From contig JBJEGD010000004.1 of the NCBI GenBank assembly GCA_051874735.1, positions 64,001 through 128,000 of the forward strand: a stretch of DNA of 64,000 nt, written 5' to 3'. Positions 1-64,000 of this stretch are shown one piece after another. The notes beneath the pieces were generated by a model. That model was not told the origin of the DNA. It did no database searches and saw only the letters and a program-made list of their open reading frames with translations. Both the position numbers and the translations under genes were made by a program. Every line of letters begins with the position of its first letter. The stretch's first letter is position 1. Source of the DNA: Candidatus Bruticola sp. GTDB lineage: Bacteria; Vulcanimicrobiota; Xenobia; Xenobiales; Xenobiaceae.

Positions 1-1
1 T

Positions 2-535
2 TTTGATGTTTTGGAAGATGTGCGCCGTTCGTTAGGTATACCTTGTATCATGCTGACTGTTCAAGATAACGAAGATGCCAGAGTGCGCGGATTGGAGTTA
101 GGAGCCGACGATTACATTGGTAAACCTTTTGGCCACCGAGAGCTAGTCAGCCGCATTAAGGCTGTACTGCGCCGTCTTGATACTCCGGCCCCTTTGGCCC
201 GAAATAGAGTTGCTATCGATTCTAGATTAACGGTCGATTTTGATCGCCGTTTAGCTGAGGTAGATGGTCAGGAGATTCACCTGCGTCCTACTGAATACAA
301 GCTGCTGCATCATTTTGTTAATCATCCCGGCAAGCTGCTCAGCCATGAAAATTTGCTTTCTAGAGTTTGGGGGCCGGAGTATAGAGATGATACTCAGCTT
401 TTGCGCCTGTATGTCAATTATTTGCGTAAAAAAATCGAAATAGATCCTGCTAACCCCCGCTATATTTTTAATGAACGTGGGTTAGGATATCGCTTTTGTG
501 AATACGAAAAAAACGATAAGGAAAACAGAAGCTAA
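2..535 (+). CDS. OmpR/KdpE-family response regulator (5'-truncated)
   Basis: Receiver C-terminal half (IMLT...GADDYIGKPF) plus winged-helix domain (LRPTEYKLL, VWGPEY, LRKKIE, RGLGY); frame is open back to the window edge. Confidence 0.9.
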   Translation, partial: FDVLEDVRRSLGIPCIMLTVQDNEDARVRGLELGADDYIGKPFGHRELVSRIKAVLRRLDTPAPLARNRVAIDSRLTVDFDRRLAEVDGQEIHLRPTEYKLLHHFVNHPGKLLSHENLLSRVWGPEYRDDTQLLRLYVNYLRKKIEIDPANPRYIFNERGLGYRFCEYEKNDKENRS

Positions 536-563
536 TTTTATAAATTAGTCACAGTTTTTCGTG

Positions 564-592
564 TTGACTTCTTACTTGACAAATGCTAAAAT
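564..592 (+). promoter_or_regulatory. sigma70-type promoter of rpsL-rpsG
   Basis: TTGACT-N17-TAAAAT with extended -10 TG. Confidence 0.75.
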
Positions 593-747
593 TTCGTAGC
601 TTTTCTGGGAGAATATCCAGAGCAATATAGTTTTTAGTTATTTACCGACTGTGAAAGAGCCTGCTCTCTTTGTTTTGGGTGCTTTAGCAAGAGAGGCACA
701 ATTTTATCTGGAGCAGGCAAGGTCGGCAAAAGTTTGAGGAGTAATTT

Positions 748-1176
748 ATGCCCACTATTAATCAGTTGGTGCGTTACGGTCGTAGAAAGCCTGTTTATAA
801 GAGCAAGGCCCCCGCATTGCACTTCTCCAACAACTCTCTGCTTATGAAGAGAATTGATACTGGAGGAAACCCGCAGAAGCAGGGTGTATGCACTCAGGTC
901 AAAACCGTTACACCTAAGAAACCTAACTCCGCTATGCGTAAAGTCGCTCGTGTGCGTCTTACCAACGGTATTGAAGTGACCGCTTATATTCCCGGTATTG
1001 GTCACAATCTCCAGGAACACTCCGTAGTCCTCATTAGAGGCGGACGTGTAAAGGACCTCCCTGGTGTACGTTATCATATCGTTCGTGGTACTTTGGATGC
1101 CGGCGGTGTAGCTAATCGTCGTCAGGGACGTTCCAAGTATGGCGCTAAGCGTCCTAAGGACGCCAAGAAGAAGTAG
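748..1176 (+). CDS. rpsL: 30S ribosomal protein S12
   Basis: [29 protein letters not shown]; carries the Terrabacteria-type N-terminal insert. Confidence 0.99.
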
Positions 1177-1337
1177 TCTCTCTGCCCGTAAGCGGCTCTG
1201 AACTCTTTTTTGTGCATATCCTCTGTAAGAGGACTTGCAGCTCTTGCAGTTTTAATAATAAAGCTTAAAATTTTTGTCCTGCAGTCCAGCTTGATCTAGG
1301 GGTTAGGCGGATTGCAGTAGACGGAGGAGACAGATCA

Positions 1338-1808
1338 ATGTCTAGAAATCGCCGCGCACCTAAGAGGATTACTATTCCTGATCCGGTGTACCATGATGAA
1401 AGATTAACTAAGTTCATCAACCGCGTTATGCAGCGTGGTAAGAAGAGCGTCGCTGAGAAGATTGTTTACGGTGCTTTAGAAATCGTCGCTCAGAAAACTG
1501 GCAAAGATGCTATGAGCGTTTTTGCTGAGGCTATGGAAAATGCTATGCCCACCGTAGAGGTTCGTCCTCGTCGTGTAGGTGGCGCCACTTATCAGGTTCC
1601 TGTAGAAGTTCGTGAAGAGCGCCGCACCAGTTTAGGTATGCGTTGGATTCTCGCTAGTGCTAGAACTAGAGCCGGACATACCATGCGCGAGAGATTGGCC
1701 GATGAACTCATCGACACTTCCAAAGGCATCGGTAAGGCCGTTAAGAAGAAGGAAGAGACTCATCGTATGGCTGAAGCTAACAAGGCTTTCGCTCACTATC
1801 GCTGGTAA
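1338..1808 (+). CDS. rpsG: 30S ribosomal protein S7
   Basis: [26 protein letters not shown]. Confidence 0.99.
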
Positions 1809-1841
1809 TTCTTCTCGGTAATTTTATTTTTGCTGAATAGG

Positions 1842-1892
1842 GGCGGAACTTGCCGTTTTTATTGCGGAAAGTTCCGCCTTACTAGGTTTTTA
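1842..1892 (+). terminator. probable terminator after rpsG
   Basis: GGCGGAACTT/AAGTTCCGCC inverted repeat followed by a T-rich tract. Confidence 0.5.
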
Positions 1893-2631
1893 TTGGACAC
1901 ATTTTGCTTGCTTTAAGGCAGCTTGCAGCATAAGCTTATTTTGTTTTGCTTCGCTTGAGTTAAAAAAAGACTGAACCTCTTCCACCAATCTCTTTTACAT
2001 GTTTAACCCTGTTTGGTAACATAAATTTATTAGAGCTCAGTTCGTTTTTTTTCTATTTTTTGAGAGCTGTATCCATTAAAAATTCCGGAATGAATCTTGA
2101 ACTGCAATTTTAAAGAATTGTTCTGCAGCGCTTTGAGTTTGCCATAGGCAGGGAGTGCTTCTCTAGAAATTTGTTTACAAATTTGTATATGATGCTTGTT
2201 GTAACGGGGAAGCTCTTATCCTTTGCTGCAGGAAGAATATTGTAAAAGATTTGCGCTTGTACCGATAAAGACTGGTATGGCGCTTTTTTTGAGATTGCTG
2301 CATGAATCGTGCAGATTGTCTATTGTTCAGCTGATAATACCGAAAATTGGTTGCTGCTGTTATATATGTTTTTTTTGACTAATTAATAAGCAGTTTATTG
2401 TCCAATATGCGGTGGCTGCAGTTTTAACAATTGATTGAAACGATCTGTATAATTAGATCAGTTTAATATGCTAGAGGCGGAAGGGGGGGAGACGGCTGAA
2501 TAAAAAAGTCGGATTTTTAAGTTATTTTATGCTGAAAAGAATTGGGGCTGCCAACATTTATGAGCCAAAGTAACAATACAAGCTCATTAGAAAAAACAGA
2601 TCTCGCTAATGAGATAGTCAGGAATACGTGT

Positions 2632-4722
2632 GTGACTACTAAAGAAGATATAGATCTAGCAAAAGTGCGCAATATAGGTATCGCTGCGCACATCGATGCC
2701 GGTAAAACTACTACTACGGAAAGAATTCTTTTCTATACCGGTAGAACCCATAGAATTGGAGATGTCGACGCCGGATCAGCCACTATGGACTGGATGATTC
2801 AGGAAAAAGAACGAGGCATTACTATTACTTCTGCTGTTACTACTGCCAGGTGGCGCGAACACATAATCAATGTTATTGATACTCCCGGACACGTTGATTT
2901 TACGGTAGAAGTTGAACGCTCTCTGCGTGTACTCGATGGTATGGTGGCTGTTTTTTGCGCTGTAGGCGGAGTACAGCCTCAGTCGGAGACGGTCTGGCGT
3001 CAGGCTGATCGCTATAAAGTTCCTCGTATAGCTTACGTTAATAAGATGGATCGTACAGGAGCTAATTTCTTAAATGTAGTTGAGAAAATGGCCGAACGTT
3101 TCGGGGCGAATGCTGTTCCTTGTCAGCTTCCTATTGGCGCCGAAGCCGATTTCGTGGGTATGATCGATCTTGTTACTATGAAAGCTCGTGTTTATCTCGA
3201 TGAGCTAGGGCAGCAATTTGAAGATCGTGAAATTCCTGCCGACATGCTGGAACAGGCTCAGGAGTACCGTGAAAAAATGGTCGCTGAAGCTGCTGAAGGC
3301 GAAGATGAGCTCACTGAAAAGTTCCTCTTAGGTGAAGCTCTTACTGAAGAGGAAATTCGCCGCGGTTTAAGGGTGCGTTGCATTAAAAATGAAATAGTGC
3401 CTGTGTTTTGCGGTTCTTCCTTTAAAAACAAGGGAGTGCAATTCCTTTTAGACGCTATTGTAGATTATTTGCCCTCTCCTTTAGAAATCCCCGAAATTCA
3501 AGCTCACAGTGCTGTAGATGATGAGGTCGTTGTGCGCAAAGGCTTGGTAGAGGAGCCTTTAGCGGCTTTGGTATTTAAGATTGCCACAGATCCTTTTGTC
3601 GGTAAATTAGCCTTTGTGCGCGTCTATTCTGGAGTACTTAGCGTAGGTAGTGCTGTACTTAATTCTATAAAAGGCAAAAGGGAGCGCATCGGCCGTTTGG
3701 TGCGCATGCATGCTGATCATAGAGAAGATGTTATGGAACTTCACGCTGGTGAATTAGGCGGGGTTTTAGGACTAAAAATTTCCACCACTGGAGATACTCT
3801 TTGCGATGAAAAGACTCCCATCAAACTGGAGAACATTACTTTCCCTGATCCCGTGATTTCAGTCGCTATTGAACCTAAATCTAAGGCAGATCAAGATCGC
3901 ATGGGAGTCGCTTTGAGTAAGCTGGCCGATGAAGATCCTACGTTTAGAACTAGCACTAATCCTGATACCGGACAAACTATGATCGCTGGTATGGGCGAAC
4001 TTCATTTAGACATTATTGTGGATAGATTGCTTCGTGAATTCCAGGTTGATGCAAATGTAGGGCGTCCTCAAGTCGCTTATAAAGAGGCTGTGCGCAAGAC
4101 GGTTAAAGCTGAGGGGCGTTTTGTGCGTCAAACAGGCGGACGTGGTCAGTTTGGTCATGTTTGGCTGGAGGTCTCGCCTTTAGAGCCTGGCAGCGGATTC
4201 CAATTTGAAAGTAAAGTTGTGGGCGGTACGGTTCCCAAAGAATATTTTAAGGCGGTTGAACAAGGCTGCCGAGAAGCTGCTCAGTGCGGAGTTTTAGCCG
4301 GTTTTCCTGTCGTAGATGTAAAAGTTGTACTGTTTGACGGCTCTTACCATGAAGTAGACTCTTCAGAAATGGCTTTCAAAGTTGCCGGTTCAATGGCTTT
4401 TCGGGAAGCGTTGAGCCAGAATGATTGCTATATAAAAGAGCCTATCATGAAGGTTGAAATAGAAGTTCCCGATAGCTATTTGGGCGATGTTATCGGTGAT
4501 ATAAACGGGCGTCGCGGTAAAATTGAGAGCTTGGACGTAGATAGCAACAATATTCAAATTATTAAGGCTCAAGCTCCTTTAGCTGAAATGTTTGGTTATA
4601 CTACCTCTTTGCGTAATATTTCTCAGGGGCGCGGAACTGCTTCCATGGAATTCGGTTTCTATGCTGAAGTGCCCAAGAATATCCAAGATCAGATAATTAA
4701 TCGCATTACTGGTCGCTTCTAG
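2632..4722 (+). CDS. fusA: elongation factor G
   Basis: [24 protein letters not shown]; start placed at GTG 2632 behind AGGA (ORF is open from 2542). Confidence 0.98.
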
Positions 4723-4734
4723 TTTATTTAATTT

Positions 4735-4782
4735 AAAAGCGCAGAAAGTGAAACTTTAGAGTCTCTTTCTGCGCTTTTTTTT
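4735..4782 (+). terminator. intrinsic terminator after fusA
   Basis: AAAAGCGCAGAAAG/CTTTCTGCGCTTTT stem with T8 tail. Confidence 0.8.
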
Positions 4783-4886
4783 GTTTGTGTGTACTAATAA
4801 ATTCATTTTTCGTTTTTTTTTATTTCATACTGGCAGGAATGAGATAGAAAAACGAAAATAAAAGAGCCCAAATCATTTAGAAGCAC

Positions 4887-4915
4887 TTTACAAGACGGGT
4901 TGTTTGGAGTAGAAT
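4887..4915 (+). promoter_or_regulatory. sigma70-type promoter of tuf-rpsJ
   Basis: TTTACA-N17-TAGAAT downstream of the fusA terminator. Confidence 0.6.
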
Positions 4916-5085
4916 CCCACGCAGGGTGTATTCTTTTTTATGGGCTCCTGCACATTCTTTTCTTTGTTAGCTCAGGGCCCAGAACAGTAGGCTCCTTGAA
5001 GGGCCAGTCTTATAGAGATTTTTAAACTACTAAAGAGTAAAATTCCGAGAGGGCCAGTCTGCTTTCTCGGACTGGAGGAATAATA

Positions 5086-6288
5086 ATGGGTAAAGAGCAT
5101 TTTGTTCGTAGTAAGCCTCACGTAAACGTAGGTACTATCGGACACGTAGACCACGGTAAAACCACTCTCACCGCCGCTATCTTAACAGTCCTCGCTAAGG
5201 CTGGACAGGCTGAGTTTAAGCCGGTTGACGAAATTGACGGCGCTCCTGAAGAGAAGGCTCGTGGTATCACGATTGCTATCTGCCACGTGGAGTACGAGAC
5301 TGAAAAGCGTCACTACGCTCACGTAGACTGCCCCGGACACGCTGACTACATTAAGAATATGATCACCGGTGCTGCTCAGATGGACGGTGCTATTCTGGTT
5401 GTAGCCGCCACTGATGGTCCTATGCCTCAGACCCGTGAGCACATCCTCCTCGCCCGCCAGGTGAACGTACCCGCCTTGGTCGTATTCTTAAACAAGTGCG
5501 ACATGGTAGATGACCCTGAGTTGGTAGAACTTGTTGAGATGGAACTTCGTGAGCTCCTTTCCAGCTACGAGTTCGATGGCGACAACACACCCATCATTTG
5601 CGGTTCCGCTCTTAAAGCTTTAGAGTGCGGTTGCGGTAGCAGAGAGTGCAAGTGGTGCGGAGCTATCTGGAAGCTCCTCGACGCTGTAGACACTTGGATC
5701 CCTGAGCCTGAGCGCCCCGTTGATCAGCCCTTCTTGCTTCCCGTTGAAGACGTCTTCACCATCACCGGCCGCGGTACTGTTGCTACCGGTCGTGTAGAGC
5801 GTGGTAAGATTCATACCGGCGAAGAAGTTGAGATCGTCGGTATTCACGAAGAGACCCGCAAGGTCGTAGTAACCGGTGTCGAGATGTTCCACAAAATTCT
5901 CGATGAAGGTATGGCTGGTGACAACGTCGGTGTATTGCTCCGCGGCGTAGAGCGCAAAGATATCGTTCGCGGTATGGTTTTGGCTAAACCCAACTCCATT
6001 AAGCCTCACACCAAGTTTGTGGCCCGCGTTATGGTTCTTAAGAAGGAAGAGGGCGGCCGTCATAAGCCCTTCTTCGATGGCTATCGTCCTCAGTTCTATT
6101 TCCGCACGACCGACGTAACCGGTACCATTCATTTACCTGAAGGTGTAGAGATGGTAATGCCTGGTGACCATATTGATATGACCGTTGAGCTCATTCAGCA
6201 CATCGCCATTGAGAAGAACCTCCGCTTCGCTATCCGTGAAGGCGGCAGAACCGTTGGCGCTGGTGTCGTAACCGAGATCATCGAGTAG
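5086..6288 (+). CDS. tuf: elongation factor Tu
   Basis: [31 protein letters not shown]. Confidence 0.99.
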
Positions 6289-6386
6289 GTTTTGTAAGTA
6301 GATCACTACTGAAATTTTGTCATCCGGTTCTTTGTGCTTTACTTAGGGCCGGATGATAAGTTGTGATCTGTCCATTAGGAGGAAAA

Positions 6387-6698
6387 ATGTCCAAACAGAG
6401 GATCCGTATTCGTCTTAAAGCCTTTGACTATGCGCTTTTAGATGATTCGGCCGAAAAGATTGTGCAGATCGCCCGTCAGACTGGCGCTCACATTTCCGGT
6501 CCCGTGCCCCTTCCTACCGAGAAGAATGTATGGTGCGTAAACCGTTCTCCCTTCGTCGATAAGAAGTCCCGTGAGCACTTTGAGATCCGTACCCACAAGC
6601 GTTTAATCGATATCTATTTCGATCAGTCTCAGAAGACTATCGAGCAGCTTATGAAGGTTGATCTTCCTGCTGGCGTCGATATTGAAATTAGAGGTTAA
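6387..6698 (+). CDS. rpsJ: 30S ribosomal protein S10
   Basis: [26 protein letters not shown]; ATG behind AGGAGG. Confidence 0.99.
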
Positions 6699-6814
6699 TC
6701 AGCCAGCCAAGGCAACTTCTGTTGTCTTGCAGCCGCTGGGTAAGGACTAGGTCGATTGTCCGCAAGCTGCATCCCACCTCGCTTGAAAGCGAGTAAGAAA
6801 ATAGAGGAATAACA

Positions 6815-7438
6815 ATGAAGGCCATTTTAGGCAAAAAGCTTGGTATGACTCAGGTTTACGACGAGAAAGGCGTAATTGTTCCCGTCACCGTTCTCGAGGC
6901 TGGTCCCTGCGTCGTAGTTCAAAAGCGCACCAAAGAAAATGACGGTTACGAAGCCATTCAGGTTGGTTTCGGCGAAATCCGTGACAAATTAGTAAATAAG
7001 CCCCGTGCTGGTCATTTCGCTAAGCATGGCGTAGCCAATAAGCGTTACTTAAGAGAATTCCGTTTAGATGATTCCGCTTCTTACGAGGTTGGTCAGGAAA
7101 TAAAGGTTGATGTCTTCCAGGCCGGCGATAAAGTAGATGTAATGGGAACCTCTAAAGGTAAAGGTTTCCAGGGCGGTATGAAGAGACATAATTTTGGCGG
7201 CGGCGGCAATTCTCACGGTTCCATGTCTCACCGTGTGCCTGCTTCCAGCGGTGCTACTGATGCTGCTCGTGTGTTCCCTGGCACCAGAAAGCCTGGTCAT
7301 ATGGGTGATGTCCGCGTAACAACTCAGGGACTTACCGTTGTTCGCGTAGATTTAGAGCGCAACGTATTGTTAGTTAAAGGCTCAGTCCCCGGTCCGAACC
7401 AAGGTTTGGTCACTATTCGTACTTCTGTTAAGAAGTAA
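6815..7438 (+). CDS. rplC: 50S ribosomal protein L3
   Basis: [23 protein letters not shown]. Confidence 0.99.
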
Positions 7439-7470
7439 AAACAGTTTCAGGAAAGGCTCAGGAAATTACG

Positions 7471-8103
7471 ATGCCTAAGGTATCCCTTTATAATATGAAG
7501 GGCGAGACTGTTGGGGAGCTGGAGCTCAACCAAGAAGTCTTCGCCGTGCCTTATAATGAGGCACTCATTCACCAAGTAATGGTTTCTATGCGCGCTAATC
7601 AGCGTCAGGGAAATGCTAAAACTAAAACTCGTGGAGAAGTTTCTGGTGGAGGAAGAAAACCTTTCCGTCAGAAGGGCACTGGTATGGCCCGTCAGGGTTC
7701 CAGACGTTCTCCTCTTATGCGTGGTGGTGCCATCACTTTCGGCCCCGTAGTGCGCAGCTATACTCAGTCTATTCCCCGCAAGATGCGCCGCTTAGCTTTG
7801 TGCAGCGCTCTTTCTAAGCGCGTGGACGAGTCCTTAATGACTGCTCTGGACAGTCTTAAGATGGACGAATATAAAACCAAAGCTTTCATCTCCGTTTTAG
7901 ATGCTATTAAAGCTCAGCCTGCCGAAGGCCGCGTTTTGGTCGTTCTCAACGGAGCTGATAAGGTAACTTTGAAGTCTGCTGCTAATATCCCCAATGTTCG
8001 CGTGGTTGAAGCTCGCAATTTGAACTTGCTGGATGTTATCGATTATCCCAGACTCGTTGCCACTCAGTCCGCTTTGAAAGCTATCGAGGAGGGTTTGGCA
8101 TAA
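7471..8103 (+). CDS. rplD: 50S ribosomal protein L4
   Basis: KTRGEVSGGGRKPFRQKGTG. Confidence 0.99.
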   Translation: MPKVSLYNMKGETVGELELNQEVFAVPYNEALIHQVMVSMRANQRQGNAKTKTRGEVSGGGRKPFRQKGTGMARQGSRRSPLMRGGAITFGPVVRSYTQSIPRKMRRLALCSALSKRVDESLMTALDSLKMDEYKTKAFISVLDAIKAQPAEGRVLVVLNGADKVTLKSAANIPNVRVVEARNLNLLDVIDYPRLVATQSALKAIEEGLA

Positions 8104-8441
8104 TGGCAATTCAGAAGATTCCCAGTAGCGTACATAATCTTCGCTACAGCACTCACGATGTGTTGCTTCGCCCCCTTATCACTGAAAAGAGCATGGAACA
8201 GCATGCTGATAATAAGTACACCTTCTTGGTGGATCTTAGAGCTAACAAGTTTGATATTCGCAACGCTGTTGAGTCCATGTTTAATGTGACTGTTACTAAG
8301 GTAACTACTGTTCGTGTGAGAGGCAAAGTTAAGAGACGCGGTCGCGTTTATGGTAAGCGTCCCGATTATAAGAAGGCTTATGTCTCTATAAAGGCCGGTG
8401 ACAAGATTGAAGTAGCCGGTGCTCCTTTGTTCGAGAATTAG
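8103..8441 (+). CDS. rplW: 50S ribosomal protein L23
   Basis: PLITEKS, YTFLVD, KKAYV; position in the S10 operon. Confidence 0.97.
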   Translation: MAIQKIPSSVHNLRYSTHDVLLRPLITEKSMEQHADNKYTFLVDLRANKFDIRNAVESMFNVTVTKVTTVRVRGKVKRRGRVYGKRPDYKKAYVSIKAGDKIEVAGAPLFEN

Positions 8442-8457
8442 TTTTCGGCCCGATGAG

Positions 8458-8498
8458 ATAAATAGACCAGGCTAACTAGGCCTGGTCTATTTATTTTT
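8458..8498 (+). terminator. intrinsic terminator between rplW and rplB
   Basis: Perfect 15-bp stem ATAAATAGACCAGGC/GCCTGGTCTATTTAT followed by T run. Confidence 0.75.
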
Positions 8499-8745
8499 AC
8501 TAAAATGTGAACAATAAGACAAATTTGGAGAAAATATTTAAAAGTCTGCTAATAAGTTATTGAATATCTTGAAATGTTGGCGTTTTTATGCTTAAATTGC
8601 CTGGCATGGCTATGAGGTTTCTCTCTCTATCGTTGTAATTGATGAGAGAGCGATTTTTTTTTGTTAAACCTCATTTGTGGGTGCAAACGAATTCCAAACT
8701 TTTAGGCTTTGGAATTTGGCGTATACCCACGGAAGGAGAACTTAA

Positions 8746-9570
8746 GTGCCAACGAGACTTTATAAACCGACTACTAACGGCCGTCGTTTTATGTCGGTGA
8801 TGGACAACAGCAATTTAAGCAAATGTAAACCTGAGGAGTCTTTGCTCGTTCCTCATAAGGTAACTGCCGGCCGCAACGCTCAGGGCCGCGTTACTGCTCG
8901 TCATCGTGGCGGCGGTCACAAGCGTCAGTACCGTATCATTGACTGGCGTCGTGATAAAGATAATATCCCCGCTCGTGTTGCTACTATTGAGTACGATCCC
9001 AACCGCTCTGCACACATCGCCCTTCTTCATTATGCTGATGGTGAAAAGCGTTATATCTTGGCTGCCAATAATATGAAGGTTGGCGATAGCGTTATTTCTG
9101 GCGTAGCTCAAGATATTAAAATCGGCAATGCCATGATGCTTCAGAGCATGCCTATTGGTACTATTGTACATAATGTCGAATTGAAACCCGGCCGCGGTGC
9201 TCAGATGGCTCGCTCTGCCGGTTCTTCTGCTCAGTTGATGGCTAAAGAGGGCCGTTTCGCTCTCTTGCGTTTGCCTTCTTCTGAAGTACGCAAAGTGCCT
9301 ATCACCTGCCGCGCTACTGTAGGTCAGGTAGGCAATGTCGATCACGAAAATATGATAATTGGTAAAGCCGGTCGTTCTCGCTGGATGGGCAAGAGACCCC
9401 ATATCCGTGGTGTGGCTACTAACCCGTGTGACCATCCCCATGGCGGCGGTGAAGCGAGGTCTACTCCTGGCCGTCCCAGCACAACTCCTTGGGGTAAGCC
9501 TACTTACGGCTTGAAGACCCGCAGGAAACAGCCTGGCGACAAGATGATTGTGAGACGCCGCGGCTGCTAG
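8746..9570 (+). CDS. rplB: 50S ribosomal protein L2
   Basis: [25 protein letters not shown]. Confidence 0.99.
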
Positions 9571-9632
9571 TAAGGTCTGCAAGGTACTTGGCCCGTTTGT
9601 GAAGGCTCGTACCTTATTTATGGAGGATTCAG

Positions 9633-9926
9633 ATGTCTCGTTCAGTGAAAAAAGGCCCGTTTGTGGCCGAACATCTTCAGAAGAAGATTGAAAAACTCAA
9701 CGCCGGTAACCAGAAAAGTTTAGTAAAAACCTGGTCTCGCGCCAGCACTATTACCCCTGAAATGATTGGTCACACCATTGCTGTTCACAACGGTCGCACT
9801 CACGTTTCCGTTTACGTAGCTGAGGAAATGGTTGGTCATAAGTTGGGTGAGTTCGCTCCTACTAGATTGTTCCGCGGTCACGCCGGCGGCAAAGCTGAGA
9901 AGAAGAGCAAGGTCGCTAAGAAGTAA
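9633..9926 (+). CDS. rpsS: 30S ribosomal protein S19
   Basis: [26 protein letters not shown]. Confidence 0.99.
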
Positions 9927-9959
9927 GTTCTGGCTTAAAGGAAAATTCTTGGAGGAATT

Positions 9960-10346
9960 ATGGCTAATATAGGTTCAGATGCAGCCGTCAAGACCGAAGA
10001 AGTAACGGTTAGAGCAGTTGCTAAATATGTGCACATGACCCCGCGCAAGTTGCGTCTTTGCGCTCGTGCGATCTATGGCAAGTCCGCTGCGGCTGCTGCC
10101 AACATGCTCCGCTTTACTAATAAGCGCGCTGCTGGCACTATGCTTAAAGTTTTAGAGTCCGCTGTAGCTAATGCTGTGAACAATCACAAACTCGACGCTG
10201 AAAAGCTCGTTGTCTATCGCGCTTTTGTTGATGAAGGCCCTACCGGCAAAGGTTGGCTCCCTCGCTCCCGCGGCCGCGCTAGTCAGCTCCATAAGAGAAC
10301 TAGTCATATTACCGTTGTTGTCAAAGAGAAGGAGAATGTGCGCTAA
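9960..10346 (+). CDS. rplV: 50S ribosomal protein L22
   Basis: PRKLR, SAVANA, VDEGP, RTSHITV. Confidence 0.98.
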
Positions 10347-10975
10347 TGGGTCAGAAAATTCATCCCAATGGTTTGCGTGTTGGCATCATCAGAGGTTGGG
10401 ACTCTCGTTGGTACAGTCAGAAAGAGTACGCTAATTGGCTGCGTGAGGATATGCGCATCCGCGACTTTATTGTGAAGTTCCATAAGAACGCCGGCGTAAC
10501 TAAAGTCGAGATTGAGCGCGCTAGTAAGGTTCACGTCATTGTCAATACTGCTAAGCCCGGTTTAGTGATCGGTAAGAAGGGTGCTGGTATTGATGATCTT
10601 CGCAGTCGCTTAGAGAAAATGACCTCTAAGTCTGTAAAAATTTCTATTCAGGAAATTAATCAGCACGAGCTCGAAGCTTCTTTGGTCGCTGAGAATATCG
10701 CCGATGCTTTAGTGAAGCGCGTTACTTTCCGTCGTGCTATGAAGCAGGCTGCTCAGCGCGTTATGAAAGCTGGAGCCAAGGGGATCCGCATTCAGGTTTC
10801 TGGTCGTTTAGGAGGCAGTGAAATCGCCCGCACCGAGCGTACCTTTAATGGTAAGGTGCCTCTGCACACTTTGAGAGCCGATGTGGACTATTCTATAAAA
10901 GAAGCCAATACCACTTACGGTGTGATTGGTGTTAAAGTTTGGATCTATCGTGGCGACATTTTGTCGAAGCGCTAA
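10346..10975 (+). CDS. rpsC: 30S ribosomal protein S3
   Basis: [29 protein letters not shown]. Confidence 0.99.
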
Positions 10976-11088
10976 CAAACTGTTTACAACAAGACGCTAA
11001 GTTTTTTCGCCCGTAACTTGCAAAAGCTGAATCTTTATAATATACTGGTTCAGCATTTTGCAGTTACGATCGCGTGGAGGATAGGAAT

Positions 11089-11511
11089 ATGTTAAGCCCC
11101 AAGAGGGTTAAGTATCGTAAGACGCACCGTGGCCGTATGACAGGAAAGGCCCAGCGCGGTAATACCGTGGCCTTTGGTGAGTATGGGATCCAGAGTCTTG
11201 AGCCTTGCTGGGTGACCGACAGGCAGATTGAGGCCGCTCGTGTCGCTATGACGCGTTTTATTAAACGCGGTGGTAAAGTCTGGATTAAAGTTTTTCCTGA
11301 TAAGTCGGCAACTAAGAAACCTGCTGAAACTCGTATGGGTTCCGGTAAAGGCGCTCCTGATTACTGGGTAGCCGTAGTGCATACCGGCAGAGTGTTGTTT
11401 GAAGTTGCGGGAGTCCCTGAAGATGTAGCTCGTGAAGCCATGCGTTTAGCCGCTCACAAGCTCCCTATGAAAACCCGCTTTGTTACCCGTGAAAGATTGG
11501 GTGGTGAATAA
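11089..11511 (+). CDS. rplP: 50S ribosomal protein L16
   Basis: [18 protein letters not shown]. Confidence 0.99.
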
Positions 11512-11513
11512 TT

Positions 11514-11726
11514 ATGAAGCTGAAAGAAGAACGCGCTGGCTTAAGGAAGCTGGGTTTGGCTGTTCTCCGTGGACGTTTAGTAGATGCCAAGCAAGAGTTG
11601 TTTAACCTCCGCTTTCAGTTAGCTACGGGTCATTTGCAGGATGTCTCTCGGGTTGGCCAAGTGAAGAAGCAGATTGCTAGAATTCACACCGTTATCCGTG
11701 AGCTCGAGCTTAAGGAGAGCAAGTAA
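11514..11726 (+). CDS. rpmC: 50S ribosomal protein L29
   Basis: [16 protein letters not shown]. Confidence 0.97.
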
Positions 11727-11986
11727 TGAACGAAGAACGCGGAATTCGCAAAGTAAGAATTGGCGAAGTTATTAGTAACGCTGGCGATAAGACAATCGTA
11801 GTAAAAGTTACCCGTCAGTTCGCGCACCCCATTTATAAAAAGTTCATCCACAAGAGCAAAAAATTCCATGCTCACGATGAAAATAACGAGTGCGGCAAAG
11901 GCGATATCGTTAAGATTCAGGAGACTAGACCCTACTCTAAAATGAAGTGCTGGCGTTTGGTCGAAATCGTTGAGAAAGCCCGTTAG
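11726..11986 (+). CDS. rpsQ: 30S ribosomal protein S17
   Basis: DKTIVV, HPIYKK, AHDENN, ETRP. Confidence 0.98.
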
Positions 11987-12076
11987 TATTTCTCTTTTTT
12001 GAACTTTTTTTTGCTAATGCGGCGGAACGCCCGGGTATGGGGATTGCGCCGTGCAGAGAATTAAAGGAGTAACACA

Positions 12077-12445
12077 ATGATCCAGCAGGAGAGCAGGCTC
12101 AGAGTCGCCGACAATTCCGGCGCCCGCGAGCTCCTCTGTATCCGAGTTCTCGGTGGCTCTACAACTACTTATGCAAGTGTTGGCGACATCATCGTAGCAA
12201 CCGTAAAGCAGGCACAGCCTGGAGCAGCCATTAAGAAAGGCGACGTGGTCAAGGCCGTAGTGGTTCGTGTAAAGAAACCTATCCGTCGTCCCGATGGTTC
12301 CTATATTAGATTTGACGAGAATGCGGCTGTCGTGATCAAAGATGATCTTAATCCCCGCGGTACTCGTATCTTTGGGCCGGTAGCTCGTGAACTTCGTGAA
12401 CGCGAATTCATGAAGATTGTGTCTTTAGCGCCCGAGGTATTGTAA
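12077..12445 (+). CDS. rplN: 50S ribosomal protein L14
   Basis: [22 protein letters not shown]. Confidence 0.99.
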
Positions 12446-12463
12446 GTTTTTAAGGAGTTAACC

Positions 12464-12778
12464 ATGGCTCACGTAAAGAAAGATGACGAAGTAGTCGTCC
12501 TTTGCGGCAAGTACGCCGACAAGCGCGGTAAGGTTCTGGAAGTGAACCCCAAGGACCATAAGGTGACTGTTGATGGTGTCAATATCGTCAAGCGTCGCAT
12601 GAAAGCTCGTCCTCCGCGTTTTCCCCAGGGCACTATTGTTGAGAAGGCTTTGCCTATCGATATCAGCAATGTAATGTTAGTTTGTCCTAAATGCGGCAAG
12701 CCCACTCGCCCTGCCGCAGTAATCGATGCTGATAAGAGCAAACACCGCGTTTGCCGTAAGTGTCACGAACAGTTTTAG
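12464..12778 (+). CDS. rplX: 50S ribosomal protein L24
   Basis: KOW motif, PIDISNV, C-terminal CPKC...CRKC. Confidence 0.97.
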
Positions 12779-12885
12779 TATTGTGGTATAACCGCTGACT
12801 TGGGGCTCGTGTAGCGCTCAGGTCGGTCGGAGTATACTTTTTTAGCAACCGTGGGTCGGAAATCCACGGGAAGAGGAGAATTCAA

Positions 12886-13515
12886 GTGGCAAAGCAAGGA
12901 AAAACCCCTAAAGCCCCTTCTGCTCCCAAGAAAAAGAAGGAAGAGTTTGCTGCCGGTGGTCGTCCCCCAGTAGCCGATATTAAGCTCAAGAAGAGCTATC
13001 AGGAAGAGATAGTTCCTGCTCTTAAGAAAGAATTCAACTACACTAACCCTATGCGTATTCCCCGCCTGGTCAAGGTCGTTGTGAATATGGGCGTAGGTGA
13101 AGCGATTGCCAATCCGAAGTCTCTTGAAGGCGCTGTTTCTGATATGCGCGCTATCACTGGTCAGGCTCCGGTTATCACTAAGGCTCGCAAGTCTATTTCA
13201 AACTTCAAACTTCGTGAAGGTGCAAAGATCGGCTGTAAAGTTACTCTGCGCGGCGACATTATGTGGGCATTCTTAGAGAAAGTCTTCAATGTTGTACTCC
13301 CTCGTATCAGAGACTTCCAGGGCATTTCCCCTAAGTCTTTTGATGGCCGCGGCAACTATACGTTTGGCCTTAAAGAGCAGATCATTTTCCCTGAAATCGA
13401 TTATGATAAGGTCGATAAAGTTCGTGGTATGGACATCTGCGTCGTTACTACTGCTCCTACCGACAAAGAGGGATATGCTTTGCTGCGTGCCCTCGGTTGC
13501 CCGTTCCGTCAGTAA
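12886..13515 (+). CDS. rplE: 50S ribosomal protein L5
   Basis: [24 protein letters not shown]; Lys-rich N-terminal extension. Confidence 0.98.
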
Positions 13516-13533
13516 TTTTTTGGAGGAAGTTTA

Positions 13534-13719
13534 ATGGCTACCACAGCACAAGAAGTAAAAGCCGCCAGAACACCTAAGTTCAAGGTTCGCGCTGTTAATC
13601 GCTGCAAGCTTTGCGGTCGTCCTCGCGCTTACTTCCGTAAATTCGGACTTTGCCGCATTTGCTTCAGAGAGCGTGCCCACTTGGGCCAGATTCCCGGCGT
13701 CACTAAGTCCAGCTGGTAA
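13534..13719 (+). CDS. rpsN: 30S ribosomal protein S14 (zinc type Z)
   Basis: RCKLCGRP...[14 protein letters not shown], 61 aa. Confidence 0.98.
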
Positions 13720-13803
13720 GATTTTTTTCGTTGCGCTTCTTGAACAGCGCGCCGTATCCGGAGGGATTGCCGGATTCGGCTTTATATACAGGGAGGAAAA
13801 GAA

Positions 13804-14202
13804 ATGCCCACCACTGATCCCATTGCCGATATGCTCACACGTATTCGGAACGCTAACACAGCCGTTCACGAGCAGGTGGACATTCCGGCTTCCAAGCTCA
13901 AAGAGCAGATCGCCAAAGTCCTTTTGCGTGAAGGTTACATCGCTAGTTATCAGGTCGCTTCTACTGGCGTTCAGGGCGTGATCCACATCAAATTGAAATA
14001 CGGCCCAGAGAATGAGGCTGTTATCAACGGCATTAAGCGTATCAGCCGTCCTGGTCTGAGGGTGTATGTCGGAGCTAACGAAATCCCCCGTATTTATGGC
14101 GGTTTAGGTACTGTAGTTATGTCTACTCCTAAGGGCGTCATTACTGGTAAGCAGGCTCGTAAACTTGGAGTCGGCGGTGAAGTTCTCGCCTACGTTTGGT
14201 AG
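13804..14202 (+). CDS. rpsH: 30S ribosomal protein S8
   Basis: [29 protein letters not shown]. Confidence 0.99.
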
Positions 14203-14250
14203 GTAATTACTGCGCGGCAGTGCCAAGACAAGTACTGCAGGAGGAATAGT

Positions 14251-14811
14251 ATGTCCAGAATTGGCAAAACACCCATCGTGCTTCCCAAGGGTGTAGAAGT
14301 GCATGTTGAGCCCGGACAGGTTCGCGTAAAAGGACCCAAAGGCGAGCTCACTCAAGCCATCAGCGATAAATTGGAAGTTCGGGTGGAAGGAGATCATATT
14401 TTGGTCGCCCGTCCCGATGACGAGCGCGAGACTAAAGCACAGCATGGTTTAGCCCGCACTCTCATCAACAATATGGTTGTCGGAGTAACCAAAGGCTACA
14501 AAGTATCCTTAGACATCATTGGCGTAGGTTACCGTGCTGCTAAGTCCGGTAAGGGACTTACCTTGAACTTAGGTTATTCCCATCCCATCGAGGTCGATCC
14601 TATTGAAGGTATTGAGTTCGATGTAGAGTCCGATGCTCGTACAAAGTTGAATCGTATCCATGTTATGGGAGCCGATAAACAGCAGGTCGGACAGGTTGCT
14701 GCTAATATTCGTGAATTCAGAAGTCCCGAACCCTATAAGGGCAAAGGTATTCGTTACGTAGACGAAGTTGTGATTCGCAAGGCTGGTAAGGCCGGAAAGA
14801 CTGGTAAATAA
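14251..14811 (+). CDS. rplF: 50S ribosomal protein L6
   Basis: MSRIGK, GVGYRA, PEPYKGKGIRY. Confidence 0.99.
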   Translation: MSRIGKTPIVLPKGVEVHVEPGQVRVKGPKGELTQAISDKLEVRVEGDHILVARPDDERETKAQHGLARTLINNMVVGVTKGYKVSLDIIGVGYRAAKSGKGLTLNLGYSHPIEVDPIEGIEFDVESDARTKLNRIHVMGADKQQVGQVAANIREFRSPEPYKGKGIRYVDEVVIRKAGKAGKTGK

Positions 14812-14814
14812 GCT

Positions 14815-15180
14815 ATGAGTAATAATAATGTTTCTCGTAACGTTTTGCGCCAGCGTCGTCATGCTCGTATCCGCAAGAACGTAAGCGGTACAGCTGAGTA
14901 TCCACGCTTGGCAGTTTTCCGCTCCAGCAGGCACGTTTACGCTCAAGTAATTGATGACCAAGCTGGTCACACTCTCGCTTCCGCCAGCTCTTTAGACAAG
15001 ACGCTGCGCGACGAGAAGGTTTCCCCAACTGAGATGGCCAAGCGCGTGGGAATGCTTTGCGCTAAGAGAGCTCAGGAAGTGGGAATTAATAGTGTCGTCT
15101 TCGATCGTGGCGGCTACCAGTTCCATGGACGTGTGGCGGCCTTGGCAGAAGGTGCTCGCGAGCAGGGCTTAGAGTTCTAA
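14815..15180 (+). CDS. rplR: 50S ribosomal protein L18
   Basis: [23 protein letters not shown]. Confidence 0.99.
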
Positions 15181-15233
15181 GCTCAACTGAAGAGACTTTT
15201 CCATAGGCGCATCGCCTACATCAGGAGGAAAAT

Positions 15234-15809
15234 ATGAGGAACCGCATCGATCCCGCTGGGCTCGACCTCAGTAAAGAAGTTGTTGTACAAGTCAAACGCG
15301 TGTCGAAGGTTGTTAAAGGTGGAAAACGCTTTGGTTTCGCCGCGTTGGTAGTAGTTGGCGACGGTCAGGGCGTCGTCGGCGTTGGCATTGGCAAGGCTAG
15401 TGACAATACTGATGCCATTCGTAAGGGCAATGAGGAGGCTCGCAAGAACCTCATTCGCGTGCCTTTGATGGGAACCACAATTCCTCACCCCGTTAACTCT
15501 TTCTACGGAGCTGCTAATGTAGTGCTCCGTCCCGCCGCTCCCGGTACCGGTGTAATCGCTGGCTCTGCTGTTCGTGCCGTTGTAGAGTGCGCTGGTATAG
15601 ATAACATCGTTACAAAGTCGATTGGTTCTACCAACAAGATCAACATCGTTTATTCTACTATGAAAGGATTAGCTTCTCTCTTTAATGCTAATCAAGTAGC
15701 CCGTAACCGCGGTAAAGAAGTTGTTGAGCTCGTAGGTAAGAAAGCTGCTGCTGAGTTAGAGCAGAGTGCCCATCGCGTTCAGAATATAGAAGAGGCTCAA
15801 GCCGAGTAA
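15234..15809 (+). CDS. rpsE: 30S ribosomal protein S5
   Basis: [20 protein letters not shown]. Confidence 0.99.
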
Positions 15810-15971
15810 AAATAAGTCGGGCGTCCGTAAAAGGGTCGCTCTGACTTTTTTTGCGACACTGTAAAGTTGCTCATTCTCAAAATGGGCAATTTTCATACTA
15901 TGTAAAAAAGCTATGTTGAGACTGGATTTTTTTTGCTTTATACATTCCAGTGCAGCATACGGAGGAAAAAA

Positions 15972-16430
15972 ATGAACAATCAGCACATGGGTTCTAATAG
16001 TATTGCCCCTAACGCCGGTGCTCGTCGCAGTCGCAAGCGCGTGGCTCGCGGTCATGGTTGCGGCAGTGTAAAGACTGCTGGCCGCGGTTCTAACGGTCAG
16101 GGCTCTCGTTCCGGTGGTTTGAAGGCCCCCGGCTTTGAAGGTGGTCAGACGCCCTGGTATCGCAGACTTCCTAAGTTCCGTGGTTTTAAAAATCCTTTCA
16201 AAACCGTTTACACTGAGATTTCCGTTGGTAGTTTAGATCGTTTTGAAGATGGCACCGTTGTAGATCCGGAGCTTTTACTCAAAGTCGGTTTAGTCAAGAA
16301 TCTGAACAACCAGATTAAAGTTTTAGGCAACGGCAGCCTTACCAAGAAGCTCACCGTTCAGCTTCACGCTTTTACCAATTCCTCTAAAGATGCTATCGTT
16401 AAGGCTGGCGGAACGGTAGAGGAAATCTAA
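15972..16430 (+). CDS. rplO: 50S ribosomal protein L15
   Basis: GFEGGQTP, RRLPKFRGF, IKVLGNG; ATG behind GGAGG. Confidence 0.98.
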   Translation: MNNQHMGSNSIAPNAGARRSRKRVARGHGCGSVKTAGRGSNGQGSRSGGLKAPGFEGGQTPWYRRLPKFRGFKNPFKTVYTEISVGSLDRFEDGTVVDPELLLKVGLVKNLNNQIKVLGNGSLTKKLTVQLHAFTNSSKDAIVKAGGTVEEI

Positions 16431-16432
16431 AA

Positions 16433-17746
16433 GTGGCCAGTTCTTTTGCAGATGCGTTAAAGTCGGACGATCTCCGCAGCCGAGTGGCTTGGGTATTTAT
16501 CGGGCTGGCGATCTTTGTTCTGACTGTACATATTGGTATGCCTGGCGTAAACAAAGACGTGTGGAACGCACTGCTAAGTAAAGGTGAATTATTCCGCTTT
16601 TTGGGAATGTTCACTGGTGGTGCTTTAAATAACTTCTCTGTTGCGGCTATGGGTATTACTCCCTACATCAACGCCTCCATTATTATGCAGCTTCTCACTG
16701 TGGTTATGCCTCAGCTTAAAGATTTGCAAAAAGAGGGCGGAGAGCAGGGACGCAAGCAGATCGGCGTTTATACCAGACAGCTTACTTTAGGATTGGCTGT
16801 ACTTCAAGCTCTGTTCATGACAGTTGCTTTGGCTCGCTACAGTGGTAGCGGTGGCGGTGTTTTCACTATGACTGGCTTTGGCTTTTATGCCATGGTAGTC
16901 ATTGCTTTAGTGAGTGGCACTATGTTCCTAATGTGGCTGGGCGAGCTTATGACTGATAAAGGCATAGGCAACGGCGTCTCTATGATTATCTTCGGCGGCA
17001 TTGTACTGCGTTTTCCTGATTATATCGCGGACAGTTTAAGAGTTGCCAATGTTCAGGGAGCTGCTTATGTACTTTCGTTGGTGATCTTTTTCCTAATTTT
17101 GATTGCTTTAGTGGCTGGTATTGTTTACATTCACCTTGGCATCCGTAAGATACCGATTCAGTATCCCAGACGTCAAGTTGGTACAAAAATGTACGGAGGC
17201 CACTCCAGCTATTTGCCCATTCGCGTCAATAATGCCGGTGTAATTTCCATTATTTTCGCTATCTCTATTATGTATATGCCTAATACTGTGGCTCAGATTA
17301 TGAACTTAGTTTGGGGCAGTAGCCACCCCGGAGTGGCTGCTTTGGCTCAGAATATCGAGACTATTTTTGCCCCTCGTGGAGTGTTCTATAATCTTTGCTA
17401 TGCAGCTTTAGTCATATTCTTCACTTATTTCTATTCTGCTATTACCTTCAATGTCAACGATGTTGCTGATAATCTGAAGAAATCCGGAGGCTTTGTGCCT
17501 GGTATACGTCCAGGTCGTCCTACCGCTGAGTATTTAGAGAAGGTGTTCTCTAGAACAACTTTTATATCTGCAATATTCCTGGCTTTGTTGGCTGTAGCTC
17601 CTACCTACATAATGCAGCTGACTAAGGTTAATACTTTCTTCTTAGGTTCTACTTCTTTGCTTATTATTGTAGGTGTAGCTCTCGATGCTATGCAGCAGAT
17701 TCAGGCTCGTCTGACTATGCGCAAGTACCAAGGGTTTATGAAATAG
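16433..17746 (+). CDS. secY: preprotein translocase subunit SecY
   Basis: MGITPYINASII, GIGNGVS, VPGIRPG; multiple TM segments. Confidence 0.99.
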   Translation: MASSFADALKSDDLRSRVAWVFIGLAIFVLTVHIGMPGVNKDVWNALLSKGELFRFLGMFTGGALNNFSVAAMGITPYINASIIMQLLTVVMPQLKDLQKEGGEQGRKQIGVYTRQLTLGLAVLQALFMTVALARYSGSGGGVFTMTGFGFYAMVVIALVSGTMFLMWLGELMTDKGIGNGVSMIIFGGIVLRFPDYIADSLRVANVQGAAYVLSLVIFFLILIALVAGIVYIHLGIRKIPIQYPRRQVGTKMYGGHSSYLPIRVNNAGVISIIFAISIMYMPNTVAQIMNLVWGSSHPGVAALAQNIETIFAPRGVFYNLCYAALVIFFTYFYSAITFNVNDVADNLKKSGGFVPGIRPGRPTAEYLEKVFSRTTFISAIFLALLAVAPTYIMQLTKVNTFFLGSTSLLIIVGVALDAMQQIQARLTMRKYQGFMK

Positions 17747-17832
17747 CCGAGAAAAAACTTCATATTTTTGAAGTAAAAGTCCGTTAGGTATAGAAAGCCG
17801 AACGGACTTATTTTATTTAGGAGAAAAATAGT

Positions 17833-18486
17833 ATGCGTTGTGTATTAGTAGGCCCTCCCGGATGCGGCAAAGGCACTCTTTCTAGCTACATTGTGTCTAA
17901 ATATGGAGTTACGCATATTTCTACCGGAGACATTTTCCGTGAGCATCGTGCTTCAAATAGTGAGTTCGGCAAGAAAATTGCTTCATATATAGATAAGGGA
18001 GAGTTAGTCCCCGATGAACTCGTATTAGATATCGTTTTTGACCGTTTGCAGAAACCTGACTGCGCTAAAGGCTTTATTTTTGATGGTTTCCCCCGTACTT
18101 TGGCTCAAGCTGAAGCTTTACAGGAACGTTTAGAAAAAATAGGCAAGCCACTTGATGCTGTCATCGCTTTTAATGTTCCCGACAGTATCTTGGTGGAGCG
18201 TTTGGTTACTCGTCGAGTTTGCCCCTCTTGTAATGCCGTATATAACATTAAGAACCGTCCTCCTAAAGAAGATAATGTTTGTGACGTATGTCATCATGAA
18301 TTAGTGCATAGAGCTGACGATCGTGAAGAGGTAATTACTTCGCGTCTTGAAGTTTACCGCAGCTCTACAGCTCCTCTGATTGAGTATTATACCAGCAAGA
18401 AACTTTTGGTTACTTTGGATGGCAGTCGAGGGAGCAGCGAAGTAGAAAAGCAATTTGCAGATATGGCTCAAGCTAAAGGTTTATAG
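17833..18486 (+). CDS. adk: adenylate kinase (Zn-lid type)
   Basis: GPPGCGKGT, HISTGD, DGFPRT, CPSC...CDVC lid. Confidence 0.98.
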   Translation: MRCVLVGPPGCGKGTLSSYIVSKYGVTHISTGDIFREHRASNSEFGKKIASYIDKGELVPDELVLDIVFDRLQKPDCAKGFIFDGFPRTLAQAEALQERLEKIGKPLDAVIAFNVPDSILVERLVTRRVCPSCNAVYNIKNRPPKEDNVCDVCHHELVHRADDREEVITSRLEVYRSSTAPLIEYYTSKKLLVTLDGSRGSSEVEKQFADMAQAKGL

Positions 18487-18658
18487 TTTTTTTGAGCCTA
18501 CGGGCAGACCGTTTTTTTTCGGTTAGCTTCGTAGGTTAGTCAAAAATTCTGCGTGACTTTAGGTTTAGTAATCTTAATCTCTTCACTCGGAGCTCAGCTC
18601 ATTAGGGGGGAAGAGATATTTTTTTGCAGCAATTCGTTTTTATTAGGGAGTGTATAAA

Positions 18659-19426
18659 ATGCGCATTTATGAAAAGGCAAAAATAAAAACTGAACACGAA
18701 GTTGAACTTATGAAAGCGTCCGGCAATGTACTTAGTGCTTGTCATGATATGCTAGCTGCAAATTGTCGTCCTGGTGTCACCACAAAAGAATTAGATAAGT
18801 TGGCTGAAGATTTTATTCGTAGTCATGGCGGAGTGCCTACATTTTTAGGATATGGAGGCTTCCCTGGTACATGCTGCATTTCTATTAATGAAGAAGTTGT
18901 ACACGGTATTCCCGGCCCTCGCGTTATCAAAGAGGGAGATATTGTCTCTATAGACTGTGGTGTTACTTTGAAGGGATGGGTTTCAGATTCTGCTCGTACT
19001 CATATTGTTGGAGAAGTTGCTCCAGATGTGCGTCGTTTAGTTGATGTGACCAAAGAATGTCTTTATTTAGGAATTGCTCAAGCAAAAGCTGGAAAATTTA
19101 TTCGTGATATAGGCGTAGCTGTGCAAAAACATGCTGAAAAGAACGGATTTGGAGTAGTGCGCGTTTTGGTTGGCCATGGTGTGGGGCGTCAAATGCATGA
19201 ACCGCCGCAAGTCCCAAATTACGATACCGGTCTCAAAGGTCCGCAATTAAAAGAGGGTATGGTGATCGCTATTGAACCTATGATTAATTTAGGGACTTAT
19301 AAAGTATTTCAGTTAGATGACGGCTGGACTTATGTAACTTCCGATCGGAAGCCATCTGCTCACTTTGAGCATACGGTAGCTATTACGGCTGGCGAGCCTA
19401 AAATATTGACTAATGGCCTTGACTAG
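18659..19426 (+). CDS. map: type I methionine aminopeptidase
   Basis: SINEEVVHGIP, GHGVG, EPMIN, AHFEHT. Confidence 0.98.
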   Translation: MRIYEKAKIKTEHEVELMKASGNVLSACHDMLAANCRPGVTTKELDKLAEDFIRSHGGVPTFLGYGGFPGTCCISINEEVVHGIPGPRVIKEGDIVSIDCGVTLKGWVSDSARTHIVGEVAPDVRRLVDVTKECLYLGIAQAKAGKFIRDIGVAVQKHAEKNGFGVVRVLVGHGVGRQMHEPPQVPNYDTGLKGPQLKEGMVIAIEPMINLGTYKVFQLDDGWTYVTSDRKPSAHFEHTVAITAGEPKILTNGLD

Positions 19427-19447
19427 TCCAAAGGCTTGTAGTAGAAT
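19419..19447 (+). promoter_or_regulatory. sigma70-type promoter of the rpmJ-rpsM-rpsK-rpsD-rpoA-rplQ unit
   Basis: TTGACT-N17-TAGAAT overlapping the map stop codon. Confidence 0.7.
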
Positions 19448-19675
19448 ATTAAAGCATTGTTCCGACCCTTTTTTATAAAGGCTCTGTAGCTAGGAGCCCA
19501 AGGCTGCTAGGGTATGCCTCCGTTTCAGGCGGGAAGGATGCGACGTTATTTCAAGGGTTTTGTATATTACCGAATGATCGCAAGATCAGTATTGATAATC
19601 TTAAGGTCGGCTTGCTAGTTGAAAAAAAAGTTCTTCTTAGTGGCCTCACCAATGAGATATCTGGAGGAACGAGTT

Positions 19676-19789
19676 ATGAAGGTGAAGCCTTCTGTGCGCG
19701 TACGTTGTGAGAAGTGCCGCGTTATTACGCGCAAAGGACGGGTTAGGATAATCTGCACCAACCCTAAACACAAGCAGGTCCAGGGATAG
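19676..19789 (+). CDS. rpmJ: 50S ribosomal protein L36 (not in the ORF track)
   Basis: Read directly: [37 protein letters not shown], 37 aa, behind GGAGG. Confidence 0.98.
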
Positions 19790-19802
19790 GAGGAATCGAT
19801 TC

Positions 19803-20174
19803 GTGGCCAGAATCGCCGGCGTCGATTTGCCAAGAGATAAGGGTATCGGAATTGCTCTTACATATATTTTTGGTATTGGACGCACCACAGCCAATCAAAT
19901 TATTGAAGAAGTGGGTATTGACCCGCTCATGCGCGTTCGTGATGTCTCCGAAGAAGTAGTTGCTCGTCTTCGTGAAATTATCGAACATAAACACAAGGTG
20001 GAGGGTGACCTTCGCCGCGAGATCACTCAGAATATTAAGCGCCTTATGGATATCGGATGCTATCGCGGTATTCGTCATCGTCGCAGTCTTCCGGTACGTG
20101 GTCAGCGCACCAAGACTAATGCTCGCACTCGTAAAGGTCCTAAGCGCACCGTCGGTCGTAGCAAGAAAGCGTAA
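19803..20174 (+). CDS. rpsM: 30S ribosomal protein S13
   Basis: [26 protein letters not shown]. Confidence 0.99.
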
Positions 20175-20185
20175 GGTATTAGAAC

Positions 20186-20584
20186 ATGGCTAAAAAACAA
20201 AGCCGCGTTCGTGGTCGCGGTAGAAAAGTCCTGAAGAACGTGCCCAGTGGCATAGCCCACATCCAGTCTACGTTTAATAACACGATAGTCACTATTACTG
20301 ATCCAGCTGGAAACGCCTTGTCTTGGTCCACTGCTGGCGCTCACGGTTTTAAGGGTTCCCGCAAGAGCACTCCCTTCGCCGCTAGCGTAGCCGCTGATAA
20401 AGCCGCTCAAATTGCTGTTGAGCATGGCATGCGTTCTGTTAAGGTTCATGTTAAGGGCCCCGGTCAGGGACGTGAAGCTGCTATTCGTGCTCTTCAGTCC
20501 GCCGGTTTGGAAATTACTCTTATGCGCGATGTAACCCCCATTCCGCATAATGGTTGCCGCCCCCCGAAACGTCGCAGAGTATAG
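20186..20584 (+). CDS. rpsK: 30S ribosomal protein S11
   Basis: [32 protein letters not shown]. Confidence 0.99.
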
Positions 20585-20656
20585 TATTTTTCATAAAAGA
20601 TTGTGCGATTATATAGCAGAGTTCTATAATCGCTCCCATTTTTGGAGGAAATATTC

Positions 20657-21292
20657 GTGTCCAGGTATACCGGGCCGGTTTGTAAGTTGTGCCGGCGTGA
20701 ACAGACTAAGCTGTTCTTAAAAGGGGAGAGATGCCTTACTCCTCATTGCGCGTTTGAACGTCGCCCTTCCCCTCCGGGACAGCACGGTTCTAACGTCCGT
20801 CGTCGCGCCACTGGATTTAGTGTCCAGCTGCGGGAAAAACAGAAGCTGCGTCGCATTTACGGCGTGACTGAGCGCGTTTTCAGAAATTATTTCTCCAAGG
20901 CTTCCAGGCAGGAAGGTATCACTGGTGACAACTTCCTGCGTATTTTGGAACGCCGCCTTGACAGTGTCGTCTATCGCCTTGGATTTACTACTTCCCGCCC
21001 TGCTGCTCGTCAGTTAGTTGCTCATGGTAACATTATCGTTGATGGCCGCAAGGTTGATATCCCTTCGTTCTTAGTAAAACCCGGAATGGTTATCGAACTT
21101 CGTGAGAAGATTGCCAATAAGGAATTAAACCAGCAGTCTATAGCTTCCGCTCGAGTTCGTAAAGTGCCCGCTTGGTTAGAATTAGACGAGAGCAAAGCTC
21201 AGGGTAGGGTTCTCAGCTTACCTGCCAGAGCTGATATCCCGCTCGATATCAAAGAGAACGTTATCGTCGAGTTCTACAACCGCATGGGTTAG
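20657..21292 (+). CDS. rpsD: 30S ribosomal protein S4 (Zn-ribbon type)
   Basis: SRYTGPVCKLCRRE, PPGQHG, LERRLD; GTG start behind GGAGG. Confidence 0.98.
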   Translation: MSRYTGPVCKLCRREQTKLFLKGERCLTPHCAFERRPSPPGQHGSNVRRRATGFSVQLREKQKLRRIYGVTERVFRNYFSKASRQEGITGDNFLRILERRLDSVVYRLGFTTSRPAARQLVAHGNIIVDGRKVDIPSFLVKPGMVIELREKIANKELNQQSIASARVRKVPAWLELDESKAQGRVLSLPARADIPLDIKENVIVEFYNRMG

Positions 21293-21391
21293 TAGCAACT
21301 ATTGCGAGAGCGCGTTTTCTCAGGCGGCTTAGCCGGGGAAAAGCGCTCTTTAAGTACTACAGAATAGAGCAACTTGATTCGAGGTGTACTG

Positions 21392-22357
21392 ATGCTGGAC
21401 ACAAACATGATGGACGCCGTAGATGAGCGCAATCCTGAAGCGGAAGTCCGCCAAGTAGGCGAAAACTGCTTTATTGTGGAACCTTTAGAGCGTGGTTATG
21501 GTATTACGCTCGGTAATTCTCTGCGCCGCGTCTTACTTTCTTCGCTGATGGGTGCTGCTGTTACCCATATTCACATCGAAGGAGTGCTTCACGAGTTCTC
21601 TACAATTCCTGGTGTAAAAGAAGATACTACCGAGATTATTCTTAACCTCAAAAAACTTCGCTTGCGTATAACTGGCGGAGAGGAAAAAGTTCTTCGTATT
21701 GAGGCTTCTGGTATCGGTGAGCTTACTGCCGCTGATATCATTGCTGATCCGGAAGTAGAAATTCTCAATCCTGAGCTCAGGATAGCCACATTAACCGACG
21801 AGAATTCTCGTTTGGTTATGGAGATGTCTGCGTCTTTAGGCACCGGTTATGTTCCTGCTGAGAAGCAGTTCCGTCAGGAACAGCAGAGTATAGGTACTAT
21901 TCCTATCGACTCGATATTCAGCCCTGTGGTTAGAGTGAACTATGAAGTTCAGGATACTCGTGTGGGACAGAGAACTGACTATGACCGTTTAGTTTTGGAA
22001 GTTGAAACTGATGGCAGTATTAAGCCCTGTGAAGCTGTAGCTAACGCTGCTGTTATGCTACAGGAGAGACTCAGTCTCTTTACTCGCCTTCAAGATCACA
22101 GTGAAGGTATAGTTGAGCAGGAACAAGCTCCTACTGGTAAAGATGGTATCTTCATTGAGGAGCTTGAACTGTCGGTTCGTTCTCTCAACTGTCTTAAGAG
22201 AGCGGGTATCGTTTATCTTAGCGACCTCCTCAATTACAGTGAGACTCAGCTGATGAAGCTGAAAAATTTCGGTCAGAAGTCGCTTGACGAAATTGAAGCT
22301 AAGCTCAGTGAGCGCGGCTTATCGTTGCGTCCGAGTACTCCTGAGGGGTTCAATTAA
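21392..22357 (+). CDS. rpoA: RNA polymerase subunit alpha
   Basis: [37 protein letters not shown]. Confidence 0.99.
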
Positions 22358-22439
22358 GAGAGCTCTCGTTTTTTAGTCCCTTCGAGGCTTGGAACTTATT
22401 TTATTAAGAGTTTTTGTTTGATATTAGGAGTTTATTCCA

Positions 22440-22832
22440 ATGAGGCACAAAGTTCGCAGTCGGACTTTAGGACGTCAGACTGGTCATCGTTTTGCGATGT
22501 TGAGAAATTTGGCTACTTCTTTGCTCAGACACGAGCAGATTACTACGACAGTCACTCGCGCCAGAGAAGTTGCCCGCTTTACTGATCAGCTCATTTCTTG
22601 GGCTCGTAGAGCTAATAGCGCTACTGAACCTGCTGAGAGTTTGGCTTATAAGCGTCGCGTTTTTCGTCAGATTTCCGATCGTGAGGTCGCTCAGGATCTT
22701 TTTGTGAATATTGCTCAGCGCTTCAACGATAGACACGGTGAGAATAAGTGCGGTGGTTACACTCGCGTTATTCATAACGGTTTCCGCAAAGGTGACGGTG
22801 CTCCCATGGCCGTTATCGAGTTGGTTCACTAA
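22440..22832 (+). CDS. rplQ: 50S ribosomal protein L17
   Basis: MRHK...LGR, GGYTR, RKGDGAPMAVIELV. Confidence 0.98.
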   Translation: MRHKVRSRTLGRQTGHRFAMLRNLATSLLRHEQITTTVTRAREVARFTDQLISWARRANSATEPAESLAYKRRVFRQISDREVAQDLFVNIAQRFNDRHGENKCGGYTRVIHNGFRKGDGAPMAVIELVH

Positions 22833-22849
22833 TTTTAGCGCCTATAGAA

Positions 22850-22885
22850 GCCCCATCTCTTTTCAGAGTTGGGGCGTTTTTTTTT
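22850..22885 (+). terminator. intrinsic terminator after rplQ
   Basis: GCCCCA...TGGGGC stem followed by T9. Confidence 0.75.
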
Positions 22886-22913
22886 GCAGTTAAGCAGAAA
22901 GTTTGCCCAAAAT

Positions 22914-23780
22914 ATGATAGTACTAAAAGACATTCACTTCTCTTATCCTAGTCCTAATAGCACTAGTGTTTCGGAACACGCCTCAGATGCTTCTGTTGAG
23001 GAAATTATAAAAGGAATCAGTTTTTCTATTAAACCTGGTGAGTTTGTTTGTCTTTTAGGAGCTAATGGTTCGGGTAAGACAACCTTAGGAAAAATAATAA
23101 ATGGTTTGCTCATTCCCGTAAGCGGTTCTGTAGCTGTTGATGGTCATAAAACGGACGATGAAGAAGATGTTTACAGTGTGCGCCGTTTGGTCGGCATGGT
23201 TTTTCAAGATCCTACTCGTCAGTTAGTGGCTTCAACTATTGAAGATGAATTGGCCTTCGGTCCGGAAAATTTAGGAGTTCCCCCAGCTGAAATTAGAGAA
23301 CGTATCGATTGGGCGTTGCATATTCTCAATTTAGAAAATATTCGTCAGTGCGAACCCCATTATCTGTCAGGCGGGCAGACTCAGCGAGTAGCTATCGCTA
23401 GTGTATTAGTTATGCATCCGCGTTATATTATTATGGATGAACCGACAGCTATGCTCGATCCGGCTGGAAGACGCAGTGTACTCGAAGCTGTTTCTATGCT
23501 GCGTGAATCGTTAGGTATGGCCGTAATTTATATTACTCATCATATGGAAGAAGTTCTTCACTGCCAACGAGTTTTAGCTGTAAAAGACGGGCTTTTAGCT
23601 TTTGATGGCTCTCCTTTAGAACTTTTTGCTAATCGTCAAATAGTCCAGGAACTTTCTTTAGAACTTCCGTCTCTGATAGAATTAATTAACGCTTTGAATG
23701 ACTTAGGGTACAATTTGCCGATGAACTTCTCCTGGCAGCAGACTGCTGAGTATATTGCGGCTAAGTTAAAGCATCAGTAA
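22914..23780 (+). CDS. ecfA1: ECF transporter ATPase EcfA1
   Basis: GANGSGKTT, VFQDP, AFGPENLG, LSGGQ, DEPTAMLDP; position after rplQ. Confidence 0.92.
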   Translation: MIVLKDIHFSYPSPNSTSVSEHASDASVEEIIKGISFSIKPGEFVCLLGANGSGKTTLGKIINGLLIPVSGSVAVDGHKTDDEEDVYSVRRLVGMVFQDPTRQLVASTIEDELAFGPENLGVPPAEIRERIDWALHILNLENIRQCEPHYLSGGQTQRVAIASVLVMHPRYIIMDEPTAMLDPAGRRSVLEAVSMLRESLGMAVIYITHHMEEVLHCQRVLAVKDGLLAFDGSPLELFANRQIVQELSLELPSLIELINALNDLGYNLPMNFSWQQTAEYIAAKLKHQ

Positions 23781-23925
23781 GTATTTTTTTTATAAGTTGT
23801 ACAGCTTTTGTTCTGTAGCTAGGATTGTTACTTTGCTTTACAGAAAAACAGGGTGTTGTTTCATTGATACAAACTCGAACTTGCTGCGTTTTTTTGTTTT
23901 CTGTTTTAATAAAGGTTAGAATTTT

Positions 23926-25122
23926 ATGCGCGTTGCCTTAGATGTAAGACCATTGCAGGTCGGAACGAAATACAGGGGTACAGGTACTTATATAAGGGAG
24001 TTGCTGGAGCAGTATTTAAAGCGTCGCCGTGAAGTTGCGCTTATGGCTTGGCCTGAAGATCCTATAAGTCTGGAGCAGGGGGTGCTCAATTCTTGTGAGA
24101 TAATAAAAGTTCCTAAGAACAGTTCGCTACCGGTGTTTAAAAATTTTGGCTACAAACGCGACGGATTAAAAAATGCAGCTGTTTATCTTGAAGTAGCTAA
24201 GAAAGTAGATCTGCTTCATTTTACAGATCCTCAAGATCTGCGCTTTGGATTCCCTTGGGAGGATATTGGAGTTCCGCGCATTCTTACGGTTCATAACTTA
24301 ATGTCCGTCACTCATAGTGAACTTTTCTTTAATCGCGATTTTATAAAAATGAATCTTCTCAAATTTATTTATCGTGATTATGTTCAGAAATACAGCCAGA
24401 GCGACGCCATTTTAACCGACTCCCAATTTACTGAACATACTCTTCACAATGTTGTGAAAGAGCGGCTTCCTGTAACGAAAACTATCATGTTGGGTATATC
24501 TGATCGCTATGTGCTACCTTATGTAAGTCAGGTTGATGAGTATCGTTTACAGAGGAAGCTTCCTGCTCGTTTTATTCTGCATGTTGGGGCCTTAACTAGC
24601 AATAAGAATGTAGAAGCTTTACTTCAGTCTACGGCGCCCGTTTGCAATTGGCCGTTTGTTTTTGCGGGGCCTTACTCTGAAGAAGAAAAAGAGTATTTTA
24701 CTTCTAAGTATCCTCAGCAGAAAATTTTCTGGTTAGGTTATGTAGATCGTGAAGAGTTGCCGATGCTTTACGCTGCTGCCAGTTTGATGGCCTTTCCGTC
24801 TTTAATAGAGGGATTTGGCTTACCTATTTTAGAGGCTATGGCTGTTGGTACGCCAGTGATTTGTTCTAATACTTCCAGTATGGTAGAGGTGGCTGGAAGT
24901 GCTGCTATTACTTTTAATCCTCAAAAATTTGACGAAATTCGCAATGCTATATATATGGTTATGAACGATGAAAATCTGCGCATGCAGATGCGCACGAGAG
25001 GTTTAGAACGAGCTCAACATTTATCATGGAGAAGAACGGCCGATACTACTTGGATGTTTTATGAAGGAATTGTTGAGGAGTACCAACGACGCCGCAAAAA
25101 ACGTGCTATGTCAGGCGTATAA
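23926..25122 (+). CDS. glycosyltransferase family 4 (GT-B)
   Basis: FPSLIEGFGLPILEAMAVGTPV, KN motif, SWRRTA. Confidence 0.9.
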   Translation: MRVALDVRPLQVGTKYRGTGTYIRELLEQYLKRRREVALMAWPEDPISLEQGVLNSCEIIKVPKNSSLPVFKNFGYKRDGLKNAAVYLEVAKKVDLLHFTDPQDLRFGFPWEDIGVPRILTVHNLMSVTHSELFFNRDFIKMNLLKFIYRDYVQKYSQSDAILTDSQFTEHTLHNVVKERLPVTKTIMLGISDRYVLPYVSQVDEYRLQRKLPARFILHVGALTSNKNVEALLQSTAPVCNWPFVFAGPYSEEEKEYFTSKYPQQKIFWLGYVDREELPMLYAAASLMAFPSLIEGFGLPILEAMAVGTPVICSNTSSMVEVAGSAAITFNPQKFDEIRNAIYMVMNDENLRMQMRTRGLERAQHLSWRRTADTTWMFYEGIVEEYQRRRKKRAMSGV

Positions 25123-25150
25123 ATGAGTCAATAGGCTAAAATCAGTTGCC

Positions 25151-26014
25151 ATGGAGCCGATTATTCAGTTAGAAAACGTTAGCTTTACTTATATGGATGG
25201 TACTCCTTTTGCCAAAAAGGCACTCTCTGGGGTGTCTTTATCCATTTTTGCAGGAGAGGCTGTTGGCATAGTTGGAGCTACAGGGAGCGGAAAATCTACT
25301 TTAATTCAGCATTTTAATGGTTTATTGCGGGCTGAATCAGGAATTGTAAAAATCAAAGGGGTAAATATAGATCGTGGAGTAAGCGGAGCGAATTTGGCCT
25401 CAGTTCGGTTTTCGGTGGGGCTGCTCTTTCAGTTCCCTGAGCAGCAGCTGTTTGAAGAGACTGTTTTCGCCGACGTCTCTTTTGGCCCGCGCAATATGGG
25501 ACTGGCTGAATCTGAAATTGAAGAGCGAGCTGAGGAAGCAATTAAGCTAGTCGGTTTAGATTATATAGACTATAGGCACATTTCGCCTTTTTTGCTCTCA
25601 GGAGGAGAAAAGCGCCGAGCCGCTTTAGCAGGAATTTTATCTATGCGTCCGGACTGTCTAGTGTTGGATGAACCCACAGCTGGCCTAGATCCCAGAGGTA
25701 CAGAAGAAATTCTGTCACTCCTCAATAAGTTAAAGCGGAGAGGAAACACTATTATTATGGTATCTCACCGCTTTTCTGAACTAGCTCAAATCTGTGATCG
25801 GTTGGTAGTTATGGGCAGTGGTAAAGTGTTGGCTGACGGCCCTCTTTCTAAAGTTCTTTATTCTGAACGTTCTTTACGGGAAGCTAAATTAGAAGCTCCC
25901 GATATATGCAGAATATGTGCCTATCTGCAGCTTGGAGTTTCTGAAGGTGAATATCCTGTTTCAGTTGAGGAGGCAGTTAAATTTATAGAAAGACTGCGTT
26001 ACTCCGGGATTTAG
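25151..26014 (+). CDS. ecfA2: ECF transporter ATPase EcfA2
   Basis: YMDGTPF, GATGSGKST, FQFPEQQLFEETV, SPFLLSGGEKRR. Confidence 0.93.
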   Translation: MEPIIQLENVSFTYMDGTPFAKKALSGVSLSIFAGEAVGIVGATGSGKSTLIQHFNGLLRAESGIVKIKGVNIDRGVSGANLASVRFSVGLLFQFPEQQLFEETVFADVSFGPRNMGLAESEIEERAEEAIKLVGLDYIDYRHISPFLLSGGEKRRAALAGILSMRPDCLVLDEPTAGLDPRGTEEILSLLNKLKRRGNTIIMVSHRFSELAQICDRLVVMGSGKVLADGPLSKVLYSERSLREAKLEAPDICRICAYLQLGVSEGEYPVSVEEAVKFIERLRYSGI

Positions 26015-26252
26015 TTTTTTTGATACTTGCAGAGAATAATCCGCTTGCGCGTTATTTCGCTATTTTTTTGGCTTTTATTAAAAAATAATGAACATTTTTA
26101 TAATCTGTACTAAATATTAGGTATTATTTGCGCATATTTTTATTTTTAACTATTAACTTTTTGATAGTATTGCGTTATAAAACCTGTGTACAAAGTATAT
26201 AACTGTTTTCATACTTCTTAAGTAAGATGAAAAATGGAGGAATAACATTTCT

Positions 26253-26720
26253 ATGAATAGCATTGTCGATTATAACAATCAGATGTGCGCTCAGTGGGGA
26301 GCTGCCCCAATAGAGGCACCTAAAGTTAATACTACTGCTGGTAAAACCGTTGGTGCCGCTGTAGGTGCTGCTGTCGGTTCTGTTGGTGGTCCTGTTGGTG
26401 CCGTCGTAGGCGGTGCTATCGGTTCTGTAGTCGGTGGCGGCGTGCAAAAAGTGTTCTCGAGCCAGCTCGGAGGTACTATTGGCGGTACTGCAGTCGGCGG
26501 TGTGGCCGGTTCTGTTATAGGCGGTGTGCTTGGTGGCCCTGTAGGCAGCATGATCGGTTCCAAGATCGGTGGCGCTATCGGTGGTTTGCTTGGGCGTGCT
26601 ATCGGCGGACATTCTGAGCAGAAGAGAGTTAACGAGTTCAGTCAGCAGCTTATGATGCAATATCAGCAGGCCGGCACCAATATGGCTAATTACTATATGA
26701 ATGGTGGTTTAGGCCTATAA
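26253..26720 (+). CDS. glycine-zipper protein 1 (155 aa)
   Basis: Two GxxxG-rich hydrophobic segments joined by VFSSQLGG; GGAGG RBS; no signal peptide. Confidence 0.8.
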   Translation: MNSIVDYNNQMCAQWGAAPIEAPKVNTTAGKTVGAAVGAAVGSVGGPVGAVVGGAIGSVVGGGVQKVFSSQLGGTIGGTAVGGVAGSVIGGVLGGPVGSMIGSKIGGAIGGLLGRAIGGHSEQKRVNEFSQQLMMQYQQAGTNMANYYMNGGLGL

Positions 26721-26748
26721 GGTTTCCTAGCTTAGGCTATGTAAGAGT

Positions 26749-26777
26749 GCCTCCTTTTGTACTGAGGGGGCTTTTTT
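26749..26777 (+). terminator. intrinsic terminator after glycine-zipper gene 1
   Basis: GCCTCCTT/GAGGGGGC stem plus T6. Confidence 0.7.
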
Positions 26778-26815
26778 ATTTGTTTTTCTTTTGGAAGTAA
26801 AAATCTAAATTTGTA

Positions 26816-26842
26816 TTTACTTCCCGTAAAAATGTGTGATAA
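26816..26842 (+). promoter_or_regulatory. shared promoter-like motif upstream of glycine-zipper gene 2
   Basis: TTTACTT-N10-TGTGTGATAA, with identical boxes at 27856-27882. Confidence 0.6.
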
Positions 26843-26920
26843 AAAAGTAGGTCAAAAATTAAATAGTAATTTAGCAACTTTTAACAGTATTGGGTTGCTG
26901 AGTATTGGAGGTTTTCGAAT

Positions 26921-27763
26921 ATGTCTAATGCGTTAAGTATTGCAGGATCTATGGCTCCTATGACTATGCAGGTAAGTGATCTTAATACGGCTCGATCCAT
27001 GTATGCCATGATCGAAGAACAGCAGAAGAGTCAAGAGCAAAAATCTATTCTCGGTAAAATCGCTGGTGGTCTTGTTGGAGGCCTCTTAGGCGCTGTTGGC
27101 GGTCCTGCTGGTATGGTGGTAGGAGCTGGTTTAGGTGTAGCTGCTGCTAGTGGTGCTGAGCAAGTGTTCTCTACCGAAAAGGGCGGCAATGTCGGTGGCG
27201 CTGTTGTTGGCGGTTTAGTCGGCAGCGCTTTCGGACCTATCGGCACTTTGGCTGGTGGTGCTATTGGCACCTTAATCGGCGGCAAAATTGGCGAAAAGAA
27301 TGAACAGCAGAATGCTCTTGCCAATTATGGTTATATGTCTATGATGTATCCTTCCATGATGGGAGGCAATTTGGGCGTTGGATTAGGGTTGAGTGGCATT
27401 GGCATGGGCAGCGGCATGCTTGCGGGCATCGGCACCAATAATATGTACAATTACAGCAATAATGGCTACAATTTCTCAACTTCGTTGGGCAATATGAACG
27501 GTATGAATAGCATGTACGGCATGTATGGTATGAACGGCATGTCTGGTATGTCCGGTATGTCCGGTTTCTCTAGTGCGGCCGGTGTGGCGACCATGGCTTC
27601 TGCTCAGTTTCAGAATATGCAGGCAGCTTCTAGTATGATGGCCAATTATCTGAACACTTATGGCTCCGATTTGAGCAGTGTTATTAACATGTACGGCGGT
27701 ACCGATAGTTTAATGCAGTCTTTTAATACCAGTTACATGAATTCTATGAATAATATAAAGTAG
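26921..27763 (+). CDS. glycine-zipper protein 2 with Met/Gly/Asn/Tyr-rich C-terminus (280 aa)
   Basis: GKIAGGLVGG...VFSTEKGG...KIGEKNE core shared with neighbours; GGAGG RBS. Confidence 0.8.
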   Translation: MSNALSIAGSMAPMTMQVSDLNTARSMYAMIEEQQKSQEQKSILGKIAGGLVGGLLGAVGGPAGMVVGAGLGVAAASGAEQVFSTEKGGNVGGAVVGGLVGSAFGPIGTLAGGAIGTLIGGKIGEKNEQQNALANYGYMSMMYPSMMGGNLGVGLGLSGIGMGSGMLAGIGTNNMYNYSNNGYNFSTSLGNMNGMNSMYGMYGMNGMSGMSGMSGFSSAAGVATMASAQFQNMQAASSMMANYLNTYGSDLSSVINMYGGTDSLMQSFNTSYMNSMNNIK

Positions 27764-27790
27764 TAGCTTGTGAAATAATAATATTGGGCT

Positions 27791-27831
27791 AAAAAAGCCT
27801 CTGCCAGAAGTACTGGGCAGAGGCTCTTTTT
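27791..27831 (+). terminator. intrinsic terminator after glycine-zipper gene 2
   Basis: AGCCTCTGCC/GGCAGAGGCT stem flanked by A and T runs. Confidence 0.75.
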
Positions 27832-27855
27832 ATGTTATTTTAACTAAAAGCAGTC

Positions 27856-27882
27856 TTTACTTTTGTCTTAACTGTGTGATAA
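27856..27882 (+). promoter_or_regulatory. shared promoter-like motif upstream of glycine-zipper gene 3
   Basis: TTTACTT-N10-TGTGTGATAA, 77 nt before the ATG. Confidence 0.6.
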
Positions 27883-27958
27883 GAGAATCAGATAAAAATA
27901 CAATAAAGATTCGGCCATTGCTAATTTTAATACTGATGCCGAATACAGGAGGTTTATA

Positions 27959-29446
27959 ATGACAATGATGACTTCAACCCAGATGAATCAGATGGTTCTC
28001 AATAATTATCAGCAGCAGGCTGCCGAGAGCCAAGAAAAGAAATCCATGTTTGGAAAAATTCTGGGCGGATTAGCTGGTGGTGTTACCGGATTTCTCGTTG
28101 GAGGTCCAGTTGGAGCTGTTGTTGGTGCTGGTGCCGGTGTAGCTGCCGCAAAGGGTGCTGAGACAGTTTTTTCTACTGAAAAGGGCGGTAAGGTCGGCGG
28201 CGGTGTAACCGGCGGTTTAGTTGGAGCTGCTCTGGGCGGTCCTATTGGTGCCGGTATTGGTGCCCTGATTGGCTCTAAGATCGGAGGCAATGTCGGCTCT
28301 AAAAATGAAGCTACCAATAATTTCATCAATAGCGGCAGTTACAGCTGCTATCCTTCTCTCGGTCAGGGAATGAATGGTCTCGGCACTGCCGGATTCTACA
28401 GTCAGATGCCTGGCATGTACAATAATGGCAGAAATATAAATTACAATGGCACTATATTTGGCGATAGTGCTGTTCGCTTCGGTGGCAATGGCAACGATAC
28501 TATTCGTATGAATGGCGGTTTCGGTAAAGATGTGATTAGCTCTTACGGAGGCCGTGGCAATGATTATATGGTTAGTTCTGGTGGTTACGGCAACGATCGT
28601 ATTCGTATGAGTGGCGGCAGTGGTAACGATTATATGGTAGGTCAGGGCGGTGCCGGTCGCGACTATATCAACATGAATGGCGGTTCTGGTCGCGATTTTA
28701 TGGTTGCTGAGGGTGGATCCGGGCGCGACTATATCAACATGAACGGTGGTTCTGGACGCGATGTCATGATCGCTAACGGCGGTTCTGGTCGCGACTTCAT
28801 CAACATGAATGGCGGCTCTGGCGATGATATTATGATCGCTTCCGGCGGCTCTGGTAAAGACAGAGTTCGTATGAGTGGTGGCACTGGAAATGATAAGATG
28901 TACTATCAGGTTGGTTCTGGCAAGGACAGAGTGACCATTGACGGCGGCGAAGGCAACAGGGATCGCTTTACCATGCAGGTTAAACCTGAAGACAATGTTA
29001 CTGTTTTAGATAAAGATGGTAACGTCCTCTACAAGCAAGGTAACGGCGGTACTGTTGTTACCGTAGATAATATCAACCAGTTCAGCGTTGTTGGCCAGAA
29101 TGGAGAGCCGGTTTTCTCCGCTGCTAATAATGGTAATGGCTTCCAGGCTGTTCCCGCTGGCATTTTTGAAGTGATGGATGCTTTCCAGGCTGGCGGTATG
29201 TACGGTAACATGGGTGGCATGTACGGCAACATGGGCGGCATGTACGGTAACATGGGCGGCATGTACGGTAACATGGGTGGCATGTATGGCAACATGGGCG
29301 GCATGTACGGTAACATGGGTGGCATGTATGGCAACATGGGCGGTATGTATGGTGGTAGTATAATGCCCTTCTATGGCTATAATGGAGTCTTCTCTGGAAG
29401 CGAAGCTCTCATGGGCTACCAGAACAACCAGTTCTACGGCTTCTAA
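27959..29446 (+). CDS. glycine-zipper protein 3 with RTX-like GGxGxD repeats and GGMYGNM repeat tail (495 aa)
   Basis: Same zipper core, 13 GGxGxD units, (GGMYGNM)7; AGGAGG RBS. Confidence 0.85.
   Translation: MTMMTSTQMNQMVLNNYQQQAAESQEKKSMFGKILGGLAGGVTGFLVGGPVGAVVGAGAGVAAAKGAETVFSTEKGGKVGGGVTGGLVGAALGGPIGAGIGALIGSKIGGNVGSKNEATNNFINSGSYSCYPSLGQGMNGLGTAGFYSQMPGMYNNGRNINYNGTIFGDSAVRFGGNGNDTIRMNGGFGKDVISSYGGRGNDYMVSSGGYGNDRIRMSGGSGNDYMVGQGGAGRDYINMNGGSGRDFMVAEGGSGRDYINMNGGSGRDVMIANGGSGRDFINMNGGSGDDIMIASGGSGKDRVRMSGGTGNDKMYYQVGSGKDRVTIDGGEGNRDRFTMQVKPEDNVTVLDKDGNVLYKQGNGGTVVTVDNINQFSVVGQNGEPVFSAANNGNGFQAVPAGIFEVMDAFQAGGMYGNMGGMYGNMGGMYGNMGGMYGNMGGMYGNMGGMYGNMGGMYGNMGGMYGGSIMPFYGYNGVFSGSEALMGYQNNQFYGF
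28481..28963 (+). repeat. 33-nt / 11-aa coding repeat, GGxGxD-xxxxx
   Basis: 13 perfect and 2 degenerate GGxGxD units at an exact 11-residue period. Confidence 0.9.
29192..29353 (+). repeat. 21-bp coding tandem repeat (GGMYGNM)x7 plus a partial copy
   Basis: GGYGGYATGTAYGGYAACATG units differing only at synonymous sites. Confidence 0.95.
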
Positions 29447-29540
29447 AAAATTCTTAATATAGGTGATAATCGGACTTCATTAAGTTGCTCTGTCCATTGA
29501 AGTTTTCTTTGAAGTTCGGTTCCCGTTTATAAATATAAAA

Positions 29541-29596
29541 GGGTCTCAGCCATTTTAGTTTGCAGCTCCATTCTAAAATGGGTGAGACTTTTTTTT
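29541..29596 (+). terminator. intrinsic terminator after glycine-zipper gene 3
   Basis: GTCTCA-G-CCATTTTAG / CTAAAATGG-G-TGAGAC stem plus T8. Confidence 0.7.
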
Positions 29597-29725
29597 ACCT
29601 CTTTTATTTATAGTTTTTCAGAAGGGTTAAAGTTGATTGTCTCTAAAAACTGAGTCGCTTTAGGGCAGTGATAGTATATAAGTCCTGACTAGTCTCGATG
29701 CTTACTTCTTGCAGAAATAGTAAAT

Positions 29726-30553
29726 ATGATGGAAATAAAGTCTATATTTAAATGTTGTATTTTAGGTTGTGGTAAAATGGGGGAAGCTATTTTAAAGGCT
29801 ATTCTCAGTAAAGAAGTGTTTTCTGCTGATGAATTGGCCGTTGTTGAAGCCGATTCTCAAACTAGAGATAGAATAGAAAAAAAGTATCAGGTTTCGGTGT
29901 TCGATGATTGCTGTAGAGCTGCTTGGGCTAGTGATATTGTTGTTTTAGCTGTTAAGCCCAATGTTGTGGGGGCAGTCGCTCAAAAATTGGGGCATAAGCT
30001 TAGAGAAGAACAGCTTCTTATAAGTATTGCTGCTGGAGTAACTCTTGAGCAGTTGATGATAATGTTCGGCAGTAAGCGGGTTGTGCGGGTTATGCCTAAT
30101 TTAGCGGCCCAAATTTCCCAGGCCGCTTCTGTATGGACGGCTGCGGCTGATCTGGATGAATTGAGTAAAAATAAAGTCTTAAAAATACTCTGTTCTATTG
30201 GAAAAGCTGTTTATGTAGATAATGATAATTTAATTGATGTTGGTACCGCTGTGTCTGGCTCCGGACCGGCTTATTTGTATTTATTTATGGAAGCTTTAAC
30301 TGATGCAGGAGTCCGTTTAGGATTAACGAGGCAGCAGGCGACAGAACTTACTTTGAATATGGTGCATGGAGCTGTTTCGTTAGCTGCCGAGAGCGGTCAA
30401 TCTTTCAGTGATTTGCGTTATAAAGTTACTACTCCTGGAGGAACAACAGCTGAGGCGGTCAGCTGCTTAGAAAAGGGAGCTTTCAGAGCCGTTATTGATG
30501 AAGCTGTCAATGCTTGTTGGGAGAAGAGCCGTCAATTATCCAAACTTAATTAG
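29726..30553 (+). CDS. proC: pyrroline-5-carboxylate reductase
   Basis: LGCGKMG, LAVKP, RVMPN, SGSGPAY, VTTPGGTT. Confidence 0.97.
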   Translation: MMEIKSIFKCCILGCGKMGEAILKAILSKEVFSADELAVVEADSQTRDRIEKKYQVSVFDDCCRAAWASDIVVLAVKPNVVGAVAQKLGHKLREEQLLISIAAGVTLEQLMIMFGSKRVVRVMPNLAAQISQAASVWTAAADLDELSKNKVLKILCSIGKAVYVDNDNLIDVGTAVSGSGPAYLYLFMEALTDAGVRLGLTRQQATELTLNMVHGAVSLAAESGQSFSDLRYKVTTPGGTTAEAVSCLEKGAFRAVIDEAVNACWEKSRQLSKLN

Positions 30554-30627
30554 ATCTTTTTAGAAAATCTCATAGGCCATAATCTTGATCGCCTAATTAG
30601 AGGTGTAATATCAGAATTCTCAGCAAT

Positions 30628-31416
30628 TTGACTTTGGGACAGTATGTACCCGGAAATAGCTTTCTACATAGATTAGATCCCAGAACAAAATTAGTTATAG
30701 TAGCTATGGCCATGTTGGCTATTTTTTGTCTTGATAATCCGATCTGCCTTTTGTCTGTCGGTTTAATTTCTTTGCTTTTGGGCATGGCTGCCAAATTAAA
30801 AGTCGGTTTCATGCTGCGGGGACTGCGTTTAGTTTGGCTGTTTGCTTTTTTTTCTCTTGTTTTTAATATGTTTTTGGTGCCAGGAGATGTGTGCTTCTCC
30901 ATTGCCGGTTGGGAAGTTACTTATCAGGGAATTTGGCGCGGCTTAGCTATGGGGCTTCGACTAGTGATTCTCGTTTTGCTAACTTCTATACTGTCTTTAA
31001 CCACTTCTCCTATTATGCTGACTGATGGTATGGAAAAGCTACTTTCTCCGGGACAGTATTTAGGCATTCCGACCCATGAACTAGCTATGGTTTCCACCAT
31101 AGCTCTGCGCTTTGTTCCTACTTTGGCTCAAGAGATGGAAACTATTATTAAAGTTCAGCTGGCCAGAGGAGCCTCTCTTGACAGGGGAAGCCTAATCCAG
31201 AGAGCAAGAGCACTGCTTCCTATTATGATTCCACTTTTTGTCAGTGCTTTTCGTCATGCTGAAGATTTGGCTTGGGCTATGGAAGCGCGCTGTTACAGAG
31301 GAGGGCAGGGAAGAACCCGTTTGCATGAATTGCATTTAGGATTAGCTGATGTAATCGCCGTTATGGCCATTGCCGCATTATTTATATTTTTTAAAGTATT
31401 GGAATATCATATCTAA
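30628..31416 (+). CDS. ecfT: ECF transporter transmembrane component EcfT
   Basis: LGQYVPGNSFLHRLDPRTK, IALRFVPT, QLARG, AMEARCY; true start may be ATT at 30616. Confidence 0.93.
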   Translation: MTLGQYVPGNSFLHRLDPRTKLVIVAMAMLAIFCLDNPICLLSVGLISLLLGMAAKLKVGFMLRGLRLVWLFAFFSLVFNMFLVPGDVCFSIAGWEVTYQGIWRGLAMGLRLVILVLLTSILSLTTSPIMLTDGMEKLLSPGQYLGIPTHELAMVSTIALRFVPTLAQEMETIIKVQLARGASLDRGSLIQRARALLPIMIPLFVSAFRHAEDLAWAMEARCYRGGQGRTRLHELHLGLADVIAVMAIAALFIFFKVLEYHI

Positions 31417-32591
31417 TGAAAGAAAATAGGGGAAATATTGTTTACAGAGTTGATATAAGTTACGACGGCACCGCTTTTTCAGGATTTCAAAGTCAAGCTA
31501 AAGCCAAAGAAATAGTTACTATACAAGATATTTTGGAAGAAAAACTGCGTTTTGTTTTTGCTGAACCTATTTCTATTAGGGTTGCCGGTCGTACTGATGC
31601 TGGTGTACATGCTTTAAGGCAGGTTTTTTCTTTTCGCACTGAGGTAAACCGCTCGGAAGAAGTTCTTTTTAAGGCTTTAAATTCGCTACTTCCGGATACA
31701 ATTAAAATTCTTAGCGTCAGCAAAGAGCCGACTTCATTTCATGCTCGTTTTACAGCTAGAGCTAGAACTTACGAATATCTCATTAAAGATGAATCCGATG
31801 TGGACCCTTTCTTTCGCGATCGTATTCTTTATGTTAAACAAAAACTAAATTTGGAAGCTATGCGCTCCGCTGCCCAATATTTAATAGGAAGTCATAATTT
31901 TGCTACTTTTGGCTCTCAAGTCCCTAAAGATGAACCTACTATTAGAAGAATGGAAAGTATTACGATTAGTGAGAGCCATGTTGAGGGCCCTGGACCTTTT
32001 GCGGGAATAGGTCATTTAGTTGTACTACGCATAGAAGCAAATGCTTTTTTGAGACGTATGGTGCGCATGATCTGTGGCTCTCTTATTAAAGTGGGTATTG
32101 GTCAATGGCCTCCCGTTAAAATAAAAGAAATTTTAGAGCAGGCCGATCCTAGGTGCTGTGCTCCTCCAGCCCATCCTGGCGGACTATATCTTAAATCTGT
32201 AACCTATGCGCAGGATCGCAGCCCTGTATTTAGAATTTTTGAACGGTTCTCACGCTTAGATGAGGTTATAGGAGGCTCTGTTATGGAAAACGAATTTGAA
32301 GCTAAACTGAGTGCCGCTGCGGACAAATTGGGCTTAGCCATGAAAGCTGCTCCTGAAGCTGAACGCGAAGTACTTAAAGGCATGTATGCAGATTATCAGC
32401 GTTTCGTAAAGGAGAGACCTGATGATAATTTAGATATATCTGCTCTTTTTGCTATGGGTATTATTAGTCATGCTGAGATTAAGAGTGAGGATATTATAGA
32501 AGCTGCTGTAGAATACATAGATACAGATCTGGAGTACTGCCGTTGGCGTCAGAAATCTACTACGAAAGCAGAAGAAAAGCCGGAAGCTTAG
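31416..32591 (+). CDS. truA: tRNA pseudouridine(38-40) synthase with an in-frame C-terminal extension
   Basis: YDGTAFSGFQ, AGRTDAGVHA, FLRRMVR, GLYL; about 125 extra residues after VTY. Confidence 0.95.
   Translation: MKENRGNIVYRVDISYDGTAFSGFQSQAKAKEIVTIQDILEEKLRFVFAEPISIRVAGRTDAGVHALRQVFSFRTEVNRSEEVLFKALNSLLPDTIKILSVSKEPTSFHARFTARARTYEYLIKDESDVDPFFRDRILYVKQKLNLEAMRSAAQYLIGSHNFATFGSQVPKDEPTIRRMESITISESHVEGPGPFAGIGHLVVLRIEANAFLRRMVRMICGSLIKVGIGQWPPVKIKEILEQADPRCCAPPAHPGGLYLKSVTYAQDRSPVFRIFERFSRLDEVIGGSVMENEFEAKLSAAADKLGLAMKAAPEAEREVLKGMYADYQRFVKERPDDNLDISALFAMGIISHAEIKSEDIIEAAVEYIDTDLEYCRWRQKSTTKAEEKPEA
32283..32591 (+). CDS. possible separately initiated 102-aa acidic helical protein in frame with truA
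   Basis: AGGAGG at 32270-32275, 7 nt before the ATG (MENEFEAKLSAAADK...). Confidence 0.5.
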   Translation: MENEFEAKLSAAADKLGLAMKAAPEAEREVLKGMYADYQRFVKERPDDNLDISALFAMGIISHAEIKSEDIIEAAVEYIDTDLEYCRWRQKSTTKAEEKPEA

Positions 32592-32635
32592 CACTTTTTT
32601 ATATGACATTTTTTTTTGTATAGATATTTACTTGT

Positions 32636-32670
32636 GGCTCGGGCAGATTGATTTGTTCGAGCCTATTTTT
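32636..32670 (+). terminator. intrinsic terminator after truA
   Basis: GGCTCGGGCAGA/TTTGTTCGAGCC stem plus T run. Confidence 0.7.
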
Positions 32671-32826
32671 AATAATAGCTAATGAAATAATAGTGGCTTG
32701 TCCGATACGGCTTTATTTAGCTCGTTGTGTAGTAACTTGCAGGTCTTAAAGCATAACAAGCTTATTACAGTTGTTGGCGGAACTTTATGCTTATAAAACT
32801 TCCGGCAAAGGAGATCTATTTTTTGT

Positions 32827-33915
32827 ATGCGTCAGAGCGGTGCTTTGCCTTGTCAGCTTATTGAAGAACTTATAACAAATAAGCGTATATTCAGTTCTTC
32901 GCCGGTACCTAAAGATAATGTTCAGCCGGCTAGTTTAGATTTGCGCTTAGGTCGCAGGTGTTGGCGCGTGGAAGCCGCTTTTTTACCTCGTCAGGGAGAA
33001 CCTGTATCTGAGCTGCTGCTCAATAATGCTTTGGAGGCCCTAGATTTAACGCGTCCTACCGTACTGCAAGAAGGTGCCACTTATGTGGCAGAAATCGAAG
33101 AAGGGTTTGAACTGCCTAATTCAGTTCATGCCTATGCTAACAATAAAAGTACTACTGGTCGCATGAATGTATGGACACGTATTTTAGCTGATGGAGTTTC
33201 TCGCTTTGACAAAATTCCCGTAGGCTATAAAGGACGCATCTATGCTATGATTACGCCGCGCTCTTGGTCTATACGCATTCATCAAGGATGTACGCTCAAT
33301 CAGATCCGCCTTATTTGCGGAGATAATCATTTGCTCGATTTTGAGTTGGAAATGCTGCATCAGGATGTAGGTCTAGTTTACGACAGTCAAGGTCAGCGCA
33401 GTGAAGCTTTAATTGATAACGGACTTTTGTTGACGGTAGATCTTAATCAGGATATTGTTGGTTACAGAGCTGTGAGCTGCCATGAACCTATAGATTTATG
33501 CAGCGGTCTTATGCAGAAGGGGAGCGACTATTTCGCTCCTATTAAAGCTAAAGATGGTGAAGTTTTACTAAAGCGTGGGGAATTTTACATTCTTTCCACC
33601 AGAGAATTTTTGCGTGTTCCTCCCGATTTAGCTGTAGAAATGGTCGCTTATGATATTCATTCCGGGGAATATCGTTCCCATTATGCTGGTTTTTTTGATC
33701 CTGGCTTCGGCTTTGGGGAAAACGGATTAATAAAAGGTACGCCGGCTGTATTAGAGTTAGATGTTCATGAAGATGTGCTTTTCCGTCATGCTCAGCCGAT
33801 ATGCAAGATGGCCTTTGAGTATCTTCTCAAAAGACCAGAAAAAATTTATGGATCAGGTTTAGGCTCTCATTATCAACAGCAGCGCGGTCCTCAGCTGGGA
33901 CGTCATTTTTGTTAG
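32827..33915 (+). CDS. dcd: 2'-deoxycytidine 5'-triphosphate deaminase (long two-domain DCD family)
   Basis: QPASLDLRLG, ANNKSTTGR, HYAGFFDPGFG, GTPAVLE, YQQQ; about 360 aa. Confidence 0.88.
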   Translation: MRQSGALPCQLIEELITNKRIFSSSPVPKDNVQPASLDLRLGRRCWRVEAAFLPRQGEPVSELLLNNALEALDLTRPTVLQEGATYVAEIEEGFELPNSVHAYANNKSTTGRMNVWTRILADGVSRFDKIPVGYKGRIYAMITPRSWSIRIHQGCTLNQIRLICGDNHLLDFELEMLHQDVGLVYDSQGQRSEALIDNGLLLTVDLNQDIVGYRAVSCHEPIDLCSGLMQKGSDYFAPIKAKDGEVLLKRGEFYILSTREFLRVPPDLAVEMVAYDIHSGEYRSHYAGFFDPGFGFGENGLIKGTPAVLELDVHEDVLFRHAQPICKMAFEYLLKRPEKIYGSGLGSHYQQQRGPQLGRHFC

Positions 33916-33927
33916 AGGAGTTGTATA

Positions 33928-35040
33928 GTGAGCTTTAATTGGCGCAATTTTGATTGGCCGCTGCTGGTTTCTGCTTTTTTATTAGTTCTGCTAGGATTGA
34001 GCAATATAGCCAGTGCTACGTTTTATAATGGAATTAGTGCGGAATTTCTGCGCCAAGTTTTCTGCTTTATTGTCGGCATCGGTGCTTTTGTTTTCTTTAC
34101 TTTTGCTGATATGAAAGTTTTTTTCCGCAATGGAAATTGGCTTTATGTTGCTATATTGGTGCTGCTTGTTTCGGTAATAATTTGCGGTGTCACCGTCAAT
34201 GGAGCTAAGCGCTGGATTGACGTCCCTCTTTTGGGCCGTTTTCAGCCCTCTGAAGTAGCTAAATTGCTATTAGTGCTCTGTATGAGCCGTTATCTGAGCG
34301 GAGCTGAAGATGGACGTCGCCCGCAAGATAAGCTCTCTTTGTTTGGCTTTGGCAAATTGTGTTTGCTTTTAGGATTCCCTGCACTGCTGATTATGGCCCA
34401 GCCTGATTTAGGTACAGCTATAGTCTTTTCTGCGGTAGGCGGTGCGATGATGTGGAGCGCCGGATATGATTGGCGCTGGTTTGTCATTTTAGCTTGTTTA
34501 GGATTGGCTATTTTGCCCCACGTTCTTCATGATTATCAAAGGCAGAGGATTATGGTTTTTTTAAACCCAGAAGCCGATCCTATGGGAGCAGGATGGAATA
34601 TTATTCAGGCCAAGATTGCTATCGGATCCGGAGGCGTGTGGGGTAAAGGTTGGATGGAAGGAACTCAAAACCGTCTGAATTTTGTGCCTGAACATCATAC
34701 CGATTTTATTTTTACGGTTATTGGTGAGGAAATGGGACTAGTTGGCGGTCTCTGCTTAATCCTTCTATTATTTTGTCTTATTATGCGTTCTTGGCAGCTA
34801 GCCGAAAAATCGGTTAATACTTATGACAGTTTTTTGGCGTTTGGTATCGGTACGTTGTTTTTTATTCACGCTGTAGGTAATCTCGGTATGACTAGCGGAA
34901 TTTTGCCAGTAGTAGGGATTCCTTTACCTTTTGTTAGTTATGGCGGTACCTCTCTGATCGTAAATATGGCAGCTTTAGGTTTACTGAATAATATTTACAG
35001 AAGAATGCCGTCAATGGAGTTTAGTCGCGTTCATCTTTAG
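33928..35040 (+). CDS. rodA: SEDS-family rod shape protein RodA
   Basis: GAKRWI, FQPSE, QPDLGT, GWNIIQAKIAIGSGG, PEHHTDFIF, PFVSYGG. Confidence 0.9.
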   Translation: MSFNWRNFDWPLLVSAFLLVLLGLSNIASATFYNGISAEFLRQVFCFIVGIGAFVFFTFADMKVFFRNGNWLYVAILVLLVSVIICGVTVNGAKRWIDVPLLGRFQPSEVAKLLLVLCMSRYLSGAEDGRRPQDKLSLFGFGKLCLLLGFPALLIMAQPDLGTAIVFSAVGGAMMWSAGYDWRWFVILACLGLAILPHVLHDYQRQRIMVFLNPEADPMGAGWNIIQAKIAIGSGGVWGKGWMEGTQNRLNFVPEHHTDFIFTVIGEEMGLVGGLCLILLLFCLIMRSWQLAEKSVNTYDSFLAFGIGTLFFIHAVGNLGMTSGILPVVGIPLPFVSYGGTSLIVNMAALGLLNNIYRRMPSMEFSRVHL

Positions 35041-35205
35041 TCTTGTCTGAGCATGATTCTTCATAAAATAAGCTCTTAATTGTGCAGGGAAGCTAGAAGG
35101 CAAATATAAGAATAGATTATCAGAATTGAATGCAGTTAATCTGTACCTATAAGTTATGGATCTATCCTGTTATTGTCTCTTTTTATTTTGAGAAAGGTAG
35201 CAAAT

Positions 35206-36858
35206 ATGCACGAAGAAATAAGAGCTCCCCGTGGCACGCAACTTACCTGCAAAGGTTGGCAGCAGGAAGCTGCTCTGCGCATGCTTATGAACAATTTGGA
35301 TCCTGAAGTTGCTGAAGATCCTCAGCATTTAGTGGTATATGGTGGCACTGGCAGGGCGGCCCGCAGCTGGGATTGTTTTGAACACATAGTTAAAGTTTTG
35401 AAGTCTTTAGAAAATGATGAAACTCTTCTTATTCAATCTGGTAAGCCTGTTGGGGTTCTGCGCACGCACCGGAGAGCTCCGCGTGTTTTAATCGCTAATT
35501 CTAATATAGTTCCCAACTGGGCTACTTGGGAAAATTTCCGCGAATATGAACGTTTAGGATTAACTATGTACGGTCAGATGACGGCTGGCTCTTGGATTTA
35601 CATAGGCGCACAAGGTATATTGCAGGGAACTTATGAAACTATTGCCGAGGCCGCTCGGCAGCATTTTGGGGGCTCTTTAGCCGGGCGTTTAGTTTTAACG
35701 GCTGGTTTGGGCGGTATGGGCGGAGCTCAACCTTTAGCGGTGACTCTTAACGGAGGAGTAGCCCTTTGCGCTGAAATTGACATGTCTAGAGCTCAGCGGC
35801 GTGTCGATCAAGGATACTGCGACTGTTTGACTGAAAATCTTGATGAAGCTTTGGCTTTAGTAAAAGAAGCTTTAGATAAAAAACAGGCCCTTTCTGTGGG
35901 AATCGTTCAGAATGCGGCTACAGTTTATACTGAACTTCTTAAACGAGGCATTATCCCTGACATTGTAACTGACCAGACTAGTGCCCACGATATGTTGGGC
36001 GGTTATGTCCCATGTCAAATTCCTTTTGCTGAGGCTGTTCGTTTGCGTACAGAGAACCCTCAAAAATATCAGGAATTAGCCTACGATACTGTGGTCATCC
36101 ATGTAAAAGCTATGTTGGAATTTCAAAAGCGAGGCAGCATAGTTTTTGACTATGGTAATAATATTCGCCATCAAGCCAAACTGCGCGGCGTAGAAAATGC
36201 GTTTGATTTTCCCGGATTTGTACCAGCCTTTATTAGGCCTCTCTTTTGTGAAGGCAAAGGGCCTTTCCGTTGGGCTGCTCTGAGTGGCGATCCTGCTGAT
36301 ATCGCTCGCACAGATCAGGCTGTTTTAGAAACTTTTCCCGAAGATCAGTCCTTAGCCCGCTGGATTAAGTATGCTGGGGAGAAAGTGCGTTATCAGGGAC
36401 TTCCCGCTAGAATTTGTTGGTTAGGCTATCGTCAAAGAGATAAAATGGGATTAGTTTTTAACGATTTAGTTGCTAAGGGTGAAATTAGTGCTCCTATCGT
36501 TATAGGACGCGATCACTTAGATTGCGGCTCAGTAGCTTCTCCCTACCGAGAGACTGAAGCTATGTTGGATGGTTCTGACGCTATTGCTGACTGGCCTATT
36601 CTTAATGCTTTAGTAAGTGCCTCTTCCGGAGCTTCTTGGGTATCTTATCATCATGGCGGAGGTGTGGGCATAGGTTACTCTCTCCATGCCGGTATGGTTT
36701 GTGTAGCTGATGGTACTAAAGAAGCTGCTGAAAGTTTGAGCTGTGTTTTGACTAACGATCCTGCTATGGGAGTTATTCGCCATGTTGACGCCGGCTATGC
36801 TAAAGCCGAACAAACTGCTATTGAGCGTGGTCTGAAGATCCCCATGCTTAACATGTAA
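35206..36858 (+). CDS. hutU: urocanate hydratase
   Basis: [39 protein letters not shown]. Confidence 0.98.
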
Positions 36859-36875
36859 AATATCGGGTAAGCTGT

Positions 36876-38321
36876 ATGTCTGTACTAAGTAATATTTTTT
36901 CTATTTTTAAACCTGCAGCCTCAATTGCTCCTCAGTATAAAAATGAAGACGATATGCGTCGTCAATACGGATATTGGCGCTTGCGTCAGCTTTATTCTAC
37001 TTTTGTAGGCTACGGAGTTTTCTATTTTGTACGCAAGAATATCTCTATAGCTATACCTTTGCTGGAAAGTTCTTTAGGTATAAGCAAAGCAGCTATAGGC
37101 ATGATTGTCAGCGTCTCCGATGTGGTTTACGGAGTTTCTAAGTTTGTTAATGGTTTTTTAGGCGATCGCTGTAATGCTCGTTATTTTATGGCCGTTGGTC
37201 TGCTTCTTTCTGCGTTGGCCAATTTTATGTTCGGCATGAGTAGTGCCGTCGGTGTTCTTTTAGTCGCTTGGGTGCTTAATGGCTGGTTTCAGGGAATGGG
37301 CTCACCGCCTTGCTCTAGGGTAATTTGCCATTGGTTCTCTTCAAAAGAACGTGGCACTTATTGGAGTATTTGGAATACTTCTCATCAAATCGGTCTTTCT
37401 TTAATTCTAATTATGGGCGGTTATTTGGGGGAGTATTACGGCTGGAGATACGTCTTTTGTGTACCTGCAGCCATAGCCGCTCTAACTTCATTGTTTTTGT
37501 TGGAGCGCATGCGCGATACTCCAGCATCTATGGGATTGCCCGATCCTGAAGTTTATACTAAAGAGAAGCCTTTTATACCCATAGCAGAAAATGCAGAAAA
37601 TGGGGCTGCAGATGGCGGGCAAACGGAGAGCCAGGTAATTGAAACGGAGGAAAATAAGCAGAGTAGCCAAGATTTTTTTCGTTTCTTATGTCGTCATGTT
37701 TTCAATAATCCGTATATTTGGGCTGTATGTTTAGCTAACTTTTTTATTTATATATTGAGGTATGGGTTTGTTACTTGGGGGCCTTCTTATCTGAGCGCTC
37801 GCGGAGTAGCTTTGAGTCATGCTGGCGTTACCATGGCCTTTTTTGAAATAGCCGGCATCGCTGGATCTTTACTGGCTGGTTGGATGACCGACCACTTCTT
37901 CAAAGGCAAGAGAGCTCCAGTATGTGCTTATTATACGATTGCCTCTTTAATCAGCATTTTCGTTTTTTGGAAGCTGCCTACTAACTCATCTGTTTTAGTT
38001 TACAGTCTCATGTTCGTAGTTACTGGATTTTTTATTTACGGACCTCAGTTGCTGGTTGCAGTTATGGCTACAGATTTTGCCACTAAAAAAGCCGCTGCCA
38101 CCGCTGTGGGCATGACTGGTTTATTCGGTTATCTCAGTAGTATAGTATCTGGTTGGGGAATGGGTAAAATTTTGGATGCTTACGGTTGGGATACCGCTTT
38201 TCAAATGCTTTTAGGCTGTGCCTTATTATCGGTTCTTCCTTTTATTTTTGCTTGGCGAGCTAAGCCTAACAATTTAGAGGAACTTGAAGCTGAGGACAGT
38301 TTGGCTGCAGAAAAAAAATAA
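36876..38321 (+). CDS. MFS transporter, organophosphate:Pi antiporter family (GlpT/UhpC/PgtP-like)
   Basis: YFVRKN, YGVSKF, NGWFQG, ERG...WNTSHQIG, IYGPQ, GLFGY. Confidence 0.9.
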   Translation: MSVLSNIFSIFKPAASIAPQYKNEDDMRRQYGYWRLRQLYSTFVGYGVFYFVRKNISIAIPLLESSLGISKAAIGMIVSVSDVVYGVSKFVNGFLGDRCNARYFMAVGLLLSALANFMFGMSSAVGVLLVAWVLNGWFQGMGSPPCSRVICHWFSSKERGTYWSIWNTSHQIGLSLILIMGGYLGEYYGWRYVFCVPAAIAALTSLFLLERMRDTPASMGLPDPEVYTKEKPFIPIAENAENGAADGGQTESQVIETEENKQSSQDFFRFLCRHVFNNPYIWAVCLANFFIYILRYGFVTWGPSYLSARGVALSHAGVTMAFFEIAGIAGSLLAGWMTDHFFKGKRAPVCAYYTIASLISIFVFWKLPTNSSVLVYSLMFVVTGFFIYGPQLLVAVMATDFATKKAAATAVGMTGLFGYLSSIVSGWGMGKILDAYGWDTAFQMLLGCALLSVLPFIFAWRAKPNNLEELEAEDSLAAEKK

Positions 38322-38329
38322 AATCTTGA

Positions 38330-38358
38330 TTGCAGATATATATTATATATGCTAAAAT
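38330..38358 (+). promoter_or_regulatory. sigma70-type promoter of rpsO
   Basis: TTGCAG-N17-TAAAAT with extended -10 TG. Confidence 0.65.
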
Positions 38359-38472
38359 AGCTTCCGGCTCTAGTCTTAGCTTTTAGGCGTACCTCAGCCT
38401 TTAGGCTCAGGCTGCAGCGGCTGATATGAGCGCACCCTGTATTAAGGGTTGTGTTGGAGGAAAGTTTTTATT

Positions 38473-38730
38473 ATGGAAAACAAGCAGGAAATCGTAACTA
38501 AGTACAGCACCCACGAGCATGATACTGGTTCTCCCGAAGTGCAGATTGCTCTTTTCACTAACCGCATTGTTCATCTCACTGAGCACTGCAAAGTTCACCC
38601 CAAAGATCATCACACTCGCCGTGGTTTGCTTATGTTAGTCGGACGCCGTAAGCGTTTGCTCAGCTACCTCAAGAAGGTAGATGTGGCCCGTTATCGTTCC
38701 TTGATTGAGCGCTTAGGTCTGCGTCGTTAG
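38473..38730 (+). CDS. rpsO: 30S ribosomal protein S15
   Basis: [30 protein letters not shown]. Confidence 0.99.
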
Positions 38731-39103
38731 TAAGCAAGTTTGTAAAAATATATTGCAGGTTTGTGAAATAGCCCGTTCCGTTTATGTTACTACTTGTGTA
38801 ACTGGGGGAGTGGGTTATTTTTTTATTGCGTCGAAAAGTAAGCCCGTGTATTTAAATAAAAATTTTTCTGCTTCTAATATCGGCTTATTTGGGCAGGGTT
38901 ATTGGGTTTATGAATGAAATCCTGGCAAGCTAAAGATCTTGTGTGTTTTGTACTGCTGCTGTTAAGTTGGCGTTCGTAAGTTGTTCGCATTATTAATGCA
39001 GTGCCCCAAAAAAGGCTCTTGACCATAGTCTTGCGTAGTTGTTTTTATAATTATTATTGCATTGTTCATTGTATAAAGAAGAGTCAAAGGAGAATCTCAT
39101 AGT

Positions 39104-42019
39104 ATGAGTAAACTGACAGATGTGCTTTCCAAAGTTGAGAAAGATAAACACGTCGTCGAATGTAGTGTAGGCGGCCGTAAGATCCGCTTTGAAACTGGTG
39201 AAGTCGCCAAACAGGCTGGTGGTGCTGTAGTAGTAAGCAGCGGTGAAACTGTCGTTCTGGTTACTGTTTGTGCTAGTCCCTCACCTAGAGAGGGAGTTGA
39301 TTTCTTCCCCTTAACCGTCGATTATGAAGAGAGAATGTATGCCGTCGGCAAGATCCCTGGTGGTTGGATTAAGCGTGAAAGTCGTCCCCCTGAAAGAGCT
39401 ATTTTAGTCTCTCGTGTTATAGATCGTCCTTGCCGTCCTCTTTTCCCCGAGGGGTTCCGCAACGATGTACATATAGTCGGTTTATGTACTTCTGTTGATA
39501 ATGAAAATAACCCTGATGTTTTAGCGTTATGTGGAGCCGGTGCCGCTCTGTCTTTGTCCGATATACCCTTTGACGGCCCTGTGGCTGGAGTGCGCGTGGG
39601 TTATATTAATGGTCAATTTGTCATTAACCCTACTGAAACTGAACTGAAAAGCAGCACTTTGAATCTTACTGTAGCTGGCACTGAGAACAATATAAATATG
39701 GTTGAGTGCGGCTGTCAGGAAGTCCCTGAATCACTTTTAGTTGAAGCTTTTGAAGTTGCGCATGAAGCTATTCGTACAATCATTGATTCTATTAAAAAAT
39801 TAGCTACAGAATGTGGTAAACCTAAGGGAGATTATCCTGTTTATACTCCTAGTGCTGAACTTGAAGTACTGATAAGAAAGTATCAGTTTGACGAAATAGC
39901 TAAGGCTATGCGTGTTATAGAAAAACATGCTCGCGAAGTTGCTTTCGATGCGGTCAATTTAGCTGCCCTTAAGTCTGCTATAGAAGCTGATAACGAGCTT
40001 AGTGCTGAAGACAAAGCATCTGCTTTGGAAATCTGTGAAGCTTCCAGTGCTGAGAAAGATTATGCGGCCATTTCCAAGCACATCAAGGAAGATGAGCTTA
40101 TGACCATGATTGTCGATGAAGGTATTCGCCCAGATGGCCGCAAGGTGACTGAAATTCGTCCTCTATGGGCTAAAGTTGGCGTTATGCCCCGTACTCACGG
40201 CTCTGGTATATTTACACGCGGTCAAACTCAGGTGCTCTCTGCCTGTACTTTGGGTACCCTTTCTGAAGCTCAAACTTTTGATAACGTGTTCGGTGAGACT
40301 ACTCGCCGCTATATGCATCATTATAATTTCCCGCCTTTCAGTGTGGGAGAAGCTAAAGCGATGCGTAGTCCCGGACGTCGAGAAATCGGTCATGGTGCTT
40401 TAGCTGAAAGGGCTTTGCTGCCTGTCTTGCCCAGTGTTGAGGAGTTCCCGTATGCTATTCGTGTGGTTAGCGATGTCTTAGAATCTAATGGATCTAGTTC
40501 TATGGCTTCCACTTGTGGCAGCACATTAGCTTTGCTCGATGCAGGTGTTCCTTTAAAAGCTCCCGTTGCTGGTATCGCTATGGGGTTAATCAAAAAAGGC
40601 GACAACTATGTTGTTCTGACAGATATACAAGGCATGGAAGATGCTTTCGGTGAGATGGACTTTAAGGTTACCGGTACTGCTGAAGGTGTTACGGCTTTGC
40701 AGATGGACATCAAAATGAAGGGTGTCACTATGGAGATCCTGAGCAAGGCTTTGGCCCAGGCTCGTGCTGCCCGCTTAGAAATTTTGGAAATGATCCACGA
40801 AGTTATTCCGGAGCACCGTGCCAGTCTTTCTCCTTATGCTCCTAAGATTGTCACCATGCAAGTGGCTCCTGAGCGTATTAAAGACGTCATTGGGCCGGGC
40901 GGCAAAGTCATTAACAAGATTATTGCTGAAACTGGTGCTAAAGTTGAAATCGAAAATGACGGCAAAGTTTTTGTGGCTGCTTCTAACAGCGAAGCTGCCG
41001 ATAAGGCTTGCAAGATGATCAACGATTTGGTTCGTGAAGTTCAAGTCGGCGAAGTTTATGACGGTGTTGTCGCCCGTTTAATGGACTTTGGAGCCTTCAT
41101 AGAAATCTTGCCTGGCCGTGAGGGACTGCTCCATGTTTCAAAAATAAAGCCTTTCCACGTCCGCAGTGTAGAAGATGTGCTTCACGTAGGTGATGAGGTT
41201 AAGGTCAAAGTTGAGGAAATTGACAATTTAGGACGTATTAACCTGACTCGCAAAGGGCTTTGGAGTGAGGAAGAATTAGTTCAAGCTAATGCTCCGGTAG
41301 AGGTTGACGTTCGCGTTGAACGTCGTCCTAGAGCCGTCCGCCCTGAGCGTGTAGAACGTGTCGAACGTCCTGAGCGTATAGAGCGCCCTGAGCGTGTAGA
41401 ACGTGTCGAACGTCCTGAGCGTATAGAACGTCCTGAGCGTGTGGAACGTATCGAACATCCTGAACGTATAGAGCGTGCTGAACGCCCCGAGCGTACGGAG
41501 CGCCCTGAACGTGTTGAGCGTGTCGAACGCCCTGAGCGTATAGAGCGTTTAGATCGTTCCGATCGCTTAGAACATCTTGAGCGTTTAGAGCGTATTGATA
41601 ATGCGGATCGTTATGAGCGTCCAGAAAGAGTTTCTAAACGTTCTCGTCGCGAGCCTGAACGGGCCGACAGAGCTGCTGCCAGAGTATTGAGGGAAGAGCG
41701 TTCAGTGGCTCCTCGCTACCAAGAAGATATTTATGAATCTAGAGTGGTGCCAACTCGTCGTCGTGAAGTGGCTATGCGTGAGCCCATAATGCGTGAACCT
41801 AGCTACGATGAGCCTATAGTGCCAACTCGCCGTCGTGAAGTAGGATTTAGCGAGCGTGCGGTCAGTCGCCGTCGTGAGCCTATGTATGATGAAGTTCCTC
41901 CTATGCGCCGCCGTGAGCCTATTGTGCGTGAGCCTGCTTACGATGAGCCTAGACAGGATTTGCATCCCGACAGTGACGTCCCTACTCGCCATCGTCGCCG
42001 TCGTCGCTCTGAAATGTAA
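39104..42019 (+). CDS. pnp: polyribonucleotide nucleotidyltransferase with a long C-terminal low-complexity tail
   Basis: DFFPLTVDYEE, RREIGHGALA, ESNGSSSMAS, DFKV, KH and S1 domains; tail of about 250 aa. Confidence 0.98.
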   Translation: MSKLTDVLSKVEKDKHVVECSVGGRKIRFETGEVAKQAGGAVVVSSGETVVLVTVCASPSPREGVDFFPLTVDYEERMYAVGKIPGGWIKRESRPPERAILVSRVIDRPCRPLFPEGFRNDVHIVGLCTSVDNENNPDVLALCGAGAALSLSDIPFDGPVAGVRVGYINGQFVINPTETELKSSTLNLTVAGTENNINMVECGCQEVPESLLVEAFEVAHEAIRTIIDSIKKLATECGKPKGDYPVYTPSAELEVLIRKYQFDEIAKAMRVIEKHAREVAFDAVNLAALKSAIEADNELSAEDKASALEICEASSAEKDYAAISKHIKEDELMTMIVDEGIRPDGRKVTEIRPLWAKVGVMPRTHGSGIFTRGQTQVLSACTLGTLSEAQTFDNVFGETTRRYMHHYNFPPFSVGEAKAMRSPGRREIGHGALAERALLPVLPSVEEFPYAIRVVSDVLESNGSSSMASTCGSTLALLDAGVPLKAPVAGIAMGLIKKGDNYVVLTDIQGMEDAFGEMDFKVTGTAEGVTALQMDIKMKGVTMEILSKALAQARAARLEILEMIHEVIPEHRASLSPYAPKIVTMQVAPERIKDVIGPGGKVINKIIAETGAKVEIENDGKVFVAASNSEAADKACKMINDLVREVQVGEVYDGVVARLMDFGAFIEILPGREGLLHVSKIKPFHVRSVEDVLHVGDEVKVKVEEIDNLGRINLTRKGLWSEEELVQANAPVEVDVRVERRPRAVRPERVERVERPERIERPERVERVERPERIERPERVERIEHPERIERAERPERTERPERVERVERPERIERLDRSDRLEHLERLERIDNADRYERPERVSKRSRREPERADRAAARVLREERSVAPRYQEDIYESRVVPTRRREVAMREPIMREPSYDEPIVPTRRREVGFSERAVSRRREPMYDEVPPMRRREPIVREPAYDEPRQDLHPDSDVPTRHRRRRRSEM
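41339..41548 (+). repeat. coding repeat (ER[PVI])n in the pnp tail
   Basis: RPERVERVERPERIE units, 9-nt micro-period within a ~45-nt unit. Confidence 0.85.
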
Positions 42020-42073
42020 AAAAGTCTGTCGGCCCTTTTTTTAATAAAATTAGAGTCGGCAGAACTGCGCTTT

Positions 42074-42124
42074 AATAATGAGGTCGAGTTCGCTTTATAT
42101 TCGAATTCGGCCTTATTATTTTTG
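42074..42124 (+). terminator. probable terminator after pnp
   Basis: AATAATGAGGTCGAGTTCG / CGAATTCGGCCTTATTATT stem plus T run. Confidence 0.6.
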
Positions 42125-42271
42125 GTATGTCGTTTGAGACTGTAACGAGACTGGGCGTGTTTATTAGTGTTATACCTAACTGGAAGGAGCTTAAACCGTC
42201 AGGCTGTATATAGTTTTTTTGCTTAGGACTTCGTACTTTTTTTTAGTATAGAGGGGCGCTTTATTTCAAGT

Positions 42272-44683
42272 ATGACTGCGGATAACAACACAAATATACA
42301 AGAGTATTTATCTGAAGTAGAGCGCGTGTTTACAGAAATAGTTCCTGCTTGCGTGGGCTACAGTGTGCGCGCTGAGCAGATTAAAATGGCTTTGGCTGCA
42401 GCGGAAGCTATAGCTCAAGGGCAGGTGCTTTTAGCTCAAGCCGGTACGGGTGTAGGCAAAACTTTAGCTTACTTGGTCCCTGGTGTAATCTGGCGTTTGC
42501 GCTACGGAGCAGGCCCTATTTTGGTGGCTACTTATACAACTAATTTACAGCAGCAAATTTTTGATAAAGATTATCCTTTTATGCGCGATCAATTAGGGTT
42601 ATCTTTTCGTTTAGTGCAAGCATTAGGCCGCACTCGCTATTTGTGCCTAATGAGATTTTATCGTTTGCTGAAGCACATTAATCAATATCCTCAATATGTG
42701 CAGATACTCGAAGCTATAAATGATTGTATCGAGATGGGCAATTACTCTCTGTTTCATGCTGAAATTCAGGAAGAAACTGTATCTTTGCGCGGTTTAGCGG
42801 CCGATTTTCGGCGTTTAACTAAGAATCTTTGCCCTTGGGATGATTCAATCTGGCCCCATATTTGCGCTGAATCAATAAGCTGTACTAAAAAAAGTTGTCG
42901 ATATTTTCATAATTGTTATTTTTATAAAGAGAGGGCTCAGCTAGCTGGAGCTGATGTCTGTGTTGCTAATCATGCTCTATTGTGCGCACTGTTGCCTCAA
43001 GATGGTATAAACCGTTTGCTCCCTCAGCTAAGTGCCTGTATTATTGATGAAGCTCATCATTTTGAAGATGTTGCTATGGAACAAATGTCCAGTTCATTTG
43101 ATTGGGCCTACAATAGTAAATTTTTTGATAGTTTTGCCCGTGTTGGTGACAAATTTGAAGCTTATTGGGCCGAGGATCATAAAGAAAATATTTTTATAGA
43201 AGATAACAGTAGAGAGCTGTTTGGGGAAACTTTAGTTCAAATTCCGAGTTTGCGTAGTTCAGAAGCCCACAAGCGTATTTTTCCCTCAGGTTGGTTTAGC
43301 GATATCGCCGAGGCTGTGCAAAGATTAAGTAGTCGTTTGTCTTACGGAAGTGAGGCCGATTTCTTTCGCAGCTTAAGCAGTTTTTATCGAGGTCCTTTTC
43401 AGGCTCTTTATGAAAGTGTGGCTCCTTATTTGCGTAATTTAGAACATTACTATGAAAATAAAGCTTATTGTTCTCTAGATTGTTTTGAACGGGGCTCTCG
43501 CTTAGCTATGCTTAACGATAAGTGGCTATCTGAATCTGGGATTTGGGGAGAAAGATTGGCTGATAGTGCTCAGTCTTTAAAAAATGCAGAAAATAGCTGT
43601 TTGGCTCATCTTAGAGAACTGGAAAGTTTATGGAAAGATATCTCTGAAGAATCAGAAATCAGCCTTAATGAAAATCAGCCGTCTATACTCATTTCAGCCG
43701 CTTTAGATCAGTTTAATGAGTTTATAAATAATTTTCATAATTGTCATGATATTAATGAAAGTAAAGTTTTAATGGGACATTGGTTAGAAAAAAGTAGGCG
43801 CGGTGTGCGCTTGCGAGCCGCTTTTGCTGATGTAAGTGAATATTTAGCTGAAAATTTTTGGAAACAAATGCCTGCTGCTGTAGCTACTTCTGCCACTTTA
43901 AAAGTGGAAAGCAGCTTCGATTTCTTCAGCTGCAGAGTTGGTACGGATAAATTAGAAAAATCTAGAGTTAGCAAAATTACTTGCAGCAGTCCGTTTAATT
44001 ACAAGTCTCAGGCTCTGCTAGCCGTCGCTAATGACTTAGTGCGAGCTGGCGTATCTGAAACTGCTGATGAGTCGTTTTTAACTTGTGCTGTACGTTTTAT
44101 TACTGAAACTGTTAAACTGTGGCAGGGACGTACATTAATTTTAGCTACTTCTCGTTATGAAGTGGAAAAAATTTATGAAATTCTGCATGAACCTCTTTCA
44201 AGATTAGGTATAAATTTAGTAAAGCAAATTAGTAATTTGAGGGCCGATCAGGTAGAGAGAATGCGCCGTGCCCGTCAGCATAAAGAAAAGATTGTACTTA
44301 TAGGCACCGACTCGTTTTGGGAGGGGGTAGACGTCTCAGGAGAAGCGTTGTCCTGTGTAATTATATTGCGCCTGCCTTTTACTTCTCCTGATAATCCGCT
44401 TTTTAAAATTCGTTCTAAACATATTGGCCCCCAAGCTTTTATTAAATATGCTCTGCCAATGGCTGTGTTAAAATTTCGCCAAGGTTTTGGGCGTTTAGTG
44501 CGTACAGAACATGATCGTGGCGTAGTCTTTGTTTTGGACAACCGCTTAGATTTAAAAAAAGGTAAGGGATACCGTCGCAGTTTTTTGAAGTCACTGCCCG
44601 ACTGTTCGATTATTTACAACAAAACTGATGCTCTGCTTCATCAGGCCTTTTATTGGTTTAGAACGGGGCAGCTTGAAAACTAA
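42272..44683 (+). CDS. DinG/YoaA-family ATP-dependent helicase
   Basis: QAGTGVGKT, Fe-S Cys cluster (YLC...C...C...C), DEAHH, FWEGVD, RLPF, QGFGRLVR. Confidence 0.92.
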   Translation: MTADNNTNIQEYLSEVERVFTEIVPACVGYSVRAEQIKMALAAAEAIAQGQVLLAQAGTGVGKTLAYLVPGVIWRLRYGAGPILVATYTTNLQQQIFDKDYPFMRDQLGLSFRLVQALGRTRYLCLMRFYRLLKHINQYPQYVQILEAINDCIEMGNYSLFHAEIQEETVSLRGLAADFRRLTKNLCPWDDSIWPHICAESISCTKKSCRYFHNCYFYKERAQLAGADVCVANHALLCALLPQDGINRLLPQLSACIIDEAHHFEDVAMEQMSSSFDWAYNSKFFDSFARVGDKFEAYWAEDHKENIFIEDNSRELFGETLVQIPSLRSSEAHKRIFPSGWFSDIAEAVQRLSSRLSYGSEADFFRSLSSFYRGPFQALYESVAPYLRNLEHYYENKAYCSLDCFERGSRLAMLNDKWLSESGIWGERLADSAQSLKNAENSCLAHLRELESLWKDISEESEISLNENQPSILISAALDQFNEFINNFHNCHDINESKVLMGHWLEKSRRGVRLRAAFADVSEYLAENFWKQMPAAVATSATLKVESSFDFFSCRVGTDKLEKSRVSKITCSSPFNYKSQALLAVANDLVRAGVSETADESFLTCAVRFITETVKLWQGRTLILATSRYEVEKIYEILHEPLSRLGINLVKQISNLRADQVERMRRARQHKEKIVLIGTDSFWEGVDVSGEALSCVIILRLPFTSPDNPLFKIRSKHIGPQAFIKYALPMAVLKFRQGFGRLVRTEHDRGVVFVLDNRLDLKKGKGYRRSFLKSLPDCSIIYNKTDALLHQAFYWFRTGQLEN

Positions 44684-44704
44684 GCAACAGCCAAATAAGT
44701 AATT

Positions 44705-46267
44705 TTAAATGTCTGTTTCGATGCCTCCTTTCTTTGCCTTACGATCCTTGTCATCTACTAGTAGCTCACGTTTTAGGGTAATTTGAACTACGTTGTGGGA
44801 CATGCGGGCTCTATTTTTGGGCAACCTGGCAATAAAACCGCGCCATCCCCAGCGTTTTTTATCGTAGTCAAATAGATTGCGCTCTTCAACAACTCTAATG
44901 GCTTTGCACCATTTTTGTACTTCAAAAACATTCTGCAAAGTCCATAAAATTCTGGGACGCTGAGCACTCTCAGTTACATTGCTCATTTTTTTTGAAGAAT
45001 ATTTGGCATTTCTTTTTCGGGTTTTATCGGGAGCAGGTAAAGTAAGCTGATGATTTTCTTTCATTTCTTCATAAGAGGGTAGATCGAAAATTACATCAAT
45101 ATGGGCAAACTTGTGCGCTAATTTAGTAAGAAAATTCTTTATGGTATCTAACTCTATATAAGCAAAAATATCTTGAGCAATAATGACTTTGGGTTCATCT
45201 GCTTTGCTGATATTGTCTATCCAAGTAAAATCGGTGATGTTTTTAGCAATAACTTCTAATTTATCTGCTTTACTGAAAAAAGCTCTGCGCAGATCGAGAT
45301 TGAGAGGAACGTCTATATCTATCCATTTTTTATAATCTTTTTGCGGAATACGATGCAGGCGTGTATCCAGTCCAGGAGCTAGATTGATAATAGTAACGTC
45401 GTGATTTTTTTCTAAGAAGTTCTTAAGCATGCGATCTATTAGGTAGTCGCGCACTGCTAAGCCAACTTGATCAATGCCTAAATCAGCAAAATAGCTAAAA
45501 TCGTAGTTGATATTGCTGACAACGTCGAGAGCATTTTGATCGTCTAAAATGGGGACAGGCTGGCGAGATTCTAATGCTCTAGCCCATAAAGCGGCTAGTG
45601 TATTGTACGGATTACCCATATAAAAAAAAGGAATACGTCTGAAAACGCCGTCTTTTTGGGCGGTCAGACAGATTTTTCCATCTTCGCTGGTATTTACTTT
45701 GATATTGATGAACTTAGCTTGTTTGACAAAGTTATGCAGCTCTTCTGAGGTATAAACCCGCATACCAGGAATAAGATCGGTGTGTTTTTTAGAAGCTTCA
45801 GGGTCAAAACTGTCACAATATACGGCTACAGTTCCTCCTGGTTTGAGAACACGGTAAATTTCATTGAAAGCTTTTTCGACGTCTGTCCAAAAATATACAG
45901 TTTCGGAAGCAGTAACTACGTCGAACCAGGTATCAGAAAAAGGCAAATCGCAGACATCACCTAGTACGATTTTGGCCAATCCCATATTGACAGTTTCTTT
46001 ATTGTACGCTTCAGAAGCCTTGACGCTCAAAGGAGAGATATCTACGCCGTAAATTAAAGCGCTATGACATTTTTTGCGCAGCATGGCAATGTGATGTCCT
46101 CCGCCGCAACCTACATCGAGGACCGTTCCATTGATAGGAATTTCAAAAAATTGGCTGGCAAAGTGGAATAAAGGTATATGCTCTTTATTCATGCGCCGTA
46201 GAACGTAAGCTCCTCCCCATTTTATGCCGGGATTTGCAAAATTATGCATCCATTGCTTAAAAAACAC
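44705..46267 (-). CDS. two-domain SAM methyltransferase (UbiE-like N-domain fused to an LCM/TcmP-like domain)
   Basis: VLDVGCGGG...ETVYFW...RVLKPGG, then LWARALES...INLAPGLDTR...DITDFTW-like motifs. Confidence 0.8.
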   Translation of the reverse strand: MFFKQWMHNFANPGIKWGGAYVLRRMNKEHIPLFHFASQFFEIPINGTVLDVGCGGGHHIAMLRKKCHSALIYGVDISPLSVKASEAYNKETVNMGLAKIVLGDVCDLPFSDTWFDVVTASETVYFWTDVEKAFNEIYRVLKPGGTVAVYCDSFDPEASKKHTDLIPGMRVYTSEELHNFVKQAKFINIKVNTSEDGKICLTAQKDGVFRRIPFFYMGNPYNTLAALWARALESRQPVPILDDQNALDVVSNINYDFSYFADLGIDQVGLAVRDYLIDRMLKNFLEKNHDVTIINLAPGLDTRLHRIPQKDYKKWIDIDVPLNLDLRRAFFSKADKLEVIAKNITDFTWIDNISKADEPKVIIAQDIFAYIELDTIKNFLTKLAHKFAHIDVIFDLPSYEEMKENHQLTLPAPDKTRKRNAKYSSKKMSNVTESAQRPRILWTLQNVFEVQKWCKAIRVVEERNLFDYDKKRWGWRGFIARLPKNRARMSHNVVQITLKRELLVDDKDRKAKKGGIETDI

Positions 46268-46384
46268 AGGTCAAAAATCTCCGCTGCTTATAAAAAATAA
46301 GGCAAAAAAGCTGCGCTGAAAATTATACCACATACATATGACAAACTGAAAAATCTTAGATAGTAAAATGGAATGTTTAAAACT

Positions 46385-47665
46385 CTATAGTGACGATTTT
46401 GTTTCTATGCTGTTAGCAAAAACGTTGAGCTTAATATGATCTCCAGGAAAACGGCAGCAATTAGTCATAGTCGGTTGAAAATATCGATAGTTTACAGGTT
46501 CATCCCATTCATAAAAAACATTGTGTCCGCATTGAAGCAGCAGATTATGGATAATTATCACCCAAGCGGCTGTTATAATTAGCTTGTGCCAGTTTAATGA
46601 GGATAAATAATTTATTCCTATAGCTGTGAGCAGCGCAAAGGCTGGCATAATAAAAATGAGATTGCGGGTAATAATCAGAGGTTGAATTAGTATGGATAAG
46701 ATTACATGCAGCAGCAAAGGTACTACTAACCACGCAGCCAAAGTTAAATAGAGCAAATCCCCTTTATTATGATATTCTTGCCAAGCTCTGTATAGACCGG
46801 CTATTAAAAAAATCAGTATTGAGAGTAAAGTAACTATTGAACTAATAGAATATAAATATTCTTTTAAACCAGCCTGACTGCAAAAAATATTTACTCCCAG
46901 TTGCCAACTTAATTCAGGATAGCTGTCCATTCTGGCTAGAGCTCCCCGATCAAAAAACGGCATTGGCAGAGCTGTAGCTAAGGCTGTTAAAATTGAAGCT
47001 ATTAAACCGGACTTTAAACGCACTCTAGCTGGATCTTTTGTAGAAGTGCGTTTTATAGCTAAACTTAGAATTAGCCAATGAGCCGGCAGTAAAGTAATAT
47101 TGTTTAAACTAATACCGATGTTAACTGCGGACATCACTATATATAGAAGCCAATTTTTTATATTGGGTTTGGCTAAAATATTAAAAAGTATTATGGTTAA
47201 AAGAATAGCAGCCAAAAGACTAAAAATGTGGTAGCGCAAATAATTTGAGTAGTATTGATGACATCCGTTAATGCTGAGTAGGGCAACAGCTAGTAAAGAG
47301 ATCCAGATAGAGGAGCAGCGCTTTCCTAAATGAAATAATGCCCACAAACTTAATATCCCCCCTATAAGTGAGCTAAAGCGATAGGCTGAAGTGGTTATAT
47401 CGCCCAATACTAGACAGCAGAACTCCTGCCAAGGATGCTGAATAAATTTATAATAGAATATGCCGTTAATTTCTATGGGCTCAGCTCCATGCTCGGGATA
47501 TATATATTCGCTTATAGAGCGGAAAGCAAGCGTATTGGTGCCTGGTTCATCTCGATATAAGCCGCAGCCCCTAAATTGGCCTGACCTAATAAAAAAAGCT
47601 CCGCTTAGCAGACATAATAAAAGGAAATATATGGTAATTTTAGTGTACAGAGAAGAAAATGTCAT
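46385..47665 (-). CDS. GT-C (ArnT/PMT-like) membrane glycosyltransferase
   Basis: DE motif after TM1, YRFSSLIGG, YYSNYLRY, many TM helices. Confidence 0.7.
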   Translation of the reverse strand: MTFSSLYTKITIYFLLLCLLSGAFFIRSGQFRGCGLYRDEPGTNTLAFRSISEYIYPEHGAEPIEINGIFYYKFIQHPWQEFCCLVLGDITTSAYRFSSLIGGILSLWALFHLGKRCSSIWISLLAVALLSINGCHQYYSNYLRYHIFSLLAAILLTIILFNILAKPNIKNWLLYIVMSAVNIGISLNNITLLPAHWLILSLAIKRTSTKDPARVRLKSGLIASILTALATALPMPFFDRGALARMDSYPELSWQLGVNIFCSQAGLKEYLYSISSIVTLLSILIFLIAGLYRAWQEYHNKGDLLYLTLAAWLVVPLLLHVILSILIQPLIITRNLIFIMPAFALLTAIGINYLSSLNWHKLIITAAWVIIIHNLLLQCGHNVFYEWDEPVNYRYFQPTMTNCCRFPGDHIKLNVFANSIETKSSL

Positions 47666-48459
47666 AATTTAAAAAGTAAGCGTAAGTTATTTAAACAGCA
47701 GTTTTGAAAGTAACTACTTTCTACATTCCAATATGGGGCCATTGTTTGAGCTAAATTAAAAATTTGCTGCTGATTTAGCAATCCCCAGGGAGCATCGCTT
47801 TCCAAAATTAAGTTTTGTACGGGAATAACCTCAGCTAATAATTTTAATTTAACAGCAGAGGGACTGTTAGCCGAAGCTGTAGCGGCAGTGATGATTCGGC
47901 TGTTAAGGGAAATAAAAAATTTCATATTAATTAGACGTTTTCCTAATTCAGGACTGCCCCAGAATGAGTGAATGAGTAGTTTAGGACTATTCAAAAATTC
48001 ACATCTTTTAAATTCGGCCAGCATTTCAAATAGTTGGTTGTAGGCTTTTACGCAGTGAATAACCGCGGGTAGTTGATATTTAGCGGCCAGACAGTACTGG
48101 CGGTAAAAAAGTTCTTTTTGTAAAGCAAGATCTGCTTGGGGGTTGTGTATACGGTCGAAGCCTATTTCTCCTATACCGCAAGGCAGAGATGTCTCTTGGA
48201 GCAAACTTTCTAAAATATGCAGCCAATCATTTATTTTACGGGCACCGTTGTGCCTTGAATTCGATTCTGCGGCCGCTTGCCAGGGATGAATGCCCAAAAC
48301 GAAAGGACTTCCAGTCTCTTTCCCCCAACGGCGCAGCTCTTCCCATTGCTGAGGAGATGAGGAGGCGCCCACACCTTTAATTTTATAAATATTTGCTTTA
48401 TGGTTATTCTCTGCTTTAGCAAGGCAGTCTAGAGGATGAAAATGGCCGTCTAAGAGCAA
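47662..48459 (-). CDS. TatD-family metal-dependent DNase
   Basis: DGHFH, GIHPW, GEIGFD, IHCVKA, HSF, ESDAP. Confidence 0.9.
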   Translation of the reverse strand: MLLDGHFHPLDCLAKAENNHKANIYKIKGVGASSSPQQWEELRRWGKETGSPFVLGIHPWQAAAESNSRHNGARKINDWLHILESLLQETSLPCGIGEIGFDRIHNPQADLALQKELFYRQYCLAAKYQLPAVIHCVKAYNQLFEMLAEFKRCEFLNSPKLLIHSFWGSPELGKRLINMKFFISLNSRIITAATASANSPSAVKLKLLAEVIPVQNLILESDAPWGLLNQQQIFNLAQTMAPYWNVESSYFQNCCLNNLRLLFKL

Positions 48460-48649
48460 GTTGTTGTATTTCTCCTTGTTGCTGGGGACCGTTATATTTT
48501 TGGCGTTATTATATAGCTTGGTGAGTTAAAGTTTGCAATATATCAAAGATTCAAGGTTGCAAAAAGGATCTGGCTCCCTTATTAGGAAGCTCTTTTGCGT
48601 TTGCTGAAAGGCATCTTATTTTTGCCATGCTGAATTGGAGGAATATAAT

Positions 48650-49162
48650 ATGAAAATTACTGAGGCTATCGCTAAGCGCCGCAGTGTCCGCCGTTATAAA
48701 GCTGGAGAGGTTATTCCTCGCGAACATTTTAAGCAAATTTTAGAGGCAGCTATGATGGCGCCTAGTGCCTGTAATTCTCGTCCTTGGGAGTTTTACGTAG
48801 TCTCCGATCGCCAGACTCTCAATCGTTTGCAGAAGGTTATGCCTTATGCTTCTATGCTCAGTACTGCTTCGGCCGCTATAGTTGTTTACGCTTTGCCTGA
48901 AGTACAGAAGGGTGGCATCCCTGAAGGATATTGGGTGGTAGATTGCGGAGCCTGCACAGAAAATATTCTTTTGGAAGCCGCCAATTTGGGATACGGAACT
49001 TGTTGGTGCGGAGTCTATCCCAAAGAGAAAAATATTGAGGGTATATGCTCTGTATTAGGTACTAAGGGAGTGCCCTACAGCTTAATAGCTATAGGTGTGC
49101 CTGATGAAGATCCAGCAGCTAGAGGTCATTACGAAGCCTCTAAAGTTCACTTTATTGAATAA
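48650..49162 (+). CDS. nitroreductase family protein
   Basis: RRSVRRY, APSACNSRPWEF, GYGTCW. Confidence 0.93.
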   Translation: MKITEAIAKRRSVRRYKAGEVIPREHFKQILEAAMMAPSACNSRPWEFYVVSDRQTLNRLQKVMPYASMLSTASAAIVVYALPEVQKGGIPEGYWVVDCGACTENILLEAANLGYGTCWCGVYPKEKNIEGICSVLGTKGVPYSLIAIGVPDEDPAARGHYEASKVHFIE

Positions 49163-49196
49163 TTATATACCCTTTAGTTGCTGAGGGGCCGCCCAT

Positions 49197-49240
49197 AAGG
49201 GCCCTGCGTTCTTTATAAGAATAAAAAACGCAGGGCCCTT
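49197..49240. terminator. hairpin between convergent genes (likely bidirectional terminator)
   Basis: Perfect 14-bp stem AAGGGCCCTGCGTT/AACGCAGGGCCCTT. Confidence 0.7.
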
Positions 49241-49244
49241 TACT

Positions 49245-51803
49245 TTAGTTGTTTACAACGCGTTTAAAAGCTTCAACGACTTGGGGATCGAAAGCTGAAC
49301 CGGAACCACCTGAGATAATTTCCACTGCATCGTGAGCACTATAAGTTTTGCTGCCAGGACGCCGCTGCGTTAAGGCTTCAAAAGCATCGCATACAGCAAT
49401 AATGCGCGCTGCTATAGGTATACGATCGCCGGTTAGACTATCTGGCCCTCCACGTCCGTCCCAGCGTTCGTGATGCGCTCTAACTACGGGACAGAGAGCA
49501 CGCAGGCTTGGAACAGTATTGATAATCTCTTCGCTGAAGCGAGCGTGATCTTTAAATAAATCGTACTCCTCTGTTTCCAGATGGCGTATGGTTTGCAACA
49601 GCCATTCTGGCCAACGCAAGCGGCGAGCCCCCTTTTCATGAAGAGTTTGCATATACTCCTCAGAAGTCAAATAATTGTAAAGCTCATTGAGCTTCTCAGG
49701 GCTCTCTTGCTGCATAAGTATGTCCAATTCACCTATATCTTTGAACATTGAACCATACTCGATTTGACGGCGCGTCCTAATATCTTCAATTTTCATTTCA
49801 GCAGCAATTTTGCTACCCAATTCCGCTGTTCTGACAAAATGATCGTAAGCGACCCGTCCTCCTAAACGAATCATCATAATAGCTCCGTTGATAGCTTTCT
49901 CTTCAGCATTCTGCACACCAGTTTGAGAATCGTAAAGCTGTTGAAAGAGATCAGAAATAACTGGCCTCTCAGCGGCGTTGCTGGCACCGTAACGTCGGCT
50001 GCTGGCTGGAATATATTTAGTGCGCATACCTTCCATATGCAGCGGAGCTTTGAAGCTGAGTAAGAATCTGCCAATCCACCCGGTGTCAATGGCGCCCAGA
50101 TATTCAGGCAAAGGCAGAGATGTTGAGGAAAAATGAAGTGGATATTTAGTATCTAGAGCCTTCATGCGCTTAGAGTCGGCATCTTTAATCAGACTTTCTT
50201 CTTCGCTGTCAGAGCCATAATAACCGCAGGCTTGACTAAGCTTTAGCATGTTTGCTCGATTGGTATTTACAGCCATAGCGGAACTTAAAGAAGATGACCT
50301 GAGGCTGCTTCTGCCCGATGACGACATAGAGTTGCCCAGCATACCGTCTGAAACCATTTTTATAGGAGTACTGCTGCGAGCAATCTGTCTTTTGACTCTA
50401 GGCTGGAATAAATAATCTAGTATCGGAGAAAAGACTGGCAAACGTGAATTAGCGGGTCGCCCTCCAAAATTAAGAGCTAATTCTAAGCGAATCTTGGCCA
50501 TAGGCACACTTGAATCAACTGGAATACTAGCTTGCTGATAGTCCGCTTGCCCTGCTGCTGTTTTTTTCTGAGACTGAGAGTTCATAGCAAAGGGCATATT
50601 CGCTTGACGGAATGCTGGTATTGAAGGTATCGTCATAGACGCATTCCCCAACTGAGCGGTGCCTGGAGCTGTTATGGGTTTGCCTACTAAAGGAGGCAAA
50701 GTTGAAGCTTGGGGAGTGGCATTTAAGGCAAAGTTTGCCGTGGCATTTTCAGCAACAGCTGGTGTAGCATTACTATTTGAATCTGGAACAGTGGTTCCCT
50801 CTTCTTTAGGTTCCGAATCTGCATCGGGGGTGGTAATTTCGTTATTTATAGAAGGAATGAGGGGAATCTGTCCAGCTTTAGGAGTGAAAGTGGAGGCAAA
50901 AACTAACTTATGTTCTTCATTAGCTTGAGCTCTAGCTTCTTTGCGGCTTATTTCACGAAAAGGCGACTTGGTAAGCTGATTCATAATCAATTTACTTGAA
51001 GAGGCTTGAAGTTGCGGAGCCGCATTGGGATTTTGTAGAGGGGTAGAAGCTAATGGAGTAAAAGGAGTAGCCTTAGAGAAAACCTTGCGAGGGGCTACCT
51101 TAGGAATGTAAGTCTGATTGTTGCCTTCCTCTTCTTCTTTTTTCTTAGCTGCACTGCGAAGTGTATAAGGCAAAGCTTCTTGTTTCAAAGTTTGCTTAGC
51201 CCAAGACGTATTTTTATCAACACTGCCGCTAAGATCGATGCGTTGTCTAGCTGCCGTTTCATTTAGAATAACTTGAGTTCTGTCTAGCTGCCGCTCAGAA
51301 CTGACTCCGCGCAGTATGTCTTCAATATTGACTTCCTTTTCCAGCAATTCCGCTCCACTGGGTAACTCTGGCTCGGGGACATACTTAAGATGCTGAGCAG
51401 AAATAAGAGCTGTTTTTAAGCTTTCTGATTCTTTAGGCGGAGTAGCGGCAGCGCTTATAGGAGATGTCGTTTTAGATGCGCTAAGATCGCGCAGCTTCTT
51501 AAGAGTTTCTGAATTGAAAGAGTCATTGGGAGCTTTTTGCAGTTCTTCATCGCCGTCTGATCCTATAGGGGTATTCTTTAAATAGGCCCTAATTTTTTTA
51601 TTTAATTCATCGTATATAGACAGAAGCTCTTTAGGAGTAGGCGGAGGGGATTTTTTCTTAGGCTTAGAACCGGGCAAATTATTGTTAATGTCGGGGCTGC
51701 CGGTTCCGCTTGCAGAAGCACGGGATATTCCTAAAGAAGCAGAATTTTTCAGGCCACTGTTGTTTTGGGACGATGACGAATTGTTATGATTGCTTAATGT
51801 CAT
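49245..51803 (-). CDS. HD-GYP-like domain protein with a long disordered N-terminus and degenerate active site
   Basis: HHERWDG, IPIAARIIAVCDAFEALT, FDPQVV; HD replaced by KD and GYP by GGP. Confidence 0.85.
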   Translation of the reverse strand: MTLSNHNNSSSSQNNSGLKNSASLGISRASASGTGSPDINNNLPGSKPKKKSPPPTPKELLSIYDELNKKIRAYLKNTPIGSDGDEELQKAPNDSFNSETLKKLRDLSASKTTSPISAAATPPKESESLKTALISAQHLKYVPEPELPSGAELLEKEVNIEDILRGVSSERQLDRTQVILNETAARQRIDLSGSVDKNTSWAKQTLKQEALPYTLRSAAKKKEEEEGNNQTYIPKVAPRKVFSKATPFTPLASTPLQNPNAAPQLQASSSKLIMNQLTKSPFREISRKEARAQANEEHKLVFASTFTPKAGQIPLIPSINNEITTPDADSEPKEEGTTVPDSNSNATPAVAENATANFALNATPQASTLPPLVGKPITAPGTAQLGNASMTIPSIPAFRQANMPFAMNSQSQKKTAAGQADYQQASIPVDSSVPMAKIRLELALNFGGRPANSRLPVFSPILDYLFQPRVKRQIARSSTPIKMVSDGMLGNSMSSSGRSSLRSSSLSSAMAVNTNRANMLKLSQACGYYGSDSEEESLIKDADSKRMKALDTKYPLHFSSTSLPLPEYLGAIDTGWIGRFLLSFKAPLHMEGMRTKYIPASSRRYGASNAAERPVISDLFQQLYDSQTGVQNAEEKAINGAIMMIRLGGRVAYDHFVRTAELGSKIAAEMKIEDIRTRRQIEYGSMFKDIGELDILMQQESPEKLNELYNYLTSEEYMQTLHEKGARRLRWPEWLLQTIRHLETEEYDLFKDHARFSEEIINTVPSLRALCPVVRAHHERWDGRGGPDSLTGDRIPIAARIIAVCDAFEALTQRRPGSKTYSAHDAVEIISGGSGSAFDPQVVEAFKRVVNN

Positions 51804-51933
51804 AGCTGGCTCACCTGCAAAATAAGGTACAGTTTGTACTGTTAAGCACTATTTGTACTGTAGGCTCTTACAGTATATGAGGTTATAAGAAAATTACGGC
51901 AATATTAGGCCTAAAAGATTATTTTTTTTACAA

Positions 51934-52533
51934 TTACAATCTGTCGTCGCCCTGAAAGTCATCTGGATCTAAATTGTTTATGAATTGTGATAAAGTGTCG
52001 TCTTCTTCAGTAAGTTCTTCGATAACATTTGTTGGGGCCGAAGATTTAGGTAGTTCCTGATCTTCTTTGTCTGCATCTTCACGGCCTACGTAAAAGACGT
52101 CTTCATCAGCAGCAGGAGCATCAAAGCTTATACCTTTAATGCCTTCTGAGAGTAGTACTTCTTCTTCGGCATAAATAGGAGCTCCCGTTCTCAAAGCTAC
52201 AGCTATACTGTCAGACGGTCGGGCGTCAATAGAAATTTCCTGTCCATCTTTTACTAAAGTCAGTTTGGCATAAAAAGTACTGCGCACGACCTTAGTGATT
52301 ATTACCTCTTTAAGTGAGGCACCGAGCTCTTCAATGATAGTTTTTATTAAATCGTGAGAAGTAGGACGAGGCACCTCGGTGCCTTCCATAGCTAAAGCAA
52401 TAGCTGTAGCTTCGAATACGCCGATAGTTATGGGAAGACTATGACCCTGGCTCTCGTCTGTGAGAATAACTACAGGGTCGTGGGCGATAAGATCTATACC
52501 TAATTTATAGACTTGCATCCTGCGAAGAGCCAT
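51934..52533 (-). CDS. bifunctional nuclease (DUF151) family protein
   Basis: LPITIGVFEA, PRPTSHDL, IDARPSDSIAVALR. Confidence 0.92.
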   Translation of the reverse strand: MALRRMQVYKLGIDLIAHDPVVILTDESQGHSLPITIGVFEATAIALAMEGTEVPRPTSHDLIKTIIEELGASLKEVIITKVVRSTFYAKLTLVKDGQEISIDARPSDSIAVALRTGAPIYAEEEVLLSEGIKGISFDAPAADEDVFYVGREDADKEDQELPKSSAPTNVIEELTEEDDTLSQFINNLDPDDFQGDDRL

Positions 52534-52728
52534 ATATGGGGGAAACCTTTCACTGCGGGAACATGTATTTTTATCCCGTTTCTTCTTTCTATTATTAAAG
52601 GAACAGTTTCGACTAGTGCTTTCTAGATCCTAGTTATAAGTATGAAACTATAAAATAGTATCAGATAGAAGGCGGAGATCTTTTTAGATAGTAGAAAGGC
52701 AAGTTTTCAATTAGGAGTTTTTATCAAT

Positions 52729-53379
52729 ATGGAAGACAATTATTTACAGCTGGTTCTAATAGGAGAAAGCGAGAATTTTATATCCTGGGGTCTGCTTTTA
52801 TCTAGAAAAGGATTTACTTTAAGCGGTGTTTATTTGCCGCAGCGCTGGGCCGCTTTGGCCAGTGTGCTACTATTAGGATGCCCAGCTTATACAAATATAG
52901 AAGAGACTGCCGCTTCCGGAAACATCATTTTTATTGAGAGAAGTTTTTGGGCCCAATTGTCTGAAGAAAATAAAAGTAAAATGTTAAATTTAGATGAAAG
53001 TAACTGCGCCCCCAATGAAACCTGCCCAATTAATAAATCGGTGGTGCTGATCGATTTCCTCGGGGAAGGGCCGACATTTAGCTCAAAAGAAGCAGCAACT
53101 AAAGCTTTTGAGGCCCCTAACGATTTACAGGCTTTTGTTGATAAAACTGCTTCCAGTTGGCAGTGGTATCTGCTTAAGATAGCTGGCTCCCTCTCTGAAG
53201 CTGGACGCGATATCTTGCGAGTAGATGAAATGTGCTGTGGACGAGCTCATGAACCTAATCCTTGTCAAGATTATTCCCTAGATTGCTCTGGACTTAGTTT
53301 TCTTTTAAAAAGTTTAAAAGCGGAAGAAAACGAGAGCTGTGGAGTTAAGAACATTTTAGAAAAATTGCTAGATTGCTGA
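52729..53379 (+). CDS. hypothetical protein, weak Rossmann-like N-terminus
   Basis: AGGAG RBS and 216-aa ORF; LVLIG...LSRKGFTLSGVY loosely resembles a dinucleotide-binding start without its Gly motif. Confidence 0.55.
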   Translation: MEDNYLQLVLIGESENFISWGLLLSRKGFTLSGVYLPQRWAALASVLLLGCPAYTNIEETAASGNIIFIERSFWAQLSEENKSKMLNLDESNCAPNETCPINKSVVLIDFLGEGPTFSSKEAATKAFEAPNDLQAFVDKTASSWQWYLLKIAGSLSEAGRDILRVDEMCCGRAHEPNPCQDYSLDCSGLSFLLKSLKAEENESCGVKNILEKLLDC

Positions 53380-53504
53380 GATCTTAACGCTTCATTGGCA
53401 TTGATTTACTCAGGTAGATAATTTTGCTGTTTGGAAGGCTAGGCTTTTACTTGAAGCCATAGAAAGTAAAGCTGGCGCGTTAATTTACATAGAGGTATTT
53501 TTTT

Positions 53505-54227
53505 GTGGGTGAGCGTTTTTCCGTCGCTGTAGTTACCGATTGGCAGGGGACGGCCGGTCCTGCTATCTGCAATGCTTTAATTCAAGCCGGCTTCAGCGTT
53601 TTAATTAATGGGCCCCAGGAGGTACTCTTTAATATCCCTCCTTCCGATGCTATGGGCAAAGTTTTAGCTCAGCCTTTCGATACGACTAATGAACAGGAAG
53701 TACAAGAAACTTTTTTGACCTGTGCTAATCACTTGGGAGGCATTGACGTCTTAGTTAACAATAACTACTTCTGGAATGATGCTGCTTTGGGTGATATTAC
53801 CGAAAAAATGTGGGAAGAAGTCATCAATCGCGGTTTAAAAAGTACTTTTTATTGCAGTAGAGCAGCTAGCCGTTTTATGAAGACTCAGGGCTACGGTAAG
53901 ATTATCAATGTCATTAGTTCTTCGGCATTTAACGGTGTTTACACTCAATTCGCTTCAGTGTGTGCCGGTATCCATTCCTTAACAAAATCGTTGGCCAAAG
54001 AATTGGCTCCAGAAGTTAGGGTAAATTCTGTAGCTCCAGGCTTGATCGACGAGCCTTGGATTGATGAAGGTGGTAAGGAGCTCAGGGAAATGCTGGTGCG
54101 CGATGTTTTGTTAAAGCGTCTTTGTTCCAACGATGATATTGCTGAAGCTGTAAATTATTTAGCTTGTGGCGCCGATTTTATGACTGGCCAAATGCTGGTG
54201 TTAGACGGCGGTGAATGTTTGCATTGA
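53505..54227 (+). CDS. SDR-family (FabG-like) protein with degenerate motifs
   Basis: GGIDVLVNN, GKIINVISS, LAKELAP-VRVNSVAPG, TGQMLVLDGG; TGxxxGxG and YxxxK absent. Confidence 0.85.
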   Translation: MGERFSVAVVTDWQGTAGPAICNALIQAGFSVLINGPQEVLFNIPPSDAMGKVLAQPFDTTNEQEVQETFLTCANHLGGIDVLVNNNYFWNDAALGDITEKMWEEVINRGLKSTFYCSRAASRFMKTQGYGKIINVISSSAFNGVYTQFASVCAGIHSLTKSLAKELAPEVRVNSVAPGLIDEPWIDEGGKELREMLVRDVLLKRLCSNDDIAEAVNYLACGADFMTGQMLVLDGGECLH

Positions 54228-54287
54228 TTATTGATGAACCTGAAGCAGTTGCCGCTAGCCGTGAGGCTTTTAGTCACAGTGTGTGAA

Positions 54288-54309
54288 TTATAGGCGCTTT
54301 ATAGGCGCT
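54288..54309 (+). repeat. perfect 11-bp tandem direct repeat
   Basis: TTATAGGCGCT TTATAGGCGCT just upstream of the 54324 gene. Confidence 0.85.
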
Positions 54310-54323
54310 CATAATAAAAAAAT

Positions 54324-56768
54324 ATGGATTATTTTATGAAAAGCAAGTCTGTTGAGACGCTTATTATACGCTGCATATTACCGTTGTTAATATTTATTTT
54401 AAGCAGTTGTTTATCAGCCTATGCTCAAGACCAGGACTGGTTTGCCTCTGGTGACAGCGATTCTGTTTCTTTTTACGATAAGGAGGCGCCTTATATAAGC
54501 CTAGGCTTAGGTCCAAATAATTTGGGCAAAAAGTCTTCTTCAAATATAACGCGGATCGATTCTTTAGAAGGCACAGTAGTCGACTTTGATAATAAAGAGC
54601 GGGAGATTCTTTATAGAACTGATAACAACAATTATTTAAGTGGCTCTTATTTTATTTCTTTACAAAAGCATTGGCTGAGCAGTGTCAATTTAACAGCAAA
54701 GCGGTTAGTAGCTCAGAAGGCTGTCAAAAACGATGAAGCCAAGGTAATTTTAGTTAGAGATAAGTTCGCTGTCCTGCGCCAAGAAAATTCTTTTTCTGTT
54801 TTCCGCCAGGATAATTTACAGCTTTTATGGGAGCGAGACTTCTCATCTGAATTCGGTTTAATCGCTAGTAATATAGGTGTATGGCCGGAACAAATGGTCT
54901 TAATTGGCCAAGCTGAAGGTCAAAAATCTTTTATTTGTGCCTCAGTAAACTTGGCTGACGGTCAGATCCGCTGGAAAAAAACATTATCGGGTCTCTTCGC
55001 AGATTTAGCGGTTTCATCTCAGTTTGTTTACTTGGCCTTTACTGAAGAGAATGGCTACAATTCTAGTCAGGTTCACGGAGCTAAAGGTACTATTTGTTCA
55101 CTGTCGCTTAGTAACGGTAGGATGAGCTCCAGTAGACAAATAATAGGGCTATATCGTTTTTATGCAGGTCCAAATAGGCTTCTGACTATTTCCTGCAGTG
55201 ATTACGGAGCAAAAACTGCCTATGTTATGGAACTTTATTCTACCGATTTGCAGCTCTTAAATAGCATTGGCATAAGTTTTCTGCCTCAATGGGTAAATTT
55301 TAGTTCTAAGCAAATTAGGGCTCTTTACTCCGATTTAGATTCTTTGGAACGCTGGAATTTATGCGTACTTTCAGCTGAAGATGGAAAAGTACTCTCCCAT
55401 TTTGAAATAAGCAATAAGTTATATCAGCTGGTATGCGATAGAGATAATGTTTGGTTTTTTATAGGTATTGATAATGCTGTCGCTGTATACTTGTTGCAAG
55501 ATAACGAGCTAATCTCAGTGACAGAATGCTCATTTGACATGGAAGACAGCCCTTATTTAGGGTGTAGTGCTCTGATTTTAGGTAATAATCTTTATGCTTG
55601 GGGTAAAAGAGCTAACTCTGCTGTTTTATCTATTGCGGCTTTAGATCTTAAGAGCAGGCGCCGTTTAGGCTGGAGTAGTAAAAATTTAGACTCGGCTTCT
55701 CTTATCCCTTGTGGTAATTCTCTGGCTATGGTGTCTGTAGATAACGATCGTTTTACCGGCGAAGTTGTCAGCCGTATTAAACTTATCGATTTCAAAAAGG
55801 GTGGATTTTCGTTTACATCTGAGCCGATTAAAGGTCAAATCGTATCTTTCGGAGGAGATAGGGCTTTGTCTGCTGCTAGGTCGGTTCTGCGCAAGCGGCA
55901 CCTTGAGGTTCACGATGACGCTTTAATATATCTGGCTTCTTCTGGGGGAGAGCTGACACTTCTGAGCCAAAACGGTAAAATTTTGACACGTCCTTTGAGG
56001 AGCATATTTTTTGATTGGACAAAGCTAAATAATTTTTGCGGAGTTATTCTTTTAACTGGGTGTATTCTATGGTATATAGCCCAGGCTAATCGGGGAAAGA
56101 AGCTCTTTATACGTGAAATAGCTGGTTTGAGTGCTCTAGATGAAGCCGTCGGCAGGGCTACTGAAATGGGGCGTCCGGTGCTGTATATACCTGGAGTCGG
56201 GGAGATAGATGATACGCAGACTATGGCCGCTCTTTCAGTTTTAGGCAAGGTTAGCAGCTGCACCGCCGAGTATGGTTGCTCTATTATGGTGCCTAACTGC
56301 AGCCCTGTAGTAATGTCTATGGCTCAAGATGTCGTCAGTCAATCTTATTTAAAGGCCGGATGTCCCGATTCTTACGTTAGTGATAATATCTGCTATTTAT
56401 CCGGTGAACAGTTTGGATTCGCTGCGGGGGTGTGCGGTATTATGGTGAGGGAGAGACCAGCGGCTGTCCTCTACATGGGCACGTTTTTAGCTGAGGCCTT
56501 AATGCTGGCGGAAACTGGTAATTCTACAGGAGCCATACAAATTGCTGGTACAGCTAGCGCTTCTCAACTACCTTTCTTTGTGGCCGCTTGTGATTACACA
56601 CTTATTGGTGAGGAACTTTATGCCGCCTCCGCTTATCTTTCCAATGATCCTATGCAGATAGGCTCATTAAAGGGGCAGGATGCTGCTAAAGCGGCTATTA
56701 TGGTGCTTATTATCGCAGGTATAATTTGCCTCAGCTGCGGAGGCCATTGGATCTCCTATCTTTGGTAG
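54324..56768 (+). CDS. exported beta-rich (PQQ-propeller-like) domain, TM helix and DUF6754-like C-terminal domain
   Basis: Signal peptide ending AYA; W-ending blade-like motifs (LLWER, GQIRWK); C-terminal IREIAGL..LDEAVGRATEMGRP...ETGN..GAIQIAGT...QLPFFV..CDYTLIGEELYAASAYLS. Confidence 0.8.
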   Translation: MDYFMKSKSVETLIIRCILPLLIFILSSCLSAYAQDQDWFASGDSDSVSFYDKEAPYISLGLGPNNLGKKSSSNITRIDSLEGTVVDFDNKEREILYRTDNNNYLSGSYFISLQKHWLSSVNLTAKRLVAQKAVKNDEAKVILVRDKFAVLRQENSFSVFRQDNLQLLWERDFSSEFGLIASNIGVWPEQMVLIGQAEGQKSFICASVNLADGQIRWKKTLSGLFADLAVSSQFVYLAFTEENGYNSSQVHGAKGTICSLSLSNGRMSSSRQIIGLYRFYAGPNRLLTISCSDYGAKTAYVMELYSTDLQLLNSIGISFLPQWVNFSSKQIRALYSDLDSLERWNLCVLSAEDGKVLSHFEISNKLYQLVCDRDNVWFFIGIDNAVAVYLLQDNELISVTECSFDMEDSPYLGCSALILGNNLYAWGKRANSAVLSIAALDLKSRRRLGWSSKNLDSASLIPCGNSLAMVSVDNDRFTGEVVSRIKLIDFKKGGFSFTSEPIKGQIVSFGGDRALSAARSVLRKRHLEVHDDALIYLASSGGELTLLSQNGKILTRPLRSIFFDWTKLNNFCGVILLTGCILWYIAQANRGKKLFIREIAGLSALDEAVGRATEMGRPVLYIPGVGEIDDTQTMAALSVLGKVSSCTAEYGCSIMVPNCSPVVMSMAQDVVSQSYLKAGCPDSYVSDNICYLSGEQFGFAAGVCGIMVRERPAAVLYMGTFLAEALMLAETGNSTGAIQIAGTASASQLPFFVAACDYTLIGEELYAASAYLSNDPMQIGSLKGQDAAKAAIMVLIIAGIICLSCGGHWISYLW

Positions 56769-56790
56769 CTTGTTTTAAAGGATTATATAT

Positions 56791-57453
56791 ATGAAGCGTG
56801 AGATTCCGCTGCTGATTACTTTCATTGCCGGCTTGGTAATGATAGTGCAGTTTTACAGTTACCCTCTGAATTGGCTGGGCGACCTGTTTAATGATTTTTA
56901 TAATATTATCCTTACCTTTGCCTTTATATTAGGGGCTTTGAGTCTTTTTGCCGTTAATGGTAAAAAAATTATGTCGCAGACTCCTGGCTGGGGATACAAC
57001 TGTGTATTGCTGCTGTCTTTAATAGTAACATTAATTTGTGGCCTTTTTCTGGCTCCGCATGGCAAGTTACCTACCGACGAGGGGACAGCCTTCAGCTGGA
57101 TTTTTGATCATATATTTACCCCTCTGTCGGCAGCTACTTACAGTTTGTTGGCCTTTTATATCGCTTCAGCTTCTTTCAGAGCTTTTCGGGCCAGATCTTG
57201 GGAAGCAGCTTTGCTGCTAGTTACTGCGTTCATCGTCATGCTTTTCCGCGTTCCTTTAGGTGAACATCTGTGGCAGATGTTACCTATAGTAGGTCAATAT
57301 GATATAGCTAAATTTATTGAAGATTGGTTAATGGGCACTTTCAATGCCGCTGGTCAGCGGGCTATTCTCTTAGGAGCCTCAGTCGGATTGATTTCTGTAT
57401 CTTTAAAAATATTGCTAGGTATTGAGCGATCTTATTTAGGAGGCTCCGATTAA
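56791..57453 (+). CDS. conserved multi-TM membrane protein
   Basis: About 6 hydrophobic segments; SLLAFYIASASFRAFRAR, AGQRAI, LGIERSYLG. Confidence 0.85.
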   Translation: MKREIPLLITFIAGLVMIVQFYSYPLNWLGDLFNDFYNIILTFAFILGALSLFAVNGKKIMSQTPGWGYNCVLLLSLIVTLICGLFLAPHGKLPTDEGTAFSWIFDHIFTPLSAATYSLLAFYIASASFRAFRARSWEAALLLVTAFIVMLFRVPLGEHLWQMLPIVGQYDIAKFIEDWLMGTFNAAGQRAILLGASVGLISVSLKILLGIERSYLGGSD

Positions 57454-58286
57454 TGTTAGCTAAGTTGTCAAATTTGGATAGGCGCTGGATTTTTTTTGCT
57501 CTAGCCTTATGTGTGATTATTCCTCTTGTTTGGCCGCTTCAGCTGCGGATAGAGCCTAGTCCGCTCAGCATCAAATTTTATGAAACTGTAGAAAATTTGC
57601 CAGAAAATTCCTGCGTTTGCATGTCGTTCGATTATGGACCAGGCACTAAGGTAGAGTGTCATCCTATGGCTGTAGCCATGTTGCGCCACCTTTTCCGCCG
57701 CAAATGCAAAGTCGTATGCATAGCCTTGTGGCCTGAAGGCAGTCTTTTTGCTAGAGAAGCATTGCAAGAAGCAGCCAAAGAATATGAAGCCGTATATGGT
57801 GAAGATTATGTCAACTTAGGCTACAAAAATGGAGGAGAGGTTATACTTAAGGCTATAGGGGAAGATTTTGGCTCAATATATACGTCAGATTTTTCTGGTC
57901 GTCGTTTGTCTGATTTGCCTATTATGAATAGAGTCGTTGGATGGGATAGTTTTGATTTAGTCTGCGATTGGTCTATGGGGCGTCCTGGTCTAGCTGAATT
58001 CGTTCGTGTGGTTGTTGGCCAATATAATCGTCCTTTATTGGCTGGTACTACAGCCGTAACTACTCCTGAGGCTTATCCTTTTTTGAATTCTGGACAATTA
58101 ATTGGTCTATTAGGTGGTTTGCGCGGAGCCAGCGAGTATGAAGTGCTGATAGGCATGAAGGGCGGTCAAGCTTCGCGGGGTATCGATGCTCAATCTATGG
58201 CCCATTTTTTTGTGGCTTTTCTGATCGTTTTAGCCAATTTAATATACTTTGCCCAATGCTGGCATAAAAAAAATACTAGAAACTAG
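57453..58286 (+). CDS. conserved membrane-anchored alpha/beta protein
   Basis: N- and C-terminal TM; DRRWIF, SFDYGP, YGEDYVNLGY, GLLGGLRGASEYE, DAQS; TAATG coupling to the upstream gene. Confidence 0.85.
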   Translation: MLAKLSNLDRRWIFFALALCVIIPLVWPLQLRIEPSPLSIKFYETVENLPENSCVCMSFDYGPGTKVECHPMAVAMLRHLFRRKCKVVCIALWPEGSLFAREALQEAAKEYEAVYGEDYVNLGYKNGGEVILKAIGEDFGSIYTSDFSGRRLSDLPIMNRVVGWDSFDLVCDWSMGRPGLAEFVRVVVGQYNRPLLAGTTAVTTPEAYPFLNSGQLIGLLGGLRGASEYEVLIGMKGGQASRGIDAQSMAHFFVAFLIVLANLIYFAQCWHKKNTRN

Positions 58287-58310
58287 CTGTAGAGAGGCTG
58301 CGGATCTATT

Positions 58311-58958
58311 ATGGAAGCTCATTCATTAAGTGACCTTATAGGAATGTGGATAGGTGTTTGCCTGACTATGTGCATTTTCAGCTTTCTCTATAAGGATAAT
58401 CCTCTGTACAGATTAGCTGAGCATATTTTTGTTGGAGTCTCTGCCGGCTATTGGATGTGCATTGGGTACTGGCAGGTGATTTACCCTAACTTGATTTTGA
58501 AACTGCAGAGTGGCGATTGGCGCTATTTAATAGCAGCCGTACTCAGTATTATGCTTTTAGCTAGAGTCGTGCCCAAGTATGCTTGGATTAGCCGTTGGCC
58601 TTTAGCCTTTATGGTCGGTATTTTCGCTGGCTATAACATAGTCTATACCATGGAAGCCCAGGTTATTCGACAGCTTGAGGCTACGGTTGTGCCACTTTGG
58701 GGATGCCCAGATTTCGCGACTTTTTTATCAAATTTGATTATTGCAGTTGGGGTCTTAAGCGGCCTGATGTATTTCTATTTTTCTAAAGAACATAAGGGAA
58801 CTTTTTGGGGTAAAACTGCTAAAATAGGCATAGGAGTGCTGATGATCTCCTTTGGAGCTGCCTTCGGGTACACCGTTATGGCCAGAATTTCTTTGCTGAT
58901 AGGGCGGGTTATGTACATTCAGGATGTATGGCAGGCTACTGTTAACTTCTTCCGTTAG
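58311..58958 (+). CDS. conserved multi-TM membrane protein
   Basis: SFLYKDNPLYRLAEHIFVGVSAGY, SRWP, FGAAFGYTVMARISLLIGR. Confidence 0.85.
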   Translation: MEAHSLSDLIGMWIGVCLTMCIFSFLYKDNPLYRLAEHIFVGVSAGYWMCIGYWQVIYPNLILKLQSGDWRYLIAAVLSIMLLARVVPKYAWISRWPLAFMVGIFAGYNIVYTMEAQVIRQLEATVVPLWGCPDFATFLSNLIIAVGVLSGLMYFYFSKEHKGTFWGKTAKIGIGVLMISFGAAFGYTVMARISLLIGRVMYIQDVWQATVNFFR

Positions 58959-59071
58959 ATTTGTCTATTTTGGGCTACAGTTGAGCTCGAAAATATTTTT
59001 AAATCTTGAATTATAGCTTTTTGTGGTTCTATTTGAAACATATTAGTTAGGGGGTAAGAATTTAAGTAAGT

Positions 59072-60217
59072 ATGCTGAATATGGAAAACCATCGATACCG
59101 CAGTTCGTTTCACGCTAATACTGGACCCGATCATGAAGAAGTTGCAGATAGCTATACTCATGAAGTTGAAAGTAGCGAGCCACATCAAGAGGGGGCCTCT
59201 GTACCCTTAAGTTTTGTAAATAATTCCCCCAGAAATCAGATACTTTCCGTAATATTTAAGTTTTGTTCCCGTATTTACAAGAAAATTTTAAGATCACTTC
59301 CTGGTAATATCGATGGTCAACTGCCGGGTAGATTTAAACTGCTCTATTCACTGTCATTTTTTATATTGTTTTTGGGATTTATTGCCTATCCTTTGGTGTT
59401 CCCATATATAGATGATGATGTAAGTTTGTATTGTACATTAGGCAGTTCTATGTCTTTTTTTATTAGTTTTATTATTCTAATTTCGCCTAGTTATGATCCT
59501 CCTGAAGAGTATATCGAAGATGATTATGAAACGGCCATAGAATCTTCTTTTTCTGAAGAAGAGTCTGAACCACTTACAATTGAATATTCTTATTCGCATT
59601 TCCAATATCTAATTTATACTTTGATAGCTGCTGCTATGGCTGCTATTGGCTACTACCTTATGATTTGTATTTATATATACATGCAAAAATATTATTTAAA
59701 CGATGCTTTAAATGTGAGTACGTCAATACACGTCATTGTGGCTATATTTATAGTGGTTGCCTCGTTTCTAACTTTTGGCAATTATTACCAAGAAACAGCT
59801 GTGATAACTTTGACAAATGAGGGTATAAAAGGAAAAATTAAGGGGCTTTTCTCTCTCAAAGATATAAAGGAAAGTTTTTACGCATCATTAGGACTCGGGA
59901 GTGTTCATGTCGATAGAGATGAGCTTCCCTCCGATTTGTTAGAAATGATCCCTTCTCTCCCCGTTCAAGATGAACTGGACTGGGAGTATTTTAAAGCTTT
60001 TTCCGTTCATCATGAGTGCATTGTATTGTGGTCCAAGCCTCCAGAAGAAAATTTTATGAGCCTGTTGTACATCACCGTAGGAGCAAGCCTTGAGCTAAAT
60101 CCTTCAATGCGCTTATTTATTCCGCAAAATGATCTTCAAAAAGTAACTAACTTTTTGTCCCATAAGCTAAAACAAGTGAAGTTCTATCCCAACGCCAGTC
60201 TTATTTACAGAATGTAA
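59072..60217 (+). CDS. hypothetical membrane protein with a C-terminal YcxB/PH-like region
   Basis: About 4 TM segments, then LTNEGI...WEYFKAFS...IVLW...LFIP. Confidence 0.65.
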   Translation: MLNMENHRYRSSFHANTGPDHEEVADSYTHEVESSEPHQEGASVPLSFVNNSPRNQILSVIFKFCSRIYKKILRSLPGNIDGQLPGRFKLLYSLSFFILFLGFIAYPLVFPYIDDDVSLYCTLGSSMSFFISFIILISPSYDPPEEYIEDDYETAIESSFSEEESEPLTIEYSYSHFQYLIYTLIAAAMAAIGYYLMICIYIYMQKYYLNDALNVSTSIHVIVAIFIVVASFLTFGNYYQETAVITLTNEGIKGKIKGLFSLKDIKESFYASLGLGSVHVDRDELPSDLLEMIPSLPVQDELDWEYFKAFSVHHECIVLWSKPPEENFMSLLYITVGASLELNPSMRLFIPQNDLQKVTNFLSHKLKQVKFYPNASLIYRM

Positions 60218-60315
60218 ACATTTGTAAGTCTTTTTTGTCGCGAATATCAAACTTCAGTAGTTTATAATGGGATAAAGCTAGTGTAGCTTTAGAACGAACA
60301 AAGGGAATATGGGCA

Positions 60316-60984
60316 ATGGTAGATTATTTGCACATAATTAGAAACACAAATTTTACACAACATGTAAATTATTTAACTTCTCCAGATTATCTAGTTATAG
60401 ATCATAAAGTCTTCCGGGGACGCGGTTTGGCGAAATTGTGGTATATGTTAAAACCGTTGGTAGCGATAATTATATTTGTGGCTTTATTTACATATGTAAT
60501 GAACTTTAATGTTGGAGAATTTGAGCTTACTATTGCTTTCATTGTCCTTGCTTTGGCCTTATTTATAATATTTGGGGGCTCTGATGATGGCGATTTTGAT
60601 GTGAATTTAATATTCAGTGAGACTGGGCTGACTATGTTAGTTAATTCCCAAAATGGGCGGACTAATATGATTAAACATTACCCCACTTTCGCAAGTGTAT
60701 CTGGTGAAATGGCTTGGTCTCAGTTTAAAAGCTATTCTATAGTGCATCACGAGAAGCGAGGAACTGTTTCTATTAGGCTATGGCTGATTGATGAGCCTGA
60801 TAGCTGCTCTTACGATGAACTTAAGCTTAAAGAGCGACGTAATGTTGCTGTTGAATTCTTCCTTAATCCCATAGATAATCGCTATATCAAACTGGGAGAT
60901 TGTAAAATTACAGAACTTAAAGCTGGCGTCAAATTTCTGCAGGAACATTTGCCTTTGTATTCTGAATTTAAAGTCAGCGATTAG
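60316..60984 (+). CDS. hypothetical 2-TM protein with a YcxB/PH-like region
   Basis: 2 TM segments, then FSETGL...WSQFKSYS...IRLW. Confidence 0.65.
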   Translation: MVDYLHIIRNTNFTQHVNYLTSPDYLVIDHKVFRGRGLAKLWYMLKPLVAIIIFVALFTYVMNFNVGEFELTIAFIVLALALFIIFGGSDDGDFDVNLIFSETGLTMLVNSQNGRTNMIKHYPTFASVSGEMAWSQFKSYSIVHHEKRGTVSIRLWLIDEPDSCSYDELKLKERRNVAVEFFLNPIDNRYIKLGDCKITELKAGVKFLQEHLPLYSEFKVSD

Positions 60985-61114
60985 CTTCCGCCTCATATTA
61001 ACAAAGGCTGGAATAGCTTTTTTTCATAAGAAAATAGGTGGATGCTGCAGCGGTTGAGCCTATATCATTTTTCTATATGGCAACTGTCTGAAAGTTTGTG
61101 TATAGGGTATAAGT

Positions 61115-61615
61115 TTGAGTAAAAAACATTATAAAAACAAGCAGAGCAATTCTAAAAATAAAGAAATTGCTTTGCCTTTAATTATTAGGCAGCATCCTGC
61201 CGTTAAGCGCCCTTGGTTGACTGCAGTTATTGTTCTTTTTTTGTTATTGATGATCTTCTCTATGTTCAGTTCTAAAGGAGGCTGGAGTAGTCTGCTAGTT
61301 CCGGCAGTTTTACTAGTGGTTATACTGCATGGCCTTATTCCTTATTTCGTTCCCACTACTTACACTTTTACTAAAGAACAGATCGAAGTGCGCCGTTTTG
61401 GTAAGCCTTCTGTGTTTAAGTGGGATGATTACCGCGCCTATTCTATGCAGAGCAATGGTTTTGTGCTTTGGATGGAAATGCATCCTGCCTCCAAAAGTTC
61501 TTCATTTTCCAAATATTTTAAAAGTTTGCGAAACTCTGTTTTTATTCCCCTCGATGAGGAATCTATGCAAATAGTTGAACCTCTGATTTCTCGCAAGTTA
61601 GTCAAGACCGATTAA
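61115..61615 (+). CDS. 2-TM protein with a YcxB/PH-like region
   Basis: HPAVKRP, 2 TM segments, FVPTTYTFTKEQI...WDDYRAYS...FVLW...VFIP; TTG start uncertain. Confidence 0.7.
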   Translation: MSKKHYKNKQSNSKNKEIALPLIIRQHPAVKRPWLTAVIVLFLLLMIFSMFSSKGGWSSLLVPAVLLVVILHGLIPYFVPTTYTFTKEQIEVRRFGKPSVFKWDDYRAYSMQSNGFVLWMEMHPASKSSSFSKYFKSLRNSVFIPLDEESMQIVEPLISRKLVKTD

Positions 61616-61627
61616 TTAATAAGTGAT

Positions 61628-61945
61628 ATGAATATAAATTGGCGGGAAATGTGGTCCCTACAAGAACCTGTGTCTTCTGAAACTGAGCAGGCTAAAGTGG
61701 AAAATGATGTAAATCGATTAGCTCAGTTGGTAGTTTCCAGCCATTTAGGAGTTCCGGCTCTTTGGTTTTTGGAATCGTGCCGTCCGCTCCATTTTATAGG
61801 CAGTCAAGCTTTGTTTTTTCTTTCACCGGCTGCCAATATGTTCGGCTGGGGTGATTTATGTCGCCAGATGGCTAAAATTGCGGAGCAGCCTTCTCAAATG
61901 GAAGCTTTGATGGAAGCTATCGAGCAATTGGAAATTCAAAAATAA
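61628..61945 (+). CDS. small conserved hypothetical protein
   Basis: LAQLVV..LGVPALWFLESCRPLHFIGSQALFF; TAATG-coupled to the next gene. Confidence 0.75.
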   Translation: MNINWREMWSLQEPVSSETEQAKVENDVNRLAQLVVSSHLGVPALWFLESCRPLHFIGSQALFFLSPAANMFGWGDLCRQMAKIAEQPSQMEALMEAIEQLEIQK

Positions 61946-63747
61946 TGAACAGCACGATAAATAAAGATTCAATCGTTTCAATATTGGCTACAGATTGTGG
62001 CAGTACTACTACCAAAGCTATTCTCATAGAAAAGGGGCCTGAAGGTTTTCGCTTAAGAGCCAGAGGCGAGGCGCCTACCACTGTAGAAGCACCAGCTGAA
62101 GACGTCACTCAAGGTGTGCGCAATGCTGTTATGGAGCTTTCAGAAATTACTGGTCGCCCTCTTATCGATGATAAAGGTGAGCTGATTAAGCCTTACGATG
62201 GCAAGCAAGGAATAGATATTTATCTCTCCACTTCGTCTGCGGGTGGTGGTTTGCAAATGATGGTAGCTGGAGTTGTGGCCAAAATGAGTACGGAGAGTGC
62301 TCAAAGGGCCGCTCTAGGTGCTGGAGCTGTCGTGATGGAAACCCTCTCTTGTAATGATTCGCGCCGTCCTTATGAAAAAATAGAAATTATTCGAAAACTT
62401 CGGCCGGATATGGTACTTCTTTCTGGCGGAGTTGATGGCGGGGTTCAGAAACATGTAGTGGAAATGGCTCAAATATTTGGAGCTGCCGATCCGCGGCCTC
62501 GTTTAGGGGTAAATTATAAATTACCAGTTATTTTTGCCGGCAATCGGGACGTCCGCGAACAAGTAAAAAAAATATTAGGACATAAAACTGCTCTGGAAAT
62601 AGTTGATAACATTCGGCCTACTATGGAACGGGAAAACTTACAGCCCGCCCGTTTGAAAATTCAAAGTCAATTTTTAGAACATGTTATGGCGCATGCTCCA
62701 GGTTATCCCAAACTGATGGCTATGACTGACGAGCCCATTATGCCTACTCCGGCAGCAGTTGGCATGATTATGCAAAAAATTGCCTCAACTCGATCGATAA
62801 ATATACTTGGCGTTGATATCGGTGGAGCTACAACTGACGTTTTTTCTGTTTTTGACGGCAATTTCAATCGCACAGTCTCGGCCAATTACGGTATGAGCTA
62901 CTCGATATCTAATGTTGTGGCCGAAGCTGGTTTAAATAATGTTTTGCGTTGGGTACCCTTTGCAGTTGAAGAAGCTAAGCTGCGCAACAGTATAAAAAAT
63001 AAAATGATTCGTCCTACTTCTATTCCTTTTCTTATAGAAGATTTGGAAATAGAACAGGCTATTTGTCGAGAAGCTTTGCGCTTATCCTTTGAGCAGCACG
63101 CTCTCTTAGCTGATGGATTAAAGGGAGTTCAGCACCAAGCTGAGATAGGCTCTATCTTTAATCAGGGGGAAAAGAAAAGTTTAATTGATCCGATGCGTTT
63201 AGATATGCTTATAGGTTCAGGTGGCGTACTTTCTCATGCTCCGGAACGTTGGCAGACCGCTTGGATGTTAATAGATTCGTATCTTCCCTGCGGTGTGACT
63301 CAACTGGCTGTAGATTCCATATTTATGATGCCGCAATTAGGTGTGCTTTCGGCTATTATGCCTGAAGCTGCCGCCTATGTTTTTGAAAAAGATTGTCTGA
63401 TAGAGTTAGGCACTTGCATTGCTCCGCGTTTTACCAATGGACGGGCAGTAGCTGAGGGACAGGAAATTCTCAAAGTTGAATTTAGCCATGGTGAAACTTT
63501 AGTATTGCACATGGGTGAGATTATTGTGCGTAAGTTGCCCGTTGGAGAGAGCTTGCAGGCACGTTTAGTTCCTATAGGACGGACTGATATTGGAGCTGGA
63601 GCCGGTCGAGAAGCAGAATTTACTTTGAAGGGCGGTACTACTGGTCTTATTTTTGACGGTCGAGGGAGGGCTCCGTTTGTGCTGCCTGCAGAACGTTCAG
63701 AGCTTGTCAAAAAACTTCAGGAATGGAAGGCGGCTTTTAAAAAATAA
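61945..63747 (+). CDS. GlmL/MutL-like (glutamate mutase L family) ASKHA-fold ATPase
   Basis: Phosphate-1 DCGSTTTK, SSAGGGLQM, LLSGGVDGG, phosphate-2 DIGGATTD, MPTP, GSGGVLSHAP. Confidence 0.88.
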   Translation: MNSTINKDSIVSILATDCGSTTTKAILIEKGPEGFRLRARGEAPTTVEAPAEDVTQGVRNAVMELSEITGRPLIDDKGELIKPYDGKQGIDIYLSTSSAGGGLQMMVAGVVAKMSTESAQRAALGAGAVVMETLSCNDSRRPYEKIEIIRKLRPDMVLLSGGVDGGVQKHVVEMAQIFGAADPRPRLGVNYKLPVIFAGNRDVREQVKKILGHKTALEIVDNIRPTMERENLQPARLKIQSQFLEHVMAHAPGYPKLMAMTDEPIMPTPAAVGMIMQKIASTRSINILGVDIGGATTDVFSVFDGNFNRTVSANYGMSYSISNVVAEAGLNNVLRWVPFAVEEAKLRNSIKNKMIRPTSIPFLIEDLEIEQAICREALRLSFEQHALLADGLKGVQHQAEIGSIFNQGEKKSLIDPMRLDMLIGSGGVLSHAPERWQTAWMLIDSYLPCGVTQLAVDSIFMMPQLGVLSAIMPEAAAYVFEKDCLIELGTCIAPRFTNGRAVAEGQEILKVEFSHGETLVLHMGEIIVRKLPVGESLQARLVPIGRTDIGAGAGREAEFTLKGGTTGLIFDGRGRAPFVLPAERSELVKKLQEWKAAFKK

Positions 63748-63749
63748 AT

Positions 63750-64000
63750 ATGAGCAGTGCTTATGTCCCCGGTCTAAAAGTTACCGATCAAATTGAATTA
63801 AAAATAGAGCGTCGTTTACCCCTGAAAGGGAATGTAATTGTCAAAAAAGGGGATAGAGTCCGCTGGAATACTGTGGTGGCCAATACTTTCTTACCTGGAA
63901 GTGTAGAAATAGTTAATGTAGCTGCTAAGTTAGGAGTTGCTCCAGGTGAAGTTAGCCGGATTATGCTCAAACAGGAGGGTGATACCGTATTAAAAGGTGA
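63750..64000 (+). CDS. conserved hypothetical protein, 3'-truncated (not in the ORF track)
   Basis: Read directly: MSSAYVPGLKVT...ERRLPLKGNVIVKKGDRV...MLKQEGDTVLKG; repeated VKxGDxV-type motifs; starts 2 nt after the previous stop. Confidence 0.8.
   Translation, partial: MSSAYVPGLKVTDQIELKIERRLPLKGNVIVKKGDRVRWNTVVANTFLPGSVEIVNVAAKLGVAPGEVSRIMLKQEGDTVLKG

Follow-up and report, generated by a model that had tools for sequence, protein, structure and literature searches.

A conserved seven-gene bacterial membrane locus with a long-form MutL-family ATPase, a candidate ATP-driven membrane system

Introduction

GlmL/MutL proteins are ASKHA-fold factors that are normally encoded beside the subunits of the B12-dependent glutamate mutase. 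In Type VII ABC systems (MacB, FtsEX, and LolCDE), a cytoplasmic ATPase drives the extracytoplasmic domains of a small membrane complex. A dehydratase reactivase, as one study describes it, combines an Hsp70-like ATPase with a swiveling domain to hold a small alpha/beta protein, which is freed upon ATP hydrolysis (PMC7674605). Here, we compare these systems with a locus at positions 54324 to 64000 of the window, i.e., the whole stretch of 64,000 nucleotides analyzed in this study. The locus encodes an ATPase of the MutL family, a partner protein, and a set of membrane proteins.

Gene organization of the locus

The region contains 10 open reading frames (g1 to g10), all on the + strand, and the opposite strand has no ORF longer than 117 aa. 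The core genes are tightly spaced, with TAATG overlaps at 57453 (g2/g3) and 61945 (g8/g9) and intergenic gaps of 22, 24, 12, and 2 nt; the gaps around g5 and g6 are 113, 98, and 130 nt. The ten genes, both overlaps, and the four short gaps agree with an earlier note on this DNA, which had described ten co-directional genes with a tightly coupled core. The same note had counted three hydrophobic proteins, which is too low because g5, g6, and g7 are membrane proteins as well: hydropathy analysis gives 3, 5, 2, 4, 4, 2, and 2 hydrophobic segments for g1 to g7, respectively, and none for g8, g9, and g10. The last gene, g10, is open at the end of the window. Reading past position 64000, as had been suggested, completes it on the contig as a protein of 379 aa with its stop at window coordinate 64889 (889 bases beyond the window). 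The gene directly downstream of g10 encodes an AMP-binding acyl-CoA synthetase, and an SDR gene lies upstream of the locus.

Conservation and co-occurrence

The conserved core consists of seven genes (g8, g9, g10, g1, g2, g3, and g4). All seven are present together in 40 of 80 loci (contig-cut loci included), spread over about ten phyla and with a median span of 6.95 kb. The loci are labeled as Vulcanimicrobiota/Eremiobacterota, Bacillota, Bdellovibrionota, Latescibacterota, Planctomycetota (Brocadiales and others), Nitrospirota, and Gemmatimonadota, among others. Three arrangements of the membrane genes were observed: downstream (32 loci), upstream (7), and convergent (1). The membrane genes are missing from the neighborhood of at least 11 loci for which about 10 kb of flanking sequence is available on either side. 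Five genomes with an ATPase locus lacking the other genes each encode exactly one partner and one DUF6754 gene elsewhere (5/5).

The same pattern is seen at the level of whole genomes. Among 151 genomes of the locus's own phylum, the long-form ATPase, the partner, and the DUF6754 protein are all encoded in 47, part of the set in 4, and none in 100; the tables were compared by hand, and the four partial genomes are all only 61-72% complete. Among 121 Planctomycetota genomes, 31 encode both the DUF6754 protein and the partner, 4 encode only one of the two, and 86 encode neither. For the two phylum samples pooled, the corresponding numbers for these two proteins are 78, 7, and 187 genomes. The co-occurrence in other genomes that the earlier note expected is therefore borne out by complete loci and by a near-perfect genome-wide pairing in both samples. 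Its ten-gene system holds for the seven core genes but not for g5 and g6, which are lineage-specific, or for g7, which is accessory. In each phylum sample, roughly two of every three genomes lack the system, which is therefore not essential for growth in general. The flanking genes differ between phyla (fabH-fabD-fabG-fabF lie upstream in Latescibacterota), and a comparison of the 80 loci revealed no regulator as conserved neighbor. We conclude that, across many bacterial phyla, these seven genes have been passed on and retained as a set.

The long-form ATPase

Gene g9 (61945-63747, + strand) encodes the 600-aa long-form ATPase. The Pfam family MutL (PF13941) matches residues 13-484 with an E-value of 3.9e-121 and 405.4 bits (cut-off 27), followed by a C-terminal extension of about 116 aa (485-600) that has no counterpart in the short forms. 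The phosphate-1 (D17-C-G-S-T-T-T-K24), phosphate-2 (D291-I-G-G-A-T-T-D298), and adenosine (G424-S-G-G427) motifs do not vary among 13 long-form sequences, whose mean column identity is 69%. The phosphate-1 and phosphate-2 motifs had already been recognized as intact, which can now be extended to the adenosine motif. Judged by sequence, g9 thus has an intact ASKHA nucleotide site, and ATP hydrolysis is predicted.

Relatives of g9 are named ‘glutamate mutase L’ in databases, yet the long forms, including g9, make up a branch of their own, separate from GlmL and Or-4, which assist B12 mutases. It is 56-95% identical to its relatives in the 80 kept loci (56-68% across phyla), versus 27-29% (over residues 11-482) to short-form MutL proteins encoded beside B12 mutases. 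Its NCBIfam scores lie far below the curated cut-offs, both for GlmL (NF040745; 224.7 versus 475 bits) and for Or-4 (NF040744; 205.6 versus 600 bits). The short-form genes of relatives adjoin mutase genes (OraS/OraE in genome G008, Met_asp_mut_E in genome G141), and one genome of the same genus carries the long form plus a separate short form beside OraS/OraE. In the loci examined, the long form is never located beside a mutase; it tracks the DUF6754 protein and the partner instead. The possibility that glmS or glmE would follow just downstream had been raised, but neither is found there. A profile search of the locus's own genome (92.4% complete) gave no Met_asp_mut_E, Lys/Orn aminomutase, or methylmalonyl-CoA mutase family, the aminomutase search (Lys-AminoMut_A) being validated by a positive control in G008, and the B12-binding domains of this genome are all located elsewhere, in ORFs of 489-1235 aa. 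Since the short forms of relatives adjoin B12 mutases and this genome has no such mutase, g9 is not GlmL.

The partner protein and its fusion to the ATPase

Gene g10 (63750-64000 in the window and ending at 64889, + strand, 379 aa) is present in 63 of the 80 loci. Its structural model (pLDDT 89.2) consists of N-terminal barrel-sandwich hybrid domains, a swiveling beta/beta/alpha domain (approximately residues 152-300), and a C-terminal KOW/SH3-like domain (313-379). Residues 51-123 match the N-terminal domains of NqrA and RnfC (Z 7.4-7.9; NqrA 7.9, RnfC 7.6), residues 152-300 the swiveling domain of PTS enzyme I (2wqd; Z 9.1, rmsd 3.1, 109 aligned residues) and RraA (Z 8.7), and residues 316-378 KOW domains (Z 8.7, rmsd 1.5). 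At E<=1, most of the 42 relatives of the partner match a barrel-sandwich family (RnfC_N in 35, Biotin_lipoyl in 33), with RnfC_N scoring 27.7 bits on g10 itself. Together with the fold matches, this upholds the barrel-sandwich-like partner of the earlier note, and the repeated VKxGDxV motifs on which it had commented are present in the window part as VKKGDRV (31-37) and GDTV (77-80).

Two relay functions were considered for g10 and rejected. A biotinyl/lipoyl carrier would need a lysine, but no invariant or near-invariant Lys is found in the 42 sequences; a phosphohistidine mobile domain agrees with the 2wqd fold match, yet no invariant or near-invariant His is found either. Because none of the residues His, Cys, and Lys is invariant at any position of these sequences, g10 is unlikely to relay a phosphoryl group or a cofactor, and therefore only a putative mechanical role remains.

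Nearly all partner relatives longer than 664 aa (113 out of 114) also carry PF13941 and thus represent ATPase-partner fusions. The two close fusions that we inspected (P0124 and P0127) have the ATPase at the N-terminus and the partner at the C-terminus. A divergent class of fusions carries an N-terminal XRE-type HTH_3 domain (P0181) or a zinc ribbon (P0195). To judge by these gene fusions, g9 and g10 form one functional unit, since other lineages encode both as a single polypeptide.

Membrane and accessory proteins

The DUF6754 protein g1 (54324-56768, + strand, 814 aa; present in 46 of 80 loci) starts with a signal or anchor sequence (residues 12-30) and an exported region (approximately 31-567), followed by a transmembrane (TM) segment (568-586), a cytoplasmic DUF6754 domain (587-786), and a final TM segment (787-805). 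Basic residues follow the TM segment that precedes DUF6754. The Pfam family DUF6754 (PF20539) matches residues 562-810 (E 4.6e-112; 373.8 bits, cut-off 27) over profile positions 5-253 of 257, making g1 a full-length member. The family has a name only: no paper containing the term DUF6754 was found in the literature, and 14 control genomes gave no match. In the alignment, DUF6754 contains a near-invariant stretch (...GAIQIAGT....QLPFF...CDYTL.GEELYAASAY...); the most conserved part of the domain, g1 residues 723-760, is modeled at a pLDDT below 50. The model (pLDDT 70.6) gives only generic Rossmann-like fold matches for the domain, in a flat list (Z 8.1-9.5).

The exported domain of g1 pointed out in the earlier note is present, but its nature varies by lineage. 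Here it is a BamB-like (PQQ_2) beta-propeller, with a PQQ_2 score of 18 bits in g1 and 67 bits in a relative of the same phylum (locus L100), and precomputed PQQ_2 annotation is present on many g1 relatives. In other phyla, a small Fn3-like domain is found instead.

The polytopic protein g2 (56791-57453, + strand, 220 aa; 46 of 80 loci) has about five TM segments and conserved ...ASAxYRxFRAR... and C-terminal ...GIERSYLGG motifs, and no consistent Pfam family was found in 33 members at E<=1. The g3 gene (57453-58286, + strand, 277 aa; 46 of 80 loci), whose start overlaps the g2 stop, encodes an alpha/beta domain of about 216 aa between two TM segments; this domain is probably extracytoplasmic. 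Its 32 members match no Pfam family at E<=1, the PDB sequences give no match below E 0.006, and the Atlas search returned unnamed clusters only. The second polytopic protein, g4 (58311-58958, + strand, 215 aa; 43 of 80 loci), has about four TM segments and conserved YSFLYKDNP..AEH and YFFFS.EHKG motifs, with no consistent Pfam family in 27 members at E<=1. Neither g2 nor g4 matches a transporter family at E<=1, and an obvious substrate path was not seen. None of the ten proteins matches ABC_tran or a recognized permease family, so the locus does not qualify as an ABC transporter.

In the accessory membrane protein g7 (61115-61615, + strand, 166 aa), a TM hairpin (35-53 and 61-79) separates a basic N-terminal tail from a C-terminal domain of some 87 aa, and DUF6585 matches weakly (21.2 bits, under the cut-off of 27.7). 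The g7 gene occurs in 36 of the 80 loci, among them 26 of the 40 that are complete. The lineage-specific membrane proteins g5 (59072-60217, + strand, 381 aa; four TM segments plus a C-terminal domain) and g6 (60316-60984, + strand, 222 aa; two TM segments plus a C-terminal domain) occur in only four and two of the 80 loci, respectively. Both are possibly diverged copies of g7, as suggested by hhalign comparisons with the g7 family (g5: probability 21%, E 0.0011; g6: probability 31.5%, E 0.0005). The small protein g8 (61628-61945, + strand, 105 aa; 67 of 80 loci) is helical without predicted TM segment and carries PA..FLES..PLNF.GSQ as a conserved hydrophobic motif. Its gene ends in the TAATG overlap with the g9 start, and it accompanies the ATPase in most loci and the membrane genes in L042, L028, and L019. 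A Pfam scan gave no family for g5, g6, or g8.

Contact between the ATPase and DUF6754 was addressed by complex prediction for the ATPase, g8, and DUF6754 (residues 58-248 of a 284-aa piece). The ipSAE values are 0.54, 0.49, and 0.49 (best control 0.00, one control having the ATPase swapped out), a range in which most passes are wrong unless the contact was likely beforehand: of 157 solved complexes, 116 pass the docking mark, as do 2 of 215 mismatches, but passes at ipSAE <=0.60 come from only 18 of the 157, plus both passing mismatches. The runs share at least 78% of their contacts, with a partner chain pLDDT of at least 72. This model weakly suggests that the ATPase may dock on the cytoplasmic DUF6754 domain.

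Proposed function and alternative explanations

The earlier note had raised the possibility that the cluster matches an already characterized complex. No such match was obtained with Pfam, NCBIfam, PDB sequences, or fold comparisons, and our literature search found no paper on the system. We give roughly even chances to the reading that the seven genes encode an undescribed system of the cytoplasmic membrane, an ATP-driven machine that performs transport or mechanical envelope work. Such a machine had been proposed before; the gene linkage, the ATPase-partner fusion, and the weak ATPase-DUF6754 docking speak for it, while the ATP drive and the output are still inferred.

In this machine, the g9-g10 unit would sit on the cytoplasmic face of a g1-g4 complex and grip g1 at its Rossmann-like DUF6754 domain, which is flanked by a membrane helix on either side. 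This grip would change as ATP is repeatedly bound and hydrolyzed, much as in the glycerol/diol dehydratase reactivase, and the motion would be relayed via the membrane proteins to the outer face, where the g3 domain and the variable exported domain of g1 are presumably located. The putative output would be substrate transport or a mechanical action on the envelope, with g8, and g7 where present, as possible adaptors linking the soluble and membrane parts. It is possible, though doubtful, that this represents a new class of membrane energizer, in which an ASKHA ATPase and a swivel-domain partner power a four-protein complex acting as primary transporter or trans-envelope force transmitter. If true, it would stand beside the ABC, P-type, rotary, and AAA+ machines as an energizer and, in several bacterial phyla that are mostly uncultured, serve roughly one genome in three as a housekeeping device.

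Part of the evidence would also suit a membrane-bound enzyme, with DUF6754 and g2-g4 performing lipid, cofactor, or redox chemistry and g9-g10 as ATP-dependent activase or reactivase. Short-form relatives of g9 are encoded beside B12 mutases in G008 and G141, DUF6754 combines a Rossmann-like fold with its almost invariant stretch, the N-terminal domain of g10 resembles those of peripheral subunits of membrane redox complexes (NqrA/RnfC), and lipid genes are frequent neighbors (fab genes in Latescibacterota; SDR and acyl-CoA synthetase here). However, these neighbors change from phylum to phylum, the Rossmann nucleotide-binding fold matches are generic, none of the proteins matches a cofactor-binding family, and the lineage-variable exported domains of g1 fit a structural or envelope role better. 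We therefore regard such an enzyme as unlikely. A GlmL-type helper of a B12 mutase encoded elsewhere, with the membrane genes as unrelated neighbors, would explain the strong PF13941 match and the database names of the relatives, but is highly improbable in view of the low NCBIfam scores, the genome without a mutase, the same-genus genome carrying both forms, and the long form tracking DUF6754 and the partner.

The exported domains of g1, as variable scaffolds (propeller or Fn3-like), could belong to a signaling device, in which the ATPase-partner unit senses the membrane complex or the envelope and signals to cytoplasmic targets without performing membrane work. The divergent HTH and zinc ribbon fusions hint at a regulatory role for that class; the class found in the window, however, has no DNA-binding or signaling domain, no regulator is conserved among the neighbors, and the ATPase, at 56-68% identity across phyla, is exceptionally well conserved for a sensor, which leaves this explanation a low probability. 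The same identity, which we take to be about the level of Hsp70 or actin homologs, would suit a membrane-anchored cytoskeletal or chaperone element, whose ASKHA protein polymerizes or binds clients in cell shape, division, or membrane-protein quality control. Housekeeping genes as neighbors agree with this, as do the fused forms, in which beta-rich domains follow the ASKHA domain, presumably much as in Hsp70. Nevertheless, the chance of such an element is slight, since no MreB, FtsA, or Hsp70 family is matched in Pfam at E<=0.01 and most genomes of each phylum sample lack the system.

Comparison with known systems

The ATP-driven machine that we favor shares parts with several described systems. 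With GlmL (NF040745) and Or-4 (NF040744), g9 has the Pfam family and the ASKHA fold in common, but it scores below half of their curated cut-offs, carries the extra C-terminal extension of about 116 aa, and goes with the partner and DUF6754, whereas the short forms adjoin OraS/OraE or glmE. NqrA and RnfC resemble g10 in their N-terminal barrel-sandwich hybrid domain and in being soluble subunits alongside small polytopic membrane proteins. The remainder of NqrA/RnfC is, however, absent from g10, flavin or Fe-S motifs were not seen, and by sequence comparison g2, g3, and g4 match no Rnf/Nqr membrane family at E<=1. The likeness to Type VII ABC systems is a functional analogy only, as the g9 fold is ASKHA and not ABC, and FtsX or MacB domains were not found in Pfam.

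Membership in the diol/glycerol dehydratase reactivases (GdrAB/DdrAB) was considered and rejected: no reactivase family is matched at E<=0.01, and there is no B12 dehydratase partner or other B12 enzyme. In addition, the swiveling domain is located here on a separate or C-terminally fused protein instead of forming an insertion within the ATPase, the alpha/beta domain is tethered to the membrane, and no reactivase was seen among the fold matches listed. The analogy to GdrAB/DdrAB is thus functional only, with the ASKHA ATPase g9, the swiveling domain in g10, and the Rossmann-like DUF6754 as the counterpart parts.

Organization of the gene cluster and its products

The ten open reading frames on the forward strand from position 54324 to the end of the window (g1 to g10) have exactly the coordinates given in the earlier note. 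Reading of the sequence also confirmed the TAATG overlaps at 57453 and 61945, and the gaps in the tightly packed parts are 22, 24, 12, and 2 nt, as had been stated. Wider gaps of 113, 98, and 130 nt surround the two middle genes g5 and g6. Followed on the contig, g10 extends to window coordinate 64889 and encodes a protein of 379 aa. The sequence beyond 64000, whose inspection the note had proposed, contains a gene for an AMP-binding, long-chain acyl-CoA synthetase-like protein after g10, and neither glmS nor glmE. A promoter and terminator scan gave no excess over shuffled sequences (38 versus 30.6±5.4 and 13 versus 13.0±4.2, respectively).

Only two proteins have a clear Pfam match, specifically g1 (DUF6754, residues 562–810, E 4.6e-112) and the ATPase g9 (MutL family PF13941, residues 13–484, E 3.9e-121). 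The accessory protein g7 has a sub-threshold match to DUF6585, and no family was found for g2, g3, g4, g5, g6, or g8. Scanning every member of the g2, g3, and g4 families at E ≤ 1 yielded scattered chance matches only. Sequence searches of the PDB with profiles of the ATPase, g10 (hereafter the partner), g3, and g1, and with the exported region of g1, gave nothing significant; the ESM Atlas returned the DUF6754 clusters themselves or unnamed clusters; and profile comparison with hhalign detected no relation within the pairs g3 and g1, g2 and g4, and ATPase and partner.

Based on hydropathy, the order of elements in g1 is signal/anchor segment, outer region (537 aa), transmembrane segment, loop (200 aa), and second transmembrane segment. 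Five and four hydrophobic segments are found in g2 and g4, respectively, while g3 has two transmembrane segments separated by 216 aa. The proteins g5, g6, and g7 are transmembrane hairpins followed by C-terminal domains, and no hydrophobic segment was detected in g8, g9, or g10. The exported part of g1 differs in other phyla, where it comprises a signal peptide plus a domain (about 130 aa) bearing the motif DTPND.G.S..L.W; one relative (P0488) carries the source name of a fibronectin type III protein. In this lineage, a BamB-like PQQ_2 propeller takes the place of that domain, with a match of 18 bits here and 67 bits in a related locus (L100), and with precomputed matches on many relatives.

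A close relative (L014:4331–8155) has four tandem g5-like genes between the membrane block and g6/g7, versus one in the window. This array looks like a rapid local expansion of small transmembrane-hairpin proteins that are weakly similar to g7.

A seven-gene unit conserved across phyla

A scan of one genome per species yielded 580 relatives of g9, of which the best 80 loci were kept. Open reading frames were called in these loci and searched with iterated profiles of the ten proteins. The nearest locus (95% identity to g9) is labelled Candidatus Bruticola, a genus of Xenobia within the Vulcanimicrobiota. Among these best 80 of 580 loci, many of which are truncated by contig ends, g9 is present in all 80, the small helical protein g8 in 67, g10 in 63, g1, g2, and g3 in 46 each, g4 in 43, and g7 in 36, with g5 and g6 found in only 4 and 2, respectively. 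Co-occurrence in other genomes, on which the note's proposal depended, thus holds: g8, g9, g10, and g1 to g4 are all present in 40 of the 80 loci, with a median span of 6.95 kb. In 32 of these complete loci the membrane genes follow g10; in seven they precede g7/g8 (the arrangement of the window), and in one they are on the other strand. The three arrangements indicate two fixed blocks, g(7)-8-9-10 and g1-2-3-4, joined in either order; in three loci (L042, L028, and L019) g8 accompanies the membrane block. In at least 11 loci flanked by about 10 kb to either side, the membrane block is missing. Five genomes of this kind were examined, three of them labelled Poribacteria and the others Eremiobacteraeota and Vulcanimicrobiota (one each). 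In all five, exactly one partner gene and one DUF6754 gene are found elsewhere, with g10 solitary and g1-g2-g3 together.

The same pattern is seen genome-wide in samples of two phyla. Among 151 genomes of the window's own phylum, DUF6754 scores above the cut-off in 48, the partner profile in 49, and the long-form ATPase in 49 (called at ≥260 bits or by a match of the C-terminal extension, short forms reaching ≤164 bits). According to our comparison of these tables by hand, all three are present in 47 genomes, one or two in four, and none in 100; the four partial genomes (G107, G109, G026, and G085) are 61–72% complete. Among 121 Planctomycetota genomes, DUF6754 is found in 34 and the partner in 32, with both in 31, one alone in four (all on high-numbered contigs), and neither in 86. 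Since related genomes are not independent, these co-occurrences are given without a statistic. None of 14 control model genomes contains DUF6754. The seven genes are inherited together as a unit.

Both families are large. Among 1.84 billion proteins clustered at 50% identity, 3,595 representatives belong to the partner family at E ≤ 0.001, of which 1,143 remain at E ≤ 1e-30. DUF6754 proteins (447–1425 aa) form 2,525 clusters at E ≤ 1e-20.

Several Planctomycetota encode two DUF6754 genes a few kb apart (G259:C18:108933–113021; also G172, G208, G249, and G235), and some have a second partner gene (e.g., G184, G216, G241, and G266).

The ATPase is distinct from GlmL and other mutase helpers

The scores of g9 fall far below the curated NCBIfam cut-offs for GlmL (224.7 versus 475 bits), Or-4 (205.6 versus 600), and the glmL family (160.6 versus 204). 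The window's own genome, which is 92.4% complete, contains one strong PF13941 gene and no match to Met_asp_mut_E, the Lys/Orn aminomutase families, or the methylmalonyl-CoA mutase family; the same aminomutase search gave two matches in a genome of the same genus (G008). Nine B12-binding domains are present, all in open reading frames of 489–1235 aa located elsewhere. Relatives encode separate short forms next to mutases: a 463-aa PF13941 gene in G008 lies beside OAM_alpha and a Lys-AminoMut_A/OAM_dimer/B12-binding protein, and a short form in G141 lies directly upstream of Met_asp_mut_E. These short forms share 27–29% identity with g9 over residues 11–482 and have no counterpart of its last ~116 residues. 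By contrast, lengths of 590–652 aa and identities of 61–100% characterize all of the best 120 relatives of g9, whose source names come from several phyla. Identity across phyla is 56–68%, and 13 long-form sequences show 69% mean column identity with invariant phosphate-1, phosphate-2, and adenosine motifs of the ASKHA fold; judged by these motifs, the nucleotide site of g9 is intact.

A role of g9 as glutamate mutase helper is contradicted by the absence of the mutase from the 92.4%-complete genome, the low GlmL and Or-4 scores, and the separate short forms in relatives, and a true mutase helper is accordingly a highly improbable reading. The database name ‘glutamate mutase L’ gives a false hint of B12-dependent glutamate fermentation in thousands of genomes.

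The short-form gene of G008 is part of an ornithine-degradation cluster (L103, G008:C17:9000–23000) with OraS/OraE, a racemase-like gene, and a PLP enzyme. On a different contig, this genome also carries a lysine aminomutase-like gene; none of these genes is present in the genome of the window.

ATPase and partner form one unit

PF13941 is present in 113 of the 114 partner relatives longer than 664 aa. Two of these, P0124 and P0127 (about 990 aa), have an N-terminal MutL domain and a barrel-sandwich match near residue 690, an order that corresponds to g9 followed directly by g10. ATPase and partner hence constitute one unit. The remaining one of the 114, an apparent partner-DUF6754 fusion (P0121), was set aside: in this single 707-aa record the partner runs on into g1 with its signal peptide, and the record ends inside DUF6754. 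A gene-call or frameshift artefact at the overlapping g10/g1 junction is the probable explanation.

A divergent class of ATPase-partner fusions shares 30–37% identity with the partner over about 64% of its length and is named in Cloacimonadota, Fermentibacteria, Delongbacteria, and Mcinerneyibacterium. P0181 bears an N-terminal XRE-type helix-turn-helix (HTH_3) and P0195 a zinc ribbon; the class includes these two and about 60 further proteins. They may represent a regulatory offshoot of the unit.

Full-length g10 lies just above the RnfC_N threshold (27.7 bits), and at E ≤ 1 the 42 partner relatives match RnfC_N (35), Biotin_lipoyl (33), NQRA_N (15), and KOW (12). Its predicted structure (pLDDT 89.2) has three parts. 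Residues 51–123 resemble the N-terminal barrel-sandwich domain of NqrA (Z 7.9, rmsd 1.9, 64 aligned residues) and RnfC (Z 7.6), although Z-scores below about 8 may reflect only a common arrangement. Residues 152–300 match the swivelling domain of PTS enzyme I (Z 9.1, rmsd 3.1, 109 aligned), followed by RraA (Z 8.7), rifampin phosphotransferase (Z 8.3), and the aconitase X small subunit (Z 8.0). Residues 313–379 form a KOW/SH3-like barrel (Z up to 8.7, rmsd 1.5). Foldseek gave one match at E ≤ 0.001, NusG of T. maritima. No His, Lys, or Cys is invariant or nearly so in the 42-sequence alignment, which indicates that the partner domain is not a phosphohistidine carrier and not a carrier of biotin or lipoyl groups either, and a phosphoryl or cofactor relay via the partner was dropped for this reason.

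Predicted contact between the ATPase and DUF6754

The DUF6754 model is of moderate quality (pLDDT 70.6, with the most conserved stretch, g1 residues 723–760, under 50). It matches a flat list of Rossmann-like folds (Z 8.1–9.5), and Foldseek found no match at E ≤ 0.001. Complex prediction with the full-length ATPase, g8, and the cytoplasmic DUF6754 domain (the scored chain) gave ipSAE values of 0.54, 0.49, and 0.49, versus 0.00 for the best of three controls, in one of which DUF6754 was kept and the ATPase replaced; this was rated as weak support. At least 78% of the contacts agree between runs, with a partner-chain pLDDT of at least 72. Of 157 solved complexes, 116 reached the mark, as did two of 215 mismatches; only 18 of the solved complexes, and both of the passing mismatches, did so at 0.60 or under. 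These counts apply only roughly here given our own alignments and the use of three chains. The prediction modestly raises the likelihood that g9 touches DUF6754.

Genomic neighborhood

Clustering and Pfam scans of 1,876 flanking open reading frames revealed clade-specific, mostly housekeeping neighbors that indicate no function. One Latescibacterota group has fabH-fabD-fabG-fabF-rnc upstream and another group SBP_bac_5, while gap-pgk-tpi precedes one Bacillota locus. An OppD/OppF-like ABC ATPase pair directly follows g4 in six Latescibacterota loci (L076:16586–18510; L031, L059, L064, L072, and L090) and one Anammoxibacter locus (L041:17060–19619). In the closed genome of L076 no BPD_transp_1 permease is nearby, the nearest being hundreds of kb away. 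In a Bdellovibrionales locus (L042:16650–19828, reverse strand), a BtuFCD-like set (Peripla_BP_2, FecCD, and ABC_tran) immediately precedes g1 in the same orientation, with g9-g10 on the opposite strand, convergent with this block. In the window, a 240-aa short-chain dehydrogenase gene (53505–54227, forward strand) lies 96 nt upstream of g1, as such a gene also does upstream of g1 in L013, L016, L021, L022, and L050. Together with the downstream acyl-CoA synthetase, it may represent a lineage-specific lipid link or mere chance.

Further upstream, the reverse strand encodes an 852-aa protein (49245–51803) whose long N-terminal part is of low complexity and rich in Ser, Asn, and Pro, and which carries an HD_5 (HD-GYP-like) domain at its C-terminus; it is adjoined by a bifunctional-nuclease-domain protein (51934–52533). 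Every 2-kb bin of window positions 1–64000 has a positive GC skew, so that the cumulative skew rises throughout, as would fit a window contained in a single replichore with most genes on the leading strand.

Proposed function and relation to known systems

We are highly confident that the system is coherent and separate from GlmL. In its g1 protein, two membrane helices tether a cytoplasmic alpha/beta domain between them, and the extracytoplasmic domains include conserved as well as variable ones. We propose that the g9-g10 unit would grip the DUF6754 domain in a nucleotide-dependent manner and that this grip would move the g1 to g4 complex, which may in turn bring about transport or a mechanical action on the envelope. 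Taken as a whole, this reading stands at about even confidence.

A membrane enzyme formed around g1 to g4, with the ATPase unit as its maintenance factor, is an unlikely alternative. That the cluster would be a signalling device appears improbable, and a cytoskeletal or chaperone anchor slightly more so.

An already characterized complex, as the note had considered, was sought and none was found in curated families, PDB sequences, or the literature searched outside subscription journals, where we found no description of the system. Curated families supply two names only, a DUF and the misleading ‘MutL’, and the PDB holds no solved structure by sequence; the family is large and its ATPase highly conserved across phyla, yet no paper was found. 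If the proposed ATP-driven membrane machine with an actin-fold motor is correct, it would constitute a new way of coupling ATP to the membrane and a missing piece of cell biology in Planctomycetota (including anammox bacteria), Nitrospirota, Latescibacterota, Poribacteria, Gemmatimonadota, Eremiobacterota, and others.

The principle is best paralleled by the reactivase of glycerol and diol dehydratases. Its alpha subunit combines an Hsp70-like ATPase domain with a swivelling domain, and ATP hydrolysis aids the release of the small beta subunit from that swivelling domain (PMC7674605).
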